64,000 nt of DNA from an uncultured Gammaproteobacteria bacterium (lineage in GTDB: Bacteria; Patescibacteriota; Patescibacteriia; Magasanikbacterales; UBA922), in NCBI GenBank assembly GCA_964522405.1, contig CAZFTR010000004.1:22349-86348 (forward strand), in the 5' to 3' direction. A program made the translations under genes and the position numbers. The notes beneath the pieces are model-generated. The model had not been told where the DNA came from and ran no database searches. It saw nothing but the letters and a program-made list of their open reading frames with translations. Position 1 is the stretch's first letter, and each line of letters opens with the position of its first letter. Of the stretch, positions 1 to 64,000 are shown one piece after another.

Positions 1-114
1 AGAAGGTTCATCAATAACTATTCCTTTGTCCTGGGTATATAAAAGTGTGTTTGCAGTACCAAGATCTATACCAATGGCCTTATTTGTGATACTTCCAAAT
101 GAAAATTTAAACAT
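1..114 (-). CDS. mreB: Rod-shape protein MreB, N-terminal fragment (gene continues beyond window start)
   Basis: The reverse-complement of 1-114 translates to MFKFSFGSITNKAIGIDLGTANTLLYTQDKGIVIDEPS, matching the MreB/actin N-terminal phosphate-1 motif (IDLGTANTLIY...GIVLNEPS). Confidence 0.6.
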   Translation of the reverse strand, partial: MFKFSFGSITNKAIGIDLGTANTLLYTQDKGIVIDEPS

Positions 115-146
115 AAAATTTTGTTGCGACAGGCAGCAAAATTAAT

Positions 147-1397
147 CTATTTTAAGCTATCTACTATTTTTCCCAAATCCAATAGACTAGATTGATCACC
201 GGTTCGTTCTTTTATTTCTACTGAATTTTTTTCTAAAGTCTTTGGGCTAATTACAATTCGTTTACTAATTCCAATTAAGTCGCTATCAGAAAATTTCTCA
301 CCAGGCCTAACACCATCTCGATCATCATACAGTACCTCTATACCAGCCTCAAGTAAGCTATTATAGAGCTTATTGGCCTGATCAATGTCTTTTGCTTCCC
401 TGCATAGCGAAACCAAATGCACCTTAAACGGAGAGATAGACTCTGGCCAAACAATACCATTATCGTCAGCAAAAGCTTCCACCACAACACCCATCAAACG
501 TGCTACTCCAATTCCGTAAGAGCCCATCACTACAGTTTGTTTTTGACCATTCTCATCAGTAAAATCTAATCCCAAAGGCTCTGAATATTTGGTTTTCAAA
601 CTAAATATATTTCCTACTTCAGCTGCATTTACTTCTTCTAGATCTTCTTTTTTTAAATTAAGATCTGCAATTACTTCGTCTGAGTAAACTTCTTTGTTAA
701 TAGCTATCTTCTTTGCTCTGTTCAGATAGATTGTATCTTCTCCTGCTTCAACCAAAGTTTGAAATTCATGAGAATATTTTGAGAAAGGTCCACCAGATGA
801 AAAAGTAATATAAGTTAGCTCACCAAGACCAATTTTCTCAAAAATCTTTAGATATGCATCTGAACACTGCTGATAAAATTCCTCATGTTCAGTTTCTGTA
901 CGTGAAAATGAATATAAGTCTTTCATAATAAACTCACGAGTTCTCAAGATTCCACTCTTTGCTCGAGTCTCATTTCTAAGTTTAGTTTGAAATTGATAAG
1001 CGCTAAAAGGAAGATCCTTGTATGAATTTATATATTGTAGCATAGCTCGAGTCATTGGCTCTTCATGACTCCAAGCCAAACCAAGCTGGGTTTTGTTTTT
1101 TAATTCTGTCTTAAACCAAGCATCAACACTTTCCTCTGACCAACGATCAGTTAATTTCCAAATTTCTTGATCCTGAAGAGTAGTCATAAACATCTCTTGA
1201 CCACCAATAGCATTGATTTCCTGACGTATAATATTTTTTATTTTTTCTATAACCCTTAAACCGAGTGGTAGAAAACTATAAACTCCGGCCATTTCCTTGT
1301 GTATAAAACCTGCCCGAGCCAAAAGCTGGGCATTTTTACTAATCTCGTCCTTTGGAGCTTGTTTTACTGTTTTGGTTAATAGTTTGGATTGGCGCAT
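147..1397 (-). CDS. proS: Prolyl-tRNA synthetase, short form without editing domain
   Basis: 416-aa ORF with class II aaRS motifs and clear ProRS-like segments (HEEPMTRAML..., FSAYQFQTKLRNETRAKSGILRTREFIMKDLYSF). Confidence 0.9.
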   Translation of the reverse strand: MRQSKLLTKTVKQAPKDEISKNAQLLARAGFIHKEMAGVYSFLPLGLRVIEKIKNIIRQEINAIGGQEMFMTTLQDQEIWKLTDRWSEESVDAWFKTELKNKTQLGLAWSHEEPMTRAMLQYINSYKDLPFSAYQFQTKLRNETRAKSGILRTREFIMKDLYSFSRTETEHEEFYQQCSDAYLKIFEKIGLGELTYITFSSGGPFSKYSHEFQTLVEAGEDTIYLNRAKKIAINKEVYSDEVIADLNLKKEDLEEVNAAEVGNIFSLKTKYSEPLGLDFTDENGQKQTVVMGSYGIGVARLMGVVVEAFADDNGIVWPESISPFKVHLVSLCREAKDIDQANKLYNSLLEAGIEVLYDDRDGVRPGEKFSDSDLIGISKRIVISPKTLEKNSVEIKERTGDQSSLLDLGKIVDSLK

Positions 1398-1424
1398 ACA
1401 AAATCTCTAGATTTAAAAATGATT

Positions 1425-1835
1425 TTAATCATTATCGCTAAGAACAAAACTGTCCTGCTTGTTTTTAAGGGTTGCTTTAAATGATATTACTAAAATAAAA
1501 ATAAAAAATAATAGACCAAAATTCCAAATACTTAACCAATCCTTAATCTGTAAATAAAGCACAATAGTAAAAAAAATAGAAACAAAAACAGAATCTCTAA
1601 AACTCAGACTAACGTATTTGAATAAGGGCATGGCCTGTTTGGAAAAAAACTTATGAGCAAAGAAGAGTAATACTGAACTTATTCCAAGTACACTGAAAAA
1701 AACCGTTGAATAGAAAAAAGCAAAGGTTAAATTGGTTCCCTGATAAGGATCAACATTGGATATAACAAAAAACAAAGCACTTATGCAAAGCAATGTTGCC
1801 AGTCCCATTGTAAGTAAATATTGCTTTAAATTCAT
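1425..1835 (-). CDS. Hypothetical polytopic membrane protein
   Basis: 136-aa ORF with about four hydrophobic helices and host-like A+T-rich codon usage. Confidence 0.45.
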   Translation of the reverse strand: MNLKQYLLTMGLATLLCISALFFVISNVDPYQGTNLTFAFFYSTVFFSVLGISSVLLFFAHKFFSKQAMPLFKYVSLSFRDSVFVSIFFTIVLYLQIKDWLSIWNFGLLFFIFILVISFKATLKNKQDSFVLSDND

Positions 1836-1899
1836 AAAAAACAGCTTTTAGCTGTAGTGTAAGTTTACCTTGATCCTAATTATTTTGCAAGAGGATATT

Positions 1900-2232
1900 T
1901 TAGAGTAAATATCGTATTCGATCTACTTCATTTTTGCCTAATTTATCATTAACTTTTTGTACTATTGCTGACTGATTAAGACGAATCTCCTGAGCCATAC
2001 TTGAGCTGGTACAGCTTATAGTTAAAGTTCTATTTTTCAAAAAAAGCGGTTTAGCGTATATAGCTAAATCTGAACCAAACATCTCCTCCAGAACTTCTGT
2101 AGCAACCTCAATAATCTCAGCACTCTCAAGCTGTTTTTTTAATGGTGAATTTTTTCCGATTTTGTCATGCAAGGCATCACCAAGAGGAGTAAAACCCATA
2201 TGGTCTTCAAATAAATCAGTAAGAAAAATCAA
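1900..2232 (-). CDS. DciA/DUF721-like protein
   Basis: C-terminal segment TLTISCTSSSMAQEIRLNQSAIVQKVNDKLGKNEVDRIRY follows the DciA/DUF721 pattern (TLLVAVDSPVWLHQLNFMKREIL...IRFRLG). The true start may be the internal Met near 2199. Confidence 0.4.
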   Translation of the reverse strand: MIFLTDLFEDHMGFTPLGDALHDKIGKNSPLKKQLESAEIIEVATEVLEEMFGSDLAIYAKPLFLKNRTLTISCTSSSMAQEIRLNQSAIVQKVNDKLGKNEVDRIRYLL

Positions 2233-2297
2233 TTCAACAGTCTATAAAAAACTAAACTGCTCCATCCTAATATTTGAAATTTGCTGTACCAAAATTA

Positions 2298-2951
2298 TTA
2301 AACTCGATATAGATATACTTTACCATGTTTTTTTTCAAATTTCCAATTTGGAAAGGTAAAATCGTAAGAAACAACCACTGATCCCGGTTTCATTTCCTTT
2401 TTTATTTTTTTAGCTAATTTATCCATTTTGTGAGGAATAAAAAACAAAGTAGCCACATCAAACTTGGAAAAACTATATTTCCAAAAATTTTTTCTAATTA
2501 TTTTACCTTTTTTTCTACATTTGGCTGCAACTCTGGACTTGCTAAGCCAATAAAGATAAGGTTGTATTTCAATTCCAACGGCACTGGCACCTCTTGCTGC
2601 CGCAGCACAAACTATCCTACCATCCCCCGAGCCCACATCCAATACTGTCTTTGCTTCATCGACTTCTGCCAGATCTAACATCTCCTCCACGATTTCAATA
2701 GGTGTGCTGGCAAATGGAGCGCCACTGGCCGTTGCCTGAATTTTGAAAAATAAGATATAGAGCAATATCAATAGAAAAACAAAGAAAAGCAATATCAATA
2801 AAACAATAACAAGAAAAATTATAAAATCCTTGCTTTTAATATAAAAAAAGGCCATTCCCACTAGTAGTAAAATATCAACTAAGAGCAGAGTAAAAATTGC
2901 AATAGGTGCGTTGCTGGCTATTTTATTATCTGAAAAAAGTTTCTTTAGCAT
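2298..2951 (-). CDS. Membrane-anchored class I SAM-dependent methyltransferase (paralog 1)
   Basis: Two N-terminal TM helices followed by SAM-binding motif I (VLDVGSGDGRIV). The C-terminus (KKEMKPGSVVVSYDFTFPNW) is shared with the adjacent paralog. Confidence 0.6.
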   Translation of the reverse strand: MLKKLFSDNKIASNAPIAIFTLLLVDILLLVGMAFFYIKSKDFIIFLVIVLLILLFFVFLLILLYILFFKIQATASGAPFASTPIEIVEEMLDLAEVDEAKTVLDVGSGDGRIVCAAAARGASAVGIEIQPYLYWLSKSRVAAKCRKKGKIIRKNFWKYSFSKFDVATLFFIPHKMDKLAKKIKKEMKPGSVVVSYDFTFPNWKFEKKHGKVYLYRV

Positions 2952-2953
2952 AT

Positions 2954-3463
2954 TTAAACAATGTACAGCCTTATATTATCATCTTTTTGCTCAGCTTCCC
3001 AGTCTGGGAAGATAAAGCAATGCGAAACAATGCGAGATCCTGGTTTCATTTCTTTTTTAATCTTCTGCATAAGTTTATCCATTTTATTTGAAATAAAATA
3101 AATAAATAGTACATCAACCTCACTTAAATCTGTTTTCCAAAGATCCTCTCTAATTATCTGGGTATTTTTGGAGCCAATAAGTCGCAATCGACTATACCAG
3201 GATAAAATCGGATTAATTTCAACACCAATTGCTTTTTTAACAATAGCCTTAGTCTTTCTAATAACTCTACCATCTCCAGAACCAAGATCCATGAGTATAT
3301 CAGTCTTTCTCAGTTCAGCAATTTTAATCATTTTTTCAAGTTTTTTTGAAAGAGTGGGCACATATGGAGCAGCTTTCACAACAGCAAAGACAGTATATAT
3401 CATAAATACTGCAATAATTATCAATAGAATTGTACCAAAACTAAGTACTAATAAACTTTCCAT
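2954..3463 (-). CDS. Membrane-anchored class I SAM-dependent methyltransferase (paralog 2)
   Basis: One TM helix followed by motif I (ILMDLGSGDGRVI). The C-terminus (KKEMKPGSRIVSHCFIFPDW) is homologous to 2298..2951, so this is a tandem duplication. Confidence 0.6.
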   Translation of the reverse strand: MESLLVLSFGTILLIIIAVFMIYTVFAVVKAAPYVPTLSKKLEKMIKIAELRKTDILMDLGSGDGRVIRKTKAIVKKAIGVEINPILSWYSRLRLIGSKNTQIIREDLWKTDLSEVDVLFIYFISNKMDKLMQKIKKEMKPGSRIVSHCFIFPDWEAEQKDDNIRLYIV

Positions 3464-3505
3464 AAATACTAAATTAGTTGACAGTTAAATCATTAGTTGG
3501 TTAAA

Positions 3506-3533
3506 TTTACAGTATTGCATTTGCAATTTTAAT
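3506..3533 (+). promoter_or_regulatory. Candidate promoter of GC island A (TTTACA-N16-TTTAAT)
   Basis: The hexamers sit directly upstream of the purine-rich tract AAGGGGGAAGG (3542-3552) and the GTG at 3555. Confidence 0.3.
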
Positions 3534-3554
3534 CGAACGACAAGGGGGAAGGAC

Positions 3555-3935
3555 GTGCATCGCGCTTTCAGACGTGAGCATTGCTCGGCCATATACCAGG
3601 GTGATATGGAAGTCGATCTCGGTCGTCTCACCCCGAGTGAGAGATTCGGCCTAGACGTCCTGTTGCGCCTGTTTCGTGGTCGGATCAAGATGAAGGATAC
3701 GGGCATGGGAAATTCAGCATTGGTCTTCCGCCTCTCGGAACTCCGCTGCAGAATGAACTCGAGAGGGCCGGATCTACAGGATCTGACCGTGGAGACAGGT
3801 CTGAACGGTCACATCACACTCTCGACCGGTGATCCGGAATCGGCTCATCGGATGCGCGTGGACTTCAGCGAACCGCCACCGGACGGCGATCATTCGCGCC
3901 ATCGGCGCGTGTTCCCGCCTGACTGGGCCGTGTGA
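3555..3935 (+). CDS. Hypothetical protein encoded in G+C-rich island A
   Basis: 126-aa ORF with GC3-rich codons (CGC, CTC, GAC) in an A+T-rich neighbourhood. An SD-like tract lies upstream, but only 2 nt from the GTG; the internal ATG at 3606 is an alternative start. No recognisable domain. Confidence 0.35.
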   Translation: MHRAFRREHCSAIYQGDMEVDLGRLTPSERFGLDVLLRLFRGRIKMKDTGMGNSALVFRLSELRCRMNSRGPDLQDLTVETGLNGHITLSTGDPESAHRMRVDFSEPPPDGDHSRHRRVFPPDWAV

Positions 3936-3972
3936 GTTACCCACGGTTCTAGTCCTTCGCTGTCCAAGCATC

Positions 3973-4005
3973 GCCCCTGGCGCTGGATTTATCCACGCCA
4001 GGGGT
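3973..4005 (+). terminator. G+C-rich hairpin closing island A
   Basis: CCCCTGGCG-ctggatttatcca-CGCCAGGGG, a perfect 9-bp stem, followed by ttcgccatttatat. Confidence 0.5.
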
Positions 4006-4058
4006 TCGCCATTTATATGGGGTATATAGAGCAACTATGGCACTACTACCAAATACCA

Positions 4059-6998
4059 TTAGACACCAAACTCACAAATATCTCGATAATCACAATAACC
4101 ACAGGAAAATTTACTTGGAGCAGCCTTGAAATCTCGTTCATGTATATTATCAATTAAAGCAACCAATTTATCTCTTAATTTTTCTATTTGTTTATCTTCG
4201 CCAGTAAATTCTGCTTTTATATTATCATTGAGATACCAAAAAGTAAGTGTTCCAACCGGACCAATATTTCGATATTCCGGCAGACTCTGCGCTGCAATTT
4301 GATAAATTAAAAGCTGCTCCTTATCATCAGCAGTTAATTTCTCTTTTGATTTTCCGGTTTTATAATCAATTATATCCAAATTCCCTTCTGAATTCTGATC
4401 AATTCGGTCAATCTTACCACGAAGAAGATAATCCCCTACTTTGATTTTAAAACCACTTTCAATCTTTACTGGAACTGTCCAATTTCCTTCTTGAGCAGCA
4501 TAAAAAACTCGTAATATTTCTTTTCCTTTTTTAAAATAATCCTCTCTTTGTCTTTTTGATTTATACCAATCGCCTATCCAGGATTTCTCATAAATTTCAA
4601 GCAGTTCATCAAGTGATGGTACAGAAACTTGATCAGTTTTTTCTTTTTTGGGAGAGCTATCAAAAAGTGATCCTTGATTGGCACTGTTTAGCTCAACTAC
4701 TCTTTCGTAAAATTTCTGAAGCGTATTATGAATTGTGTTTCCAAAACTAAAGCTTGCACTTCCACGAGCTGGGATTTTTAAAATATGCTGTAATTTATAT
4801 TTATAAGGACAAGTATCATAAGTTTTAACCTGCGAAAAAGAAAAGGCCTTGGGAATTTCATATACAAATTCTGATTTCTCTTGATTGTTTTTGCTTGGTT
4901 CAGATATAACTCCACTCTCCTTACCAACGACTTGATTTCCACTATCTTCAACACCAGTCTCTCCTATAAATCTACTTGCTTTCTTTTTTCTAGCTCCACC
5001 ATAATCTATAGAGCTGACCATAAATAATCTCTTTTTTGCTCGAGTCATGGCAACATAGAACAATCTTCTCTCTTCCTGGATATGTGCATCACCTTCCGGA
5101 AGCTGCTCCCTTACTAATTGATCTGGAATCTGAATATCTCCCCCTCGTCTCCGACTTGGTATACGATCTTCAACCATGTTAACCACAAAAACATACTTGT
5201 ATTCAAGACCTTTGGACTTATGAATGGTCATAATATTAACACTGTCAGGCGTATCAACTGGCTGAAACATAATACCCTGATCTCCAGACTCGATAACTGC
5301 ATTGAAATATTCTACAAAATGAGAAACATTTGAGTCTCCAATTGCAGATTCATATTTATCAAGAAAACCAAAGAATTGCTGAAGCTGATAAATCTGGCGG
5401 ATTACTTTGCCATTTCCTTGATCTTCCTCGTGAGTTAGATACGTTAGATAGCCACTTTTTTCCAAAAAATTAAAAAGTGCACGACTGGTTTTCTCATATC
5501 TGGAATCTTTCATTCCAGAGTGAAGTAAATCAATTACTTTGTCACAAACAGCAATCCCCTCTTTTGAAACTCCAAATTGAGCTGCTCGTTTTAATGCTTC
5601 ATAATAAGTTACACTTTTTTTACCTTTTTGATGGGTTATTTTCTGCAAATCTGATTCTCTAAGCTCAAGAAAGGGCATTTTCAACAATCTAAATATGCCA
5701 TGCTGTTCATGATAATTATTTATAGATCGTAGAAAACTCATGCAATCAAGTACAATTGGCTGGCGATAAAGCCCGGCTGAAGCAATATATTCATAAGGAA
5801 TCTTTGCTGACTCAAGCGCATTTACAAATGGCTCAACATGACTGTTGGCTCGAACCAAAATTGCAAAATCATCCCAAACAGCTTCTTTATCCTGCTCTTT
5901 TATCTCAACAATTTTCTCAAGCACTCCTCTAGCCTCATTTTCAAGCTTATCAAAACATAGATGCTGTACTTTTTGAACTTGGTTTTTCTCGCTATTAATT
6001 TTTGAAACTAATTTTTTATCAATTTTCAATTTCTCTTCCAATCTATCTGGATTGTTGTTTTGAATAAGCTCATAAGCTGAATCAAGAATCTCCTGAGCTG
6101 AGCGATAATTTTCAGTTAAAACAATTTCTTTGGCTTTTGGATAATCATCTTTGAAACGCATGATATTACTAACACTGGCTCCACGAAAGGCATAGACACT
6201 CTGATCATCGTCACCTACCACAGTTAATTTTGAATTTTCAGCCAGTAATTTAACAAATTCGTACTGAGCATAATTAACATCTTGAAATTCATCTACCAGA
6301 ATATACTTATATTGATTTTGTAATTGCTTTTTAATATTTTCTCTATCTTGTAAGAGTTTAACTGTATAAAAAATTAGGTCACCAAAATCTAAAGCATTTT
6401 TATCTAATAATAATTGATTGTACCTGTGATAAGCGCTTGCAATTTCAGTAAGTCTGGTTTTTTCATCCATACTTGCTGAATCTTTTTCTAACTTCAATTC
6501 CTCTGCATAATCCAGATATTCTTGCGGTGTGATAAGTTCATCTTTGCATTTTGAAAAATGCTTGAGAAAACCATGAATATTTTTCATTGGATTTCCAAGA
6601 GGTCGATAATAATCCAACTCAAAATCATACAGGTGTTCGCGCATCAAGAGCCAAGCCTCTGTATCTGAAACTAATTTAAATTCATTTGGCAAACCAATAT
6701 TCAAACCATAATGTTCAAGAATTCTTTGGCAAAATCCATGAAAGGTTGAGATTTGCACGTCAGTATAGCCAGTATCAAGTAACTGATCCACTCGCTCTTG
6801 CATCTCATTAGCTGCGTTTTCATTGAAAGCCAGTGCCAAAATTTCTTCTGGTTTAGCCAGACCCCTTTTTACAATATCTGCAATTTTTTCAGTAATTACA
6901 GTGGTTTTTCCAGTTCCTGCTCCGGCAATAATAAGGAGTGGACCGTCATGGTATTCAACAGCTTGTTTTTGTGATTTGTTTAGCGATTTTTCAGCCAT
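4059..6998 (-). CDS. UvrD/PcrA-family helicase fused to a C-terminal RecB/Cas4-like nuclease domain with Cys cluster (AddA-like)
   Basis: Walker A AGAGTGKTT, the UvrD motifs and C-terminal CGYCDYRDIC. Confidence 0.85.
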   Translation of the reverse strand: MAEKSLNKSQKQAVEYHDGPLLIIAGAGTGKTTVITEKIADIVKRGLAKPEEILALAFNENAANEMQERVDQLLDTGYTDVQISTFHGFCQRILEHYGLNIGLPNEFKLVSDTEAWLLMREHLYDFELDYYRPLGNPMKNIHGFLKHFSKCKDELITPQEYLDYAEELKLEKDSASMDEKTRLTEIASAYHRYNQLLLDKNALDFGDLIFYTVKLLQDRENIKKQLQNQYKYILVDEFQDVNYAQYEFVKLLAENSKLTVVGDDDQSVYAFRGASVSNIMRFKDDYPKAKEIVLTENYRSAQEILDSAYELIQNNNPDRLEEKLKIDKKLVSKINSEKNQVQKVQHLCFDKLENEARGVLEKIVEIKEQDKEAVWDDFAILVRANSHVEPFVNALESAKIPYEYIASAGLYRQPIVLDCMSFLRSINNYHEQHGIFRLLKMPFLELRESDLQKITHQKGKKSVTYYEALKRAAQFGVSKEGIAVCDKVIDLLHSGMKDSRYEKTSRALFNFLEKSGYLTYLTHEEDQGNGKVIRQIYQLQQFFGFLDKYESAIGDSNVSHFVEYFNAVIESGDQGIMFQPVDTPDSVNIMTIHKSKGLEYKYVFVVNMVEDRIPSRRRGGDIQIPDQLVREQLPEGDAHIQEERRLFYVAMTRAKKRLFMVSSIDYGGARKKKASRFIGETGVEDSGNQVVGKESGVISEPSKNNQEKSEFVYEIPKAFSFSQVKTYDTCPYKYKLQHILKIPARGSASFSFGNTIHNTLQKFYERVVELNSANQGSLFDSSPKKEKTDQVSVPSLDELLEIYEKSWIGDWYKSKRQREDYFKKGKEILRVFYAAQEGNWTVPVKIESGFKIKVGDYLLRGKIDRIDQNSEGNLDIIDYKTGKSKEKLTADDKEQLLIYQIAAQSLPEYRNIGPVGTLTFWYLNDNIKAEFTGEDKQIEKLRDKLVALIDNIHERDFKAAPSKFSCGYCDYRDICEFGV

Positions 6999-7095
6999 AT
7001 TCTCTACTTTATATGTTTAATTGTAGCAGATAGAAGAGCAGGAATCAAAAACTGCTTTTTTATAACTTAAATTAGCCAAATTTAATTAAGAAATA

Positions 7096-7124
7096 TTGAC
7101 AAAAGCACTAAAATATGCTATACT
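7096..7124 (+). promoter_or_regulatory. Consensus sigma70-type promoter of island B (TTGACA-N17-TATACT)
   Basis: TTGACA at 7096-7101, a 17-nt spacer, then TATACT at 7119-7124. Confidence 0.5.
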
Positions 7125-7148
7125 TTTTTGTTCGTTCGTCAAAGGAAA

Positions 7149-7661
7149 ATGCTAGTGAACAGATCAGATCGCGGCTGGACTGCCGCCTTCACGGTCGGGA
7201 GCTTGCTCCTGATCGCGATGCTCGTTGTGGACTACACGGTTCATGACCTTAAAATGAGAGAGCTGCACCAGGCCGTCGTCACGGACTTCGACGAGTTGGT
7301 GCCGGGCATGTGCTACGGCATGGAGATCGAGAGCGGCAAGTTCCAGGTGGTCTGCATCCACCAGTCGCGGAACTGCCCGGACCCCAAGTCCGACGACTAC
7401 GGCGTGGTCAAGCCAAGCGAGTGCCGCCTCGAACGCCCCGAATGCATCGAGTCGGCCAAGGTCACCGAGTTCGGCGCCCTGCAGTACCCTCAGTGGGTGG
7501 TGGTTGGCGAGAGCTACGAGATCTCGGGAAGCCGCCACACCCTCGACCTCGACGACCAGGACTACTGCGTGTTCACGCCCCACAAGTGGCCTGAGCCGTC
7601 CGACGAGTGGGAGTGGCAGGACGTCATCGAGGACACCGGGGACTCCCCCGACGCGCAATAG
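7149..7661 (+). CDS. Hypothetical signal-anchored Cys-containing protein with acidic C-terminus (G+C-rich island B)
   Basis: AAAGGAAA SD at 7141-7148, then ATG 7149 or GTG 7155 (the ORF-track TTG at 7128 has no SD). Contains an N-terminal TM helix (WTAAFTVGSLLLIAMLVV) and six Cys, with GC3-rich codons. Confidence 0.45.
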   Translation: MLVNRSDRGWTAAFTVGSLLLIAMLVVDYTVHDLKMRELHQAVVTDFDELVPGMCYGMEIESGKFQVVCIHQSRNCPDPKSDDYGVVKPSECRLERPECIESAKVTEFGALQYPQWVVVGESYEISGSRHTLDLDDQDYCVFTPHKWPEPSDEWEWQDVIEDTGDSPDAQ

Positions 7662-7792
7662 CGCAATCCGGCATCCTGCCGGGGCAGCGCGAGATGTGCG
7701 AGATTTTGACGACGAACGACGCCGCCCATCCCGAACTGCTTGAGCATCTAAAATCTGGAAATTCAAGCGGAGGCGGGATGTGCCGCTTAATT

Positions 7793-7827
7793 TAAAAATC
7801 CTACTCATTGTAGGATTTTTATTTTGT
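7793..7827 (+). terminator. Rho-independent terminator of island B
   Basis: AAAATCCTAC-tcatt-GTAGGATTTT followed by TATTTT. Confidence 0.6.
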
Positions 7828-7836
7828 ATGAATTTG

Positions 7837-8601
7837 TTATCTTCTAGTATCTTCTCCGAGTAAAACTCTATCTACGAATTTCTTTATAAGTGAATTGGAG
7901 TCTGGTGTTGGCTTGGCATTTTCAGCAATTTGTCTAAGCTCTTCTGCTGCTGATTCATCAGAATAATACCTGTCTACATATCTGGTAATTCTAGCTATCA
8001 GGTCTTGATCATCCACTTCTGGATGAAACTGTGTTGCATAAAACGGCTTGTCTTTTAGCTTTATGGCATGGATCGGACATTTCTCACTCGAAGCCAGAAG
8101 TATAGCTCCATCTGGAATTGACTCTGCCCTCTCCCTATGACCTGACACTGCTTGAAAACCATCTGGAATATCATGAAAAAGTAAATCTTTGTTAGCTTCT
8201 TCTGTTTTCTTGATTGGATAGGTACCCATTTCCATATTTTCTTCATCAACAATAACTTTTTTTCCAAGAGCTTCGGTAACACACTGAAAACCAAAACAAG
8301 AAGCAAAAACCGGAATTGAATTATCTGCACAATATTTTATTAATTTTTTGGAAGACTCTACAAATGGATATTTCTCCGGTTGAATAACTGAAGCATCACT
8401 TGAGCCACCAACAAAAAGTGCATCATAACCAGCGATAATATCTGATTCAAATTCTGGAGTATCAAAAACATTCAAAATAGTGAATTGATTTTTATCTAAT
8501 TCACTATACCTAACAAATTCTTCAAATTCTTCATTCTTTGTTACTTCATCATCACGAATTTGCATGTATAGAATTTTTAAATCTCCTCTTTTTTTATTCA
8601 T
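7837..8601 (-). CDS. Class I glutamine amidotransferase-like protein
   Basis: Catalytic Cys in SCFGFQ and His in QFHPE, a GATase1 signature, with a ~60-aa C-terminal extension. Confidence 0.7.
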   Translation of the reverse strand: MNKKRGDLKILYMQIRDDEVTKNEEFEEFVRYSELDKNQFTILNVFDTPEFESDIIAGYDALFVGGSSDASVIQPEKYPFVESSKKLIKYCADNSIPVFASCFGFQCVTEALGKKVIVDEENMEMGTYPIKKTEEANKDLLFHDIPDGFQAVSGHRERAESIPDGAILLASSEKCPIHAIKLKDKPFYATQFHPEVDDQDLIARITRYVDRYYSDESAAEELRQIAENAKPTPDSNSLIKKFVDRVLLGEDTRR

Positions 8602-8616
8602 ATTTTTGACATTAAT

Positions 8617-8646
8617 AAACCCCGCTTTTTGCGGGGTCTTTTTTAT
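8617..8646. terminator. Bidirectional intrinsic terminator
   Basis: AAACCCCGC-ttttt-GCGGGGTCT with T-runs on both strands, between two minus-strand genes. Confidence 0.6.
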
Positions 8647-8791
8647 TTAGGTAGAGTTATGATTTAGACACCGCAAAATTATCATGGTTGACCACCACTA
8701 CAGTCAGGTTCAGAATAATACTATTTTTAGCTAAATTCATATTATATTCAGATTATCAGAGATTAACTTAGCTGTCAAATTATGACTAAAT

Positions 8792-10552
8792 TTAAGGAAT
8801 AAACCCACCTGCCTGCAAGTCCCAGAGCTTCTTGTAAAGCCCATTTTTGCGTTTTAAGAGTTGCTGATGCGAACCTTGTTCAACTATATCACCTTGATCA
8901 ATTAAAATGATTCTGTCCATTCTCATAATGGTTGAAAGTCGATGAGCAATTACAATAACTGTTTTATCTTTCATCAGCTTATTCAATGCATCCTGGATCA
9001 GCATCTCTGATTCTGAATCAAGACTAGATGTAGCTTCATCAAGAATAAGTATTGGAGAATTACTAAGTATTGCTCGAGCAATTGCTACTCTCTGACGCTC
9101 ACCACCAGATAATTTAACACCTCTTTCACCAACAAAGGTTTGGTACTTTTCTGGAAGAGAATCAATAAATTCATGACAATGCGCAGCTTTTGCAGCTTCT
9201 ATGACTTCTTCATCAGTGGCTTCTGGTTTTCCATATCGTATATTCTCCATCAAAGTTCTATGAAAGAGAATTGGGTCTTGTGGAACCATGCTAATTGCTC
9301 TATGAAGTGAATCCTGAGTGATTTTTCTAATATTTTGACCATCAATATTTACCTTACCTTTTGCTGGGTCAATTAATCTGAGTAGTAATTTAACAACAGT
9401 TGATTTTCCTGCCCCACTTGGACCGACTAATGCAATTCTCTCCCCTGCCTTAATTTTGAAATTAAGATTCTTGATAATTGATCTGGTTTGATGATAATTA
9501 AATCGCACTGATTCAAATTCTATCTTTCCTTTTTTAACTTCAAGTTCTTTGGCATTATAAGCATCTCGCACCTTGTGAGGAGTATCAAAAATTTCAGTCA
9601 TTTCTTCGGCATCAGCAAGTGCTTCATAGTATTTTCGGATAATTCTTCCAAAATTCCAGAGCTTCATAAATATTGCGATCAAATATGCTTGGATCAAAAC
9701 AAAATCACCAATTGTAATTATCCCCTGATTCCAGAGCTTAATTGCTATATAGAAAATGACAAACTCAAGAATAATCATCAGCAATGTCTGAACTGCTTCG
9801 AATCCTGTAGCAAGATCCCAACAAAATCTTCTTATTTTGCGTAATTCATCTGTAATTTTTTTGAATCTAAGACCTTCACGTTCATACCCAGCAAATAACT
9901 TGATAGTAGAATAATTTGTAATTGAATCTGCAAGAACACCAGTTGTTTTTGAATCCATCTCACTGCGTTGAACATCAAATTTTAACTTATACCTAGAGAA
10001 TAAAAAATTAGTAAAACAATAAATAAAAATCCAAACCAAAATAAATATTCCAAGAGCAGAATTTCTCCTCCACAGAATAATATTGATAAGACCTATTTCC
10101 ATGATGATCGGCAAAAGTTCCCAACTTATAATATCTGCAAGAGTTTCAAAGGCGCGATAAAATCTATTTACTTTCTTGACTAGTGAACCTACAAAATTTC
10201 CTTCAAAAAAACCAATAGCATGTTTGTGCATGTATGCAAAACAGGTATTTGGCAAATCAGCCATGATATGAGTCTGAAAATATGAGTTCAAAAAAGCTGC
10301 TCCACGCCAAAAAATCCAACCAATCAAATGGATAATAACTACTTTTATTAAAATTCCGATTAAGACATCTGAATTTGCTCCACTATTTAAATCATCAAAA
10401 AATTGTTTATAAAAAAGAGGCGCAATTACATTTGTAATAGAAGCTAGTATAATAAACAAGACAGTGAAAAAACCTGACTTTTTATACTTGAGCACATGTT
10501 GCCAATAAATTTTTACAGTAAGTTTTTTCCTATATTTCATAAAACTTGGCAC
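8792..10552 (-). CDS. ABC transporter, fused permease/ATP-binding exporter (MsbA-like)
   Basis: Six TM helices, then Walker A GPSGAGKST, the LSGGERQRVAIARAIL signature and a Walker B. Confidence 0.85.
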   Translation of the reverse strand: MPSFMKYRKKLTVKIYWQHVLKYKKSGFFTVLFIILASITNVIAPLFYKQFFDDLNSGANSDVLIGILIKVVIIHLIGWIFWRGAAFLNSYFQTHIMADLPNTCFAYMHKHAIGFFEGNFVGSLVKKVNRFYRAFETLADIISWELLPIIMEIGLINIILWRRNSALGIFILVWIFIYCFTNFLFSRYKLKFDVQRSEMDSKTTGVLADSITNYSTIKLFAGYEREGLRFKKITDELRKIRRFCWDLATGFEAVQTLLMIILEFVIFYIAIKLWNQGIITIGDFVLIQAYLIAIFMKLWNFGRIIRKYYEALADAEEMTEIFDTPHKVRDAYNAKELEVKKGKIEFESVRFNYHQTRSIIKNLNFKIKAGERIALVGPSGAGKSTVVKLLLRLIDPAKGKVNIDGQNIRKITQDSLHRAISMVPQDPILFHRTLMENIRYGKPEATDEEVIEAAKAAHCHEFIDSLPEKYQTFVGERGVKLSGGERQRVAIARAILSNSPILILDEATSSLDSESEMLIQDALNKLMKDKTVIVIAHRLSTIMRMDRIILIDQGDIVEQGSHQQLLKRKNGLYKKLWDLQAGGFIP

Positions 10553-10670
10553 GTTTAAACTTGAACAAAATACCCAGTTTAGGTGCTAGGTCTACTAATG
10601 AAGACGTAAAATTCGAAATTTTGTTACAAAATTAACAGAAATTACCAAATTATCCCATAAAATCTCAACC

Positions 10671-10696
10671 AAAAAACCGGCTTATGCCGGTTTTTT
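10671..10696. terminator. Bidirectional intrinsic terminator
   Basis: AAAAAACCGGC-ttat-GCCGGTTTTTT. Confidence 0.6.
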
Positions 10697-10706
10697 GGAG
10701 TCAATT

Positions 10707-10886
10707 CTATTCTGCTGGATCTACTGGAGTTTCTCCCCCACCTTCTGGCATTGGAGCTACTTGCTCTCCACCTGCTTGAGTAGACATTTCTCCGCTTCCA
10801 CATGAGCATGTGCTACAAGCTGAACATCCACCACACTCCATGCATGCTGGACCGCTACAACTTGCGCAAGTCTTTAATTCTTCCAT
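10707..10886 (-). CDS. Small Cys-rich (metallothionein-like) protein, not present in the supplied ORF track (59 aa)
   Basis: The reverse-complement translates to MEELKTCASCSGPACMECGGCSACSTCSCGSGEMSTQAGGEQVAPMPEGGGETPVDPAE, with 10 Cys in the first 30 residues. A terminator lies immediately downstream. Confidence 0.45.
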   Translation of the reverse strand: MEELKTCASCSGPACMECGGCSACSTCSCGSGEMSTQAGGEQVAPMPEGGGETPVDPAE

Positions 10887-10965
10887 AGAAAAATTAAGGT
10901 TAAAAATATGTAATAAAGTATAGATTAGAAAAAACCTTTCGTCAAATTTGGATAAATTTCCTTTG

Positions 10966-10999
10966 CTGCACCCGAATCGCCGAAGCGAGACGGGTGCAG
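10966..10999 (-). terminator. Hairpin at the 3' end of the island C gene
   Basis: CTGCACCCG-aatcgccgaagcgagac-GGGTGCAG, a 9-bp G+C-rich stem. Confidence 0.4.
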
Positions 11000-11048
11000 C
11001 GTGAATCAGTAAAAAATCCTGGTGAAAAACCCGGTAGGACCTCGAGTT

Positions 11049-11354
11049 CTAGATGAAGTCGTGCTTGCGACACTTGCGCACCATGTGCAGCGCGCCGTCG
11101 ATGCGCATTGCCGGAATGCCGAGCGCGTAACGCACAACCTTACAGCCGACTTCGCCCAACTGCTCGTAGGCGAGAGCGATCCTGCTCTCCTGACCAAAGA
11201 TCCACTTCACAGCCGAGCACTCGAGAGCAGTGACCCTCTCATTCGCCGTCCCGATGGCCATGATTCCGTCGAGCGTCAACTCTCCGATGACCACAGCGCA
11301 GTCTTGAACCACCAGCTCGCCCATGAACAGAGCACTTCCCAATACTTCTTTCAT
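11049..11354 (-). CDS. Hypothetical protein of G+C-rich island C (101 aa, begins MKEVLGSALFMGELVV...)
   Basis: ATG at 11354 is preceded by GGGGGG and by TTGACA-N16-TATTAT. The longer track start at 11369 lies upstream of the SD. GC3-rich codons. Confidence 0.45.
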   Translation of the reverse strand: MKEVLGSALFMGELVVQDCAVVIGELTLDGIMAIGTANERVTALECSAVKWIFGQESRIALAYEQLGEVGCKVVRYALGIPAMRIDGALHMVRKCRKHDFI

Positions 11355-11385
11355 TGGCCCCCCGACCAATTATTGATCCAGGGAA

Positions 11386-11413
11386 ATAATAGCTCATTTA
11401 TATTTATTGTCAA
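11386..11413 (-). promoter_or_regulatory. Consensus promoter of the island C gene (TTGACA-N16-TATTAT, read on the minus strand)
   Basis: -35 at 11408-11413 and -10 at 11386-11391 (reverse-complement). Confidence 0.45.
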
Positions 11414-11437
11414 CCCTGGCGTTCGCGAACGCCAGGG
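11414..11437. repeat. Perfect 24-bp palindrome CCCTGGCGTTCGCGAACGCCAGGG abutting the island C promoter
   Basis: It shares the CCCTGGCG/CGCCAGGG stem with the island A hairpin and the CGTTCGCG core with the island E palindrome. Confidence 0.6.
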
Positions 11438-11518
11438 TGAACCGAGCAGAAGACAGTACTGAGTCAAAATTAAAAAACTGCCCAAGTGGACAGTTTTTTA
11501 GAAGTAATTCTTCTTTAG

Positions 11519-12823
11519 CTAAATTGCTTCACCTAGGGGTTTGGGCTTTTCTCCTGTTTCTTTCATTACTCCCTTCTCAAACAAAATTGCACCAAGAACA
11601 GTCACAAGAATAACACCAAGAAGTGCAGCTGCTGCCATAGTTTCACTGAGTACATTGTTGGCAATTGCAACTGCTACGAAAACTAAACCAACTTCACCAC
11701 GAATTGACATTGCATAACCAACAAGTTTTCCTTCGTTGCGGTCCTTGAATAAATATTTAACAATATATTTTCCATAGAATCCAAGAACTGTAAATATAAT
11801 TGCATAAATCCAAGCTTTTGGAGACATAATTGCTTCACGGGTAAGCATGGTTCCAATACTTACCAGGAATCCACCAACAAAGATATGTATATATCCCTCG
11901 ATCTTTTCCCAAACTTCATGTTTGATCTCATTATCAACTTTTGAAAGTACCACACCAATACCAAAGGCACCAAGAACAGGCTCAAGACCAACCACAGCTG
12001 CAAGTGCTCCAGCAATAATCAAGGCACCAAAGAAAAATCTAGTATAAGGCCCTGTTGTAGTTTTTACGTAATGCTTATCAAGATATTTGGCAATCTTATC
12101 AGCAACACCCATACTCCACATTAGATAAGCTCCACCAAAGAAAGCAAGAACAGCAATAGCAAGCCAGATAAGACTCATAGCTTCTAGGTGACCTTGAGAT
12201 AATTTTGCAAGCACAGTTAGAACCAGCACACCAAGAATATCATCAATCACAGCAGCCCCAACAATTCTGTTTCCCATGTTTGTACTAAGTTTTCCAGCAG
12301 CTTTTAGAGCTTCTACTGAAAGACCAACTGATGTTGCTGTGAAAATACCACCCAAGAAAATAGCCGGAAGCCATTCCATACCAAGAGCATAATGTCCTAG
12401 AAGCGCAAAAGTAACCAATGGAATAAAGACACCACCAAAAGCAACCAGACTGGCAATCCCAATATTTTTCTTGAGAAGTTCCATGTCAAAATGAAGTCCA
12501 GCTTCAAATAAAATAAAAAGCACACCAGCTAGGCGAGCAATTTCAACTCCGTGAGCATATGGATCAAGAACACCCATAGCTGCAGGACCAGCAATAATAC
12601 CCATTACAATCTTACCTGCCATTGGTGCAATACCAAATACTTTGGCAAGTCTTCCACCAAAAGATGCAAAAACAGCAAGAAATGCAATATCAATCAAAAT
12701 CGGCATGATGGTATTGATCTCATGATGATGACTGTGCAACAAGGCCTCGCGCAAATAGTGCAGACCAATTGCGAATACCACCACTTCTATAGTTAGAAGT
12801 GCTAGTGTCTTCAATTTATTCAT
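11519..12823 (-). CDS. Cation:proton antiporter (CPA2 / Na+/H+ exchanger family)
   Basis: 434 aa with about 12 TM helices; architecture and motifs are Kef/NapA-like. Confidence 0.75.
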   Translation of the reverse strand: MNKLKTLALLTIEVVVFAIGLHYLREALLHSHHHEINTIMPILIDIAFLAVFASFGGRLAKVFGIAPMAGKIVMGIIAGPAAMGVLDPYAHGVEIARLAGVLFILFEAGLHFDMELLKKNIGIASLVAFGGVFIPLVTFALLGHYALGMEWLPAIFLGGIFTATSVGLSVEALKAAGKLSTNMGNRIVGAAVIDDILGVLVLTVLAKLSQGHLEAMSLIWLAIAVLAFFGGAYLMWSMGVADKIAKYLDKHYVKTTTGPYTRFFFGALIIAGALAAVVGLEPVLGAFGIGVVLSKVDNEIKHEVWEKIEGYIHIFVGGFLVSIGTMLTREAIMSPKAWIYAIIFTVLGFYGKYIVKYLFKDRNEGKLVGYAMSIRGEVGLVFVAVAIANNVLSETMAAAALLGVILVTVLGAILFEKGVMKETGEKPKPLGEAI

Positions 12824-13038
12824 AAATTTTTCCTAATTGTCATCCCGAGCGAAATGCTAGAGAGTCAAGAGATCTCCTTTTCAAAGAATATTTTCCTTAA
12901 AAGGGTGATTCCTCCACTCTATTCAAGATAACCTATAAATTATATTAAATTACGACTGCAATATTATACAGTTAAATAGCTTAAAAATCAATACAATTTG
13001 GGGATAAAGCCAAGTTACAAAATTGTGAAAAATGCTGA

Positions 13039-13067
13039 TTTACAAGTAAGTAGAAATATGCTAGGAT
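13039..13067 (+). promoter_or_regulatory. Candidate promoter of island D (TTTACA-N17-TAGGAT)
   Basis: Lies upstream of the GGGAGG SD at 13087-13092. Confidence 0.35.
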
Positions 13068-13102
13068 ATTTCAGTAATCTGGAACCGGGAGGAAAAAACC
13101 GG

Positions 13103-13849
13103 ATGTTTCTTTTGGAATTCACGAAAAAGCACCCCTACCTGGTAATCGCCAGTGTGGCTCTGACCACTCTGCTGATTGCTGCCATGGTGATGATTCAGCA
13201 GAGGATCGATACCAGCAAGGAGCGGATCGCGACTGCATGTCTCGAGAGAATCGCCAACCCCTGCACCTTCTACAAGGTCTCAGACTCGGGCTACACCTGT
13301 GAGAAGTGGCACGTCGCCGACGGCACTGATTGCAAACAGAGCGCCTGCATGACAGGCGACTGTGTCTGCAAGGACGGCAAGCCGACTTCCGACTCCTGGC
13401 GGGACTGCTCTTCGCCGAGCGATCCCTGTCGGGTCGACGTTTGTGTTCCTGACGACGCTGAAGAGCTGGGCTACAGATGCGTGCCCGGGGTGCATGAGGA
13501 CCGGAATCGCAAGATCTGGCTCGATCACAAGCCCGACTTCACCCCCTGCCTGGACGATGGCATCTGCATCGGACGTACCTGCATTGGCCCCGAAGGTCGC
13601 GTGCTGGCTCCACTACCGATCAAGTTCACCGAAACCAAGGCTCGGGACATGCCGACAGGCTTCGAGCTCAATCTCTGCGGGAACTGCCATCGCTACAGCT
13701 ACGACTGGAACTACAGCGGTCCTGTCACCTGTGGCAGCTGCCACCTGGAAGGCGCCGACATGCTCAACCGATCATCCGATAGACTGCTCTGGCATCTCGA
13801 GATCGAGGAAGGGCTGCCGGCCAAAGAGTTCCTGGGGGAGGTGATGTAA
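13103..13849 (+). CDS. Signal-anchored Cys-rich protein with two CxxCH motifs (putative dihaem c-type cytochrome), G+C-rich island D
   Basis: GGGAGG lies 10 nt before the ATG at 13103 (the ORF-track start at 12998 lies in A+T-rich DNA upstream of the SD). One TM helix, then 20+ Cys including CGNCH and CGSCH. GC3-rich codons. Confidence 0.4.
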   Translation: MFLLEFTKKHPYLVIASVALTTLLIAAMVMIQQRIDTSKERIATACLERIANPCTFYKVSDSGYTCEKWHVADGTDCKQSACMTGDCVCKDGKPTSDSWRDCSSPSDPCRVDVCVPDDAEELGYRCVPGVHEDRNRKIWLDHKPDFTPCLDDGICIGRTCIGPEGRVLAPLPIKFTETKARDMPTGFELNLCGNCHRYSYDWNYSGPVTCGSCHLEGADMLNRSSDRLLWHLEIEEGLPAKEFLGEVM

Positions 13850-13978
13850 TGCCGCAGACACGAGCACGAGGGCCACCAAGTAGAGGCGCCGGCACCAGCC
13901 CCGGCGGGAGCATGTCAACTGCTGCTCTGCACCGGCTGGCGACTCTCTTATTATTTTAATTTTAGAATGATGAGAAAG

Positions 13979-14007
13979 AAAAAACTCGCTTATTGCGAGT
14001 TTTTTTA
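13979..14007. terminator. Bidirectional intrinsic terminator (end of the atp operon)
   Basis: AAAAAACTCGC-ttat-TGCGAGTTTTTTT. Confidence 0.6.
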
Positions 14008-14046
14008 AACTATTAACTGTTGTTATCTGTAAACTATCAACAATTT

Positions 14047-14472
14047 TTACTTCCTATACTTCTTCCCCACTCTAATCCTATTCATTTCTCGATCAATAAC
14101 TGCTTGAAGTTTTGCAAAATCAACATTTGATTCTTTTCCAGCTTTTTCCAGCTGTTCTTGTGCACGTTTTCTTGCTGCTTCTGCTCTATCCAGATCAATA
14201 TCCCCTGCTCGCTCTGCGTTGTCTGCAAGAATTATAATTTCACTATTTCCCCGAACTTCCAGAAATCCACCAGCAACTGCTATTGGATGCTCACCATCCT
14301 TATCTTTTATTTTCAATTCTCCAGCTTGTAAAACCGAAATTATTGGAATATGCATTGGAAGAACTGTAATCTCGCCTTCCATTGTTGGAATTGTAACTTG
14401 AAAAATCTCATCTTCGTAAACTACTGATTCAGGTGTTACAATTTTGAATTTTAGGATTTGTTCTTTTTTCAT
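14047..14472 (-). CDS. atpC: F1 ATP synthase epsilon subunit
   Basis: 141 aa; N-terminal beta-sandwich and C-terminal helical hairpin, with conserved epsilon residues. Confidence 0.85.
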   Translation of the reverse strand: MKKEQILKFKIVTPESVVYEDEIFQVTIPTMEGEITVLPMHIPIISVLQAGELKIKDKDGEHPIAVAGGFLEVRGNSEIIILADNAERAGDIDLDRAEAARKRAQEQLEKAGKESNVDFAKLQAVIDREMNRIRVGKKYRK

Positions 14473-14594
14473 TTTTTTATTAAATTGAACTTATTACTGA
14501 ATAGGTAGGTATCTCTCGACTGCGTTTTTCTTTCAGAAAACTTCGCTCGAGATGAGAACCAAGATGTGAAATTTTGATCAATGACCACTCACAG

Positions 14595-16773
<2,179 letters not shown>

Positions 16774-16776
16774 AGA

Positions 16777-17706
16777 CTATAATGCCGCTGCACCTGCTGC
16801 AATCTCCGCAATCTCCTGCGTGATTCCAGCCTGTCTAGCTTTGTTAAAACTTAAAGTTAATTCATCAATCAATTCTCCAGCATTTTCACTGGCATTTTTC
16901 ATTGCTACCATTCTTGCTGAATGTTCTGATGCTGTTGACTCTAGAACTGCCTGCAATAATTGTGATTCAACTAATCTTGGTAAAACATTTTCTATTATTA
17001 CTTTCACATTTGGTTCAAATTCATAGGCATCAATATCTTCTTCTACTTTTTCCTCTTTAGTATTTTTTGCATCTTCACCAATTTCATCTATCATCTTATC
17101 TATATCAACCGAAGAGACTGGCAAAAGTTGTCTAACTTCTGCAACCTGTTCTAAACTCGATTTAAAATTTGTATAAAAAACTACCACTTTATCGTATTTT
17201 TTTTCTTTAAATTCACTAATCATGATCTTTGTAATTGGCAGAATATTTTCCAGGCTTGGTTTTTCACCAATTTCGTCATACATTTGTACAAGATTGTAAC
17301 CGTACCTTTTGGCAAAAATTGCTGACTTCTTACCTACTCCTATCAGATCAATTTCAAGTTCAGCATCTGCATCATCAGCTAAAATTTCTTTATTTGATAA
17401 TGTTTGATGAGCTTTTTTGTATAAGTTTGCATTGAAACTTCCGCAAAGCCCTCTATTTGAACTAACCAAAATTGCTAGGACTTTTTTCACAGGCCTCTCC
17501 TCAAGAAGTTCAACTTTATCCATTTCAATTTTACTAAGACGATCAAGAAGGCCTTTTGCTGTAACTGCATATTCACGTGTTGCAAGTGTGGCATCAACTG
17601 CTCGACGCATCTTTGCAGCAGCAACCATCTCCATTGCTTTGGTGATTTTCTTGGTATTGGTCACGGACTTGATTCGTCCTTTAATTGCTTTTGTATTGAC
17701 TGCCAT
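16777..17706 (-). CDS. atpG: F1 ATP synthase gamma subunit
   Basis: 309 aa with conserved gamma N- and C-terminal helices (...ITQEIAEIAAGAAAL). Confidence 0.9.
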   Translation of the reverse strand: MAVNTKAIKGRIKSVTNTKKITKAMEMVAAAKMRRAVDATLATREYAVTAKGLLDRLSKIEMDKVELLEERPVKKVLAILVSSNRGLCGSFNANLYKKAHQTLSNKEILADDADAELEIDLIGVGKKSAIFAKRYGYNLVQMYDEIGEKPSLENILPITKIMISEFKEKKYDKVVVFYTNFKSSLEQVAEVRQLLPVSSVDIDKMIDEIGEDAKNTKEEKVEEDIDAYEFEPNVKVIIENVLPRLVESQLLQAVLESTASEHSARMVAMKNASENAGELIDELTLSFNKARQAGITQEIAEIAAGAAAL

Positions 17707-17751
17707 ACATTATTAGTGTGTAGTTTATAGTTACTAGTTTATAGATATAAT

Positions 17752-17777
17752 CTGTTAACTGTGATCTGTTAACTGTC
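17752..17777. repeat. Two direct copies of ATCTGTTAACTGT in the atpA-atpG spacer
   Basis: Same GTTAAC-core repeat family. Confidence 0.5.
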
Positions 17778-17779
17778 AA

Positions 17780-19270
17780 CTATTTCTTAAATTCTTCACA
17801 AGCACTCTTCAACTCTCCCTCAATCTCATCACTCCACTCTCCACCTGCAATTTTTTCTAGCAATGAAGATTTTGAATTAGACATGAATTCAACAAATTTT
17901 GCTTCTGTTTCCTTAATTGAACTGATTTCAATTCCATCAAAATACCCTTTTGAAGCTGCGTAAATTACAGCAACTTGATGTTCTACTGCCATTGGTGAAA
18001 ATTGTTTTTGTTTCAAAAGCTCTACCATTAATCTACCACTTTCAATTTGCTTTTTTGTTTCCGGGTCAAGATCACTTGAAAATTGCGCAAATGCTTCTAA
18101 TTCTCTAAACTGAGCAAGTGTTAATTTCATACTTCCGGCAACTTTCTTCATTGGCTTAATCTGAGCAGATCCACCTACACGTGAAACTGATAAACCCACA
18201 TTCAACGCAGGACGAATACCCTTGAAAAATAGATCTGTTTCAAGGAAAATCTGCCCATCTGTAATTGAAATTACATTTGTTGGAATATATGCTGACACAT
18301 CTCCAGCCTGTGTTTCAATAATTGGCAACGCTGTAATTGATCCTCCACCATGTTTGTCATTTAAGTTACATGCTCTTTCAAGTAAACGTGAATGAAGATA
18401 GAAAACATCTCCAGGATAGGCTTCACGACCTGGTGGACGACGAAGAAGGAGTGAAATTTCACGATATGCCCAAGCTTGCTTGGTAAGATCATCATAAACT
18501 ACAAGTACATCTTCACCTTTGTCTGCAAAGTATTCTGCAATTGTAACTCCGGCATATGGCGCAAGATAGGCCATGGCTGCAGGGTCAGAAGCACCTGCCA
18601 AAACTATAGTTGTGTATTCCATTGCTCCTGCTTCTTCAAGTTGAGATACTATACGAGCAATTTTTGATTCTTTTTGACCAACTGCAACATAAATACATTT
18701 ACAATTTTTTCCTTTTTGATTGATAATAGTGTCGATTGCAACTGCAGTTTTTCCAGTCTGTCTGTCACCAATAATAAGCTCACGTTGTCCACGCCCGATT
18801 GGGATAAGTGCATCAACTGCTTTGATTCCTGTTTGGAGTGGAGTGTCAACTGGTTGACGTGTCATAACTCCCGGAGCAACTCTCTCCATTGGATAAAATT
18901 CCTTTGTTTTTATGTGACCTTTTCCATCAATTGGTTTTCCAAGCGCATTTACCACTCTTCCGATAAGCTCATCTGCCACAGGAACTGAAAGAATTTTCCC
19001 AGTTCTCTTCACTGTATCACCTTCTTTGATGTGCTTGTACTCGTCAAGAATAATGGCACCAACTGTTTCCTCTTCTAAATTCAGAGCAACTCCCATACTT
19101 CCGCCTGGGAACTCAAGCATTTCCTGTGCCTGACACTTATCAAGTCCACTCATGCGAGCAATTCCATCTCCAACCTCAATTACTGCTCCAATTTCTTCAG
19201 TCTTAATCTCCTTTTTAAAAGCATCAATATTTTGTTTTAGTTGTGCTACTATTTGATCTGTGTGTGACAT
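17780..19270 (-). CDS. atpA: F1 ATP synthase alpha subunit
   Basis: Walker A GDRQTGKT; 496 aa. Confidence 0.95.
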
Positions 19271-19276
19271 ACTTTT

Positions 19277-19302
19277 TAGTTAATAGTTTATAGTTAACAG
19301 TT
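19277..19302. repeat. GTTAAC-core repeats (TAGTTAATAGTT / AGTTAACAGTT) in the atpH-atpA spacer
   Basis: Same repeat family. Confidence 0.45.
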
Positions 19303-19313
19303 TGTAGTTTTTA

Positions 19314-19703
19314 TTATTTAGTTAGTTTAGTATTTAAATTTGATAACTGTGTTTTTACACTAGCGTCATAAATAACATTTCCTTTTTTTACTTTTACTCC
19401 ACCAATCAGAGACTTATCCGTATCAAGCTCAAGCTCAAAATGCTCACTAAATTTTGTTGCAATTTGCTCTGCCATTCCTTTTGAAATCTTATGAGCGCTT
19501 GTGATTTTGATGGTTTCAATTCCTTCTTGTTCTTTTGTGTACTTAAGAAAATGCTCCACTATTATGTCCACTTTTTTCAATGAATTATTTTTCTTAAGAA
19601 GTTTGAAAAATTCAAGAACTGCAGAATCTAGATCTTTTCCTGAAAGCTCTTTGGTAATTCTATATAAAACTTTTGCGTATTGTCTTGGGAATAATTTCTG
19701 CAT
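19314..19703 (-). CDS. atpH: F1 ATP synthase delta (OSCP) subunit, short form
   Basis: Position between atpF and atpA, delta-like C-terminal region; 129 aa. Confidence 0.65.
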   Translation of the reverse strand: MQKLFPRQYAKVLYRITKELSGKDLDSAVLEFFKLLKKNNSLKKVDIIVEHFLKYTKEQEGIETIKITSAHKISKGMAEQIATKFSEHFELELDTDKSLIGGVKVKKGNVIYDASVKTQLSNLNTKLTK

Positions 19704-19706
19704 ATA

Positions 19707-20300
19707 TTATTTAGCAAGCCCTTTAATAATCTCATCAATAAGTTTTTCATCCTTTTTTGGGTCAATTTTTTCTGGTAGAATTTTCCCAAGTGCTAGTACA
19801 ACTAACTCTGCTGTTTCTTTTCGAAGATCGTCTCTCATTGATTCTTTGTCTTTTTCAATTTGACCACGTGCTTTTGTAACCAGTGACTCAATTTCTGTTT
19901 TTGTCTTATCTCTTAGCTTGTCTGCTTGTTCTTCTGCATCTTCGCGAGCTTTGGCCACTATTTCATTTGATTCTTTTTTTGCTTCTGCAAGTTTTTCATC
20001 AAATTTCTGCTCACTCATTTGCAGGTTTGATTCTACTGCTTTGGCATTGTCCAGACTTTCATCAATAATCTTTTTTCTTTCTTCTAATTGCTTTGTTAAT
20101 GGTTTTAAAATTAGAAACCAAACAATAAGTGCTACAACTGCAAAGTTAATAAGCTGAAATCCAAATAATTGACCGTTTAGTCCAAGTGAGGCTAGAAGAC
20201 TCTGCTCACCTGTTGCTGCAGTCTCATGACCAACTTCTCCATATGTATCTTCTACATGAATTTCCTCCACTTCAGTTGTTTTATGTGTATTTTGTGACAT
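19707..20300 (-). CDS. atpF: Fo ATP synthase b subunit
   Basis: Single TM helix followed by a long charged coiled-coil region; position in the operon. Confidence 0.75.
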   Translation of the reverse strand: MSQNTHKTTEVEEIHVEDTYGEVGHETAATGEQSLLASLGLNGQLFGFQLINFAVVALIVWFLILKPLTKQLEERKKIIDESLDNAKAVESNLQMSEQKFDEKLAEAKKESNEIVAKAREDAEEQADKLRDKTKTEIESLVTKARGQIEKDKESMRDDLRKETAELVVLALGKILPEKIDPKKDEKLIDEIIKGLAK

Positions 20301-20310
20301 AATATTAATT

Positions 20311-20357
20311 TAGTTAACAGTTGGCAGTTTACAGTTAACAGAAATTTACTGTTAACC
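20311..20357. repeat. GTTAAC-core repeats with an 8-bp hairpin GTTAACAG-aaattta-CTGTTAAC in the atpF-atpE spacer
   Basis: Contains AGTTAACAGTT, TTTACAGTTAACAG and CTGTTAACC. It is followed by a GCCGGG-caaaa-CCCGGC hairpin at 20379-20395. Confidence 0.5.
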
Positions 20358-20402
20358 TATTAAATAAGCCGATTGGGCCGGGCAAAACCCGGCTTGATCG
20401 AT

Positions 20403-20642
<240 letters not shown>

Positions 20643-20708
20643 CTATATTTGTGTCAGAGCCGTTCGAGTTTGCTTGGATTTTTATACTCGCGGCTGACTT
20701 GAATTAAT

Positions 20709-20737
20709 TTAGTTAACAGTTTTACAGTTAACAGTTA
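20709..20737. repeat. GTTAAC-core repeats (AGTTAACAGTT, TTTACAGTTAACAGTT) in the atpE-atpB spacer
   Basis: The exact 14-mer TTTACAGTTAACAG is shared with the 20327-20341 spacer. Confidence 0.5.
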
Positions 20738-20788
20738 TAAGTTAAATAAATTCTTAACTAATAACTACTAACTATAAACTACCCACTA

Positions 20789-21568
20789 TTAATGTGCTCC
20801 ATGTGGTTTTTCTATTGCAACTGTCATGTATACAAGTGTTAACATAGCAAATACAGCAGCTTGAATCAGACCAACAAGTAGCTCAAGTAACATAAATGGT
20901 GTAGGTACCAGCAATGTAACAAGTGCAGAAATCACTGTAATAAGAACTTCTCCGGCAAAAATATTTCCAAATAAACGCAATGAAAGTGAAAGAACCTTAG
21001 CTATTTCACTAACTATCTCAATCAGACCAACTCCAAATTCAATAACAGCAGTAAGAACAGCAACCGGTCCTTTGGTAATAGCTTTAAAAACATTTTTTAT
21101 CTGAACAAATTTTCCAAGATGTGTAAAAACTCCAATACTAACAAATCCAAGTATATGAGATCCAAGCACAGCAACAAGAGCCATGGCAGCAGTAAGATTC
21201 AAATCACTATTGGCTGGTCTAAGTAGAAAATTATGTCCAACAGTAATACTTCCTGTTCCTGGTAGAAGGCCTAACCAATTTGAAAGTAAAATAAAAAAGA
21301 AGATAGATCCGACAATTGGCAGAAAGCGAATTGTCTTTTTTCTATCTCCTGTTACTTGGTCAAAGAATGGAAGTAGCATGTCTACTATATATTCACATGC
21401 GTTTTGGAATTTTCCAGGACGAAGTTTAATGTTTTTTTTGATTGTAATACCCACTGCGAGCAAAATTAATACAGCTATCCAAGCATTTATCATGGTATTA
21501 GTAATATTGATTGATCCAATATTAAATAAAACTTCTGGTGCCAATGTTGGAATATGTATTTCTGCCAT
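20789..21568 (-). CDS. atpB: Fo ATP synthase a subunit
   Basis: 259 aa with 5-6 TM helices and a conserved Arg in the penultimate helix (LSLRLFGNIFAGE). Confidence 0.85.
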   Translation of the reverse strand: MAEIHIPTLAPEVLFNIGSINITNTMINAWIAVLILLAVGITIKKNIKLRPGKFQNACEYIVDMLLPFFDQVTGDRKKTIRFLPIVGSIFFFILLSNWLGLLPGTGSITVGHNFLLRPANSDLNLTAAMALVAVLGSHILGFVSIGVFTHLGKFVQIKNVFKAITKGPVAVLTAVIEFGVGLIEIVSEIAKVLSLSLRLFGNIFAGEVLITVISALVTLLVPTPFMLLELLVGLIQAAVFAMLTLVYMTVAIEKPHGAH

Positions 21569-21577
21569 ATATAATTA

Positions 21578-21865
21578 TTACTTATCAGTGTCTGTTTTTT
21601 GTAAAATGCTTTTCTTTTCTATTGATTCGTATTCTCGTCCGTAATTTCTGGCTTTTTTCTTGATGCTCAGAGTTGATAGCACTGCCGCAACAATAAAAGC
21701 TAAAATCAGAAATTTTGGAGCTGAATCATATTTTGCATCGAGCCATTGCCCAATCAGTACTGAAATGATCAGCGGCACAGCAATAGTTGCCCCAAAATCA
21801 CTGGCAATCCTCAAACCGAGCATAATATACTTGCGATCAGTGTTATTTTTGGGCTTTTGGTCCAT
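21578..21865 (-). CDS. AtpZ/AtpI-like small membrane protein at the head of the atp operon
   Basis: 95 aa, two TM helices, position upstream of atpB. Confidence 0.5.
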   Translation of the reverse strand: MDQKPKNNTDRKYIMLGLRIASDFGATIAVPLIISVLIGQWLDAKYDSAPKFLILAFIVAAVLSTLSIKKKARNYGREYESIEKKSILQKTDTDK

Positions 21866-21954
21866 ATAAAAAAGAAAAGAACGCTCTATTTAGAGCGCCC
21901 ATATTATATACTATATATTTAGGTTAGTCAATGGTATTTTTTTGTGGATGTGGA

Positions 21955-23436
21955 TTACCTGTTTGGCTTAGGTGGGAGGCGATACTGCGCTTCTCTAAAT
22001 TCATCTGATGGACCTTTTCTGAATTGAATTTCATCTTGGAGTATTCTATCTGTTTCAATTGGAACATTTCTAGTTTCTTTTTGCCATTTTTCTGCCAATT
22101 CATCACGTGATTCTTGATCTTCTGGATATTCAAAATCATTTTTTCTGGCTAAGTGCGCATACATTGTCTGAACTTTTTGAGGTAATTTTTCTATTGCTTC
22201 GAGTACAGCCTTACTATGAACTTCGAAAACTCTTAATTCGATTCTACCGGCACCACTACCTTCAATTTCATCTGCGCCTTTTACGAAAAAAGGTGCATCC
22301 CATTCATCATCATCAAGTCTTTTTCTGGAAGACACACGGTCTTTGAGAAAAATATTTTGTAATTTCATAATCTCCTCATATTCAGAGGAGCTACTATCTA
22401 ACACATCTCGACTTCTGGTTTTTAAACCATATTGTGCCCTCTCTAACACATCAAAAAGTTCCTCAGATGGAATTTCAAGATTTAGATGCATGGTAGTCTT
22501 CCCTTCTTTTAATCCACTCTTCGGAATAAACCCGGATTCAACCAATGATTCAAGTGAAAGTGAAGCTAATTTGGCATTTTTAAATGGCCGAGATACTAAC
22601 TCGATATACTTTCCATGCTCTCTGTCCAACTGCAAATCAGACATTGAGCGTAAATTATTGTAGTCTCGTTTTGCTGGGGTATTGTCTACGTAATTTGGTA
22701 TTTCTACCTCATAACCGATCATAGGCAAATCCGGGTCAGACTCGTCGGCAAGTGCTTCTTTTATTCTTCGGACATAATCAAATATTCTGTCATGCTCAAC
22801 AACCCCATCCTGATTTTGTGATAATAACATCGGCCCGACAATTCTTAGAAATTCATTGAAGCTAATTTCTTCTTCCTTAAATTGATTTCTATCATATATT
22901 TCTCGTGCTTTATTAAAAAGCTTGCTAAGTTCTTTGAGCTCTTTTTCAAATGAATCAGGAAGTGTTAAAAAAAAATAAAACTTTGGATGCCTTAAAATTA
23001 CCGGTACGTATTCATGATTAACTCTTCCCCAAGTTTTTTCAGGAAAATCCTTAGTTATATGTAAAAGTTTGAGTAAATCAGGAGATTCAAAAATCATTAA
23101 ATGAAATTTTTCCGGTATGGTTTGCCAAACTTGTGGTGTTGCTGCTGAAATAACATTTGCAACTGTTTGAAATTCATCATCACCAGCAAAGGAAAGACCT
23201 AATACACGCTTAAGAACTACTTTTGGCATAGCCAATATGTTTTCTAAGTAATGCTTCAGCAGGTAGCTATTATCTGCCTTATCCTCTAGCAGGATTTCCA
23301 AATTATAAGGTATCTGACCATCTCCCCCCACCTGATCAGGATGATTTCTAAACAAAACATCAAGACTTAATTTCTGATCTGGATATTTATCTAGCAAATC
23401 TCTATAAGCTTTGGTATCTCTAAAAGCGTCAGTCAT
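21955..23436 (-). CDS. Hypothetical protein (493 aa)
   Basis: Long hydrophilic ORF, host-like composition, no recognisable motif. Its start abuts the tatD stop. Confidence 0.5.
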   Translation of the reverse strand: MTDAFRDTKAYRDLLDKYPDQKLSLDVLFRNHPDQVGGDGQIPYNLEILLEDKADNSYLLKHYLENILAMPKVVLKRVLGLSFAGDDEFQTVANVISAATPQVWQTIPEKFHLMIFESPDLLKLLHITKDFPEKTWGRVNHEYVPVILRHPKFYFFLTLPDSFEKELKELSKLFNKAREIYDRNQFKEEEISFNEFLRIVGPMLLSQNQDGVVEHDRIFDYVRRIKEALADESDPDLPMIGYEVEIPNYVDNTPAKRDYNNLRSMSDLQLDREHGKYIELVSRPFKNAKLASLSLESLVESGFIPKSGLKEGKTTMHLNLEIPSEELFDVLERAQYGLKTRSRDVLDSSSSEYEEIMKLQNIFLKDRVSSRKRLDDDEWDAPFFVKGADEIEGSGAGRIELRVFEVHSKAVLEAIEKLPQKVQTMYAHLARKNDFEYPEDQESRDELAEKWQKETRNVPIETDRILQDEIQFRKGPSDEFREAQYRLPPKPNR

Positions 23437-23438
23437 AT

Positions 23439-24332
23439 TTAATTTAAAATCTTTTTGAATAATCTTTTTGAATTCTCAACTAATATTTCTTTTAATTCTT
23501 TCTCCTCAACTCCACGCAAGTTTGAAATAAATTTGATCTGCTCTTCGCACATCCAAGGTTCAGATCTTTTTCCACGATATTTCTGAGGAGCAAGATAAGG
23601 CGAATCAGTTTCCACTAGAATTCTATCAAGTGGAATATTTTTTACTACTTCTAATAAATCTTCTTGCTGTTTTGGATTGGTTTTCTTTGCCGGAAAGGTA
23701 ATAATTCCTGTGAAACCCAAATAACAGCCCAGATTCAGATATTCCTGAGCTACTTGCCAATTTCCACTAAAACAATGCACTGTAGCGCGAATTTCTTCAT
23801 TCAATGATTTTAATAATTCGATCAAATGTCCATGCGCACTTGAATTGACACTTAGTTTTGCATCCGGTTTTGCGTCACGAGTATGAATAACAAGAGCAAG
23901 ATTGTTGTTTTTGGCAAATTTATAATGATCTAAAAAAACTTTTTTTTGTTTTTCAAGGACTATTTCTGTATCAATCTCATTTGGATCCGGTATATGAAAT
24001 AGATCTATTCCAGTCTCCCCTACTCCAATAATTTTGTCTGGGGCTGAATTATATAACTCTTGATAGTAATCAACATCAAAATCTTCTTCCTTACTGGTAA
24101 AACTGCTCTCTTCTTCATCTATATAAGTAGGAAATAGATGATTGGGATGGGTTCCAATGGTTGCGTACATATCTTCATGCTCTCGAGCAAGCTCTACAGC
24201 CAACTTACTGGTATTTTTTTGAGTACCTACCAGATTCACAATGGTGTTTTTCTCTCTAATTCTTTTTATTATTTCCTCTCGATCTTGATCCAAGCCCTTA
24301 AATTGTAAATGTGAATGTGTATCAATTATCAT
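23439..24332 (-). CDS. tatD: TatD-family metal-dependent hydrolase/DNase
   Basis: MIIDTHSHLQF N-terminus and conserved His/Asp/Glu metal ligands of TatD. Confidence 0.85.
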   Translation of the reverse strand: MIIDTHSHLQFKGLDQDREEIIKRIREKNTIVNLVGTQKNTSKLAVELAREHEDMYATIGTHPNHLFPTYIDEEESSFTSKEEDFDVDYYQELYNSAPDKIIGVGETGIDLFHIPDPNEIDTEIVLEKQKKVFLDHYKFAKNNNLALVIHTRDAKPDAKLSVNSSAHGHLIELLKSLNEEIRATVHCFSGNWQVAQEYLNLGCYLGFTGIITFPAKKTNPKQQEDLLEVVKNIPLDRILVETDSPYLAPQKYRGKRSEPWMCEEQIKFISNLRGVEEKELKEILVENSKRLFKKILN

Positions 24333-24459
24333 ATTAATCCTTAAATGTAATCAAATTATACAGTAAATTAAAATTTAATGAAATTTTTGACAAAATAATT
24401 AATCTTAAATACTATAAGTTATAGAGACCAAGTCGGCACCCCCGGCAAGGAAAATAGCC

Positions 24460-24588
24460 GTGAGCAAATTCAGAGATAATCCCAAACTGTCGGACAAGCC
24501 TCCTGTGTTCACCATCGAGTGCAATCACTGCTTCGTCCGGATCATGATCTGGGCCAATAGGTGTTGGTACTGCGGCCGCGCTCGATGA
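24460..24588 (+). CDS. Small zinc-ribbon protein (42 aa) in G+C-rich island E
   Basis: AGGAAA lies 7 nt before the GTG. Product is MSKFRDNPKLSDKPPVFTIECNHCFVRIMIWANRCWYCGRAR, with CxxC...CxxC. The overlapping minus-strand track ORF 24412..24603 lacks an SD. Confidence 0.3.
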   Translation: MSKFRDNPKLSDKPPVFTIECNHCFVRIMIWANRCWYCGRAR

Positions 24589-24632
24589 GTACCTGTGAAC
24601 CAAGCAAGAACATCAACCGCTCACCGGCGACC

Positions 24633-24707
24633 AAGCTCGTTCGCGTCGCCAACAATATTTTAAATTCAAATTTTAAAATATTGTTGGAGGAATACGCGAA
24701 CGAGCTT
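24633..24707. repeat. 75-nt nested palindrome at the edge of island E
   Basis: A 13-bp G+C-rich outer stem (AAGCTCGTTCGCG / CGCGAACGAGCTT) encloses a 14-bp A+T-rich inner stem (AACAATATTTTAAA-ttcaaat-TTTAAAATATTGTT). Confidence 0.6.
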
Positions 24708-24715
24708 TTGGTTAC

Positions 24716-24743
24716 AAAAAAAGCACCATGAAATGCTTTTTTT
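24716..24743. terminator. Bidirectional intrinsic terminator
   Basis: AAAGCA-ccatgaaa-TGCTTT flanked by A- and T-runs. Confidence 0.55.
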
Positions 24744-24759
24744 GTCTAAAATATAGATT

Positions 24760-25296
24760 TTATAAAAGTATCCCTTCAGTATAATCTACAGTTGATTTCA
24801 ATAACTGAAAAGCATCTGGCAAAAGAGGAACCAGTAAATTAGCAATATTACTAAAAAAAGCTGCCATATCTGACTGAGCAAGCTTTTGCATAAGAGCTTC
24901 TGAAATTGGAAACCTCTCTATGAAATATACAATTGCTGCCAGCGTCAGAGTTCCTTCGAGCGCACCAAACACAGCGCCAAGAAGTCTATTTACAGTTCCA
25001 ACAAGCGGTAAATGAGTGAAAACAGACAAAATTTTTCTAAAAAACCAAAAAGCTATTCCTACTAACCTGACAATCAACAAAAATCCGACCACAAACAAAA
25101 CGATTTTCGCTGTATTACTTTCCCATCCAAGAAAACCTGCTAACCATGATGCAGCAAGATCATAGTATCTACTAGCTAAAAAAATTCCCAAAACCACACC
25201 CAGTAGTGATCCAAGAGCATGGATAAGACCAAAGCGCAAACCTGCTATTGCAAATATGGCGATTACTGCTATAAAGATAATATCAAGCGAAGGCAT
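24760..25296 (-). CDS. cvpA: CvpA-family membrane protein
   Basis: 178 aa, four TM helices, CvpA-like layout and motifs. Confidence 0.65.
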   Translation of the reverse strand: MPSLDIIFIAVIAIFAIAGLRFGLIHALGSLLGVVLGIFLASRYYDLAASWLAGFLGWESNTAKIVLFVVGFLLIVRLVGIAFWFFRKILSVFTHLPLVGTVNRLLGAVFGALEGTLTLAAIVYFIERFPISEALMQKLAQSDMAAFFSNIANLLVPLLPDAFQLLKSTVDYTEGILL

Positions 25297-25373
25297 ATTA
25301 ATCTATTGCTTTAATATTTAAAATGTGATATTTTTAGCGCTGTAATCCAGACTCGAGACAGGAGAAAGCCATC

Positions 25374-25706
25374 ATGGCAAAAGGAGACAAGAATCGCGGT
25401 CTGCGGCGCCGACGGCGGCGGCAGGAGGCCAAGAAGCAACGTCAGCTGCGGCAGGCGATCGCCACCATGGAGGAGCGACGCGGCGAAGAGCCTCAGTGGA
25501 CCTGCGGTGCCAACATCGGTACCCATCGAGAGCCCAAGCCCTGCGGCACCAAGGTGCTGATGACGAAGGGCAGCTGCCCCAAAGGCCACACCTGGCCGAA
25601 GATGACGGGCGGCAAGGCTCGCGAGCAGGCCGGCGTGGATCACGGCCGCGGCCACGGCTACCGACCCTACACACCGCCCCGCGACGACTACGACTACCCC
25701 TGGTAG
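25374..25706 (+). CDS. Hypothetical highly basic protein with a Cys/His cluster (G+C-rich island F)
   Basis: AGGAGA lies 8 nt before the ATG. N-terminal RRRRRRQEAKKQRQLRQ, then C-x6-H...C...C-x3-H. GC3-rich codons. Confidence 0.4.
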   Translation: MAKGDKNRGLRRRRRRQEAKKQRQLRQAIATMEERRGEEPQWTCGANIGTHREPKPCGTKVLMTKGSCPKGHTWPKMTGGKAREQAGVDHGRGHGYRPYTPPRDDYDYPW

Positions 25707-25744
25707 GCAGAAGGAGGCTTCAGAACCTACGATCGCACCCCCAC

Positions 25745-25776
25745 CCCCGTGTCTGTTCTCGAGAAGACGCGGGGGC
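25745..25776 (+). terminator. G+C-rich hairpin closing island F
   Basis: CCCCCGTGTCT-gttctcgag-AAGACGCGGGGG (one mismatch), followed by cagacagacttttctt. Confidence 0.45.
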
Positions 25777-25818
25777 AGACAGACTTTTCTTAAATTTGAG
25801 TTTTAAAAAACTCTTTTT

Positions 25819-27327
25819 TTATTTTTCTAATCTTTTAAATAATATTTCTCCTTTTTTTATTATAGCATCTTTTTGCAATCTTCCCCACTCTTTTTCCAAC
25901 TCCAGCGCTTCTAATTTTTCTGAATCAATTCCAAGCTGAGATAAAATCTTTTTTGCTGATTCCGGGATTACTGGAAGAAGTGCAATTGCAATATGACGAA
26001 GTGCTTCTGCAAGCTGATATAGTAGCTCTGAAATATCTTCACCATTTTTTGCCTTTTCCCATGGTTTTTGATTTGAAATCTTTTCATCACATTTTGAGAC
26101 TAAGCTATTTATGTGATTTATCAAATCATCGAATTTGTATTGATTAACTAAGTCAGTGTAGTATTTCCAAAACTTATCTAAATCGAAAATATCTTGAGCT
26201 ACTTCTGGCACACTACCATCACTATACTTCTCAAGCATAGTCAAAATCCTCGAAGTCAAATTCCCAACTCCATTTACCAAGTGCGCTGTATAAAATTCCT
26301 CAAATCTGGAAATACTAAAATCACCATCATCATGAGCCGGAATTGCCCCAAGAAGATAATACCTTACTGCATCTATCCCGTATTTCTGGACAGTTTCATA
26401 AGGATCAACTACATTTCCAACGCTTTTACTCATTTTTTGACCTTCTGAAGTTATAAATCCATGAATAAATACTTGTTTTGAAGGTTCTACACCTGCTGAA
26501 AGCAGCATAGCTTGCCACATAGCGGTCTGCTGGCGAAGGTTGTCTTTTCCGGCAACCTGAACTCCCGGCCAAAAATCTGCAAAATCGCCCTTTTCATTCG
26601 GCCAACCCAGTGTTGAGATATAGTTAATAAGCGCGTCAAACCAAACATACATAACATGATCAGGATCTCCAGGAACATCCACTCCCCAAGGCATTTTCTC
26701 TCGCAATCTGGAAATACTAAAATCCCTTAAACCTGATTTAACAAATGTTTTTATTTCATTGAAACGATAATCTGGAATTACAAAATCTGGCTGATTTTCA
26801 TAAAGCTCAAGTAATTTATCCTGGTATTTACTAAATAGGAAAAAATAATTTTCTTCATCAATTAATTCAATTTCATAGGTGGGATGAATTGAACATTTTC
26901 CATCAACCAGTTCTGAATCTGTTTTCTCTAGTTCACAACCCACACAATACTTTACTTGGTATTTTCTTTTTTCAATATCTCCATTTTTATTGCATAGTTC
27001 CCAAAAATGTTGTGCTGCTTTTTTGTGATCTGGATTAGTTGTTTGAATAAATGTCAAACCATTCCAAAGCCCAAGAAGATTTTTCAGATCTCTAAACTTA
27101 TCAGCATATTCATCTACATATTTCTGTGTTTCCACTCCTGCCTCCTCGGCATTTCGGTAAATCTTAAGTCCATGCTCATCTGTTCCAGTATTAAAAAAGA
27201 CTCTCTCTCCTAAAAGTTCATGATAGCGCGCAATGACATCTGCCTGAATAATTTCTAAAGCAAAACCGATATGAGGCTTGGCGTTCACATATGGAAGTGT
27301 TGTTGTGATGTAGAAGTTTTTTGGCAT
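25819..27327 (-). CDS. metG: Methionyl-tRNA synthetase
   Basis: HIGH-type motif PHIGFALE, KMSKS, and a Zn knuckle CVGCELEKTDSELVDGKCSIHP. Confidence 0.9.
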   Translation of the reverse strand: MPKNFYITTTLPYVNAKPHIGFALEIIQADVIARYHELLGERVFFNTGTDEHGLKIYRNAEEAGVETQKYVDEYADKFRDLKNLLGLWNGLTFIQTTNPDHKKAAQHFWELCNKNGDIEKRKYQVKYCVGCELEKTDSELVDGKCSIHPTYEIELIDEENYFFLFSKYQDKLLELYENQPDFVIPDYRFNEIKTFVKSGLRDFSISRLREKMPWGVDVPGDPDHVMYVWFDALINYISTLGWPNEKGDFADFWPGVQVAGKDNLRQQTAMWQAMLLSAGVEPSKQVFIHGFITSEGQKMSKSVGNVVDPYETVQKYGIDAVRYYLLGAIPAHDDGDFSISRFEEFYTAHLVNGVGNLTSRILTMLEKYSDGSVPEVAQDIFDLDKFWKYYTDLVNQYKFDDLINHINSLVSKCDEKISNQKPWEKAKNGEDISELLYQLAEALRHIAIALLPVIPESAKKILSQLGIDSEKLEALELEKEWGRLQKDAIIKKGEILFKRLEK

Positions 27328-27332
27328 AATTA

Positions 27333-27361
27333 TTGTTTAGTGTGTTTTTTTATGATATAAT
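27333..27361 (+). promoter_or_regulatory. Plus-strand promoter-like element TTGTTT-N17-TATAAT pointing into G+C-rich element G
   Basis: The hexamers overlap the region just upstream of the metG start codon, on the opposite strand. Confidence 0.3.
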
Positions 27362-27374
27362 CTTTGTTGCGATG

Positions 27375-27600
27375 TGCATCAATTGATGTGGGCGATTGTC
27401 GGTTACTCCAGTTTTCATAATTGTTGGTTCTGCCAACTTCCGATCGGGTTGAAGCCTGGACCGTCCTGGAAGGATCCCGAAACAAGCTCCGTCGCTGTCA
27501 GGGGACAAAAACCGCAAGCTCCTCACGCTTGCCGACCATGAATTCAGAACATCTACGTCGGATCGCCGGTAGAGAGTAGGTTGCGTCCCCTGGCATCCAA
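27375..27600. other. G+C-rich ~225-bp element G between rsmI and metG with nested stems; candidate structured RNA, no convincing ORF
   Basis: Stems: CAGGGGAC (27499-27506) with GTCCCCTG (27586-27593), enclosing GCAAGC-tcctcac-GCTTGC and CCGAC...GTCGG; also GTTGG-ttctg-CCAAC. The only ORFs lack an SD. Confidence 0.3.
27505..27532 (-). terminator. Minus-strand intrinsic terminator inside element G (candidate rsmI terminator)
   Basis: On the minus strand: GCAAGC-gtgagga-GCTTGC followed by GGTTTTTG. Confidence 0.4.
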
Positions 27601-27602
27601 CT

Positions 27603-28271
27603 CTACTTGCCAACCACTACAACAAACTCGCCTTTTTCTTTAATTTTTAAATTACCGATCTCACTAATTTTTCCGCGATAAACTGTTTCAAATTTCTTGG
27701 TTAATTCTCGACAAATACAAATTTTTATTTCTGGATCAAGCACTTTTGATAAATTATCAAGTGTTTTTTTAATTCTATGACTTGACTCATATAGCGCAAC
27801 AGTATATTTCTGATTAGACAACTCTTCAAAATATTTATTTCTTGCTTTTTTGTGGGGTGGAAATCCCAAAAAAACAAACTTATCTGTTGGAAATCCTGAA
27901 ATACTCAAGGCTGTAGTCACTGCAGAAACTCCCGGAATAGGGATTATTTGCAAATCTTCAACATTATTTAACAGATCTTCAATTAATTTATTTCCCGGAT
28001 CGCTTATCCCCGGAGTTCCAGCATCAGTAACAAGAGCTAGATTCAAACCCTGATTTAATAATTCTGAAATCTCTTTTATTCTCTTAGTAGAACTATGCTG
28101 ATGATAAGTTTTTACCTTAGTATCTATCTGATAATGGTTTAAGAGCTTTCTAGTTACTCGAGTATCTTCACATAAAATAAAATCTACGCTTTTAAGAGTA
28201 GCAATGGCTCGAAGAGTGATATCTGCCAAATTACCAATTGGCGTAGAAACTATGTATAAAATGGGATTCAT
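27603..28271 (-). CDS. rsmI: 16S rRNA (cytidine1402-2'-O)-methyltransferase RsmI
   Basis: Tetrapyrrole-methylase fold and N-terminus LYIVSTPIGNLADITLRAIATLKSVDFILCEDTR. Confidence 0.85.
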   Translation of the reverse strand: MNPILYIVSTPIGNLADITLRAIATLKSVDFILCEDTRVTRKLLNHYQIDTKVKTYHQHSSTKRIKEISELLNQGLNLALVTDAGTPGISDPGNKLIEDLLNNVEDLQIIPIPGVSAVTTALSISGFPTDKFVFLGFPPHKKARNKYFEELSNQKYTVALYESSHRIKKTLDNLSKVLDPEIKICICRELTKKFETVYRGKISEIGNLKIKEKGEFVVVVGK

Positions 28272-28371
28272 AGTGCTTAGTTTAGCAAAGAAAAGCTAAA
28301 TTTGCAAACAAATTTATTTCGATTATAGGCTGATAGTTTTTTAATATAAATTATGATATAATAATCTCAAT

Positions 28372-30654
28372 ATGAAAATATCAAATAAAAAGTTATTGTT
28401 TTTTGTCATTACAGTTGGCCTTTTTTTGCCAATTTCAAAAGTATTTACAGCAGAATTCAATCCCAACCACATAATCAGTGATCAGGATATGCAGGATTGG
28501 AAAAGTATGGGTCGTGGAGAAATCCAGGCTTTTTTGAAAAACCGAGGTCCATTTTTGGCCAAATTTATTACCAAAAATCTAGAAGGCAAGAAGAGAAGAG
28601 CAGCTGACATTATCTACGAAGTTGCCAAGGAATATAAAATAAGTCCGAAATATATTCTGGTAAAGCTCCAAAAAGAACAAAGTCTAATCACAGCAAAAAA
28701 CCCAACCAATTACCAACTAAACTATGCTACAGGTTATGGAGTATGTGATGATTGTGATACTGATGATCCAAATGTTTCAAAACATTCAGGATTTGCCAAG
28801 CAAGTAGACTCAGCAGCAGGAATTATACGCTGGTACTATGAAAATTTTGAAAAAGAAAATTGGATCAAGAGAGATAACACCGAATACCAGATCGATGATC
28901 AGCTTGTTACTCCGGCAAATTTGGCAACTGCTTTTCTGTATACCTACACTCCTCATCTTCATGGAAATAAAAATTTTTGGAAACTATGGCAACAATGGTT
29001 TGATCAGGTCTATCCAGATGGAAGTATTTTAAAAGGTGAAAATGAATCTAATATTTATGTTATCAAAGATGGCAAGAAAAGCGCTATCAAAAGCATGTCT
29101 GTACTGATCTCAAGATATGATCCAAAATCCATAATTACTGTACCGGTTAGCGAGCTAGCTAGGTATGAAAATGGACCTGAGATAAAATTTGCTAACTTTT
29201 CTTTGTTAAAAATTTCTAATAAATACTATTTAATAAATTTTGATGAATTGCGACCTTTTAAGGACTATGATGTTATTCGGAAATTAGGTTATCATCCAGA
29301 TGAGATAATCGAGGCCACTGGAGAAGACAAAGAAAATTTCAAAATCGGGGCCACAATCGAAGAAAGTGAACAATATCCTTTTGGAAGAATCATAAAAACA
29401 GATTCAGGACAAATTTATTATATAAACCAAGGACAGTATCATGTAATTGCAGATAAATTAATTGCCCAAAAGAAATATCCACAACTAATGATTGAAAAAG
29501 GATCTGCAAAATTACTCAAGGGACTTACTCGTGGCAATTCTGTTTTATTTCCTGATGGAGTTTTAATAGGAAATGATCTTACTAAGATGATTTATGTTAT
29601 AGAAAATGGATCGAAACGTCATATCACTTCAGAAAAGGTATTTAATGGACTAGGTTATAAATGGTCAAATGTAATTTGGGCAAGTGATTTTGTTTTAAAT
29701 CTTCATAAATTTGCAGAACCTGTCTACTTAAAAGAATCTGCCAGTCCAGCTGTTAAAGATGATTTTGTACTAACCTCAGCAAAATATCAACCAGTAGATT
29801 ATGATGCACCCAAGCAAACTGTTCCTATTGAAATAAATAGCAGAGGAAAAGTTCTCGCCACCTCAAAGGAAGATACAAAATATATTGGCGAAAAAACCTT
29901 TAATACTGGAATTTATACTTATATAGCAGCAGATTTTGAAACCGGGGAAATACTTGCCGGCAAGAACATAGATGTTATTCGACCAATGGCATCCTTTACA
30001 AAAGCAATGACGGCTCAGGTTTTGTTTGACGCTGGAATTGATATAGAAGCTAGCTCAACATATGATGCCTACACTCAAAAATCAGGTCATCACCGATATA
30101 GAATTGCGCACGGAGAATCAGTCAAAAATGACGATCTATTAAAAGTATTTTTAGCAATTTCACATAATACTCCTGGAAATATTCTGGCAAGCAATGTCGG
30201 TGGGGCTGAAAATTGTGTAAAAAAAATGAATGCCAAACTAAAGGAATGGGGTCTGGTTAATACTTATTTTGAGGATACTCATGGTCTTGGACTCAAAAAC
30301 CAGACAACTGCTCGAGATTACTTGTATATATTTAAAAATGTACTACAAGACCAGAGAATTCTGGATTATATGGGTGAAAAAAGATTTTCATATGTAGAAA
30401 CCGTTGATAAAGACTGGCAACCAAACCATAGTGGAGCACATAGTAATACACTTATCTTGCAAAATCATGCTAATTTTGAAATACTTTCTAGTAAGACCGG
30501 TTATCTATATGAATCTGGCTTTAATCTGGCAAACCTAATAGAGAGAAAAAGTGATGGCAAAAAATTTATTGTCATTACTATGGGTGAACCAGACTATAAC
30601 AATCGTCTTTATAATGCCAAAAGATTTGCTAACTGGGTTGTCAAAAATTTCTAA
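28372..30654 (+). CDS. Secreted multidomain protein with a C-terminal D-Ala-D-Ala carboxypeptidase (peptidase S11/PBP5-like) domain
   Basis: Signal peptide; SxxK motif in ASFTKAMTAQVLF; SxN- and KTG-like elements (SKTGYL). Confidence 0.65.
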   Translation: MKISNKKLLFFVITVGLFLPISKVFTAEFNPNHIISDQDMQDWKSMGRGEIQAFLKNRGPFLAKFITKNLEGKKRRAADIIYEVAKEYKISPKYILVKLQKEQSLITAKNPTNYQLNYATGYGVCDDCDTDDPNVSKHSGFAKQVDSAAGIIRWYYENFEKENWIKRDNTEYQIDDQLVTPANLATAFLYTYTPHLHGNKNFWKLWQQWFDQVYPDGSILKGENESNIYVIKDGKKSAIKSMSVLISRYDPKSIITVPVSELARYENGPEIKFANFSLLKISNKYYLINFDELRPFKDYDVIRKLGYHPDEIIEATGEDKENFKIGATIEESEQYPFGRIIKTDSGQIYYINQGQYHVIADKLIAQKKYPQLMIEKGSAKLLKGLTRGNSVLFPDGVLIGNDLTKMIYVIENGSKRHITSEKVFNGLGYKWSNVIWASDFVLNLHKFAEPVYLKESASPAVKDDFVLTSAKYQPVDYDAPKQTVPIEINSRGKVLATSKEDTKYIGEKTFNTGIYTYIAADFETGEILAGKNIDVIRPMASFTKAMTAQVLFDAGIDIEASSTYDAYTQKSGHHRYRIAHGESVKNDDLLKVFLAISHNTPGNILASNVGGAENCVKKMNAKLKEWGLVNTYFEDTHGLGLKNQTTARDYLYIFKNVLQDQRILDYMGEKRFSYVETVDKDWQPNHSGAHSNTLILQNHANFEILSSKTGYLYESGFNLANLIERKSDGKKFIVITMGEPDYNNRLYNAKRFANWVVKNF

Positions 30655-30664
30655 ATTAAAACCT

Positions 30665-31432
30665 ATGTCACTAGTATTTGCTGGAATAACACCTCATCCC
30701 CCGCTTCTAATTCCAAATATTGGCAAAGAAAAAACTGATCTGGTCAAAGAAACAAGACAGGCACTGGATACTCTTGAGCAAAAGCTCTACACTTCGAGAC
30801 CTGACATTATTATGATCATTTCTCCTCATACTGGTCTTTTTGAAAATGCCTTTTCTGTGAATGCTCACAATCAATTTACTTCTGATTTTGGAGAATTTGG
30901 TGACCTTGTTACCAAAAAAACATGGATAGGCTCTCCTGGATTAGCTGCCAAGATTGCTCACGCAGGAAATACTCATGGAATTAATATTAGACTAATAAGT
31001 GATGAAACAATTGACCATGGCGCTGCAGTACCGCTTTATTTTCTAACTGATCATCTTGAAGAGGTCAAAATATTACCTCTTGGGTATAGTGGATTTAATA
31101 GAGAAACCCATATTAATTATGGAGTACTGCTCAAGGAGCTGATAATGAAATCAGAAAAACGTATTGCTGTTATTGCTTCTGGAGATCTGTCTCATAATAG
31201 CAACAAAAGTAGTAGTGAGCTTGATCAGACACTTATTGAATTGTTTGAAAAGAGGGAATTAGAAGAAATTATGAATCTAGATCAAGACCTGATTGAGCAA
31301 GCAAATGAATGTGGATATAGATCGATTTTGATCTTGCTTGGAATAGTCAAAAATATGAATTTTAAATTTGAAAAACTTTGCTACCAAGCTCCTCTGGGTG
31401 TTGGATATTTAACGGCAAATTTTGATATATAG
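30665..31432 (+). CDS. LigB-family (class III extradiol dioxygenase-like) protein
   Basis: GITPHPPLLIP, IDHGAAVPLYF and SGDLSH resemble the LigB metal-binding segments. The real start is at 30665, not 30551 as in the ORF track. Confidence 0.5.
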   Translation: MSLVFAGITPHPPLLIPNIGKEKTDLVKETRQALDTLEQKLYTSRPDIIMIISPHTGLFENAFSVNAHNQFTSDFGEFGDLVTKKTWIGSPGLAAKIAHAGNTHGINIRLISDETIDHGAAVPLYFLTDHLEEVKILPLGYSGFNRETHINYGVLLKELIMKSEKRIAVIASGDLSHNSNKSSSELDQTLIELFEKRELEEIMNLDQDLIEQANECGYRSILILLGIVKNMNFKFEKLCYQAPLGVGYLTANFDI

Positions 31433-33311
31433 AATGTTAGCGAAAATAATTCCGCTTAAGCGCTTACCAAAGGGACTTGATCTGTTTGATTATCAAGTAC
31501 CAAAATCACTGGAAGCAGATATTAAGCCAGGACAATTAGTTACTATCCCCTTTCGCAAGTCCGATCTATATGGACTTGTTTTTGACTTGAAAAATGATCA
31601 GTTAGGAAATAGCAACACAAAAGAAATTAAATCAATTGTAAATAAAATCCCTTTTTTATCAAAAAAGCAACTCTCTTTTCTTGAATTAGCAAAAAATATT
31701 TATGGAATATCTTTTGGCAGTATGACAAAAATTGCCATGATTCCCCTTCAAAAAAGAAAATTAAAAAAAATAGAATTAGTGGAAATAGTATCAGACCAAA
31801 AAAATATTAATAAAACTAAATATCTTAATTATCAAGATGAGACAGAGCATATAGAAAAACTAAATAATCAAATTGAAGACAATACTTTGATCTTAGTTCC
31901 GGAACTACAAATGATTGATCAGATTTTGGAACAGCTTGATCCAAAAATAAAATCTAAAATACTGGTCTGGCATGGTAGTTTATCCACAAAAGAAAAATTT
32001 GATAACTGGCTAGATATTAGAAACTCCAAAAAAACTATTGTTCTTGGAACTAGAGGGGCTTTGTTTCTTCCCTTTCAAAAACTAAAGAAAATTATTATTG
32101 ATTTTGAACAAGATGAAAATCACAAGCACTGGGATCAGTCTCCCAGATTTCACACTCATGATTTATCAAAAATTCTCAGTGATATTTATGGGTCTGAAAT
32201 TATTAAAATGAGCTATTCAATCAGTTCAGATACTTATCATGCAATTTTCAAAGGTGATACAGAATTTGCTGAAAAGAAAGGAATAGGACCAGTATTCAAA
32301 AAAAGAAATCTGCAAACTCTGAGCATAATTGATATGACTCGACAATCCTCAACAAAAGAATATTCAAATTTATCTGTCAGCAGCAAAAGAGAAATCCAAA
32401 AATCAATATCAGAGAAAAAGGATATATTTATTCTTCTAAACAGAAAGGGATACGCAACATCACTTAATTGCTTGGATTGTGGATATCGCAAACTTTGCAC
32501 AGATTGTTCTCTTCCAATGGTATTTCACTCAAATGACAAATTATACTGTCATTGGTGCAGAAAACAAGAAAATCTAAGCATCAGATGTCAAAAATGCAAT
32601 TCAGAAAAATTAAAACTTTATGGATCTGGAATTGAAACTATCAAAAAAGAACTGAACAAAGAATTAGACATTGGTTCTGACTATGAAATAATTTGCCTTG
32701 ATAGTGAGAAAGAACAACCGCCCAGCAGCAGTCATAATAAAATTATTATTGGAACAACTCATGCCTTCAATTATATTAATTGGCAAAAAACAGGTTTTAT
32801 ATGTATGCTTGATTTTGATAGACAGATATCAATTCCTGAATTCAGTGCCCATGAAAATGCCTGGCATTTAATAAATAAAATGCTTTATTTAAAAAACCCT
32901 CTGGCCAATTTCTTCATACAGAGCTATAATATAGAAAATTACCTTCTTAAATCATTGGCAGAACCTGATAAATTCTACAGGCTTGATCTTAATCATAGAA
33001 AAAAACTGGAAAATCCTCCCTATTCATACTTGGTAAGATATTTTATTGGCGATTTTAATCAGGAAAAAGCGCTAAAGCAAGCCAAAAAATTAGATAGCAA
33101 AATAGCCCAGCAATTGACAAAAGACCAAAAAAATATTAAACTTGTTGGTCCACTGGAGATGCATCCCAAATTCTATAGAGAAAGGCACTGGTTTATGATT
33201 ATAGCTAAATTTGATGCTAGATCATGGATTGATAACCTTATTTATTTAAATTCTTTTATACCACATAATTGGAAAATAGATCCTAACCCTATTTCAATAC
33301 TTAGACCATAA
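31422..33311 (+). CDS. priA: PriA-like primosomal protein N' with degenerate ATPase motifs
   Basis: PriA N-terminal 3'-DNA-binding pattern (LDLFDYQVPKSL...GQLVTIPFRKSDLYGLV) and two Cys4 fingers. Walker A is absent and the DEEH motif is replaced by DFEQDENH. Confidence 0.55.
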   Translation: MIYRMLAKIIPLKRLPKGLDLFDYQVPKSLEADIKPGQLVTIPFRKSDLYGLVFDLKNDQLGNSNTKEIKSIVNKIPFLSKKQLSFLELAKNIYGISFGSMTKIAMIPLQKRKLKKIELVEIVSDQKNINKTKYLNYQDETEHIEKLNNQIEDNTLILVPELQMIDQILEQLDPKIKSKILVWHGSLSTKEKFDNWLDIRNSKKTIVLGTRGALFLPFQKLKKIIIDFEQDENHKHWDQSPRFHTHDLSKILSDIYGSEIIKMSYSISSDTYHAIFKGDTEFAEKKGIGPVFKKRNLQTLSIIDMTRQSSTKEYSNLSVSSKREIQKSISEKKDIFILLNRKGYATSLNCLDCGYRKLCTDCSLPMVFHSNDKLYCHWCRKQENLSIRCQKCNSEKLKLYGSGIETIKKELNKELDIGSDYEIICLDSEKEQPPSSSHNKIIIGTTHAFNYINWQKTGFICMLDFDRQISIPEFSAHENAWHLINKMLYLKNPLANFFIQSYNIENYLLKSLAEPDKFYRLDLNHRKKLENPPYSYLVRYFIGDFNQEKALKQAKKLDSKIAQQLTKDQKNIKLVGPLEMHPKFYRERHWFMIIAKFDARSWIDNLIYLNSFIPHNWKIDPNPISILRP

Positions 33312-33314
33312 AAT

Positions 33315-33842
33315 ATGTTTGAAATTGTAACTCTACCCTCAAAAAATCTAAGAAAAAGATCAGAAGATATTGATCCAGATATCTTGTCTTTGGATGAAAC
33401 CAAACAATATATTGAAGAGCTTATTGAGACCATGTATGCCAGTGACGGCATTGGTATTGCCTCTCCCCAAGTAGGTAAAAATATCAGAATCTGCATAATT
33501 GGCAAGGCAGCAATACAAAAAAATCATCAGCTTTTCGGCAAAGACTTGGTACTAGTAAATCCCAACTTTCAAAAAACCAGTAAAAAAACAGGTATTGAAA
33601 CCGAGGGCTGTTTGTCTGTCCCAGGAATTTTCGGAAATGTAAAAAGAAATAAAGATATTTTAGTTTCAGCAATTGACAGAGATGGTAAACCACTTGAATT
33701 CAATGCCAAAGGTTTTTTTGCAAGAGTAGTTCAGCATGAAATAGATCACCTCGACGGAATATTATTTATTGATAAGGCAACCAATATCCAAAAAGCTGAT
33801 CAACTTGAATCAGAACTTAGAGAAACTAAATTGGCAATATAA
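33315..33842 (+). CDS. def: Peptide deformylase
   Basis: GIGIASPQVG, EGCLSVPG and HEIDHLDG motifs. Confidence 0.9.
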   Translation: MFEIVTLPSKNLRKRSEDIDPDILSLDETKQYIEELIETMYASDGIGIASPQVGKNIRICIIGKAAIQKNHQLFGKDLVLVNPNFQKTSKKTGIETEGCLSVPGIFGNVKRNKDILVSAIDRDGKPLEFNAKGFFARVVQHEIDHLDGILFIDKATNIQKADQLESELRETKLAI

Positions 33843-34745
33843 ATGAAAATAGCTTTTTTTGGCACACATCAATTTGCAGCAAATATACTAAAAGGTCTAA
33901 CAGCAAACCCTGAATTTGAGGTTGATTTAGTAATTACTCAACCGGATAGACCTGTCGGTAGAAAGCAGGAACTTCAAAAAAGCCCGGTAAAAATTGAAGC
34001 TGAAAAGAGTGGTTTAGAAATTGATCAACCAAACTCCTTGAAAAATTGCCAATTTAAGACAGATTTTGACATTTTTATTGTTGCCCAATATGGGTTAATT
34101 ATTCCTGAAGTAGTTATAAAAACTCCAAAATTTGAAACAGTAAATGTACACACTTCCCTACTCCCAAAATATCGAGGTGCCTCCCCTATTCAGTCAGCAC
34201 TAAGAAATGGTGAAAAAGAAACTGGAATTACTATAATGAAAATGGATAAGGGGATGGATACAGGACCAATTTTAACTCAGCAAAAGATTACTATTGATCC
34301 GGATGATACCTATCTAGAGCTGGATCAAAAAATGTCTGAAATTGCTATTCAACTCTTGATCAAAATTCTTCCCAAATATATTTTAGGTGAAATCAAACCT
34401 GAAAACCAAGATGATTCACAAGCAACTTATTGCAAAAAATTGACCAGAGAAGACGGTAAAATAGATTTTTCAAAAGACTACACTGCAGTTTACGATTTAT
34501 ATCGTGGATTAACCCCCTGGCCCGGTGTTTGGACTACTTTTGAAGACAAAAGATTAAAATTATTAAAAATAAAACCATCTGAGAAATCAGTTAGCATTAG
34601 CCAACTTGCAACAGAAGATGATAAACTATATATAGGATGTGCCAGTGGATCAATTGAAATCCTAGAACTTCAACCTGAAGGTAAGAAGAAAATGACAGCC
34701 AGCCAATTTTTGAATGGACACCAAGAAAAAATAAAAAAGCTCTGA
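33843..34745 (+). CDS. fmt: Methionyl-tRNA formyltransferase
   Basis: N-terminal formyltransferase fold with HTSLLPKYRGASPIQ and a C-terminal Fmt domain. Confidence 0.9.
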   Translation: MKIAFFGTHQFAANILKGLTANPEFEVDLVITQPDRPVGRKQELQKSPVKIEAEKSGLEIDQPNSLKNCQFKTDFDIFIVAQYGLIIPEVVIKTPKFETVNVHTSLLPKYRGASPIQSALRNGEKETGITIMKMDKGMDTGPILTQQKITIDPDDTYLELDQKMSEIAIQLLIKILPKYILGEIKPENQDDSQATYCKKLTREDGKIDFSKDYTAVYDLYRGLTPWPGVWTTFEDKRLKLLKIKPSEKSVSISQLATEDDKLYIGCASGSIEILELQPEGKKKMTASQFLNGHQEKIKKL

Positions 34746-34784
34746 TAATTTTTTTACTAGGAGATATTACTGCTCATTGAGATT

Positions 34785-36266
34785 ATGCAGAATAGACTTA
34801 CAACTAAGGCGATTTTCTTTGATAAACAAACCTGGCTTTTATTTGCAGGGTTTTTCTTGGCTAGAATTGTCTCCTTTGCATTGCATGGGCATCAGATAAT
34901 ACAAGCACTACTTGTATTTTTTATTTTAATGCTACTGGGCATTTTATATTATAAAAATGAATACTATGGCTGGGCCATTGTACTCACAGAACTATTCTTG
35001 GGCGGCTCTGGGCATTTTATAGAATTTTTTGGATTGTCACTACGAACTTGTATAGTCCTAACTTTTATAACACTTTGGGCGCTTTTTAATATTCTTGATC
35101 CCGGTCGCAAACATCGATTAAAAATTCCTCATGGTCTGTTCTGGATTTTTATACCTTTGATCATTTTTGCTGCTATTTCAGCAGTAATAGGCTTGTTCAA
35201 TGGACACTCAGTTGCACGTGTGATCCAAGATTTTATGCCTTTTAGTTTTTTGGTACTTCTTCTCCCGGCTTATCATATGTTTGAAAATGAGAAGATACGT
35301 CATCATTTTATACGACTTGTAATGGTATTTATAATTGGATCAGCCCTCTTTGCTCTTTTTACCTTTGTTTTATACAGACTTGGCCTAAGTGAGTTGCAAG
35401 ATCCATTTTATAAATGGATGAGAGATGTTGCTATGGCAAAAATAACTCAAGTTACCCCATTTTTCTATCGAGTGGTCTTGCCAGAGCATTTACTAAGTGT
35501 TCCTGTGATTCTGATAACCATGTCTCTACTAATGAGAGACGAGAAACACCATACTATGTGGAGAATCTTACTCTTTTTTGGATTGTTCTTATTAGCTATA
35601 AATTTTTCACGAGCTTATCTATTGGGTTTTGCTGTTGGAATTTTAGTTCTCAAGTACAGACACAGCTTTAAGCAATGGTTCAAAGAATCAGCTGTTGCTG
35701 TCCTATTATTTCTGTTTATTTTTTCATCTATGTCTGTCATATCAAGCATAGGAAAAAGTACTGGCCTGGAAATACTAGGATTAAGAATTGGGAGCATTGT
35801 AAGCCCTCAAACTGAAGTAAGTACCAATGCTAGAATGGAAAAACTTGCTCCCATCATATCCTTGATAAGAAAGCATCCTTTTGTTGGAAATGGACTGGGA
35901 GCCAGTATTTTATACTATGACAAAACTATTGGCGCAGTAACCCCAAGTATTCACTTTGATTGGGGCTACTTAGAAATGTGGGCTGAACTTGGTATCTTGG
36001 GTAGTGTTTGGCTCTTACTCATAGCGTTATTTATTGTTTTTGAGATAATTAAAAAAATCAGAACTGTTGCTGATTTTCATGATTTCAAAGTTGGACTTTT
36101 GGCAGCAATTGTATCAATGTTAATTATTAATATTACCACACCTGCACTGTTTCATACTCTAAGTATCTTTGCTTTAACATTTGTTATTGCCTTTATTACC
36201 AGACCTGTGGAAGTATTTGATTATTTTATTACTATGATTTACAGAATATTTAATAGATTAGATTAA
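34785..36266 (+). CDS. Polytopic membrane protein (O-antigen ligase/Wzy-like topology)
   Basis: 493 aa, 10 or more TM helices and a large loop near the C-terminal third. Confidence 0.45.
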   Translation: MQNRLTTKAIFFDKQTWLLFAGFFLARIVSFALHGHQIIQALLVFFILMLLGILYYKNEYYGWAIVLTELFLGGSGHFIEFFGLSLRTCIVLTFITLWALFNILDPGRKHRLKIPHGLFWIFIPLIIFAAISAVIGLFNGHSVARVIQDFMPFSFLVLLLPAYHMFENEKIRHHFIRLVMVFIIGSALFALFTFVLYRLGLSELQDPFYKWMRDVAMAKITQVTPFFYRVVLPEHLLSVPVILITMSLLMRDEKHHTMWRILLFFGLFLLAINFSRAYLLGFAVGILVLKYRHSFKQWFKESAVAVLLFLFIFSSMSVISSIGKSTGLEILGLRIGSIVSPQTEVSTNARMEKLAPIISLIRKHPFVGNGLGASILYYDKTIGAVTPSIHFDWGYLEMWAELGILGSVWLLLIALFIVFEIIKKIRTVADFHDFKVGLLAAIVSMLIINITTPALFHTLSIFALTFVIAFITRPVEVFDYFITMIYRIFNRLD

Positions 36267-36291
36267 GCTTAATCTAATCTATTAAATACTT

Positions 36292-37002
36292 TTAATCAAA
36301 GCCGTGCTTTTTCTTAATAATACTTCTTGCCTCTTCATACTTTTTAACTTTTTTACTTACCATGGGAAAATACTTCCATGGTTTTTTATATGCAAAACTT
36401 GGCAGCCATGAACTTATTGTTCCGCCCTGAGGCGTTTTGTATAGATATTGATCCAACCATATGCCTTTTTTACCCTGCTTTGCTATTCTTAACCACAAAT
36501 CCCAATCCTGAAACCTTTTGAGAGATTGATCAAAACCTAGAAAATCTTCTCGTCTCATCAAACTAGTACTTGGAATATAGTTCATTTTCTTTAATTCTTG
36601 ATAATTATATTTCTTTGCTGGAAATTTTTTTCTTCCAAGAACATGATTAGAATAAACAAAACTTGCATTTGCATTATTCAAAGTTTGATACATTTTTTCA
36701 ATCATATCAGGCTGCGCAAAAATATCTGCATCAAAAAAGATCACGAATTGACCTGTTGATAACTTGAATCCCCTATTTCTGGCTGCCGGCGCTCCACGAT
36801 TTTCCTGTTTTTTAAATTTAATTTTATCCTTATCAAAATTTCCTAGATCTAACTCATCAAACCGGAGTGCTGGATCACTTCCATCATCAATTATAACTAT
36901 TTCCAAATTTTTATAAGATTGAGAAATAACTGAAGCAAGACTTTTTTTGAAAATATCAATCCTGTTAAAAACAGGAATTATAACACTAATTAGCGGTTGC
37001 AT
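36292..37002 (-). CDS. Family 2 glycosyltransferase
   Basis: ISVIIPVFNR and the DDGSD/DAD motifs of the GT-A fold. Confidence 0.8.
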   Translation of the reverse strand: MQPLISVIIPVFNRIDIFKKSLASVISQSYKNLEIVIIDDGSDPALRFDELDLGNFDKDKIKFKKQENRGAPAARNRGFKLSTGQFVIFFDADIFAQPDMIEKMYQTLNNANASFVYSNHVLGRKKFPAKKYNYQELKKMNYIPSTSLMRREDFLGFDQSLKRFQDWDLWLRIAKQGKKGIWLDQYLYKTPQGGTISSWLPSFAYKKPWKYFPMVSKKVKKYEEARSIIKKKHGFD

Positions 37003-37005
37003 ACT

Positions 37006-38382
37006 CTAGTTAATTGTCTTTAGAGAAGTTCTGGCAATTTCTCGATCATCCCAAGGAATCATTTTACCACCAGCAACACACATTCTTTGTTCACTTCCTT
37101 TTCCGGTTATCAAAATCATATCGCCCTTTTTTGCCAGCTCTATTGCTTTTTTGATTGCTTGTTTTCGATCAAGCACTTTGAATAAGGTCTCATCTTCAAC
37201 TTTTCCTGCTTCAAGAGCAGCACGAGCTACATCATCTATTATTTCCATAGGATCATCATCGTAAGGATCTTCATCTGTAACTATACAAATATCTGCTTTT
37301 TCTCCTACAAATTCACCCACTGTAAATCTCCTCTTAATATCACGGCCTCCACCTGTTGAACCAAAGACATGGATAATTCTCTCTGGCTCAAGCAATTCTA
37401 CAACCTGATAAAGTGCTTTCATAGCTCCCGGCTCAAAAGCATAGTCAACAATCACACTAAATCCATGCTCTTCTGCTTCCTCTATAAATTCATTTCTTCC
37501 TGGAGCATTTTTTAACCGATTTACTGCTTTTTTAGTGATTTCAGGATCAATATTCAAAATTTTTGCAATAGATACTGCTACTGCACAATTCCAGGCATTA
37601 TGCTCTCCATAAATCACCGGATCAAAACTCTGATCATCTATTTTAAAATGAAGACCTTTTTTGTCTACTGAAATTTCTGAAAGTTTGAATTGACCATCTA
37701 TACTCTCCAAATTAGATTTTTTTGTTCCAAAAGTATAAATTGTATCAAAAACAGCCCCCTCAATAAATTCCTGAGCATACTTAGAATCACCATTTAATAA
37801 AGCTACTTTAGGTAATTCAGAACAACATCCTTTTTGTAAATTTTTAAATCCAATCTTTTCTATGGTTTTACCACCATGAAAATAAGTACTTGCGTCTACA
37901 AAAATATCAATTTTAGCTTTTTTATAATTTTCAAAACTTCCATGAGACTCGATATGCTCTGGATAAAGATTGGTCAAGACCATCAGATCATATGCAATAA
38001 ACTTATGCCTATACTGAACACGCCCCTCTGAAGTGGTCTCTACAATAGCAATGTCGCATCCGGCATCAACCATTTCTCGTAAGTATTTCTGGGTTTGCAT
38101 TTTTCCGAGCATAGTCATCTTCTGGTCATTGAGCTTGTTTTCTCCGGCAATATAAAAGTCAATTGTTGAAAGTGAACCAACTTTGTATCCAGCTGATTCA
38201 AGAACCTGTCTCAAAAACAAAACAGAAGTAGATTTTCCACTGGTCCCAGTAATTCCAATTACAAATAGTTCTTTTGAAGGGTGAGAGTACTTGTGAGCGC
38301 CATACCAAGCATAGAAAAAATGGCGAAGATTAAAAACCTTCTTAGGAAATATTTTTTTTAATATTTTTATAAAAAAATTCAT
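37006..38382 (-). CDS. Mur ligase family protein (MurE-like)
   Basis: P-loop GITGTSGKSTS and a Mur ligase central/C-terminal layout. The start is MNFFIKIL at 38382; the 107-aa N-terminal extension in the ORF track runs through G+C-rich island H and is not credible. Confidence 0.75.
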   Translation of the reverse strand: MNFFIKILKKIFPKKVFNLRHFFYAWYGAHKYSHPSKELFVIGITGTSGKSTSVLFLRQVLESAGYKVGSLSTIDFYIAGENKLNDQKMTMLGKMQTQKYLREMVDAGCDIAIVETTSEGRVQYRHKFIAYDLMVLTNLYPEHIESHGSFENYKKAKIDIFVDASTYFHGGKTIEKIGFKNLQKGCCSELPKVALLNGDSKYAQEFIEGAVFDTIYTFGTKKSNLESIDGQFKLSEISVDKKGLHFKIDDQSFDPVIYGEHNAWNCAVAVSIAKILNIDPEITKKAVNRLKNAPGRNEFIEEAEEHGFSVIVDYAFEPGAMKALYQVVELLEPERIIHVFGSTGGGRDIKRRFTVGEFVGEKADICIVTDEDPYDDDPMEIIDDVARAALEAGKVEDETLFKVLDRKQAIKKAIELAKKGDMILITGKGSEQRMCVAGGKMIPWDDREIARTSLKTIN

Positions 38383-38390
38383 GATTTCTA

Positions 38391-38419
38391 TTGACAAACT
38401 GATTTTTTTGAGTATACTT
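38391..38419 (+). promoter_or_regulatory. Consensus promoter TTGACA-N17-TATACT of island H, immediately divergent from the Mur ligase start codon
   Basis: Same hexamers as the island B promoter; 38391-38396 and 38414-38419. Confidence 0.45.
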
Positions 38420-38424
38420 TTGGC

Positions 38425-38634
38425 ATGCGGTCTATGAAGTACGCACTCCCGATTAAGTTCGGGGATCTGCCAATGTGGTCGCGGTTCCAGTTCAGCGGAA
38501 CCTCGCGCTGGATCAAGACTGGTCACAAGTCCGCTGCGACGCTGACACCGGCGCCTCGTAGCTCCACCTTCTCCAACTCCTGTGGCGCGCCGCGCCGAGT
38601 GGATAGGTGCACGACCGTCTTCCCCTGCATCTAG
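38425..38634 (+). CDS. Questionable small ORF (69 aa) in G+C-rich island H
   Basis: It follows the consensus promoter but has no SD, and the product is low-complexity and S/R/T-rich. The island may instead be noncoding. Confidence 0.2.
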   Translation: MRSMKYALPIKFGDLPMWSRFQFSGTSRWIKTGHKSAATLTPAPRSSTFSNSCGAPRRVDRCTTVFPCI

Positions 38635-38676
38635 GGACACCTGATCCGTCTCTCGAAGCATCAATGATCGCCGCTG

Positions 38677-38700
38677 CCGGGGGTTCTTCGGAACCCCTGG
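38677..38700. other. Very stable hairpin with a UUCG tetraloop at the distal edge of island H
   Basis: CCGGGGGTTC-ttcg-GAACCCCTGG, 10 bp with one G·U pair, and no flanking T-run. Confidence 0.5.
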
Positions 38701-38777
38701 CAAAACTCATAATTGAACTAATCTCTAGATAAAATCTAGAGATTTTTTATCACAATTTAGCTAAATTTGCAATAGAT

Positions 38778-39356
38778 CTACTTATCGCTTCGCAAACTAA
38801 GATCATAGACAATCCCTTCTATTTTTCTACTAGCTTGCTTTGCTTGATCAAATTTCGTTCTTAGATATCTGGTTAAATCAAATTCTATGAGCTCGCCAAT
38901 AATTTTCTCTGCCATTTCTGCACATTTTTGTACTGTTTGATGGTCTTTTACAGTTGCTGCTCTTACAGCGTATCTCTGCAGCTCTCCAGGCACGTCACAA
39001 AGCCCAGCCAGATATAACTCTGGAACAATTTCAAAATCTTTTATAGTTCCGATTTTACCTGTTTTAACAAACTGCATCATAAGTACCGCCTCAACATACT
39101 CCTCTACTCCAGCCTTGTATGCACCCTCTTGGGTGATCTCTGGATTTTTCTGATATTTTTTATGAAGTGCTTTGAAAATTCCCAAAGCTTCTTTTATTTT
39201 TAACTCAGCTTCTTTTAGATTTCCCCGATGGATAGCAAAAATCGCTCTTTTGGAGTGATGAAGCGCGTCACCTGATAACTTAATTATATCTCTCCTGATA
39301 AGGGCGTATTGGTGAAGTCCTTTTTTGATTGAACGTAGGTTTTTCTTATCTAGCAT
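38778..39356 (-). CDS. Hypothetical protein (possibly translin-like)
   Basis: 192-aa helical ORF; YLAGLCDVPGELQRYAVRA is reminiscent of translin, but the similarity is weak. Confidence 0.4.
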   Translation of the reverse strand: MLDKKNLRSIKKGLHQYALIRRDIIKLSGDALHHSKRAIFAIHRGNLKEAELKIKEALGIFKALHKKYQKNPEITQEGAYKAGVEEYVEAVLMMQFVKTGKIGTIKDFEIVPELYLAGLCDVPGELQRYAVRAATVKDHQTVQKCAEMAEKIIGELIEFDLTRYLRTKFDQAKQASRKIEGIVYDLSLRSDK

Positions 39357-39379
39357 AGATTCTTAATAATAATTTTAAA

Positions 39380-42076
39380 TTAAACTATTTTGCGCTCTTT
39401 GACAATAAAAATACCCTTTACAATTTCTATCAAGGTGATATTTAAAAGACCAAACAGCAATAGGACTAACCAATAATTAATTGACAATGGCACAGTTCGC
39501 AGCAAAGTCTGTAAAATAGGTAAATGCACAGCACCTATAAGCAGAAGCCACCCAAATAATAATGAATAGTTAAGATACTTATTTCCAAACAGATTCATTT
39601 GCCAAATATGATACCTCATACTTCTAACTGAGTAGATGTAGAGTAATGAATCAATACCAAGTCCCACAAAAATAATTGTTCTAGTTAACTCAATATTGCC
39701 GGTTGTCTTGTAAAAATAAATAAATAATCCCAGCAAAACAATATTTGAAACTATGGTGATAATTGCAATCATATACTTCATTTCTTTATCAATAATCGGC
39801 TCGTTTTTCTTTCTTGGGTTTTTTTTCATATTTTCTTTTTCACTCTCATCAAATGCTAGCGCCATATTTGGAAAAGCATCTTCAACAATATTTACCCATA
39901 AAATTTGAGCCGGTAAAACTGCCAGTGGCATGCCCAGTACAAGACTTGCAGCAATCAGTATAACCTCTGCAAAACTCCCTGAAAGCAGATACAAAACAAC
40001 CTTTTTGATATTTTGATAAATTCCCCTACCCTCTTCTACTGAAGAAACAATAGTACTATAGGCATTGTTCATAAGAACTATATCAGCTGACTCCTTGGCA
40101 ACATCTGTTCCAGAACCAAGAGCAACGCCAATATCTGCGGCCTTGATAGCTGGAGCATCGTTTACTCCATCTCCTGTCATGGCCACCACATCACCATTTG
40201 CCTGAAAAGCCCTAACAATACGAATTTTATGAACCGGATCAACCCGAGCAAAAATACTTACATTCTTAACAGCAGAACGCAATTCAACATCGCTCATATG
40301 TTCAAGCTGCTGCCCATCAAAAATATTGTTAATATTATGAGATAAACCAATCTGCTTGGCAATTGATTGAGCTGTTTTGACATGATCTCCAGTAATCATT
40401 ACTGTCTTGATTCCAGCAGTATGAGCAAGAGAAATAGTTTGACTAACCTCAGCGCGAATTGGATCAGAAAGAGCAGCCAAACCAACAAAAACCAAATTTT
40501 CTATTTGATTATCACTTAATTTATCCTGTTTTTTGGCAGACTGTTTATAAGCAAGAGCAATAACCCGAAGTCCTTTTTCAGTTAATTTCCTGTGCTTTTC
40601 TTCAAAAAAACCAATTTGCTTAGCTGTCATTTTCTGAGCTTTTCCATCTTTCTCAAAAAAACCAGATTTGGAAAGCAAAATTTCAGGTGCACCCTTTATA
40701 TAAGTTATATATTCATGATCTATATTTTCAAGTTTAGCAATGTACTTTCTTTCACTGGAAAAAGGAATTTCATCAATTTTTTTCATTGAAGACTCAAGTG
40801 ATTCCTTGGTGTAGCCAATATTCAATCCAGCATAGAGAAATGCACTATCAGTACTGTCTCCGACAAATTCAATATGGGCGCGTTGATCATTTGCTGGCAA
40901 ACTAACAGCATCATTTGCTATGACACCGATTTTAATAGCAAAAACTGCATCTTCATGCTTTCCAGGCTTTTCAGCACTTAAGCTCTTAATTTTATCAAAG
41001 TCCAAATGATCATTTTCAGTAATTATCTGGGTAACTCTCATTTTTCCTTCGGTAATAGTCCCGGTTTTGTCTGTACAAATAACATTTACTGATCCAAGAG
41101 TTTCAGCTGCTACCAACCTACGCACAAGTGCCTTTCGTTTGAGAATATTTCTCATACCAACAGCCAAAATAACAGTCAAAGTAATTGCCATACCCTCAGG
41201 AATAGCAGCAACAGCAAGAACAACAGCAATTTCAAACATTTCTACGACACTATGATGAATTTTGGTTGTAAAAATTCCAAATAAAAAAATAAGGGAAGAA
41301 ATAGAAACAACAATAATTGCAATATACTTACTCAATCTTCCCAGTTGAATCTGCAAAGGCGTCTTATCTTCTTTGGTTTCTTTTACAAGAGAGGCAATTT
41401 TGCCAATTTGAGTTTTACTACCAGTTTCAGTTACCACAATTACTGCTCGTCCATTTAGGATTATAGTTCCTCGGTGGAGCATATTTTTGCGATCAGCCAT
41501 GTTAGTTTTCTCAGCAATCTTGTTTTTGTGCTTTGAAACCGGCTCAGACTCACCAGTTAGTGAAGACTCATCCACCTCACAATCAACAGCCTCAATAATT
41601 CGTCCATCAGCCTGTATTTTATCCCCTGCCTCAAGAATTAGAATATCTCCTTGGACAACAAGCTTACTACTTATATATTCTTTTTTTCCGGCTCGAAGCA
41701 CCAGAGCCTTACTCTCAATCATCTGATGTAATTTTTTTAGAGATTCATTTGCCTTGTCTTCTTGTATAAACCCGACAACCGTATTCATAGCAACAGTTAT
41801 GAAAATAACTGTCATATCCAAAACCTCTCCCACTAAACCGCTAACAACTCCGGCAATCAGAAGAATAAGAATAAGCGGACTGGTAAATTGGTCAAAGAAA
41901 ATCTTGACTCTACTACTTATTTCTCCAGAGCTGGGCAGAGTATTGGGTCCAAAAAAATTAAGCCTTTTTTCAGCGGCTTTGTCAGAAAGTCCATCCTTGG
42001 AACTATTTACCTCCTCGAGAACCTGTGATATACTTTTTGAGTAAAAATCCATAAAATATGTACAAAATCTTGACAT
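39380..42076 (-). CDS. Cation-transporting P-type ATPase (P2A, Ca2+/Mg2+ type)
   Basis: DKTGTIT phosphorylation site, MITGDHVKTAQ and GDGVNDAPAIK. Confidence 0.9.
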   Translation of the reverse strand: MSRFCTYFMDFYSKSISQVLEEVNSSKDGLSDKAAEKRLNFFGPNTLPSSGEISSRVKIFFDQFTSPLILILLIAGVVSGLVGEVLDMTVIFITVAMNTVVGFIQEDKANESLKKLHQMIESKALVLRAGKKEYISSKLVVQGDILILEAGDKIQADGRIIEAVDCEVDESSLTGESEPVSKHKNKIAEKTNMADRKNMLHRGTIILNGRAVIVVTETGSKTQIGKIASLVKETKEDKTPLQIQLGRLSKYIAIIVVSISSLIFLFGIFTTKIHHSVVEMFEIAVVLAVAAIPEGMAITLTVILAVGMRNILKRKALVRRLVAAETLGSVNVICTDKTGTITEGKMRVTQIITENDHLDFDKIKSLSAEKPGKHEDAVFAIKIGVIANDAVSLPANDQRAHIEFVGDSTDSAFLYAGLNIGYTKESLESSMKKIDEIPFSSERKYIAKLENIDHEYITYIKGAPEILLSKSGFFEKDGKAQKMTAKQIGFFEEKHRKLTEKGLRVIALAYKQSAKKQDKLSDNQIENLVFVGLAALSDPIRAEVSQTISLAHTAGIKTVMITGDHVKTAQSIAKQIGLSHNINNIFDGQQLEHMSDVELRSAVKNVSIFARVDPVHKIRIVRAFQANGDVVAMTGDGVNDAPAIKAADIGVALGSGTDVAKESADIVLMNNAYSTIVSSVEEGRGIYQNIKKVVLYLLSGSFAEVILIAASLVLGMPLAVLPAQILWVNIVEDAFPNMALAFDESEKENMKKNPRKKNEPIIDKEMKYMIAIITIVSNIVLLGLFIYFYKTTGNIELTRTIIFVGLGIDSLLYIYSVRSMRYHIWQMNLFGNKYLNYSLLFGWLLLIGAVHLPILQTLLRTVPLSINYWLVLLLFGLLNITLIEIVKGIFIVKERKIV

Positions 42077-42121
42077 TTAATGGATTATAGTATATCATAT
42101 TGCTTACTTACTATAAACAGC

Positions 42122-42194
42122 GGTCCGGTAGCTCAGCTGGTAGAGCAGCAGCCTTTTAAGCTGATGGTCGTGGGTTCGAGCCCCACCCGGATCA
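42122..42194 (+). tRNA. tRNA-Lys (anticodon UUU)
   Basis: 73-nt cloverleaf with acceptor GGTCCGG/CCGGATC, GTTCGAGCC T-arm and anticodon loop CTTTTAA. Followed by an AAAACTCTGCAT-tatg-CAGAGTTTT terminator. Confidence 0.85.
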
Positions 42195-42731
42195 CATTTT
42201 AAAACTCTGCATTATGCAGAGTTTTAGATTTTACCATTTAGAGTCGTCAGGCGCCTTTTTGAAATTAACTGCTTATATTTGCTTATCTAGACCCTCTCCA
42301 AGGTCGTTCATTTTTTGGATTTGCATTAAATACAATCTCCTCTATCTCTCGCAACTTTTGAGCCACTGCATCATTAGCTTCGGTAGGAAGATTTGCAGAT
42401 GCTTTCATCTTCAATTCAACATAAGCATTCATTACACCTTCGAAATCCCCACCACCTTCTTGAATGGCAGCGACCCTCTCATGATGTGCTTATAATCCTT
42501 CTGACATATTTTCAGTTTAAAAATTATAAATAAACCATATCAGATTATGAGTATCATTGCAATAATATTTGATTTTCTACCAATTAGGCAAATTAAGATA
42601 TAAGGCATACGTTGTTTTACTAATATCAAGCTGTTAATACATCCAATCAGTTTTTTATCATGCTCTAAAGTGTTCCAGCCTAATCCCAAATAAATCAGAT
42701 ATCATCGCCCTGCGGGCTACGTCATGGGAGC

Positions 42732-42768
42732 AAAACAAAAATGCACCTAGGGGGCGCATTTTTGTTTT
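42732..42768. terminator. Bidirectional terminator with a 13-bp stem
   Basis: AAAACAAAAATGC-acctagggggc-GCATTTTTGTTTT. Confidence 0.6.
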
Positions 42769-42782
42769 AGAATATATATTTA

Positions 42783-43880
42783 CTACCTCAACTCAGTCTC
42801 AATATTAATCTCTCCATGCATATCTTCAAGCATCTTTTGTTTAATATCTTCATATTTTGTCTTTTGAGCAAGTAACCAGGCCATTTTCACAGTCATGGAT
42901 TCAATACTCATATCATGCGCTGGAATTGCCAGGTCATGTTCTCTTAGATATGGACCAGTTACATTTACCTGAAAATTGGAAATACCATTTGGCGCTTGAG
43001 TGGTAACAACAATTGGAATTTTCTTTTTCTTAAGATATTCAAAGGCTGGAAATAAATGCTCACTTGGATCCCCAGCACCAAAAGACCGAAAAATAAAAGC
43101 TTTTATTCCATTGTTTTCCACTAATGACTGAAATAAATCAACTTTCATGCCAGGAAATTCAGTCAAGGAAGCAATACTTTTTGTATCAAAATCTTTTTTC
43201 ACACTTAGTACTCTAGATTGGATTGCCAAAGGCATATATTTTGACAGGTATTCAGTATGTTTTTTGAGTGCTGGCTCATTTATCCTCATAAATCTGCCAA
43301 TATTTCCAAGTGATCCTGTTTGAAAAGCTTTGAAAGGATCATAATCAAAATCTGTCCCCTTCTTTACTCTAGATCCAGTAATAATCTTACTTCCAAACAC
43401 AGCCATTACTCCTTTTATATCATGGTAACCCCAAACAGCCATTCTCAGAGAATTTACAAGATTGGTAACAGAATCAGTTCCAAGATACCCAAGAGGAACT
43501 TGCGCGCCGGTTAAAATTACAGGTTTGTTTATATTCTCAAGAGCAAAAGTAAGAGCTGCAGCAGTGTATCCCATTGTATTTGTTCCGTGCAATACAACAA
43601 AAGAGTCAAATTCATCATACTTACTTTGTATTTCTTCTATCAAAGTAGTCCAATTTTCTGGTTGCATATTTGAGCTGTCAATATTGAGAAGCTCAGAAAT
43701 AGATGCCTCAATTTCAATATTCCAATTTTTCTTAACAATATCTATTGAATTTTCAAGAACAGCCATAAAACTATTTGGATCATGTTTTACATTTTCAGAA
43801 ACATCGCTATGCGCTACATTCCCCGCCACTGTTCCACCTGTGAAAATAACTAGTATTCTCTTCTTAGTGTAAGTTGCCAT
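42783..43880 (-). CDS. Type I L-asparaginase
   Basis: N-terminal VIFTGGTVAG Thr-motif and asparaginase fold; 365 aa. Confidence 0.8.
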   Translation of the reverse strand: MATYTKKRILVIFTGGTVAGNVAHSDVSENVKHDPNSFMAVLENSIDIVKKNWNIEIEASISELLNIDSSNMQPENWTTLIEEIQSKYDEFDSFVVLHGTNTMGYTAAALTFALENINKPVILTGAQVPLGYLGTDSVTNLVNSLRMAVWGYHDIKGVMAVFGSKIITGSRVKKGTDFDYDPFKAFQTGSLGNIGRFMRINEPALKKHTEYLSKYMPLAIQSRVLSVKKDFDTKSIASLTEFPGMKVDLFQSLVENNGIKAFIFRSFGAGDPSEHLFPAFEYLKKKKIPIVVTTQAPNGISNFQVNVTGPYLREHDLAIPAHDMSIESMTVKMAWLLAQKTKYEDIKQKMLEDMHGEINIETELR

Positions 43881-44016
43881 AAATTTATATTATTTTATAA
43901 AATTTCAATATTCACACTTACAAACAGTATGAAGCATTGCAATAATTCAGTCAAATCTACCCAAAAAAATACAAATAAGCTATACTTAATACTGTTATTA
44001 AACAAACTAAATTATC

Positions 44017-44973
44017 ATGCTAGTAATCCTCCAATCCTCGCTTTCAATATTTGTATTGATCCTAATCGGGATTATCGCCCAAATAGTCGTCAACAAGAAA
44101 AAAACCAAAACCGAAATAATTCTTTGTAAAATAGGAATTAATTGTCATACCTGGACAGAAGTGCTCAACAAATTTGTACTCTATCTAGCTTTACCTGCTC
44201 TTATCTTCATGAGCCTGTCCAGCATTTCAACAGGCCAATTAATCAGCACAAAAATAATTTTGATAAACGCTGTTATTCTTGCTATTTTTATTCCTGTTCT
44301 GATTCTTGCGAGTAAATTTTTCAAAGCAAAAAAAGATATTGCTAATGCCTATATTTTTGGTGCTTTTTTTGGAAATGTAGCTTATATTGGCTTTCCTTTT
44401 GTAGGGTCGGTAATTCCTGGCTCTGAACCTGAAATCAGTATACTTGTTGCTATTCACGTACTTATTGCCTTTACTATTGGACTTTTTTATCTAGAGCACT
44501 CCAAGAGCTCTCATCATGGTTTTAAGAGTATAATTAAAAAAATAATCATGAATCCGCTTATTGGCGCGGTTCTCTTTGGTCTAATTGCCTTGTTCTTAAA
44601 TATAAATCTTCCACAAATACTTAGTAATGCCTTATCTATGCTAGCGGCTAGCGCCTCCCCTGTTGTTCTCATTGCTCTTGGCATGTTTATTGCTGATAAA
44701 ATCAAATTTGATAAAGAACTTTGGCATGCTGTTGCCATCAGTTCTATGAAATTGATTTTAATGCCGCTTATCTTTATTGTAGTTGCAATTACCCTCAAAC
44801 TAAAAGCTGAGTTTGATATATCAATCCTAGAAGCTGCCATGCCGGTTGCTTTGACCAACTTTGCACTTGCTGAAATTTACCCGATTGATAAAAAAATAAT
44901 TGCTAATTCGATAATAATAAGTACGGTTTTATCCTTGATTACTCTAACAGCTCTTTCTGTTATTCTTATCTAA
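44017..44973 (+). CDS. AEC-family (auxin efflux carrier-like) membrane transporter
   Basis: 318 aa, about 10 TM helices in two inverted repeats. Confidence 0.55.
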   Translation: MLVILQSSLSIFVLILIGIIAQIVVNKKKTKTEIILCKIGINCHTWTEVLNKFVLYLALPALIFMSLSSISTGQLISTKIILINAVILAIFIPVLILASKFFKAKKDIANAYIFGAFFGNVAYIGFPFVGSVIPGSEPEISILVAIHVLIAFTIGLFYLEHSKSSHHGFKSIIKKIIMNPLIGAVLFGLIALFLNINLPQILSNALSMLAASASPVVLIALGMFIADKIKFDKELWHAVAISSMKLILMPLIFIVVAITLKLKAEFDISILEAAMPVALTNFALAEIYPIDKKIIANSIIISTVLSLITLTALSVILI

Positions 44974-44976
44974 AAT

Positions 44977-45195
44977 ATGAATAATCTCAAACCAGGCATT
45001 TATGAGCATTACAAAGGAAAGCACTATCTGGTAATCTGTATTGCTAACCACAAAGAAACACTTGAGGAACTTGTCATTTATAAGCCGCTATATGAGTGTG
45101 AATTTGAATATTTTGCCCGCCCCCTATCTGAATTTACCGGTCTTGTTGAAATAGACGGAATTGAAAGAAAAAGATTTATCTTTGTTGAAAAATAA
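44977..45195 (+). CDS. DUF1653 protein
   Basis: GIYEHYKGKHYLVI...PLSEF pattern. Confidence 0.55.
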   Translation: MNNLKPGIYEHYKGKHYLVICIANHKETLEELVIYKPLYECEFEYFARPLSEFTGLVEIDGIERKRFIFVEK

Positions 45196-45198
45196 TAC

Positions 45199-45864
45199 CT
45201 AGACTTGCAGTTTATAACCTTTTTTGGGAACAGTGTGAATAAGCTTTTTATTGGATTTCTCATCTATCTTCTTTCGCAAATGGCGAATATGGACATCTAC
45301 AGTATTGGTGAAAGGATCAACATGCATATCCCAAACTTTTTCTAATATCATTTCTCTAGAGAGAACAGAACCAACATTTCGCATAAAATATTCAAGCAGT
45401 GCAAATTCCTTGTTTCGAAGTTTGATTTCTATACCATTTCTGGTTACTTTGCATGAACTTGTATCTAGTTTAAGATCTGCTACTTCTAAAATATTGTTAT
45501 AAAGAGGCAAACCTCGCCTATTCAAAGCTTTTAATCTAGCAGCCAACTCAGCAACATCAAAAGGCTTAGTAATATAGTCATCACAAAGCTTGAGAACTTC
45601 CAATTTGTTGTCTATATTGCCTTCAACTGTAGACATAATAATTGGCATAGATTTTTTGTGTACTCTAATTTTCTTAACAACCTCAAGACCTGTCATGCCA
45701 GGCATGTACATATCTACTATTACAGCGTCATATACCCCAATCAGAGCCTGTTTAAGGCCTTTTCCAGGATCTGCGATACTGTCTACTATCATTGACTCTG
45801 CTTCAAGCCCCTTTTTAACAAAATTTCTAATTTCTGCCTGGTCATCGATTATTAATACCTTCAT
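45199..45864 (-). CDS. OmpR-family response regulator (no adjacent histidine kinase)
   Basis: Receiver domain (DD...D...K) plus a winged-helix C-terminus. Confidence 0.85.
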   Translation of the reverse strand: MKVLIIDDQAEIRNFVKKGLEAESMIVDSIADPGKGLKQALIGVYDAVIVDMYMPGMTGLEVVKKIRVHKKSMPIIMSTVEGNIDNKLEVLKLCDDYITKPFDVAELAARLKALNRRGLPLYNNILEVADLKLDTSSCKVTRNGIEIKLRNKEFALLEYFMRNVGSVLSREMILEKVWDMHVDPFTNTVDVHIRHLRKKIDEKSNKKLIHTVPKKGYKLQV

Positions 45865-45993
45865 AAATTCCTTTTTTATTGAATAAATAGTATACTCTAG
45901 CTATACTATTATACATAAAGTATTTTTCAGCTACAATCAAAATATTAAATTTTTCTAAACTCTTGTCTCACAAGCGTTTAAACTTTAAAAAAT

Positions 45994-47499
45994 ATGAATA
46001 AAAATAAACTTCTTCTACTGGCTTCCACTATATTAACCATCTCTTTGCTCTTTGGAACTTCAAATCAAGCGCAGGCTGACAGTAAATATAATGGACTAAT
46101 TTTAAAAGGAGATATTGGTTCAGAAATATATTATGTTGCAACTGATGGTAAAAAATACGTTTTTCCAAATGAGCAGGTTTATTTTTCCTGGTTTCATAGC
46201 TTTTCTGTAGTAAAAACAGTGCCACAAATTGTTGTTGCTGAAATGCTTAATGGTGCAACTCAAGTAACCTTGTTTCCAGGAAACCAATTAGTTCAGTTTG
46301 GAAACAATCCAGAAGTTTATATGGTTAGAAGAAAAGCAACCCTAAGGTGGATACCAGATGAAAAAACTGCAGAAAAATTATCTGGAAAAAACTGGACCAA
46401 GCATATTATCAGGCTACCTGAAAATAATCTTAAATCATACAATATTGGTGAAGTGATTACAGACCCAGCTGAAATAGTTGGTCCATATGTCCTAAGACGA
46501 GCCCAATCAATAAATGATGAACTATCTTCAATGGGTTTTATCAAAAAAACTAAAAAGACTGGAGCTTCAAAATTAATTTTTACGGATAAACCAACTCTTG
46601 AGAGCATAAGTGAAAATCTTTCAGCAAATCTCAACCCATCTTTTTCAAAAGGTATTACCAGCTATACACTTACTGCAAAAAACACTGAAGAATCAATTGA
46701 ATTACTATCAAAAGCAACAAATGAAAATGCAACTATAAAAGTCAACGGAATAAAAGTCCCAAATGTTGCCATAAAATATAAACTAAATGAAGGAAGTAAC
46801 AAATTTACCATCAATGTAACTCTGGATAACGGAGAATCACTTAACTATATAATAAATGTAACCAGATTAAAGGTGGGCGCAATAGACAAATCAACACCTT
46901 CCTTAAGTTCCTTAAAGGAAAACCTAAAAGGAAATTTTTCTCCAGGATTTGCCTCAAATAAATACGAATACTCACTGCAAGCAGCATACAACGAAAGTAT
47001 AGTAGAAATAACTCCTGAGACAGAAGATGATGCTGTAATAACTATAGGCTCATACCAAAACCAAGCCAGATCTATTTATACCTCTCAAAAAGTAGTATCT
47101 GGAAAATCTCTACCAGTAGTAATATATCAGGGAGAAAATAAAATTAGAGTTGATGTAAAAAAAGCCAATGGAAGATCAAGAAATTATGTCATAAATGTCA
47201 ACAAAGTAGAATATGCAACTGCTGAGTATTCTCAGTTAAACTCAATAACGATCACTAATATCAAATCAATGATCCCATCCTTTGACCGAGTATTAACAGA
47301 TTATGAAGTCATAGCCCAAGGATCAGCCACCTCAGTAACTATAAAAGCTGTACCAAGAGATGGTCAATCAAAAGTTACCATAAACGGATCTCTGGGCCAA
47401 GAGAAAACAATCAATATAAAAGACGCAGCCCTAGTCACAATTGAGGTTGAATCAGTAGATGGTTTGAAAAAAATATACTATCTCAATATTTCCAAATAA
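45994..47499 (+). CDS. Secreted protein with repeated cadherin-like beta-sandwich domains
   Basis: Signal peptide, then three or more ~90-aa repeats (F.PGF....Y.L.V......V.V.....D.A...V.G). Confidence 0.55.
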   Translation: MNKNKLLLLASTILTISLLFGTSNQAQADSKYNGLILKGDIGSEIYYVATDGKKYVFPNEQVYFSWFHSFSVVKTVPQIVVAEMLNGATQVTLFPGNQLVQFGNNPEVYMVRRKATLRWIPDEKTAEKLSGKNWTKHIIRLPENNLKSYNIGEVITDPAEIVGPYVLRRAQSINDELSSMGFIKKTKKTGASKLIFTDKPTLESISENLSANLNPSFSKGITSYTLTAKNTEESIELLSKATNENATIKVNGIKVPNVAIKYKLNEGSNKFTINVTLDNGESLNYIINVTRLKVGAIDKSTPSLSSLKENLKGNFSPGFASNKYEYSLQAAYNESIVEITPETEDDAVITIGSYQNQARSIYTSQKVVSGKSLPVVIYQGENKIRVDVKKANGRSRNYVINVNKVEYATAEYSQLNSITITNIKSMIPSFDRVLTDYEVIAQGSATSVTIKAVPRDGQSKVTINGSLGQEKTINIKDAALVTIEVESVDGLKKIYYLNISK

Positions 47500-47551
47500 A
47501 TATTCTTTAACAAAAAATCAGCCTGGTCGGCTGATTTTTATTTTCTTAAAT

Positions 47552-48298
47552 TTATTCAAGTAACAAAAGCGCCAGCATGGCAACAATTCCCAGGATAAAA
47601 GAAATTAGTTGAATAGTAGATCTTGAAACTTTAAGTTCTTTGTGCAATTCCGGAATAAGATCAGCGCTAGCAATATAAATAAAAACACCTGCAGCAAAAG
47701 GAATAAAATAAAATACAAATTTATCAGTCTGATTTGCCAAAATAAAAGCAATCACGACACCTAAAAATGAAGTTAGAGCAGTAATGAAATTCAAAAAAAT
47801 AGCCTTTCTTCTGGAATATCCACCATGGACCAGTACTGCAAAATCACTAATCTCTTGAGGAATCTCATGCATGATAACCGCAAAAGTAGTGGCAATTCCT
47901 ACCGGAATACTTACCATATAGCTAGCTGCTATTATCAAACCATCAATAAAATTATGCACCCCATCCCCAATTAGATTTGTAATAGCAAAAGGATGGACAT
48001 GATGATTACCATGTTCTGAATGATGACAATGATGCCAATGTATAACTTTTTCCACCAGAAACATGACAATAATACCAAGAAGTACAGCAAGGGAAATTTG
48101 CAATGTAAAACCGGATTCTTCTACTGCTTCTGGTAAAAGATGAATAAAACTATCACCAATAAGGGTTCCGGCAGCAAAGCTAACTAGAAAAAAAATGAGA
48201 AGTTTAATTCTTTCTAATTTTAAACTCAAGAGAATTACTCCAGCCAATGAAATAAGACTGACCAGTAAAACACTTAATAATGAATATGTTAATATCAT
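47552..48298 (-). CDS. ZIP-family metal transporter (ZupT-like)
   Basis: His-rich loop HHCHHSEHGNHHVHP and the HEIPQE/HGG ZIP signature. Confidence 0.8.
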   Translation of the reverse strand: MILTYSLLSVLLVSLISLAGVILLSLKLERIKLLIFFLVSFAAGTLIGDSFIHLLPEAVEESGFTLQISLAVLLGIIVMFLVEKVIHWHHCHHSEHGNHHVHPFAITNLIGDGVHNFIDGLIIAASYMVSIPVGIATTFAVIMHEIPQEISDFAVLVHGGYSRRKAIFLNFITALTSFLGVVIAFILANQTDKFVFYFIPFAAGVFIYIASADLIPELHKELKVSRSTIQLISFILGIVAMLALLLLE

Positions 48299-48358
48299 AA
48301 TTCTTATATTTTATTTATTATGTTAAACATCTTAGCAGATTTAGCTCAAATAAGCAAA

Positions 48359-49177
48359 TTATTTTTTACAAACTGCCAGTAAATCCAGATACATACTTTC
48401 TCTGTACCCTACACTGAAATCATCTAGGCTGTACTTATCCAAAATAGATTTATCAAAATTTTCTGCCTGCAAAGTATTTACCGGACCATGCATTTCTTTA
48501 ATTTTTTTTAATTTAGAAATAAAAACATCAGGAGTAGCTTTTCTGATTTGATTTTTGATATAAATATCAAAAGGCCTCTGATGTACTCGATTTTTTTCAA
48601 TTTTATTGATTTCTTTGCTTCCATAAACACCCATAATGTCAATATCTGAAAATACTTTTTTTAAATCTTTTTTTAATTGTCTAACACTGTACTCCCTGAG
48701 ATGCTCAGGATGCCAAGGCTTTTGCATGGGCAGTAAACGATATTTTCTATTTGGAGTAGTTATCATTAGGATTCCACCAGGTTTTAAAACTCTTTTCAAT
48801 TCGGACAAATAGGCCTTAGTATCTTTGATATGCTCTATAACCTGAAATGAAGTAATAAGATCAAATGATCCACTTTCAAATCTAAGTTTAAAATCCGGAG
48901 TCACCAACTCAAAAGATAAATTTGCTGATTTGAAAGTCTCACTACAATATGCTATTGCATCTTTATTCACATCAACACCAATAACTGATTTTGCTTGTTC
49001 AGAAAGCAAATCAGAACCATAACCACTTCCACAACCAAAATCCAAGACATTCTTTCCTTCTGCCTGCCCGGTTGCATATTGATAAGCTTTTTTTTGTTTT
49101 AGAAAAAGTATATATTCCTCAAGATTCCTCCATTGGTCTTTTTCAGATATCAAACGATTTTGCACTATATTTGCCAT
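48359..49177 (-). CDS. Class I SAM-dependent methyltransferase
   Basis: VLDFGCGSGYGS motif I. Confidence 0.7.
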   Translation of the reverse strand: MANIVQNRLISEKDQWRNLEEYILFLKQKKAYQYATGQAEGKNVLDFGCGSGYGSDLLSEQAKSVIGVDVNKDAIAYCSETFKSANLSFELVTPDFKLRFESGSFDLITSFQVIEHIKDTKAYLSELKRVLKPGGILMITTPNRKYRLLPMQKPWHPEHLREYSVRQLKKDLKKVFSDIDIMGVYGSKEINKIEKNRVHQRPFDIYIKNQIRKATPDVFISKLKKIKEMHGPVNTLQAENFDKSILDKYSLDDFSVGYRESMYLDLLAVCKK

Positions 49178-49284
49178 AAAATCTTTATATTTAATTCAAC
49201 TGTATTATATCTAAATTAACCAAATTATAAAAGTAAAAAAACCCAGCCCCTAAATAGGAGCTGGGATATTGATAGTAAAATCAA

Positions 49285-49563
49285 TTATCTGTCACGTCGT
49301 GCATTCATGCACTCGCGGCAGTAAACTGGCTTGTCATTTGACGGTTGAAATGGAAGTTGGGTAATTTTTGTACCACATTCTCCACAATCAATATCTACGT
49401 CATATAGTCTGCGCTGTGGTCTGTTCTCACGACTTTGTCTAAATTCGCGATTACAATCAGCACAGTAAACAGGTCTGTCGCCAGATGGTTGAAATGGAAG
49501 TTGTGAAATGTGAGTATTACACTTAGCACAGCTTAGATCCACATCATACATTTGTCTGTCCAT
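49285..49563 (-). CDS. Tandem zinc-ribbon protein
   Basis: Two repeats of YDVD.xC.xC...QLPFQPS.D.PVYC..C. Confidence 0.55.
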   Translation of the reverse strand: MDRQMYDVDLSCAKCNTHISQLPFQPSGDRPVYCADCNREFRQSRENRPQRRLYDVDIDCGECGTKITQLPFQPSNDKPVYCRECMNARRDR

Positions 49564-49732
49564 AGTATGTTTTTTGTGTGTTTCTCAAATGAAGTTTGAG
49601 AAAATTTATAAATCGACCTTGTCGATTGGAAACGTCCTATGTCGAAGACAAATTCTCGTTGCCAATTGGTCTCTATAGTAGCATAAAATGAAGAAAAATG
49701 CAAGGGTGGCTGTTAATAAGAAATTAAATTCT

Positions 49733-49760
49733 TGACAAACCTCGTTTTTTATGCTATTTT
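49733..49760 (+). promoter_or_regulatory. Promoter of island I (TTGACA-N16-TATTTT)
   Basis: Lies upstream of the AGAGGAGAA SD at 49827-49835. Confidence 0.4.
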
Positions 49761-49840
49761 CAGATATCAATGATCCGAAACTCTAATGTTTTCGCTGTGC
49801 ACAAAAATTGCTCATAACGAGAACCTTAGAGGAGAACCTG

Positions 49841-50059
49841 ATGGTTGTCACCATCATCCAAGTAGTAATGGTTGTTCTCATGTTTCTGGCCGGCCTCTGT
49901 CTGATCATTGATGGCGCGCTCCGGGTTTTCAAGCCCAGCCTCAGCCACAGGCAGATGATTCCTCGAGCCGACTACTGGAAGCAGCGCATGGCAGGACTGA
50001 TCGAGATGGCTGTTGGCTCTGCCCTGCTCGCCATCCTGCTGACCATTGCACTGGTCTGA
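49841..50059 (+). CDS. Small two-TM membrane protein (72 aa) in G+C-rich island I
   Basis: GAGGAG lies about 6 nt before the ATG at 49841 (the ORF-track start at 49808 lies upstream of the SD). Product is MVVTIIQVVMVVLMFLAGL...LLAILLTIALV. GC3-rich codons. G+C-rich hairpins GGCTGCG/CGCAGCC follow at 50080-50101. Confidence 0.45.
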   Translation: MVVTIIQVVMVVLMFLAGLCLIIDGALRVFKPSLSHRQMIPRADYWKQRMAGLIEMAVGSALLAILLTIALV

Positions 50060-50210
50060 AACATGAAACAACTGATTCGGCTGCGCCGCAGACGCAGCCT
50101 CGCTCATTCTGGGGCTTTCTCCCCACCAACCACAACAAGGAGGTGAGGACGAACTCTGCACTCGTCCCTCCGAATATTTTCAGTAGTTATAATGCAAATT
50201 GAGGAGTATT

Positions 50211-50237
50211 AAAAAACAGCCGATTTGGCTGTTTTTT
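50211..50237. terminator. Bidirectional terminator
   Basis: AACAGCC-gattt-GGCTGTT flanked by A- and T-runs. Confidence 0.55.
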
Positions 50238-50255
50238 AGATCTCAACTTTAACTT

Positions 50256-50981
50256 TTATTCAGCTAAAATAAAATTCAAATCAAGATTAAAGCTAATATC
50301 ATCCTTGATAGCCTTGTCACCCAACTCTTTAAATATTGAACCTGATTTAAAATTAATACCCCAACGAGTACGATCAATATCAAAATCAGCCTTAACATTG
50401 AAAACACCTCCCTCATCTATAGTCTTTGCCTGAAAACTGATTTCTTTAGTCTTATCAAGAATTGTTAAATTACCTTCTACTTCATAAAGTTCTAGCTCTA
50501 TCTGCTTAAGAAAGGTTAAGACAAATTTAGTCTCAGGAAAATTTTCTACATTAAAAAAATCTTCTGAGCGAATATGTTTTAAAAATAATTCACTTTCCTT
50601 ATCATCATCAATACTTTGCATATCTATTATAAACTCTCCAGAATCAAAAAATCCCTTTTCTTTCATAAGCAAACCACTCTTCAAATCAACACTACCAGTA
50701 TGCCCACCCCCCGCTACATGCGATGCTGACCAGTTTAATTGAGAATTAGTAGTATCCAAAGTATATTTTTGAGAAGGCATTATTTCCTGATTTTCTTCTT
50801 GTAGCTCTTCTTTTTCCTCAGCAGGCACTACTTCTTCTACTGCCACATCTTCATTTAACTGTTCTGTCTCAAGAGCAGGCACGACTTGCTCCACCGGCAC
50901 TTGTTCAACCCCTTTTGAACAACCCGCGCCAATCAATAAAAACAATACCAAAAATCCTCCTATTTTCAAATATTTTTGCAT
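50256..50981 (-). CDS. YceI-like lipoprotein, distal gene of the copper/redox operon
   Basis: Lipobox LIGAGCSK and a YceI-like core (TGSVDLKSG...ENFPETKFVLT). Confidence 0.6.
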   Translation of the reverse strand: MQKYLKIGGFLVLFLLIGAGCSKGVEQVPVEQVVPALETEQLNEDVAVEEVVPAEEKEELQEENQEIMPSQKYTLDTTNSQLNWSASHVAGGGHTGSVDLKSGLLMKEKGFFDSGEFIIDMQSIDDDKESELFLKHIRSEDFFNVENFPETKFVLTFLKQIELELYEVEGNLTILDKTKEISFQAKTIDEGGVFNVKADFDIDRTRWGINFKSGSIFKELGDKAIKDDISFNLDLNFILAE

Positions 50982-51064
50982 AGATAAAAATAATAATAAC
51001 TAATTAAGTTTACATTATTAAGAAATAATTTCAATTGTGTATAATTGAGAGCAAAATTATACTA

Positions 51065-53218
51065 CTATAATTTCTTTCTCCTGATCCTCAAGCTATTTCC
51101 CACAACTGAAACACTACTCATACTCATAGCTGCAGCAGCTATAATAGGGCTGAGTACTCCAAACATGGCAAGTGGTATTGCCACTACATTGTAGATAAAA
51201 GCAAAGAATAGATTTTGCTTAATAGAAGAAAATGTTTGACGAGAAAGTCTGATAGCTTCTACAACTTTTTGAGGATTACTCTGCATCAGCACTATACTTC
51301 CGGCTTCTATTGCCACATCTGTTCCACTACCCACCGCAATACCAAGATCTGCTTGTGCAAGAGCCGGAGCATCGTTTATTCCGTCCCCTACAAATGCCAC
51401 CACTTCTCCCTTTTTTTGCAGTTTTTGAACTTCTTCTGCCTTATGATCAGGCATTATATTTGCCACTACGTGCTCAATATCAAGTTGCTTTGCTATTGCT
51501 TGCGCTGTTTTCTCGTGATCCCCAGTAATCATATAGACATCTATATTCTGAGAACCAAGCTGCTGCACTGCTTTTTTTGCAGTGTCACGCACCACATCTG
51601 CCACAGCTACGATAGCAATTATTTTTTTATCTTCTACTACATACATTGGTGTTTTTCCATCATTTGCCAATCTCTCAAAAACTTCACTATACTTTTTGTT
51701 TTGTTCAACACCAACCTCTTCAACTAATTTAGAGTTACCAAGCTTAATACTTCTTGATTCAATCACACCCTCTACACCTTTACCAGATATTGCTCGAACA
51801 TCAGTTACTTTTTTAAGATCAAACTTATTGTTTTTTGCATATTTAGCAAATGCAGAAGCTAACACATGCTCGCTTTGAGATTCAATAGAACAAGCAAGAA
51901 CCATGATGTCTTTTTCATCTGTGTCTTTAGCAAATATCTCTATATCTGTAACAACCGGCTCGGCTTTTGTCAGAGTACCTGTCTTATCAAACATTACAGA
52001 TGTAATTTTGTGAGCAATTTCAAGACTTTGAGATTCCTTGATAAGTATTCCGTTTTCTGCACCTTTTCCGCTTCCAACCATAATAGCTGTTGGGGTTGCA
52101 AGACCAAGAGCGCACGGACAAGCAATTACAAGCACGGCAACCGCATGAATAATACTTGCCTCAAGTCCTGCTGACACCATAAACATCCAGACTAGAAATG
52201 TAGCAAGCGCTAGCAACATAACAATCGGAACAAAAACCCCAGCCACTTTGTCTGCAAGTTTTTGAATTGGAGCTTTTGAACTCTGTGCTTGTTCAACCAG
52301 CTTTATAATTTGTGAAAGCACAGTATCTTCCCCAACCTTTGTTACTTTTACTTCAATTACACCGGAACCATTGATAGTTGCTCCATAGACAAGATCGCCT
52401 ACATTTTTTTCTACCGGAATACTTTCACCTGTAAGCATTGATTCGTTTACAGAAGTTGATCCTTTTAGCACTTCAGAATCAAGTGGAATTTTCTCTCCAG
52501 GCTTTACCAGTAACAGATCTCCAACACGGATTTTCTCTACATCCATTTCTTGCTCCTCTCCATCTACAAGTACTCGTGCTTTTTTAACACCAAGCGCTAA
52601 TAGTTTTTGTATAGCACTTGAAGCCCTACCTTTACTCTTCTCTTCCAGATATTTACCAAGAAGTATAAGCGTAATAATAACTGCAGCAGTTTCAAAATAT
52701 ACATGACCATCAAAGAGCATTGCATAAACCGAGTATGCAAAGGCTGCAATCGTACCAACAGATACCAGTGTATCCATATTTGCCCGAAATCTCTTTAGCT
52801 GAATTAACATCCCTTTGTGAAACTGCCAACCAACGACAAAAACTACCCAAGCTGTCAATATAGCCATTATCATCATGACTGTTTGATTTTTCATGAGAAC
52901 AGGAACAAACATGGTCAAAAGCAGTGGCAATGTCAGAACAAAGGCAGTTATAAATTTTTTTCTTGCTTTTTGAGTAGCAGTATCATGTTGAGGCTTCTTG
53001 GCACCCTCACGCTCTACTTGGTAATCTCCTGCTTTTGAAATTGCCTCATCAATCGCCCCTTCACTCACCATATTTTCATCATACTCAACATAAGCCTTGC
53101 TCATACCATAATTAACTGATGCTTTTTTTATTCCATCAATTTTACCTAATTGTTTTTCAATATTAAGAGCGCAACTTGTACAGTGCATCCCTTGAATTTT
53201 TAAGCTATCTTTTTTCAT
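51065..53218 (-). CDS. copA: Copper-translocating P1B-type ATPase
   Basis: N-terminal HMA (GMHCTSCA), TM CPC motif, DKTGTLT and GDGINDAP. Confidence 0.9.
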
Positions 53219-53219
53219 A

Positions 53220-54557
53220 TTATTCTATTACATTAAATGAACCGCGGATCATCCCCATCCAGCAGCTAAATGAGACTGTACCTGCGCTTGTAGGAGTAAA
53301 TTCTACAATATTTTGACCAGGTGTAAGCTTTTTACTGATTCCATATTTTGGAACAATAACCTCATTTGAACAACCTGTAATTTGCTTACCATTTATAATC
53401 CATTTTACTGGTACGCCTTTTTTAATTTCAAATCTATTTGGTGTAAATCCGTAATAGTCTACATCCATTTCTATAACTTGTACTCCATTCTCAACAGCAA
53501 TACCTGAATTGTTGGATTCCCTTACTTCTCCTCCCCCAAGAACTATACCATTGGCTGCAAGTCCTGACGAGAGGGTATACCAGGCAAAAGCAAGAATAAC
53601 AAATCCAATTACTTTTTTGAGTACAATACGATCTAGGTTTTGACTTTTTGTACTCATCACACCCACCCCAAGCAAAACCGGCATAGTTCCAAAAGCAAAA
53701 AGCGCAAGTGTCATACCACCTACAAAGAAACTACCGGAAGCTACAGCAAAAAGTTGCATACTTTGTGTAAATCCGCAGGGCAAGAAAAAGGTAAATGCGC
53801 CAAGCACAACCGGAGCCATAGCATGTTCAGATTTTTTTATCTTATTCCAGTACTTAATGACTCCTTTTGGCATATGAAATCCGGTACTAGTGATAGATGG
53901 CAGAACCCCAAGAATATTTAATCCCATCCAAGCAAGAACAACAGCAATAAACACAGTAAACCAACCCATTGCGGAAATTGAAAGCTCAAAGAAATTTCCA
54001 ACTGTCGCCAACAATCCACCCAAGATAAAGAAGGCACCAATGCGACCTACGTGAAACAGTAAATGTGGTTTGGTATTTCTCTCAAACTTCGAACCTTTTG
54101 ACTGGTATTTTGCACCAAACGAGATGACAACCGCACCAACTACTGCCAAACATGTAGAAAGTGAGGCTACTATACCGACTAGAATCGCTGCGCCATAGCC
54201 AATATTTACAGTCTCAATCTCCAGAAAACTCAATATTCCTATCCATTTAAAGTATCTATATACCCAATACAGACAAAACACGACAAATAGAGACCAATAC
54301 CACTGCGCTTTGGTTGCTTTTTTCTTTGGCTGAACCTTAGAGTCAGATGTTTCAGATACCGCATATCCGAGCTTTTTAAGTTTATGCATTATCTTTCCCA
54401 TGTTCAGTGAATTTCCAGAAAATTGTATCTCGGCAATCTGTTTTTTATGACAAACAACCACTTCTTCTATATTTTCAATTCCATTGAGTTCGTCTGAAAT
54501 AATGGTCTCACAAGAGACGCAGGTCATGCCCACTATTTTAAATTGTTTTTTTCCCAT
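53220..54557 (-). CDS. Fusion protein: HMA metal-binding domain, CcdA/DsbD-type thiol-transfer membrane domain and a C-terminal cupredoxin-like domain
   Basis: HMA motif GMTCVSCE; two TM cysteines ([17 protein letters not shown]); C-terminal beta domain with GCSNEV...FSCWMGM. Confidence 0.55.
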
Positions 54558-54605
54558 ATAAATATGAATTGTCTATTTACTAACTATATTGCTTATCCCA
54601 CTAAA

Positions 54606-54989
54606 TCAAACTTCATCAATCACTTTTTTTAATTTCTCTTCTACCAGCATACCGACTTCTTCTAACTCAGGATTACCTATCATACCCATAGCAGCTGAAG
54701 GTAACATGGCAGATACATAAACCTTTCCATCACGCTCATAGACAATAACATTGCAGGGCAAAAATAGTCCAATTTCTCTTTCTACTTGCAAGACCTGGTA
54801 TGCAGATTCAGGATTGCAAACACCAAGAATTAGATAATTATCAAAATCCACATCAAGTTTTTTCTTAAGAGTTGCCTTTACATCTATTTCAGTCATAATG
54901 CCAAAACCTTCCAAATCTAATTGTTTTTTAGTCTTTTCAATTGCCTCGACAAATGATATATCTAATTGTTTAGTGTATCCGTATTTCAT
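54606..54989 (-). CDS. DUF302 protein
   Basis: ILGVCNP motif and a DUF302 layout. Confidence 0.7.
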   Translation of the reverse strand: MKYGYTKQLDISFVEAIEKTKKQLDLEGFGIMTEIDVKATLKKKLDVDFDNYLILGVCNPESAYQVLQVEREIGLFLPCNVIVYERDGKVYVSAMLPSAAMGMIGNPELEEVGMLVEEKLKKVIDEV

Positions 54990-55054
54990 ATTATTAAAGT
55001 TAATTTAGACAGATCACAGAATCCTGTGACCTGTCTAACTAATTTAGCGGTTTT

Positions 55055-55933
55055 TTATTCTGCCTTTGGTTTTACTATTTTACCTGTACTTAAATCCTTG
55101 TATGGTTGTCCAAGAGCTGTCATTTCTCTAAAAACAAACATACCGTCAGGCTCTACTGTTCCAACCTGATTCCAAAGTTGAGTTAGAGCTGGATAATTCT
55201 TTGTTTCACTTGAAAGAATAATAGTCGGCAATCCCTTTATTTGATATTTTTCTATCAATTCTTTTCCAATATTTTCAGAAATATCAAAACTCTCGATATT
55301 AGAGAAACCTAACCCAAAACGTTGTAAAATAGGTTGCTGAACAGCCACCACATCATAACAATCAGTACAAGTTTTATCGGTTATATAAATCAAATTAACC
55401 AAACCCATAGTCTGATTTTGGGCTAAATTGAAATATGGAACAATCTCTGACTCCCAAACAATAACCTTATTATTAACTTTCCGAGAACCTTTTTCAAGAG
55501 CTTGTGCTAATTTACTATTTATTTCTTCTTCAGCAACAAATATCAAAGCTGGTAATTTCTTTAATTCAAACCGCTCAATAACTTCTTTTGCTTTTTCAGT
55601 GCCAAATGTATAAATTTTATCATCACTTAATTCTACATTTTGACTACTAAGAACCTTCTTCTCAGCTGCCATATCACCACATTGCGGACAACTCTCTGGT
55701 AAAACCAATAATAACTCCCCTTCTTGTGGCTTTGTTATTTCAATTGCTTGATTTAATTTATTATTTACTGTAAATGTAAAAAATCCCATTACAATAATAT
55801 TTAGAACCACAACAATACCAAGTATTATTGCTAATATCTCAATAGTATTTTTTCTTTGTGGCCTTTTTTTCTCTTCTTTACTTTGACAACAACCCTTTTC
55901 AGGATTAAGATCTTTTTTTATTTCTTCAGTCAT
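55055..55933 (-). CDS. Membrane-anchored thioredoxin-like protein with two CxxC motifs
   Basis: N-terminal TM helix, then CPQCGD and CTDCYD in Trx-like contexts. Confidence 0.6.
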   Translation of the reverse strand: MTEEIKKDLNPEKGCCQSKEEKKRPQRKNTIEILAIILGIVVVLNIIVMGFFTFTVNNKLNQAIEITKPQEGELLLVLPESCPQCGDMAAEKKVLSSQNVELSDDKIYTFGTEKAKEVIERFELKKLPALIFVAEEEINSKLAQALEKGSRKVNNKVIVWESEIVPYFNLAQNQTMGLVNLIYITDKTCTDCYDVVAVQQPILQRFGLGFSNIESFDISENIGKELIEKYQIKGLPTIILSSETKNYPALTQLWNQVGTVEPDGMFVFREMTALGQPYKDLSTGKIVKPKAE

Positions 55934-56043
55934 AATTTATTATTTATTAATGAATAACCACCCCCTAGCCCCCCCTTGAAAAGAGGGGGAATGAATTTGT
56001 TTTCAATCACTTGTTAATTACGAGTTGTTAATTGTCAATTAAT

Positions 56044-56229
56044 TTAGCATCCCCCTACCATTTGTGGCGCAGAACCATCATCACTGAAACTTACTGCTGA
56101 TGGAGAAGATCCTAAACCGACTTCTGCTTCTACTAATTTTTTATTTACACTGGCCAGAGCCGCTGTCTGAAATGATAGAGCAATCACTGCTGCCGCAAGC
56201 ATAATTGTTAGATTTTTTTTACTGAACAT
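56044..56229 (-). CDS. Small secreted peptide ending in ...PQMVGGC
   Basis: Signal peptide (...ALASV) and a ~35-aa mature part. Its C-terminal MVGGC is identical to that of the upstream gene. Confidence 0.45.
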   Translation of the reverse strand: MFSKKNLTIMLAAAVIALSFQTAALASVNKKLVEAEVGLGSSPSAVSFSDDGSAPQMVGGC

Positions 56230-56263
56230 ATTCTATTTATTAGTTATTAATTCTTAAATAAAT

Positions 56264-57433
56264 TTAACATCCCCCAACCATACCCGGAGCTTTGGTATCA
56301 GGAACAAAACCGGATTTTTTTGCCTTTTCGCTTAAATCTTTTATCTCCTCTTCAGTTAAATTCATTGTTAGATACTTAATATCCGGAAGATAATCCTTTT
56401 TTTCACCGGAAAGTGACTCTGCCATGCGTTTTTGCATTTGCGATGGAAAATATAAACCTTTTTGTCGCATAAGCTCATAAGAAATATCTGCATTTGTAAG
56501 TTCTGGATAATTTCGAATAAGGTATGCAGCGGTTCCACGCATAGCTATTGAGTGAGCGCAACCACAAGTAGGTGTGCCATCTTCACGAACCAAGGTTTTT
56601 ACTCCACAACAAAATTCACAGGTAATGTATGGCTCTGTTCCTATGGCAACATATCTTTTCATTTCTTCATCAGTCAACTCTATTGGATTTGATCCTTGTT
56701 TGGGCGCCATTTTTGATAATTTTGCAATTGAAGCATTTATAGCATTCAAATTAGACATATCTAACCCAAGTTCCGGACCATAGAATGGTAATTGAGCGGG
56801 AGTAACCAAAGAAGCTATATCCTTTGCAAAATCACCTGAAAGAGCGATTTCACCATTCATATCATGACCAATCATAGTGTTTCCAATTTGCATGGCATAA
56901 GCCTGATTTGTTATGAAAAGTACTGCAACAAAGACAACTGCAAATTTTTGAAACAATATATGCAGATCAGCCTTTGGCAATTTCCTTGGCTGGAAATTTT
57001 TTACTAATAAAAATATTCCAATACCAAGCAAGACAATGGAAAGCAATCTAATCCACCAGAAATATGGCGCAAGAGCCAAAACTGTTGTTGAAAGTCCAAA
57101 ATATGCCAGGAAAAATACCGGGCAGACCGGACAAAGCATTGTAAACAATGCTAATATTCCTGATCCTGAACCAATTGAACATGATGCCGCATTGAACTTT
57201 CTAGCTATGGCAAATAAAGCAGTTCCAAATCCAAACAAAATTGCAAATAATCCTGCGAAAGCCAGATCAAATCCGCTCACCTCTGACATAAATGGAATTC
57301 GATACTGAATTACCGGTAATTTCCACAGCCCGAGAAACAGGGTTTGGATTCCAAAAACCGCTATTGACGATCCCAGAAACCACAACCAAAATTGCTCAAG
57401 CCAGACTATAGATATTATTTTCTTTTTTAACAT
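56264..57433 (-). CDS. Membrane protein with a TM CPVCP motif, a Cys-rich soluble domain (CEFCCG...CGC) and a C-terminal ...PGMVGGC
   Basis: 389 aa: an N-terminal polytopic domain and a C-terminal soluble domain. The last 18 nt are nearly identical to the 3' end of the 56044..56229 gene. Confidence 0.5.
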   Translation of the reverse strand: MLKKKIISIVWLEQFWLWFLGSSIAVFGIQTLFLGLWKLPVIQYRIPFMSEVSGFDLAFAGLFAILFGFGTALFAIARKFNAASCSIGSGSGILALFTMLCPVCPVFFLAYFGLSTTVLALAPYFWWIRLLSIVLLGIGIFLLVKNFQPRKLPKADLHILFQKFAVVFVAVLFITNQAYAMQIGNTMIGHDMNGEIALSGDFAKDIASLVTPAQLPFYGPELGLDMSNLNAINASIAKLSKMAPKQGSNPIELTDEEMKRYVAIGTEPYITCEFCCGVKTLVREDGTPTCGCAHSIAMRGTAAYLIRNYPELTNADISYELMRQKGLYFPSQMQKRMAESLSGEKKDYLPDIKYLTMNLTEEEIKDLSEKAKKSGFVPDTKAPGMVGGC

Positions 57434-57466
57434 AGAGCTTTTTTCTTAATTAATTCTTATTTTTTA

Positions 57467-57919
57467 TCATGTCTTTGTGCAAGACATATTCTTTTGTTTT
57501 TTAACCCTTAACCACATGTACCAAATACCAAATATATTTACTACAGCGCCAATCGCAAGAAATAAATCTTGATACTTACTCATAGTTGTGGCAATACCCA
57601 TAAATCCCAGAACCGGAAAAAGATCTGCAAGATGATGGGCGCAACATGCGACCATAGCCACTCCTCCAGCACTGGCAGAAGCACCTGCCATGGCCAGCTT
57701 ATTTTCGTGAACAATAAAACGCAATTTTTGAAATAAATACATTTGTATTCCAAATCCAATCATTATGGGAGCTAAAAAATACCATCTTTCCAGAAAAAAT
57801 AAAAATGGATGCAATGGATCTTTTGTAGTTAGTAGGAGCAACAAGTAATAGAATACTATCATTATCAAGAAACCAATAGAACCAATCAGATATGGATTTA
57901 GTTTTGGCTTATTCATCAT
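57467..57919 (-). CDS. Small membrane protein with an intramembrane CC pair (ACCAHH)
   Basis: Start ATGATG at 57919/57916 overlaps the upstream stop (the ORF-track start at 57955 is an extension). About four TM helices. Confidence 0.45.
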   Translation of the reverse strand: MMNKPKLNPYLIGSIGFLIMIVFYYLLLLLTTKDPLHPFLFFLERWYFLAPIMIGFGIQMYLFQKLRFIVHENKLAMAGASASAGGVAMVACCAHHLADLFPVLGFMGIATTMSKYQDLFLAIGAVVNIFGIWYMWLRVKKQKNMSCTKT

Positions 57920-58451
57920 ACCTAAGATTATTAAACTCAAGCAATACTTCTCCAACCGGCATATCTGCTATTCTGAGAATAAGGGGCTCGTCAACATATT
58001 CAAAACTTAAAATACCAGCTATGTGATGTCCACCAATAGCGTCTGAAAAGGCATTCCAAGCTATAGCTTTTTCTCCATTTAACTCTGAAATTGATTTGTA
58101 ATCAAATTCAGCAAGATTAATTCTGTGATTATCTAGATTTAGCAGAATATTTGTATTTTTCAAATCAATATCTTCAGATAGAAATTCACTGCCAAATTCT
58201 TTTTCTAACTTCTCAATATTTTCCTCTGTTATCACTTCTGCGTCAAACTGTATAAAACCAACTTGTGAATTTGCTTTTTGTACTTTTATCTCTTCTTTTT
58301 CATTTGACTGAAGATGATTTTCCAAATCTTCCATACTGCTTTCCACTACAGAATTTATATTTGACGCAGCATAGAGATCCTTACCAACTTTCACCACCAC
58401 AATCAGCACAAATCCAATTAAAAGAGCAAGCAATATCTTTTTCATAGGCAT
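57909..58451 (-). CDS. Signal-anchored hypothetical protein
   Basis: N-terminal TM helix then an acidic soluble domain; part of the same operon. Confidence 0.45.
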   Translation of the reverse strand: MPMKKILLALLIGFVLIVVVKVGKDLYAASNINSVVESSMEDLENHLQSNEKEEIKVQKANSQVGFIQFDAEVITEENIEKLEKEFGSEFLSEDIDLKNTNILLNLDNHRINLAEFDYKSISELNGEKAIAWNAFSDAIGGHHIAGILSFEYVDEPLILRIADMPVGEVLLEFNNLRYDE

Positions 58452-58463
58452 AAATTAATTGAT

Positions 58464-58904
58464 TTACCAATTTTTACAACATTCAATTATACGTTTTACA
58501 ATTCCACTAAGTCTTGAATTTGATCTATAAAAATATGCAAATCCAAACAATGTCCAAAGCGCCAGCAACAAGGCAATGGATTTTCCAATATTTTCAGTGT
58601 GTCCAAGAACTACAAACACCAGAAAAGTGGCTGTTAACAAAAAAGGCAAGCGGAAAATTAAAAAATCCTTTTTTACCTTCTTCTCAAGTAGATAATACAA
58701 CCCAACCACGCTCTGTCCCATAAGCGCTGCTATAATTATTGGATATTCAAATTTTCCTAACCAGTATAACATAAGTAAAATAATCCAAGTTATACTAACA
58801 CTGGCGCAAATCGCGCAAATTTCAAGCTTTGTGAGTCTTTTGAATATCAAAAATACTGGAAACAGAGCTGAAATGCTGACTAACACTAGAAATACAGGAC
58901 TCAT
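58464..58904 (-). CDS. Small polytopic membrane protein with a TM CxxC (CAIC)
   Basis: 146 aa, four TM helices, overlaps the upstream gene by 4 nt (ATGA). Confidence 0.45.
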   Translation of the reverse strand: MSPVFLVLVSISALFPVFLIFKRLTKLEICAICASVSITWIILLMLYWLGKFEYPIIIAALMGQSVVGLYYLLEKKVKKDFLIFRLPFLLTATFLVFVVLGHTENIGKSIALLLALWTLFGFAYFYRSNSRLSGIVKRIIECCKNW

Positions 58905-59425
58905 AGAGCAAATTGCATAATAAGAGAAGTTATGAATAGTAAAACAAAGGTGATGGCAATACCTTGATAAGGAATTATTTTGCCATTTCTTAATTTTGAC
59001 AACTCTCTACTCAAGTAAGGAGAAACAAACATGATTAATGTACCTATGATCACACCAATCAAAAAACGATTGAACATATAAGTACGATTAAACATGGCTC
59101 CATACTCACCAAACCAATATATATTTACAGATGTATAATGTCGCATCATGGGCATAAGCGGGAGAATGGTTGAAAGAAAAACCAGAGCTGCCAAAATTGG
59201 TTTTTGGTGCTTTATATATTTCTTTTTTACCAATTTTACTATCCACAAAGACAATGCTAGAGCAAAAGCACCAATCAGAATTCCCACAACATAGGTACTA
59301 ACACCGATATATGCCGCGCCAACAGCCAGAGCTCCTGCTCCCGCAGTACACAATGGGCAATGAGCTTTGGCAACACCCGGAATAAGAGCAAAAACCACTA
59401 ATAAACCAAAGAATTTTTTCTTCAT
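58901..59425 (-). CDS. Membrane protein with an N-terminal CPLC motif
   Basis: Signal/TM helix, then HCPLCTAGAG and four TM helices. Confidence 0.45.
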   Translation of the reverse strand: MKKKFFGLLVVFALIPGVAKAHCPLCTAGAGALAVGAAYIGVSTYVVGILIGAFALALSLWIVKLVKKKYIKHQKPILAALVFLSTILPLMPMMRHYTSVNIYWFGEYGAMFNRTYMFNRFLIGVIIGTLIMFVSPYLSRELSKLRNGKIIPYQGIAITFVLLFITSLIMQFAL

Positions 59426-59434
59426 ATTTACAAA

Positions 59435-59902
59435 TTAAAGTTCTGTAAATAATGAAGTGTTTCCCTCTGCGTCAACGCGATGAATTTTAAACACAGCCTT
59501 TGGTCCCGGCATTCCAGGAGAACCGGATGGCATTCCCGGCATGGCGATCATATGCTCGTCTGAATCCATCATCATTTCAATTCCCTTCACTGGAATATGC
59601 CCTTCTACAACTTTTCCATCTTCAAAAACAGAAGTGTGACAACTTTCCATATGAGCTGGAACACTGTGCTCTGCTTTTATAGCTGCCATATTTTCTGTTT
59701 CAATTACCTCCACATCATAACCCTCGCGACGAAGATAAGTAGCATAATTAGCACAACATCCGCAAGTTGGTGACTTATACACTTTTACAGATTGAGCTGA
59801 AGCAATCCCGGCATTTTCTGAAGTATTAAACAATCTGGGAGCAAAGAGCGCAGCTCCAACCAGAAGCACCACAATCGCAATTACTTTTTTTTGTTTTTTC
59901 AT
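59435..59902 (-). CDS. DUF411/CopG-like periplasmic metal-binding protein with a Met/Pro-rich tail
   Basis: CGCC, SCHT and EGHIP motifs of DUF411; C-terminal MMMDSDEHMIAMPGMPSGSPGMPGP. Confidence 0.65.
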   Translation of the reverse strand: MKKQKKVIAIVVLLVGAALFAPRLFNTSENAGIASAQSVKVYKSPTCGCCANYATYLRREGYDVEVIETENMAAIKAEHSVPAHMESCHTSVFEDGKVVEGHIPVKGIEMMMDSDEHMIAMPGMPSGSPGMPGPKAVFKIHRVDAEGNTSLFTEL

Positions 59903-59971
59903 ATAAGTAGATAAAAATTAAATATTAAAAAACCACATCAAAAAAATCAATGTGGAAAATTTAAAATCTAT

Positions 59972-60397
59972 TTACCAAGTTTTGGGATGAAGAATTCCAA
60001 TTCTAAAAAGTTGCCTGAAATGATCTAATATTTGCCAACTTCCGTACCTATGCCGGAGATGAACCATGTACTGATGAAAATCTTGTTTGAGTGCATAAAT
60101 TCTCTGTTTATTCAAAGCAACAGTCAATAAAATAAGAGAAAAACCAGCCAAACTAAGCAAAATTGCTTTTAAAATTTCTTCTAAACTAGTCAACATTGGT
60201 AAGTAATCATGATTCATTTGACTAGCCGGAACCTCCATAGCGCAACAAGGCATCATTTCCATATCTGCACTTGCTCCGGGCATAATATGGCCCGGCATTG
60301 CAAATACTCCAAGACGTAGACCCCCACAAAAAAAGGCAAAGCTGGTAATAGTGATTGCAATCACCAATGTTTTTATATGCTTTTTACTAAAATTCAT
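59972..60397 (-). CDS. Met-rich membrane-anchored protein, first gene of the operon
   Basis: MPGHIMPGASADMEMMPCCAMEV followed by one TM helix. Confidence 0.45.
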   Translation of the reverse strand: MNFSKKHIKTLVIAITITSFAFFCGGLRLGVFAMPGHIMPGASADMEMMPCCAMEVPASQMNHDYLPMLTSLEEILKAILLSLAGFSLILLTVALNKQRIYALKQDFHQYMVHLRHRYGSWQILDHFRQLFRIGILHPKTW

Positions 60398-60497
60398 ACC
60401 TGATTATGATAGCAAAAATATTATTAAATGTAAATATGTTAATTATTTTGCCTACAAAAAAGAGGCTTCAAACCTCTTTTTCTTATTTCTATAAATT

Positions 60498-62285
60498 TTA
60501 CTTTTTCCTCGAAGCCCTAACCCTATCCACTTCTTTTAATTGCTGTTTGCGCAATCGTACACTACTCGGTGTAATTTCCAGATATTCGTCTTCTGACATT
60601 ATTTCCATTCCTCGCTCAAGTGTTAAATCCATTGGTGGAACAAGCTGGGTAGCTATATCTGCTCCGGAAGCGCGCATATTTGTAAGTTGTTTTCCTTTTA
60701 TTGGATTTACTGTCATATCCATTCCTTTTGCTGTATTCCCTATTACCTGACCTTCATAGACATCTACATTTGGCTCAACATACATAACTCCTCGCTGTTG
60801 CAAGTTTGCCAGAGAATAAGAAAGTACTTTTCCGGTTTCTCCGGAGATCATAGAACCAACATCGCGTTTTTCAATCTCACCAACGTATTTTTCAAACCCA
60901 ATAACTTCACTACATAAAATTCCCTCCCCACGAGTGTCTACAATAAACTCACTTCTGTATCCAAGTAATCCTCTGGTTGGAATTTTATAAATCATACGTG
61001 TGTGACTTTGCTCTGGAGCCATTGATAGCATTTGCCCTTTGCGCTTTGCCATTTTTTCGATCACTACTCCTGAAGCTTCTTCTGGAATATCAAGAGTTAC
61101 TTCTTCAAATGGCTCATGCTTAACTCCATCTATTTCTTTGATAATAACTTGAGGTTGAGAAACCTGAACTTCGAAATTTTCACGACGCATATTCTCAAGC
61201 AAAATTGCAATATGCAATTCCCCTCTTCCATACACTTTGAAATAATCTGCTGAAGAAAAATCTATTTTTAAACCAACATTTACTTCCAGTTCTTTTTCCA
61301 GTCTTTTCTTGATTTGCTGACTGGTTACATATTTTCCTTCTTTTCCGGCAAATGGAGAATTATTTACCAAAAAATTCAAGCAAATTGTTGGTTCATCAAT
61401 TTTAATTACCGGCAAAAGCTCTTGATTTTCATCTGAACAAATGGTATCACCAATATATATTTCAGGAAGACCGGAAACCATAACAATGTCCCCTGCACCT
61501 GCTTCAGCAACTTCTTTTCGATTCATTCCTTCAAAAGTAAAAAGTTTTAAAATATTTCCTGATGTAGTTTTTCCATCATGTTTTTTTACAAAAACCTTGT
61601 CACCTGTCTTGATCTTTCCTTGATACACTCGTCCGATTCCAAGACGACCCAGATAATTATCATAAGCCAAATTAAATGGCTGAAAAGCAAAAGGCGCTTC
61701 TGTTGTTACTTGCGCTGCTGGAACTTTTTCTAGAATTGTATCAAGAAGTGGAACTAGATTGTCTGGCTCATCAGATAAGTCCATCTTTGCAAGACCATCT
61801 TTGGCATTTGCATAAACTGTAGTGAAATCGAGCTGCTCGTCATTTGCACCAAGATCCATAAACAGTTCGAGAACTTTATCATGAGCCCAATCAGGTCGAG
61901 CTGCCGGTTTGTCGATTTTATTGAGAACTACAATTGGTTTTAAACCTAGTTCTAATGATTTTTTCAAAACAAACTTAGTTTGAGGCATTGGACCTTCTTG
62001 CGCATCTACAATTAGCAAGACAGAATCAATAGAACGCAAAACCCGCTCCACTTCAGAACCAAAATCCGCATGACCCGGAGTGTCCACAATATTAATCTTC
62101 GTATCTTTATAAAAAACCGAAGTATTTTTTGAATAAATAGTAATTCCACGCTCACGCTCCAGATCATTTGAATCCATACTGGCGCTTTCATCAGTAATCA
62201 TCCCGGTTTGATGCATCAGAGCATCAGTCAGGCGGGTTTTACCGTGATCTACATGGGCTATAATTGCAATGTTTCTAATTTCCAT
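60498..62285 (-). CDS. typA: Translational GTPase TypA/BipA
   Basis: AHVDHGKT, DTPGH and NKID GTPase motifs with EF-G-like domains. The start is at 62285 (MEIRNIAIIAHV); the track's upstream extension is ignored. Confidence 0.9.
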   Translation of the reverse strand: MEIRNIAIIAHVDHGKTRLTDALMHQTGMITDESASMDSNDLERERGITIYSKNTSVFYKDTKINIVDTPGHADFGSEVERVLRSIDSVLLIVDAQEGPMPQTKFVLKKSLELGLKPIVVLNKIDKPAARPDWAHDKVLELFMDLGANDEQLDFTTVYANAKDGLAKMDLSDEPDNLVPLLDTILEKVPAAQVTTEAPFAFQPFNLAYDNYLGRLGIGRVYQGKIKTGDKVFVKKHDGKTTSGNILKLFTFEGMNRKEVAEAGAGDIVMVSGLPEIYIGDTICSDENQELLPVIKIDEPTICLNFLVNNSPFAGKEGKYVTSQQIKKRLEKELEVNVGLKIDFSSADYFKVYGRGELHIAILLENMRRENFEVQVSQPQVIIKEIDGVKHEPFEEVTLDIPEEASGVVIEKMAKRKGQMLSMAPEQSHTRMIYKIPTRGLLGYRSEFIVDTRGEGILCSEVIGFEKYVGEIEKRDVGSMISGETGKVLSYSLANLQQRGVMYVEPNVDVYEGQVIGNTAKGMDMTVNPIKGKQLTNMRASGADIATQLVPPMDLTLERGMEIMSEDEYLEITPSSVRLRKQQLKEVDRVRASRKK

Positions 62286-62452
62286 AATGTTATATAAAAA
62301 AACCTCTGGAATGGAGCTGTCGCCAAATACGCTTTTGGCAATACTACCATTAACGAGGCTTGAATCTGAGAATACAGTATTATATACTAAAAGCCTTAAA
62401 AAGTCAATTCTATATGCAAATCCCAAAACGCAAACTAGGAAAATATGCCCAA

Positions 62453-62896
62453 ATGCCCACAGATCATGTCATGAGCAAGGCAAAATATCAAGAGCTGGAA
62501 CTTGAGCTCCAAAAACTAAAAAAGAAACGACCTCAGGCAGCACAAGAAGTAGTCAGACTGGCAGAACTGGGAGATTTTTCAGAGAATGTGGAGTATCAGC
62601 TAGCCAAAAGACGACTTCGAGGAATAAATGGCGCCATGCTCAAACTAGAATACAGAATTAACAATGCTGAGATTGTAGAAGCGAGTAACGGCGAGGTAGT
62701 AGAACTTGGTAGTACAGTGGAGCTCAAAACCCCTAAAGGAAGGCGAAAATACACGATTTTAGGCGCTTCTGAGGCAGATCCGGCAAAAGGTGTGATATCT
62801 CATCAGTCGCCTCTAGGAGAAGAGCTGATGGGGAGGAGAGTTGGTGATAAGTTTAGTGCGAGGATTGGAGAGTGTGAGGTGGTGGGTGTAAATTAA
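62453..62896 (+). CDS. greA: Transcription elongation factor GreA
   Basis: GDFSENVEY acidic finger-tip motif and an FKBP-like C-terminus. The start is MPTDHVMSKAK at 62453 (or 62471), not the track's 62360. Confidence 0.8.
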   Translation: MPTDHVMSKAKYQELELELQKLKKKRPQAAQEVVRLAELGDFSENVEYQLAKRRLRGINGAMLKLEYRINNAEIVEASNGEVVELGSTVELKTPKGRRKYTILGASEADPAKGVISHQSPLGEELMGRRVGDKFSARIGECEVVGVN

Positions 62897-62967
62897 GTAA
62901 AGTTTAATTTTATTTAATGAAATTGACTAATAGAGATTGAAGGTAGTAATAATAAATGTTATAGTAT

Positions 62968-62996
62968 TGACAGATGAATATTTTTATGCTATAAAG
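62968..62996 (+). promoter_or_regulatory. Consensus promoter TTGACA-N17-TATAAA upstream of hicB
   Basis: Perfect -35 and near-perfect -10, 17-nt spacer. Confidence 0.45.
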
Positions 62997-63018
62997 ATAA
63001 CTGCTTAATTTTCATATT

Positions 63019-63444
63019 ATGAGTAATCTATCTCCTATACAATATAGATTTTCTGTCTTATTTTCTCAGATTAAGGCTTTTTTATTCAAAAAAACTGAAA
63101 TAATTCCTGAAGCCTATAATTGTTACAGAGATAAATTACCTAAAATAGTAAAGGTTGATTGGGAAAGATTTGAGGACGGATTTATTGTTGGAAAAGTTAG
63201 TGCTGATGACTTTAATTTTGTAACTCAAGGTAAAAATGCTAAGGAATTTGTTAGAATGGTAAATGATGCTATTTATACAGCTTATGAAATACCGCCAAAA
63301 TATTTTTATGCATTAGGTGGTTTTACAACTTTTTCACCACCAGAAGAAGAACTACTAAAACTAAAAAATAAAAAAATAAAAAAAGCTTCATTTGGTAATA
63401 AAATATCTTTAATGCCTAAAAAAGAATTAGTGATTGCAAAATAA
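63019..63444 (+). CDS. hicB: HicB-like antitoxin (RNase H-like fold)
   Basis: DGFIVGKVSADDFNFVTQGKNAKEFVRMVNDAIYTAYE resembles the HicB core (DGGYVV..PDLPGC.TQGDT.EEAL.NA.EAI). Confidence 0.45.
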   Translation: MSNLSPIQYRFSVLFSQIKAFLFKKTEIIPEAYNCYRDKLPKIVKVDWERFEDGFIVGKVSADDFNFVTQGKNAKEFVRMVNDAIYTAYEIPPKYFYALGGFTTFSPPEEELLKLKNKKIKKASFGNKISLMPKKELVIAK

Positions 63445-63450
63445 AAAAAT

Positions 63451-63699
63451 ATGGGAGAATTTGCTGATATCAAACGAAAGAAATTTTTGCAATTATTGAA
63501 GAAAATATCAAAAAATAAAAATTTTGACATAAACTGTGGTGGTAATCACCAGTGGAAAATATCTCATCAAACCTTTAAGCGACCATATCCTATCCCCTTT
63601 AAAAGAAATAAGGTCAAAGGAGTTTATCTTAAAGAGATTATAAAACTTATAGCCAAAACTGGCGAATTCACAGAAGATGAACTTAAAGAGATGATTTAA
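63451..63699 (+). CDS. hicA: HicA-like mRNA interferase toxin
   Basis: KKFLQLLKK...GGNHQWKISH....RPYPIPF.RNKVKGVYLKEIIKLI fits the HicA pattern (K.LIK.L...GW.....GSHH.F.H...........P.H...L..GTL..I.K). Confidence 0.55.
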   Translation: MGEFADIKRKKFLQLLKKISKNKNFDINCGGNHQWKISHQTFKRPYPIPFKRNKVKGVYLKEIIKLIAKTGEFTEDELKEMI

Positions 63700-63718
63700 T
63701 AAGCCACATGTCGATATG

Positions 63719-63746
63719 ATAAAAAAAACCGCTCAATCAAGCGGTT
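63719..63746 (+). terminator. Intrinsic terminator after hicA
   Basis: AAACCGC-tcaatca-AGCGGTTTT. Confidence 0.55.
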
Positions 63747-63798
63747 TTAAGTTTAAATTAATAACTGGTCCTTCACTCACACTTTCTTCTTTCTACTC

Positions 63799-64000
63799 TT
63801 AACTTTCTACCACTACTTGCTCCGGCTTAGTTCTATAGATGAAAAGTATGGCTATTAAAAGTACTACAAGTGTCAATACTGTGGTTTGTAAATTAAATAC
63901 ATTAAAGACTTGCACCCAAAAATTTGTATCTACTTTAAAAAGTTTGATATTGCTTGGTTTGGTTCTAACTTTTGCTTTTTTATCAACGGAAACTGAAAAT
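63799..64000 (-). CDS. Partial ORF, C-terminal end of a membrane-anchored hypothetical protein (continues beyond the window end)
   Basis: The minus-strand frame is open from the window edge to a TAA at 63801-63799 and ends ...LTLVVLLIAILFIYRTKPEQVVVES. Confidence 0.25.
   Translation of the reverse strand, partial: FSVSVDKKAKVRTKPSNIKLFKVDTNFWVQVFNVFNLQTTVLTLVVLLIAILFIYRTKPEQVVVES

What the first reader, a model, noticed from the sequence alone, without database searches (positions are those of the whole stretch)
56044..57433. Two adjacent genes end with the same C-terminal motif P-x-MVGGC and near-identical last 18 nt
56264..57433 ends ...DTKAPGMVGGC (ATGGTTGGGGGATGTTAA). The 61-aa secreted peptide 56044..56229 ends ...SAPQMVGGC (ATGGTAGGGGGATGCTAA). 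A conserved absolute C-terminal Gly-Gly-Cys is unusual. It could be a sorting or processing tag, a terminal metal or thiol ligand in a redox operon, a Gly-Gly exposed after Cys removal (ThiS/MoaD-like chemistry), or the footprint of a duplication. The small gene could be a carrier peptide or substrate of the larger membrane protein.
Basis: seen in the sequence. Interest (0 to 1): 0.6.

Follow-up and report, generated by a model that had tools for sequence, protein, structure and literature searches.

The report
Shared cysteine-ended tail, copper operon pair
Two neighbouring genes in a copper-resistance operon of an ultra-small bacterium end in the same eight-residue, cysteine-terminated tail; this pairing is conserved and co-evolving across hundreds of CPR bacteria and DPANN archaea and marks an undescribed protein family that most likely handles copper or thiols outside the cell.

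Summary
The 389-aa protein belongs to an unannotated family (about 300 clusters at 50% identity; no Pfam, NCBIfam, PDB-sequence or Foldseek-PDB match). The family has an invariant C-x2-C-C…C-x-C-x-H centre and a C-terminus (L/A)-P-x-(M/Q)-V-G-G-C. In about 80 of 87 loci from CPR bacteria and DPANN archaea, one or two small single-TM proteins follow it. These resemble it only in the last eight residues. Rare tail variants (QVGGC, MAGGC, QQGGC) co-vary between partners, while about half of the synonymous codons differ, so selection acts on the protein and gene conversion does not explain the identity. An unbiased metagenome sample of tail-encoding DNA found the tail only on these two protein types, so it is not a general sorting tag. 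A tandem-CxxC thioredoxin-like protein follows in 59 of 84 loci. CsoR or BlaI-like repressors, CopA and DsbD-like genes are common neighbours. In the window the family domain is fused to a CPxC 4-TM protein that is encoded separately elsewhere. Best reading (inferred): a flexible arm presents a terminal thiolate to the Cys5His centre, in cis or from the partner, for Cu(I) hand-off, with the thioredoxin keeping it reduced. A pure thiol-disulfide relay is the main rival.

The parts
56264..57433 (-). Gene for the 389-aa long-form protein: an N-terminal CPxC 4-TM module, an anchor helix, the Cys5His-centre domain and the C-terminal arm.
   Evidence: ORF. 68 homologues, all hypothetical proteins of Patescibacteria. 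No Pfam or NCBIfam family. AF2 full-length model pLDDT 81.
56984..57433 (-). N-terminal membrane module (about aa 1-150). It is homologous to a stand-alone 4-TM 'G-C-P-(S/T)-C-G-A-P' protein that other lineages encode downstream in the same operon, so this is a fusion.
   Evidence: BLAST E 7e-7 to 1e-4 to stand-alone proteins. hhalign probability 92%, E 5.5e-7. Helices in the AF2 model.
57119..57133 (-). Intramembrane C-P-V-C-P motif (aa 101-105) of the fused membrane module.
   Evidence: C101, P102, C104 and P105 are invariant among 8 long forms. The matching C106/C109 are invariant in the stand-alone family. Read directly from the sequence.
56309..56836 (-). Predicted outward-facing all-alpha Cys5His-centre domain (about aa 200-375).
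   Evidence: Domain-only AF2 model pLDDT 92, pTM 0.89. No Foldseek match in the PDB (best E 1.1, TM<0.2). No PDB sequence match. Positive-inside test on 64 short forms, p=4e-6.
56552..56620 (-). Invariant centre C272-x2-C275-C276 ... C290-G-C292-x-H294.
   Evidence: Invariant in 192 of 192 full-length representatives and in alignments A1 and A4.
56267..56290 (-). C-terminal arm of the large protein: A-P-G-M-V-G-G-C (aa 382-389), followed by the stop codon at 56264-56266.
   Evidence: The tail block has pLDDT about 78 in the domain model and about 70 in the full-length model, so it is not predicted as free disorder.
56044..56229 (-). Gene for the 61-aa partner: an N-terminal signal-peptide-like or TM segment, a Ser/Ala/Gly-rich linker of about 27 residues and the same arm.
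   Evidence: ORF. Orthologues of 57-65 aa at the same position in L001, L003, L007-L017. Exactly one Cys after the TM in 79 of 80 partners.
56047..56070 (-). C-terminal arm of the small partner: A-P-Q-M-V-G-G-C (aa 54-61).
   Evidence: Similarity between partners is confined to the last 8 residues.
55055..55933 (-). Membrane-anchored tandem thioredoxin-like protein (CPQC and CTDC), the third conserved member of the cassette.
   Evidence: Weak Thioredoxin Pfam hits. Present in 58-59 of about 85 loci, directly after the small gene. Two invariant CxxC motifs and two invariant Pro residues in 54 of 54 copies.
57467..57955 (-). 162-aa multi-TM protein with a 'CCAHH' motif, a frequent cassette neighbour of unknown family.
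   Evidence: No Pfam family. Found in 32-33 loci.
51065..54557 (-). Downstream copper genes of the same operon: an HMA-DsbD_2-cupredoxin protein (53220-54557) and a CopA-type P1B ATPase (51065-53218; CPC, YN and MSxSS motifs are visible in the translation).
   Evidence: Pfam PF00403, PF13386 and PF13473. ORF translation. No terminator-like site between the genes.
59435..59902 (-). Upstream DUF411 (CopG-like) protein with a C-G-C-C motif, a copper-context marker in the same transcription direction.
   Evidence: PF04214, E 2.9e-13. CopG function as summarised in PMC8456105.

Best explanation
The two genes encode the core of a dedicated thiol-based copper-handling cassette that is predicted to face outward and is found in CPR bacteria and DPANN archaea. 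The large protein carries a new all-helical domain with an invariant Cys5His centre (CxxCC...CxCxH). In this genome the domain is fused to a CPxC 4-TM membrane protein. The small protein is little more than a membrane tether or signal peptide plus a flexible linker. Both end in the same eight-residue docking peptide, (L/A)-P-x-(M/Q)-V-G-G-C-COOH. I propose that this arm places its terminal thiolate, with the Met at position -4, at the Cys5His centre. The large protein's own arm would do so in cis and the partner's arm in trans, so that Cu(I) passes by ligand exchange between identical motifs, as between a metallochaperone and its target. The tandem-CxxC thioredoxin-like protein, with the CPxC and DsbD-like membrane proteins, would keep these exposed thiols reduced. 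What is shown: motif conservation, the obligate gene pairing, co-variation of the tails under protein-level selection, restriction of the tail to these two protein types, the fusion, and the copper and redox neighbourhood. What is inferred: docking of the arm at the centre, Cu(I) as the ligand, and the direction of transfer.
For: (1) The tail is close to universal in the family, and the linker before it is unalignable between lineages. (2) About 80 of 87 loci have one or two same-strand small genes with the same tail; these have one TM, a 30-60 aa low-complexity linker and exactly one Cys after the TM. (3) Similarity between partners is confined to positions 0 to -7, and within-genome identity exceeds shuffled partners at -3, -4, -6 and -7. 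QVGGC, MAGGC and QQGGC variants are shared by both partners. Synonymous codons differ in 48% of cases in the last five codons, and codon identity at shared residues upstream is 39%. This fits one common docking site. (4) Tail census: 69 family genes, 62 small 1-TM proteins, 9 contig-end cuts, 1 small-like ORF and 4 chance hits, with no other cargo. (5) C272, C275, C276, C290, C292 and H294 are invariant in 192 of 192; there are exactly 6 Cys after the TM in 60 of 63 short forms. CC and CxC spacings are typical of Cu(I)-thiolate sites (my own knowledge; CopG's cysteine-bridged Cu4 cluster, PMC8456105). (6) Context: a CopA-type ATPase, HMA-DsbD_2-cupredoxin and DUF411 in the window. At least one copper marker lies within 6 kb in at least 32 of 85 loci. 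CsoR-like repressors sit next to the family gene in 18 loci, 14 of them with the C...H-x3-C signature. A tandem thioredoxin is present in 58 of 85 loci. (7) The AF2 tail has pLDDT 70-78, which is not typical of disorder. (8) The family domain is predicted to lie outside the cell.
Against: There is no direct evidence of metal binding. Position -4 also tolerates Q (34 of 192), W, F and I, so it may be a packing residue and not a ligand. Explicit copper genes were seen in only about 38% of loci, although that is a lower bound. The most constant neighbour is a redox protein, which fits a pure disulfide relay equally well. I could not read model coordinates, so docking of the arm at the centre is untested. 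Mutual information between tail and domain columns is dominated by phylogeny. The topology of the small partners is not settled by charge bias (p=0.11). About three family members apparently lack the tail yet keep the centre, and Saccharibacteria loci lack the small partner.
Confidence: 0.42

Rival explanations
1. Thiol-disulfide relay without metal transfer. The terminal Cys is a swinging-arm redox shuttle that forms mixed disulfides with a Cys of the CxxCC/CxC centre. The small partner is a tethered protein thiol, and the tandem thioredoxin with the CPxC and DsbD-like membrane proteins passes electrons. The cassette would repair or form disulfides during copper stress.
For: The tandem thioredoxin with two invariant CxxC motifs and two invariant Pro residues is the most constant neighbour. 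The fusion to a 4-TM CPxC protein recalls DsbB/VKOR or CcdA modules. DsbD-like genes occur in 18 loci. There are 6 Cys in the large protein and 1 in the partner. DsbA-like and rhodanese neighbours appear in some loci.
Against: Known shuttle arms use Cys pairs or Cys-Sec, not a single Cys (my own knowledge). CsoR, CopA, DUF411 and cupredoxin point specifically to copper. CC and CxC spacings are unusual for redox-active disulfides. The two models are not exclusive.
Confidence: 0.3
2. Post-translational modification or anchoring signal. The terminal Cys is lipidated (a lipobox-like V-G-G-C used by Lgt) or otherwise processed, tethering both proteins by their C-termini.
For: MVGGC fits the permissive PROSITE lipobox pattern. 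Lgt-like genes lie in or next to the cassette in 5 of 84 loci, against about 1 expected.
Against: The Cys is the last residue and follows a hydrophilic linker, not a signal-peptide h-region. QVGGC and MVG(D/E/K)C variants break the lipobox rule. The tail occurs on only two protein types, unlike sorting signals. Lgt is absent from 79 of 84 loci. G at -2 is fixed, which a lipobox does not require.
Confidence: 0.1
3. Enzyme and substrate (RiPP-like). The small protein is the precursor of a secreted or tethered copper-binding peptide, and the Cys-centre domain modifies its terminal Cys. The enzyme's own tail acts as an autoinhibitory or priming mimic.
For: A Sec-type N-terminus on a short peptide in a copper locus parallels the bufferins (PMC11626156). 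There is strict adjacency and tail co-variation. Some loci have two tandem partners.
Against: No MNIO (DUF692), DUF2063, radical-SAM, YcaO or peptidase genes are in the cassette. RiPP enzymes are not known to carry their substrate's core motif. Most partners stay membrane-anchored and often have a cytoplasmic Cys/His-rich N-terminus.
Confidence: 0.1
4. A local duplication or gene-conversion footprint, or a purely structural disulfide, with no shared function.
For: 16 of 18 terminal nucleotides are identical in the window. Within-genome synonymous codon identity (52%) exceeds that of shuffled partners (34%).
Against: The pair and the motif are conserved across two domains of life. 48% of synonymous codons differ within genomes, and identity stops abruptly at -7. 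The partner has only one Cys after its TM, so an intramolecular structural disulfide is impossible for it.
Confidence: 0.02

Closest known systems
Atx1/CopZ-CopA metallochaperone-target pairs (HMA domains, MxCxxC)
   Same: A small protein and a domain of a larger membrane protein in a cop operon carry the same cysteine motif, which is the logic that allows Cu(I) hand-off by ligand exchange. The window's own CopA and HMA-DsbD_2 proteins have such domains.
   Different: Neither partner has an HMA fold. The shared element is an 8-residue C-terminal peptide with a single Cys, not a folded domain. The location is predicted to be outside the cell. Only the motif is shared, with no overall homology.
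C-terminal cysteine or selenocysteine arms of flavoprotein disulfide reductases (MerA C-terminal Cys pair; mammalian TrxR Gly-Cys-Sec-Gly). Recalled from my own knowledge.
   Same: A flexible, glycine-containing C-terminal extension carries a thiol(ate) between the solvent and a buried Cys centre.
   Different: There is no pyridine-nucleotide disulfide oxidoreductase fold and no flavin or NAD(P)H site. The arm has one Cys, not two. A separate protein carries a second copy of the arm.
Scs/DsbD-type envelope thiol-redox systems that confer copper tolerance (ScsABCD). Recalled from my own knowledge.
   Same: Copper-linked operons that combine a membrane electron conduit (DsbD or CcdA-like), thioredoxin-fold CxxC proteins and small accessory proteins on the outer face of the membrane.
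   Different: The Cys5His-centre family and its tail partner have no counterpart in Scs and no detectable homology to it.
[quoted passage not shown] 2020)
   Same: A closely spaced Cys motif (CxCC in CopG, CxxCC and CxC here) in a cop-operon protein. A DUF411 gene lies in the same operon.
   Different: CopG has a thioredoxin-like fold. The family here is all-helical with no structural neighbour and has the terminal-Cys arm.
Bufferins, Sec-exported RiPP copper chelators (PMC11626156)
   Same: Short Sec-signal peptides with conserved Cys that are encoded in copper-stress loci and bind copper outside the cytoplasm.
   Different: Bufferins need MNIO and DUF2063 enzymes and carry thiooxazoles. None of these genes is present here, and most partners here remain membrane-anchored.
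Engineered C-terminal X3-Cys (GGGC, GGEC...) N3S chelators (PMC6060960)
   Same: A C-terminal Gly-Gly-Cys supplies a thiolate plus backbone amides as a compact metal chelator. The natural variation at -1 (G, S, A, D, E, K) resembles the engineered series.
   Different: The engineered chelators are synthetic, bind Tc/Re(V)=O, and have no docking residues (L-P-x-M-V). Their relevance to Cu(I) is uncertain.

Membership tests
Sortase LPXTG sorting signal | An LPXTG pentapeptide followed by a hydrophobic segment and a positively charged tail | tested here: not met
   The motif L-P-x-M-V-G-G-C ends the protein at the stop codon, and nothing follows it.
Sortase, exosortase and other C-terminal sorting tags | The tag is present on many unrelated cargo proteins | tested here: not met
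   145 tail-encoding sites were sampled by DNA pattern. Only the Cys-centre family and small 1-TM partners carry the tail, apart from 4 chance hits. Only 2 of 964 ORF segments in the 64-kb window carry it.
Bacterial lipoprotein (lipobox/Lgt) | The lipobox Cys lies directly after the h-region of an N-terminal signal peptide | tested here: not met
   The Cys is the C-terminal residue and follows a 30-60 aa hydrophilic Ser/Ala/Gly linker.
Bacterial lipoprotein (lipobox/Lgt) | [LVI][ASTVI][GAS]C-type sequence, and an Lgt gene present | tested here: inconclusive
   MVGGC fits the permissive pattern, but QVGGC and MVG(D/E/K)C do not. Lgt-like genes lie within 6 kb in 5 of 84 loci.
ThiS/MoaD/ubiquitin-like sulfur carriers | A beta-grasp fold ending in Gly-Gly | tested here: not met
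   The small protein is a signal or TM segment plus a low-complexity linker. The large protein's domain is all-helical. Neither has a ThiS Pfam hit.
ThiS/MoaD/ubiquitin-like sulfur carriers | A cytoplasmic location with an E1-like adenylyltransferase or JAMM peptidase partner | tested here: not met
   No such gene appears in any neighbourhood. The family domain is predicted to lie outside the cell.
HMA (CopZ/Atx1) metallochaperones | A ferredoxin-like HMA fold with MxCxxC (PF00403) | tested here: not met
   Neither protein hits PF00403, although PF00403 is detected in the neighbouring 445-aa protein.
HMA (CopZ/Atx1) metallochaperones | Donor and acceptor carry the same metal-binding motif (a functional analogy) | tested here: met
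   Both partners carry the identical 8-residue Cys-terminated motif, which co-varies within genomes.
Bufferin / MNIO-modified RiPPs | MNIO (DUF692) and DUF2063 genes adjacent to a DUF2282 or BUF_6/12Cys precursor | tested here: not met
   No such Pfam families occur in the window operon or in the annotated homologous loci. Definition taken from PMC11626156.
PCYCGC domain (PF13798) | A match to the PF13798 profile | tested here: not met
   No hit even at E<=5 for 23 members. hhalign of the family profile against a genuine PCYCGC protein (L072 1546-1977, PF13798 E 3.5e-29) gives probability 1.9%.
DsbD/Scs-type envelope thiol-redox copper-tolerance systems | A thioredoxin-fold CxxC protein and a DsbD or CcdA-like membrane protein in the operon | tested here: met
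   A tandem CxxC thioredoxin-like protein in 58-59 loci. PF13386 DsbD_2 in the window. DsbD-like genes in 18 loci.
DsbD/Scs-type envelope thiol-redox copper-tolerance systems | Homology of the two proteins in question to ScsA-D or DsbA-G | tested here: not met
   No Pfam or NCBIfam family for either protein. No PDB sequence or fold match.
Cu(I)-responsive regulon (CsoR) | An adjacent CsoR-family repressor with the Cys-His-Cys Cu(I) ligand signature | tested here: met
   CsoR-like genes occur in 18 loci, often immediately upstream of the family gene, and 14 of 18 have C...H-x3-C. There is none within the window operon itself.

The most novel reading that the evidence does not exclude
The cassette is a previously unrecognised kind of relay on the outer face of the membrane, specific to ultra-small CPR and DPANN cells. 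A new-fold Cys5His receptor domain and one or two membrane-tethered 'arm-only' proteins share a co-evolving, cysteine-terminated docking peptide. The peptide acts as a transferable baton for Cu(I) or reducing equivalents, so the arm-only proteins would be protein-tethered substitutes for the low-molecular-weight thiols that these organisms are thought to lack. A still stranger variant that the evidence does not exclude is a new C-terminal cysteine modification shared by the two domains of life.
Probability: 0.3. Interest if true: 0.85.

Novelty: new variant of a known kind. Interest (0 to 1): 0.68.

Why it matters
CPR bacteria and DPANN archaea make up a large share of microbial diversity, yet most of their conserved proteins have no known function. 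This work defines a compact, testable cassette: a Cys5His-centre protein, one or two arm-only partners and a tandem thioredoxin, often with a CPxC membrane protein. It comes with a sharply defined sequence signature, clear mutational targets (C389, M385, G387, C276, H294) and a probable physiological trigger, copper. If the shared arm is a hand-off device, it would add a minimal motif-only solution to the known repertoire of metallochaperones and redox shuttles. It would also help explain how cells without outer membranes or glutathione-type thiols protect exposed cysteines from copper. The shared distribution in CPR and DPANN is a clean case of cross-domain gene sharing between episymbiont lineages. 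The C-terminal motif also gives annotators a simple rule for recognising short genes that gene callers handle inconsistently: the same small gene is recorded as 52 aa and as 61 aa, and it was not called at all in locus L002.

Full report
OBSERVATION. Both ORFs lie on the minus strand exactly as described. 56264..57433 encodes a 389-aa protein ending ...DTKAPGMVGGC (ATGGTTGGGGGATGTTAA). 56044..56229 encodes a 61-aa protein with a signal-peptide-like N-terminus (MFSKKNLTIMLAAAVIALSFQTAALA/SVNKK...) ending ...SAPQMVGGC (ATGGTAGGGGGATGCTAA). Sixteen of the last 18 nucleotides are identical, and the two differences are synonymous. Among 964 stop-to-stop segments of at least 30 aa in the 64-kb window, these are the only two that end in GGC.

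THE LARGE PROTEIN BELONGS TO AN UNDESCRIBED FAMILY WITH AN ALMOST UNIVERSAL TAIL. Neither protein matches Pfam or NCBIfam, and 23 diverse members give nothing even at E<=5. A word-indexed search found 68 proteins, all 'hypothetical' and from Patescibacteria. Of P0001-P0067, 58 end MVGGC, 5 MIGGC, 2 QVGGC, 1 MVWGC and 1 MVGEC; only the most distant hit, P0068, lacks the tail. These counts correct a miscount in my running commentary. An exhaustive profile search found 300 representatives at 50% identity. Of the 145 newly listed, 128 end x-x-G-x-C (73 MVGGC and 27 QVGGC, with rare S, D, A, E or K at -1; A, Q, R, S or I at -3; and W, F or I at -4). The rest are mostly truncations or read-through artefacts past an intact motif, plus about three apparently genuine tail-less members. 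The linker before the tail cannot be aligned between lineages. In 192 full-length representatives, C272, C275, C276, C290, C292, H294 and P330 are invariant. G387 and C389 were invariant by my selection filter. Short forms have exactly six Cys after their anchor helix in 60 of 63 cases.

THE SMALL GENE IS A CONSERVED PARTNER. Homologue contigs show a 57-65-aa gene directly downstream with the same architecture and tail. In distant loci the downstream gene is unrelated in sequence (97 and 133 aa) but still ends ...MVGGC. A scan of one genome per species found 350 relatives. Of the 80 loci kept, 40 carry Patescibacteria-type names (Magasanik-, Peregrini-/Peri-, Buchanan-, Uhr-, Parcu- and Saccharibacteria), 27 carry DPANN-type names (Woese-, Pace- and Nanoarchaeota), and 13 are labelled 'uncultured Gammaproteobacteria', which I suspect are mislabelled bins. 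In about 80 of 87 loci, one or occasionally two same-strand small ORFs (51-140 aa) with the tail follow the family gene. They share an architecture: an optional cytoplasmic N-terminus that is often Cys/His-rich (MDCC..., HEQHECESC, HHDHCANC), one TM helix, a 30-60-residue Ser/Ala/Gly-rich linker, and the tail, with exactly one Cys after the TM in 79 of 80. Their orientation is not settled by charge bias (p=0.11), so an outward-facing tail is inferred from the signal-peptide-like forms and from the shared tail.

SELECTION, NOT GENE CONVERSION. Across 82 non-redundant pairs, identity between partners is above background only at positions 0 to -7 (C, G, G, V, M/Q, x, P, L). True against shuffled partners gives 0.98/0.88 at -3, 1.00/0.87 at -4, 0.82/0.61 at -6 and 0.59/0.27 at -7, and identity falls to background from -8. 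Rare variants are shared by both partners in the same genome: QVGGC (L041, L042, L050, L055, L057), MAGGC (L036, L040, L061) and QQGGC (L075), with two exceptions (L017, L060). Yet 48% of synonymous codons in the last five codons differ within genomes (for example CAA against CAG), and only 39% of codons are identical at shared residues from -6 to -15. The modest excess over shuffled partners (52% against 34%) can be explained by shared codon bias or occasional conversion. Both tails therefore appear to be constrained by one co-evolving recognition surface.

THE TAIL IS NOT A GENERAL TAG. A metagenome scan for DNA encoding P-x-M-V-G-G-C-TAA returned 120 loci with 145 matches. Of these, 69 are family genes and 43 are small 1-TM proteins with a family gene in view. 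Another 19 are small 1-TM proteins, mostly on 1-3-kb contigs. On the two longer contigs I checked, the family gene is present with an SGMVGGC tail that the pattern could not match. The remaining matches are 9 cut by contig ends, 1 small-like ORF and 4 chance hits. No other cargo family appeared.

CONTEXT. Clustering of the neighbouring ORFs shows a membrane-anchored tandem thioredoxin-like protein in 58-59 of about 85 loci, directly after the small gene. It has two invariant CxxC motifs (C82/C85 and C189/C192) and invariant P128 and P236 in 54 of 54 copies. Other recurrent neighbours are a 'CCAHH' multi-TM protein (32 loci), the CPxC 4-TM protein (23 loci, plus the fusions), BlaI-like and M56/M48 BlaR-like regulators upstream (about 29 loci), CsoR-like repressors (18 loci, often immediately upstream; 14 of 18 with C...H-x3-C), CopA-type ATPases (17-18 loci) and DsbD-like proteins (18 loci). 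At least 32 of 85 loci hold a recognised copper gene within 6 kb, which is a lower bound. In the window the operon appears to run from about 60400 to 51065 with no terminator-like site between genes. It contains DUF411/CopG-like, several Cys-motif membrane proteins, the pair, the tandem thioredoxin, DUF302, HMA-DsbD_2-cupredoxin and a CopA-type ATPase with CPC, YN and MSxSS motifs.

INTERPRETATION. What is shown: a dedicated, deeply conserved three- to four-gene cassette in which two proteins share a co-evolving eight-residue, Cys-terminated peptide. One of them carries an invariant Cys5His centre. The cassette is embedded in copper and thiol-redox loci. What I infer as most likely (0.42): the peptide is a docking arm whose hydrophobic L/P/M/V residues position the terminal thiolate at the centre, the large protein's own arm in cis and the partner's in trans, for Cu(I) hand-off by ligand exchange, as in metallochaperone-target pairs. 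The thioredoxin, CPxC and DsbD-like components would keep the thiols reduced. CC and CxC spacings fit Cu(I)-thiolate chemistry (compare CopG; PMC8456105), and C-terminal X3-Cys sequences are competent compact chelators (PMC6060960). A plausible split of the seven conserved ligands is four Cys for a structural or first metal site, and C276, H294 and the arm Cys for a CsoR-like trigonal Cu(I) site. That split is speculation.

RIVALS. The main rival (0.30) is a metal-free thiol-disulfide relay, and the two models may both be true. Lower-ranked rivals are C-terminal lipidation or another modification (0.10; Lgt-like genes in 5 of 84 loci, but the motif context is wrong) and a RiPP-like enzyme and substrate pair (0.10; no known modifying enzymes present; bufferin comparison). 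A duplication footprint, ThiS/MoaD-type chemistry and a sortase-type signal are rejected on the tests listed in the membership table.

NOVELTY AND SCORE. I found no family model, structure or paper describing the domain, the tail or the pairing. The biological theme, cysteine-based handling of copper and thiols outside the cytoplasm, is known, so I classify the finding as a new variant of a known kind. I give 0.3 probability that the mechanism (a shared-tail hand-off, or a tethered protein thiol) is a new category. Interest: 0.68.

Noticed in passing
window 55955-55990 (minus strand), between the small gene and the thioredoxin-like gene: A G/C-rich hairpin, CCCCCUCUU-UUC-AAGGGGGGG, in an otherwise AT-rich intergenic region. 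It has no U-tract and is not more stable than shuffled sequence (z=-0.59). It might be a processing or stability element that sets different expression levels within the operon.
   Followed up: partly
window 55055-55933 (N-terminus ...EKGCCQSKEEKK...); small partners in L065, L069, L077, L083, L085, L086 (MDCC...), L005, L031, L039, L050, L055, L057, L058, L071: Several cassette proteins (the tandem thioredoxin, many small partners and some family members such as P0065) carry a Cys-Cys or His/Cys-rich motif at the predicted cytoplasmic N-terminus, just before their TM helix. This suggests metal or redox sensing on the inner face as well.
   Followed up: partly
L005 10842-11648, L042 4976-5776, L009 8271-9179, L037 268-1062, L068 9341-10186: Lgt-like (PF01790) genes lie inside or next to the cassette in 5 of 84 loci, including one locus labelled Nanoarchaeota. 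About one would be expected by chance.
   Followed up: partly
window 57467-57955, 58464-58904 and 58901-59425 (all minus strand): Three more unannotated membrane-protein families with cysteine motifs recur with the cassette: a 162-aa 'CCAHH' protein (32 loci), a 146-aa protein with CAIC and a C-terminal ...ECCKNW (10-12 loci), and a 174-aa protein with a signal peptide and CPLC (15 loci).
   Followed up: partly
L008-L087 (record titles): The family and its partner are shared by CPR bacteria and DPANN archaea, which implies cross-domain transfer. 13 loci are labelled 'uncultured Gammaproteobacteria' and 2 'Methanosarcinales', yet they carry CPR- or DPANN-type cassettes, so these are probably mislabelled automated bins.
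   Followed up: no
L072 1546-1977 and 2407-3129; L078 5401-7292: In a Saccharibacteria subfamily (tail ...EFPxFLPQMVGGC) the small partner is absent. CsoR lies directly upstream. In L072 the downstream genes are a PCYCGC-domain protein (PF13798, E 3.5e-29) and a DsbA-like protein. In L078 the downstream gene has DUF1573 and a weak CcmH-like match.
   Followed up: partly
L099 471-2842: This locus has DUF1573, DUF1573-rhodanese, a small tail partner and the thioredoxin-like gene, but no Cys-centre family gene between them. The partner can therefore occur without an adjacent family gene. Outward-facing DUF1573-rhodanese proteins also precede the family gene in L001 and L003.
   Followed up: no
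L003 1158-2542: A reverse transcriptase (RVT_1) next to a bAvd gene, which looks like a diversity-generating retroelement, lies about 5 kb upstream of the cassette in a 472-kb contig.
   Followed up: no
P0178, P0205, P0194, P0135, P0078 (family representatives): Some database entries continue past an intact ...MVGGC or ...IGGC motif (for example ...LPSMVGGCKINRKW...). These are likely stop-codon read-through calls, sequencing errors or rare natural extensions.
   Followed up: no
window 56044-56229; L088 2233-2391; L002 around 9199-9384: Gene callers treat the small gene inconsistently. It is recorded as 52 aa in one Logan assembly and 61 aa in another, and it is not called at all in L002, although L001 from the same organism has it.
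   Followed up: yes
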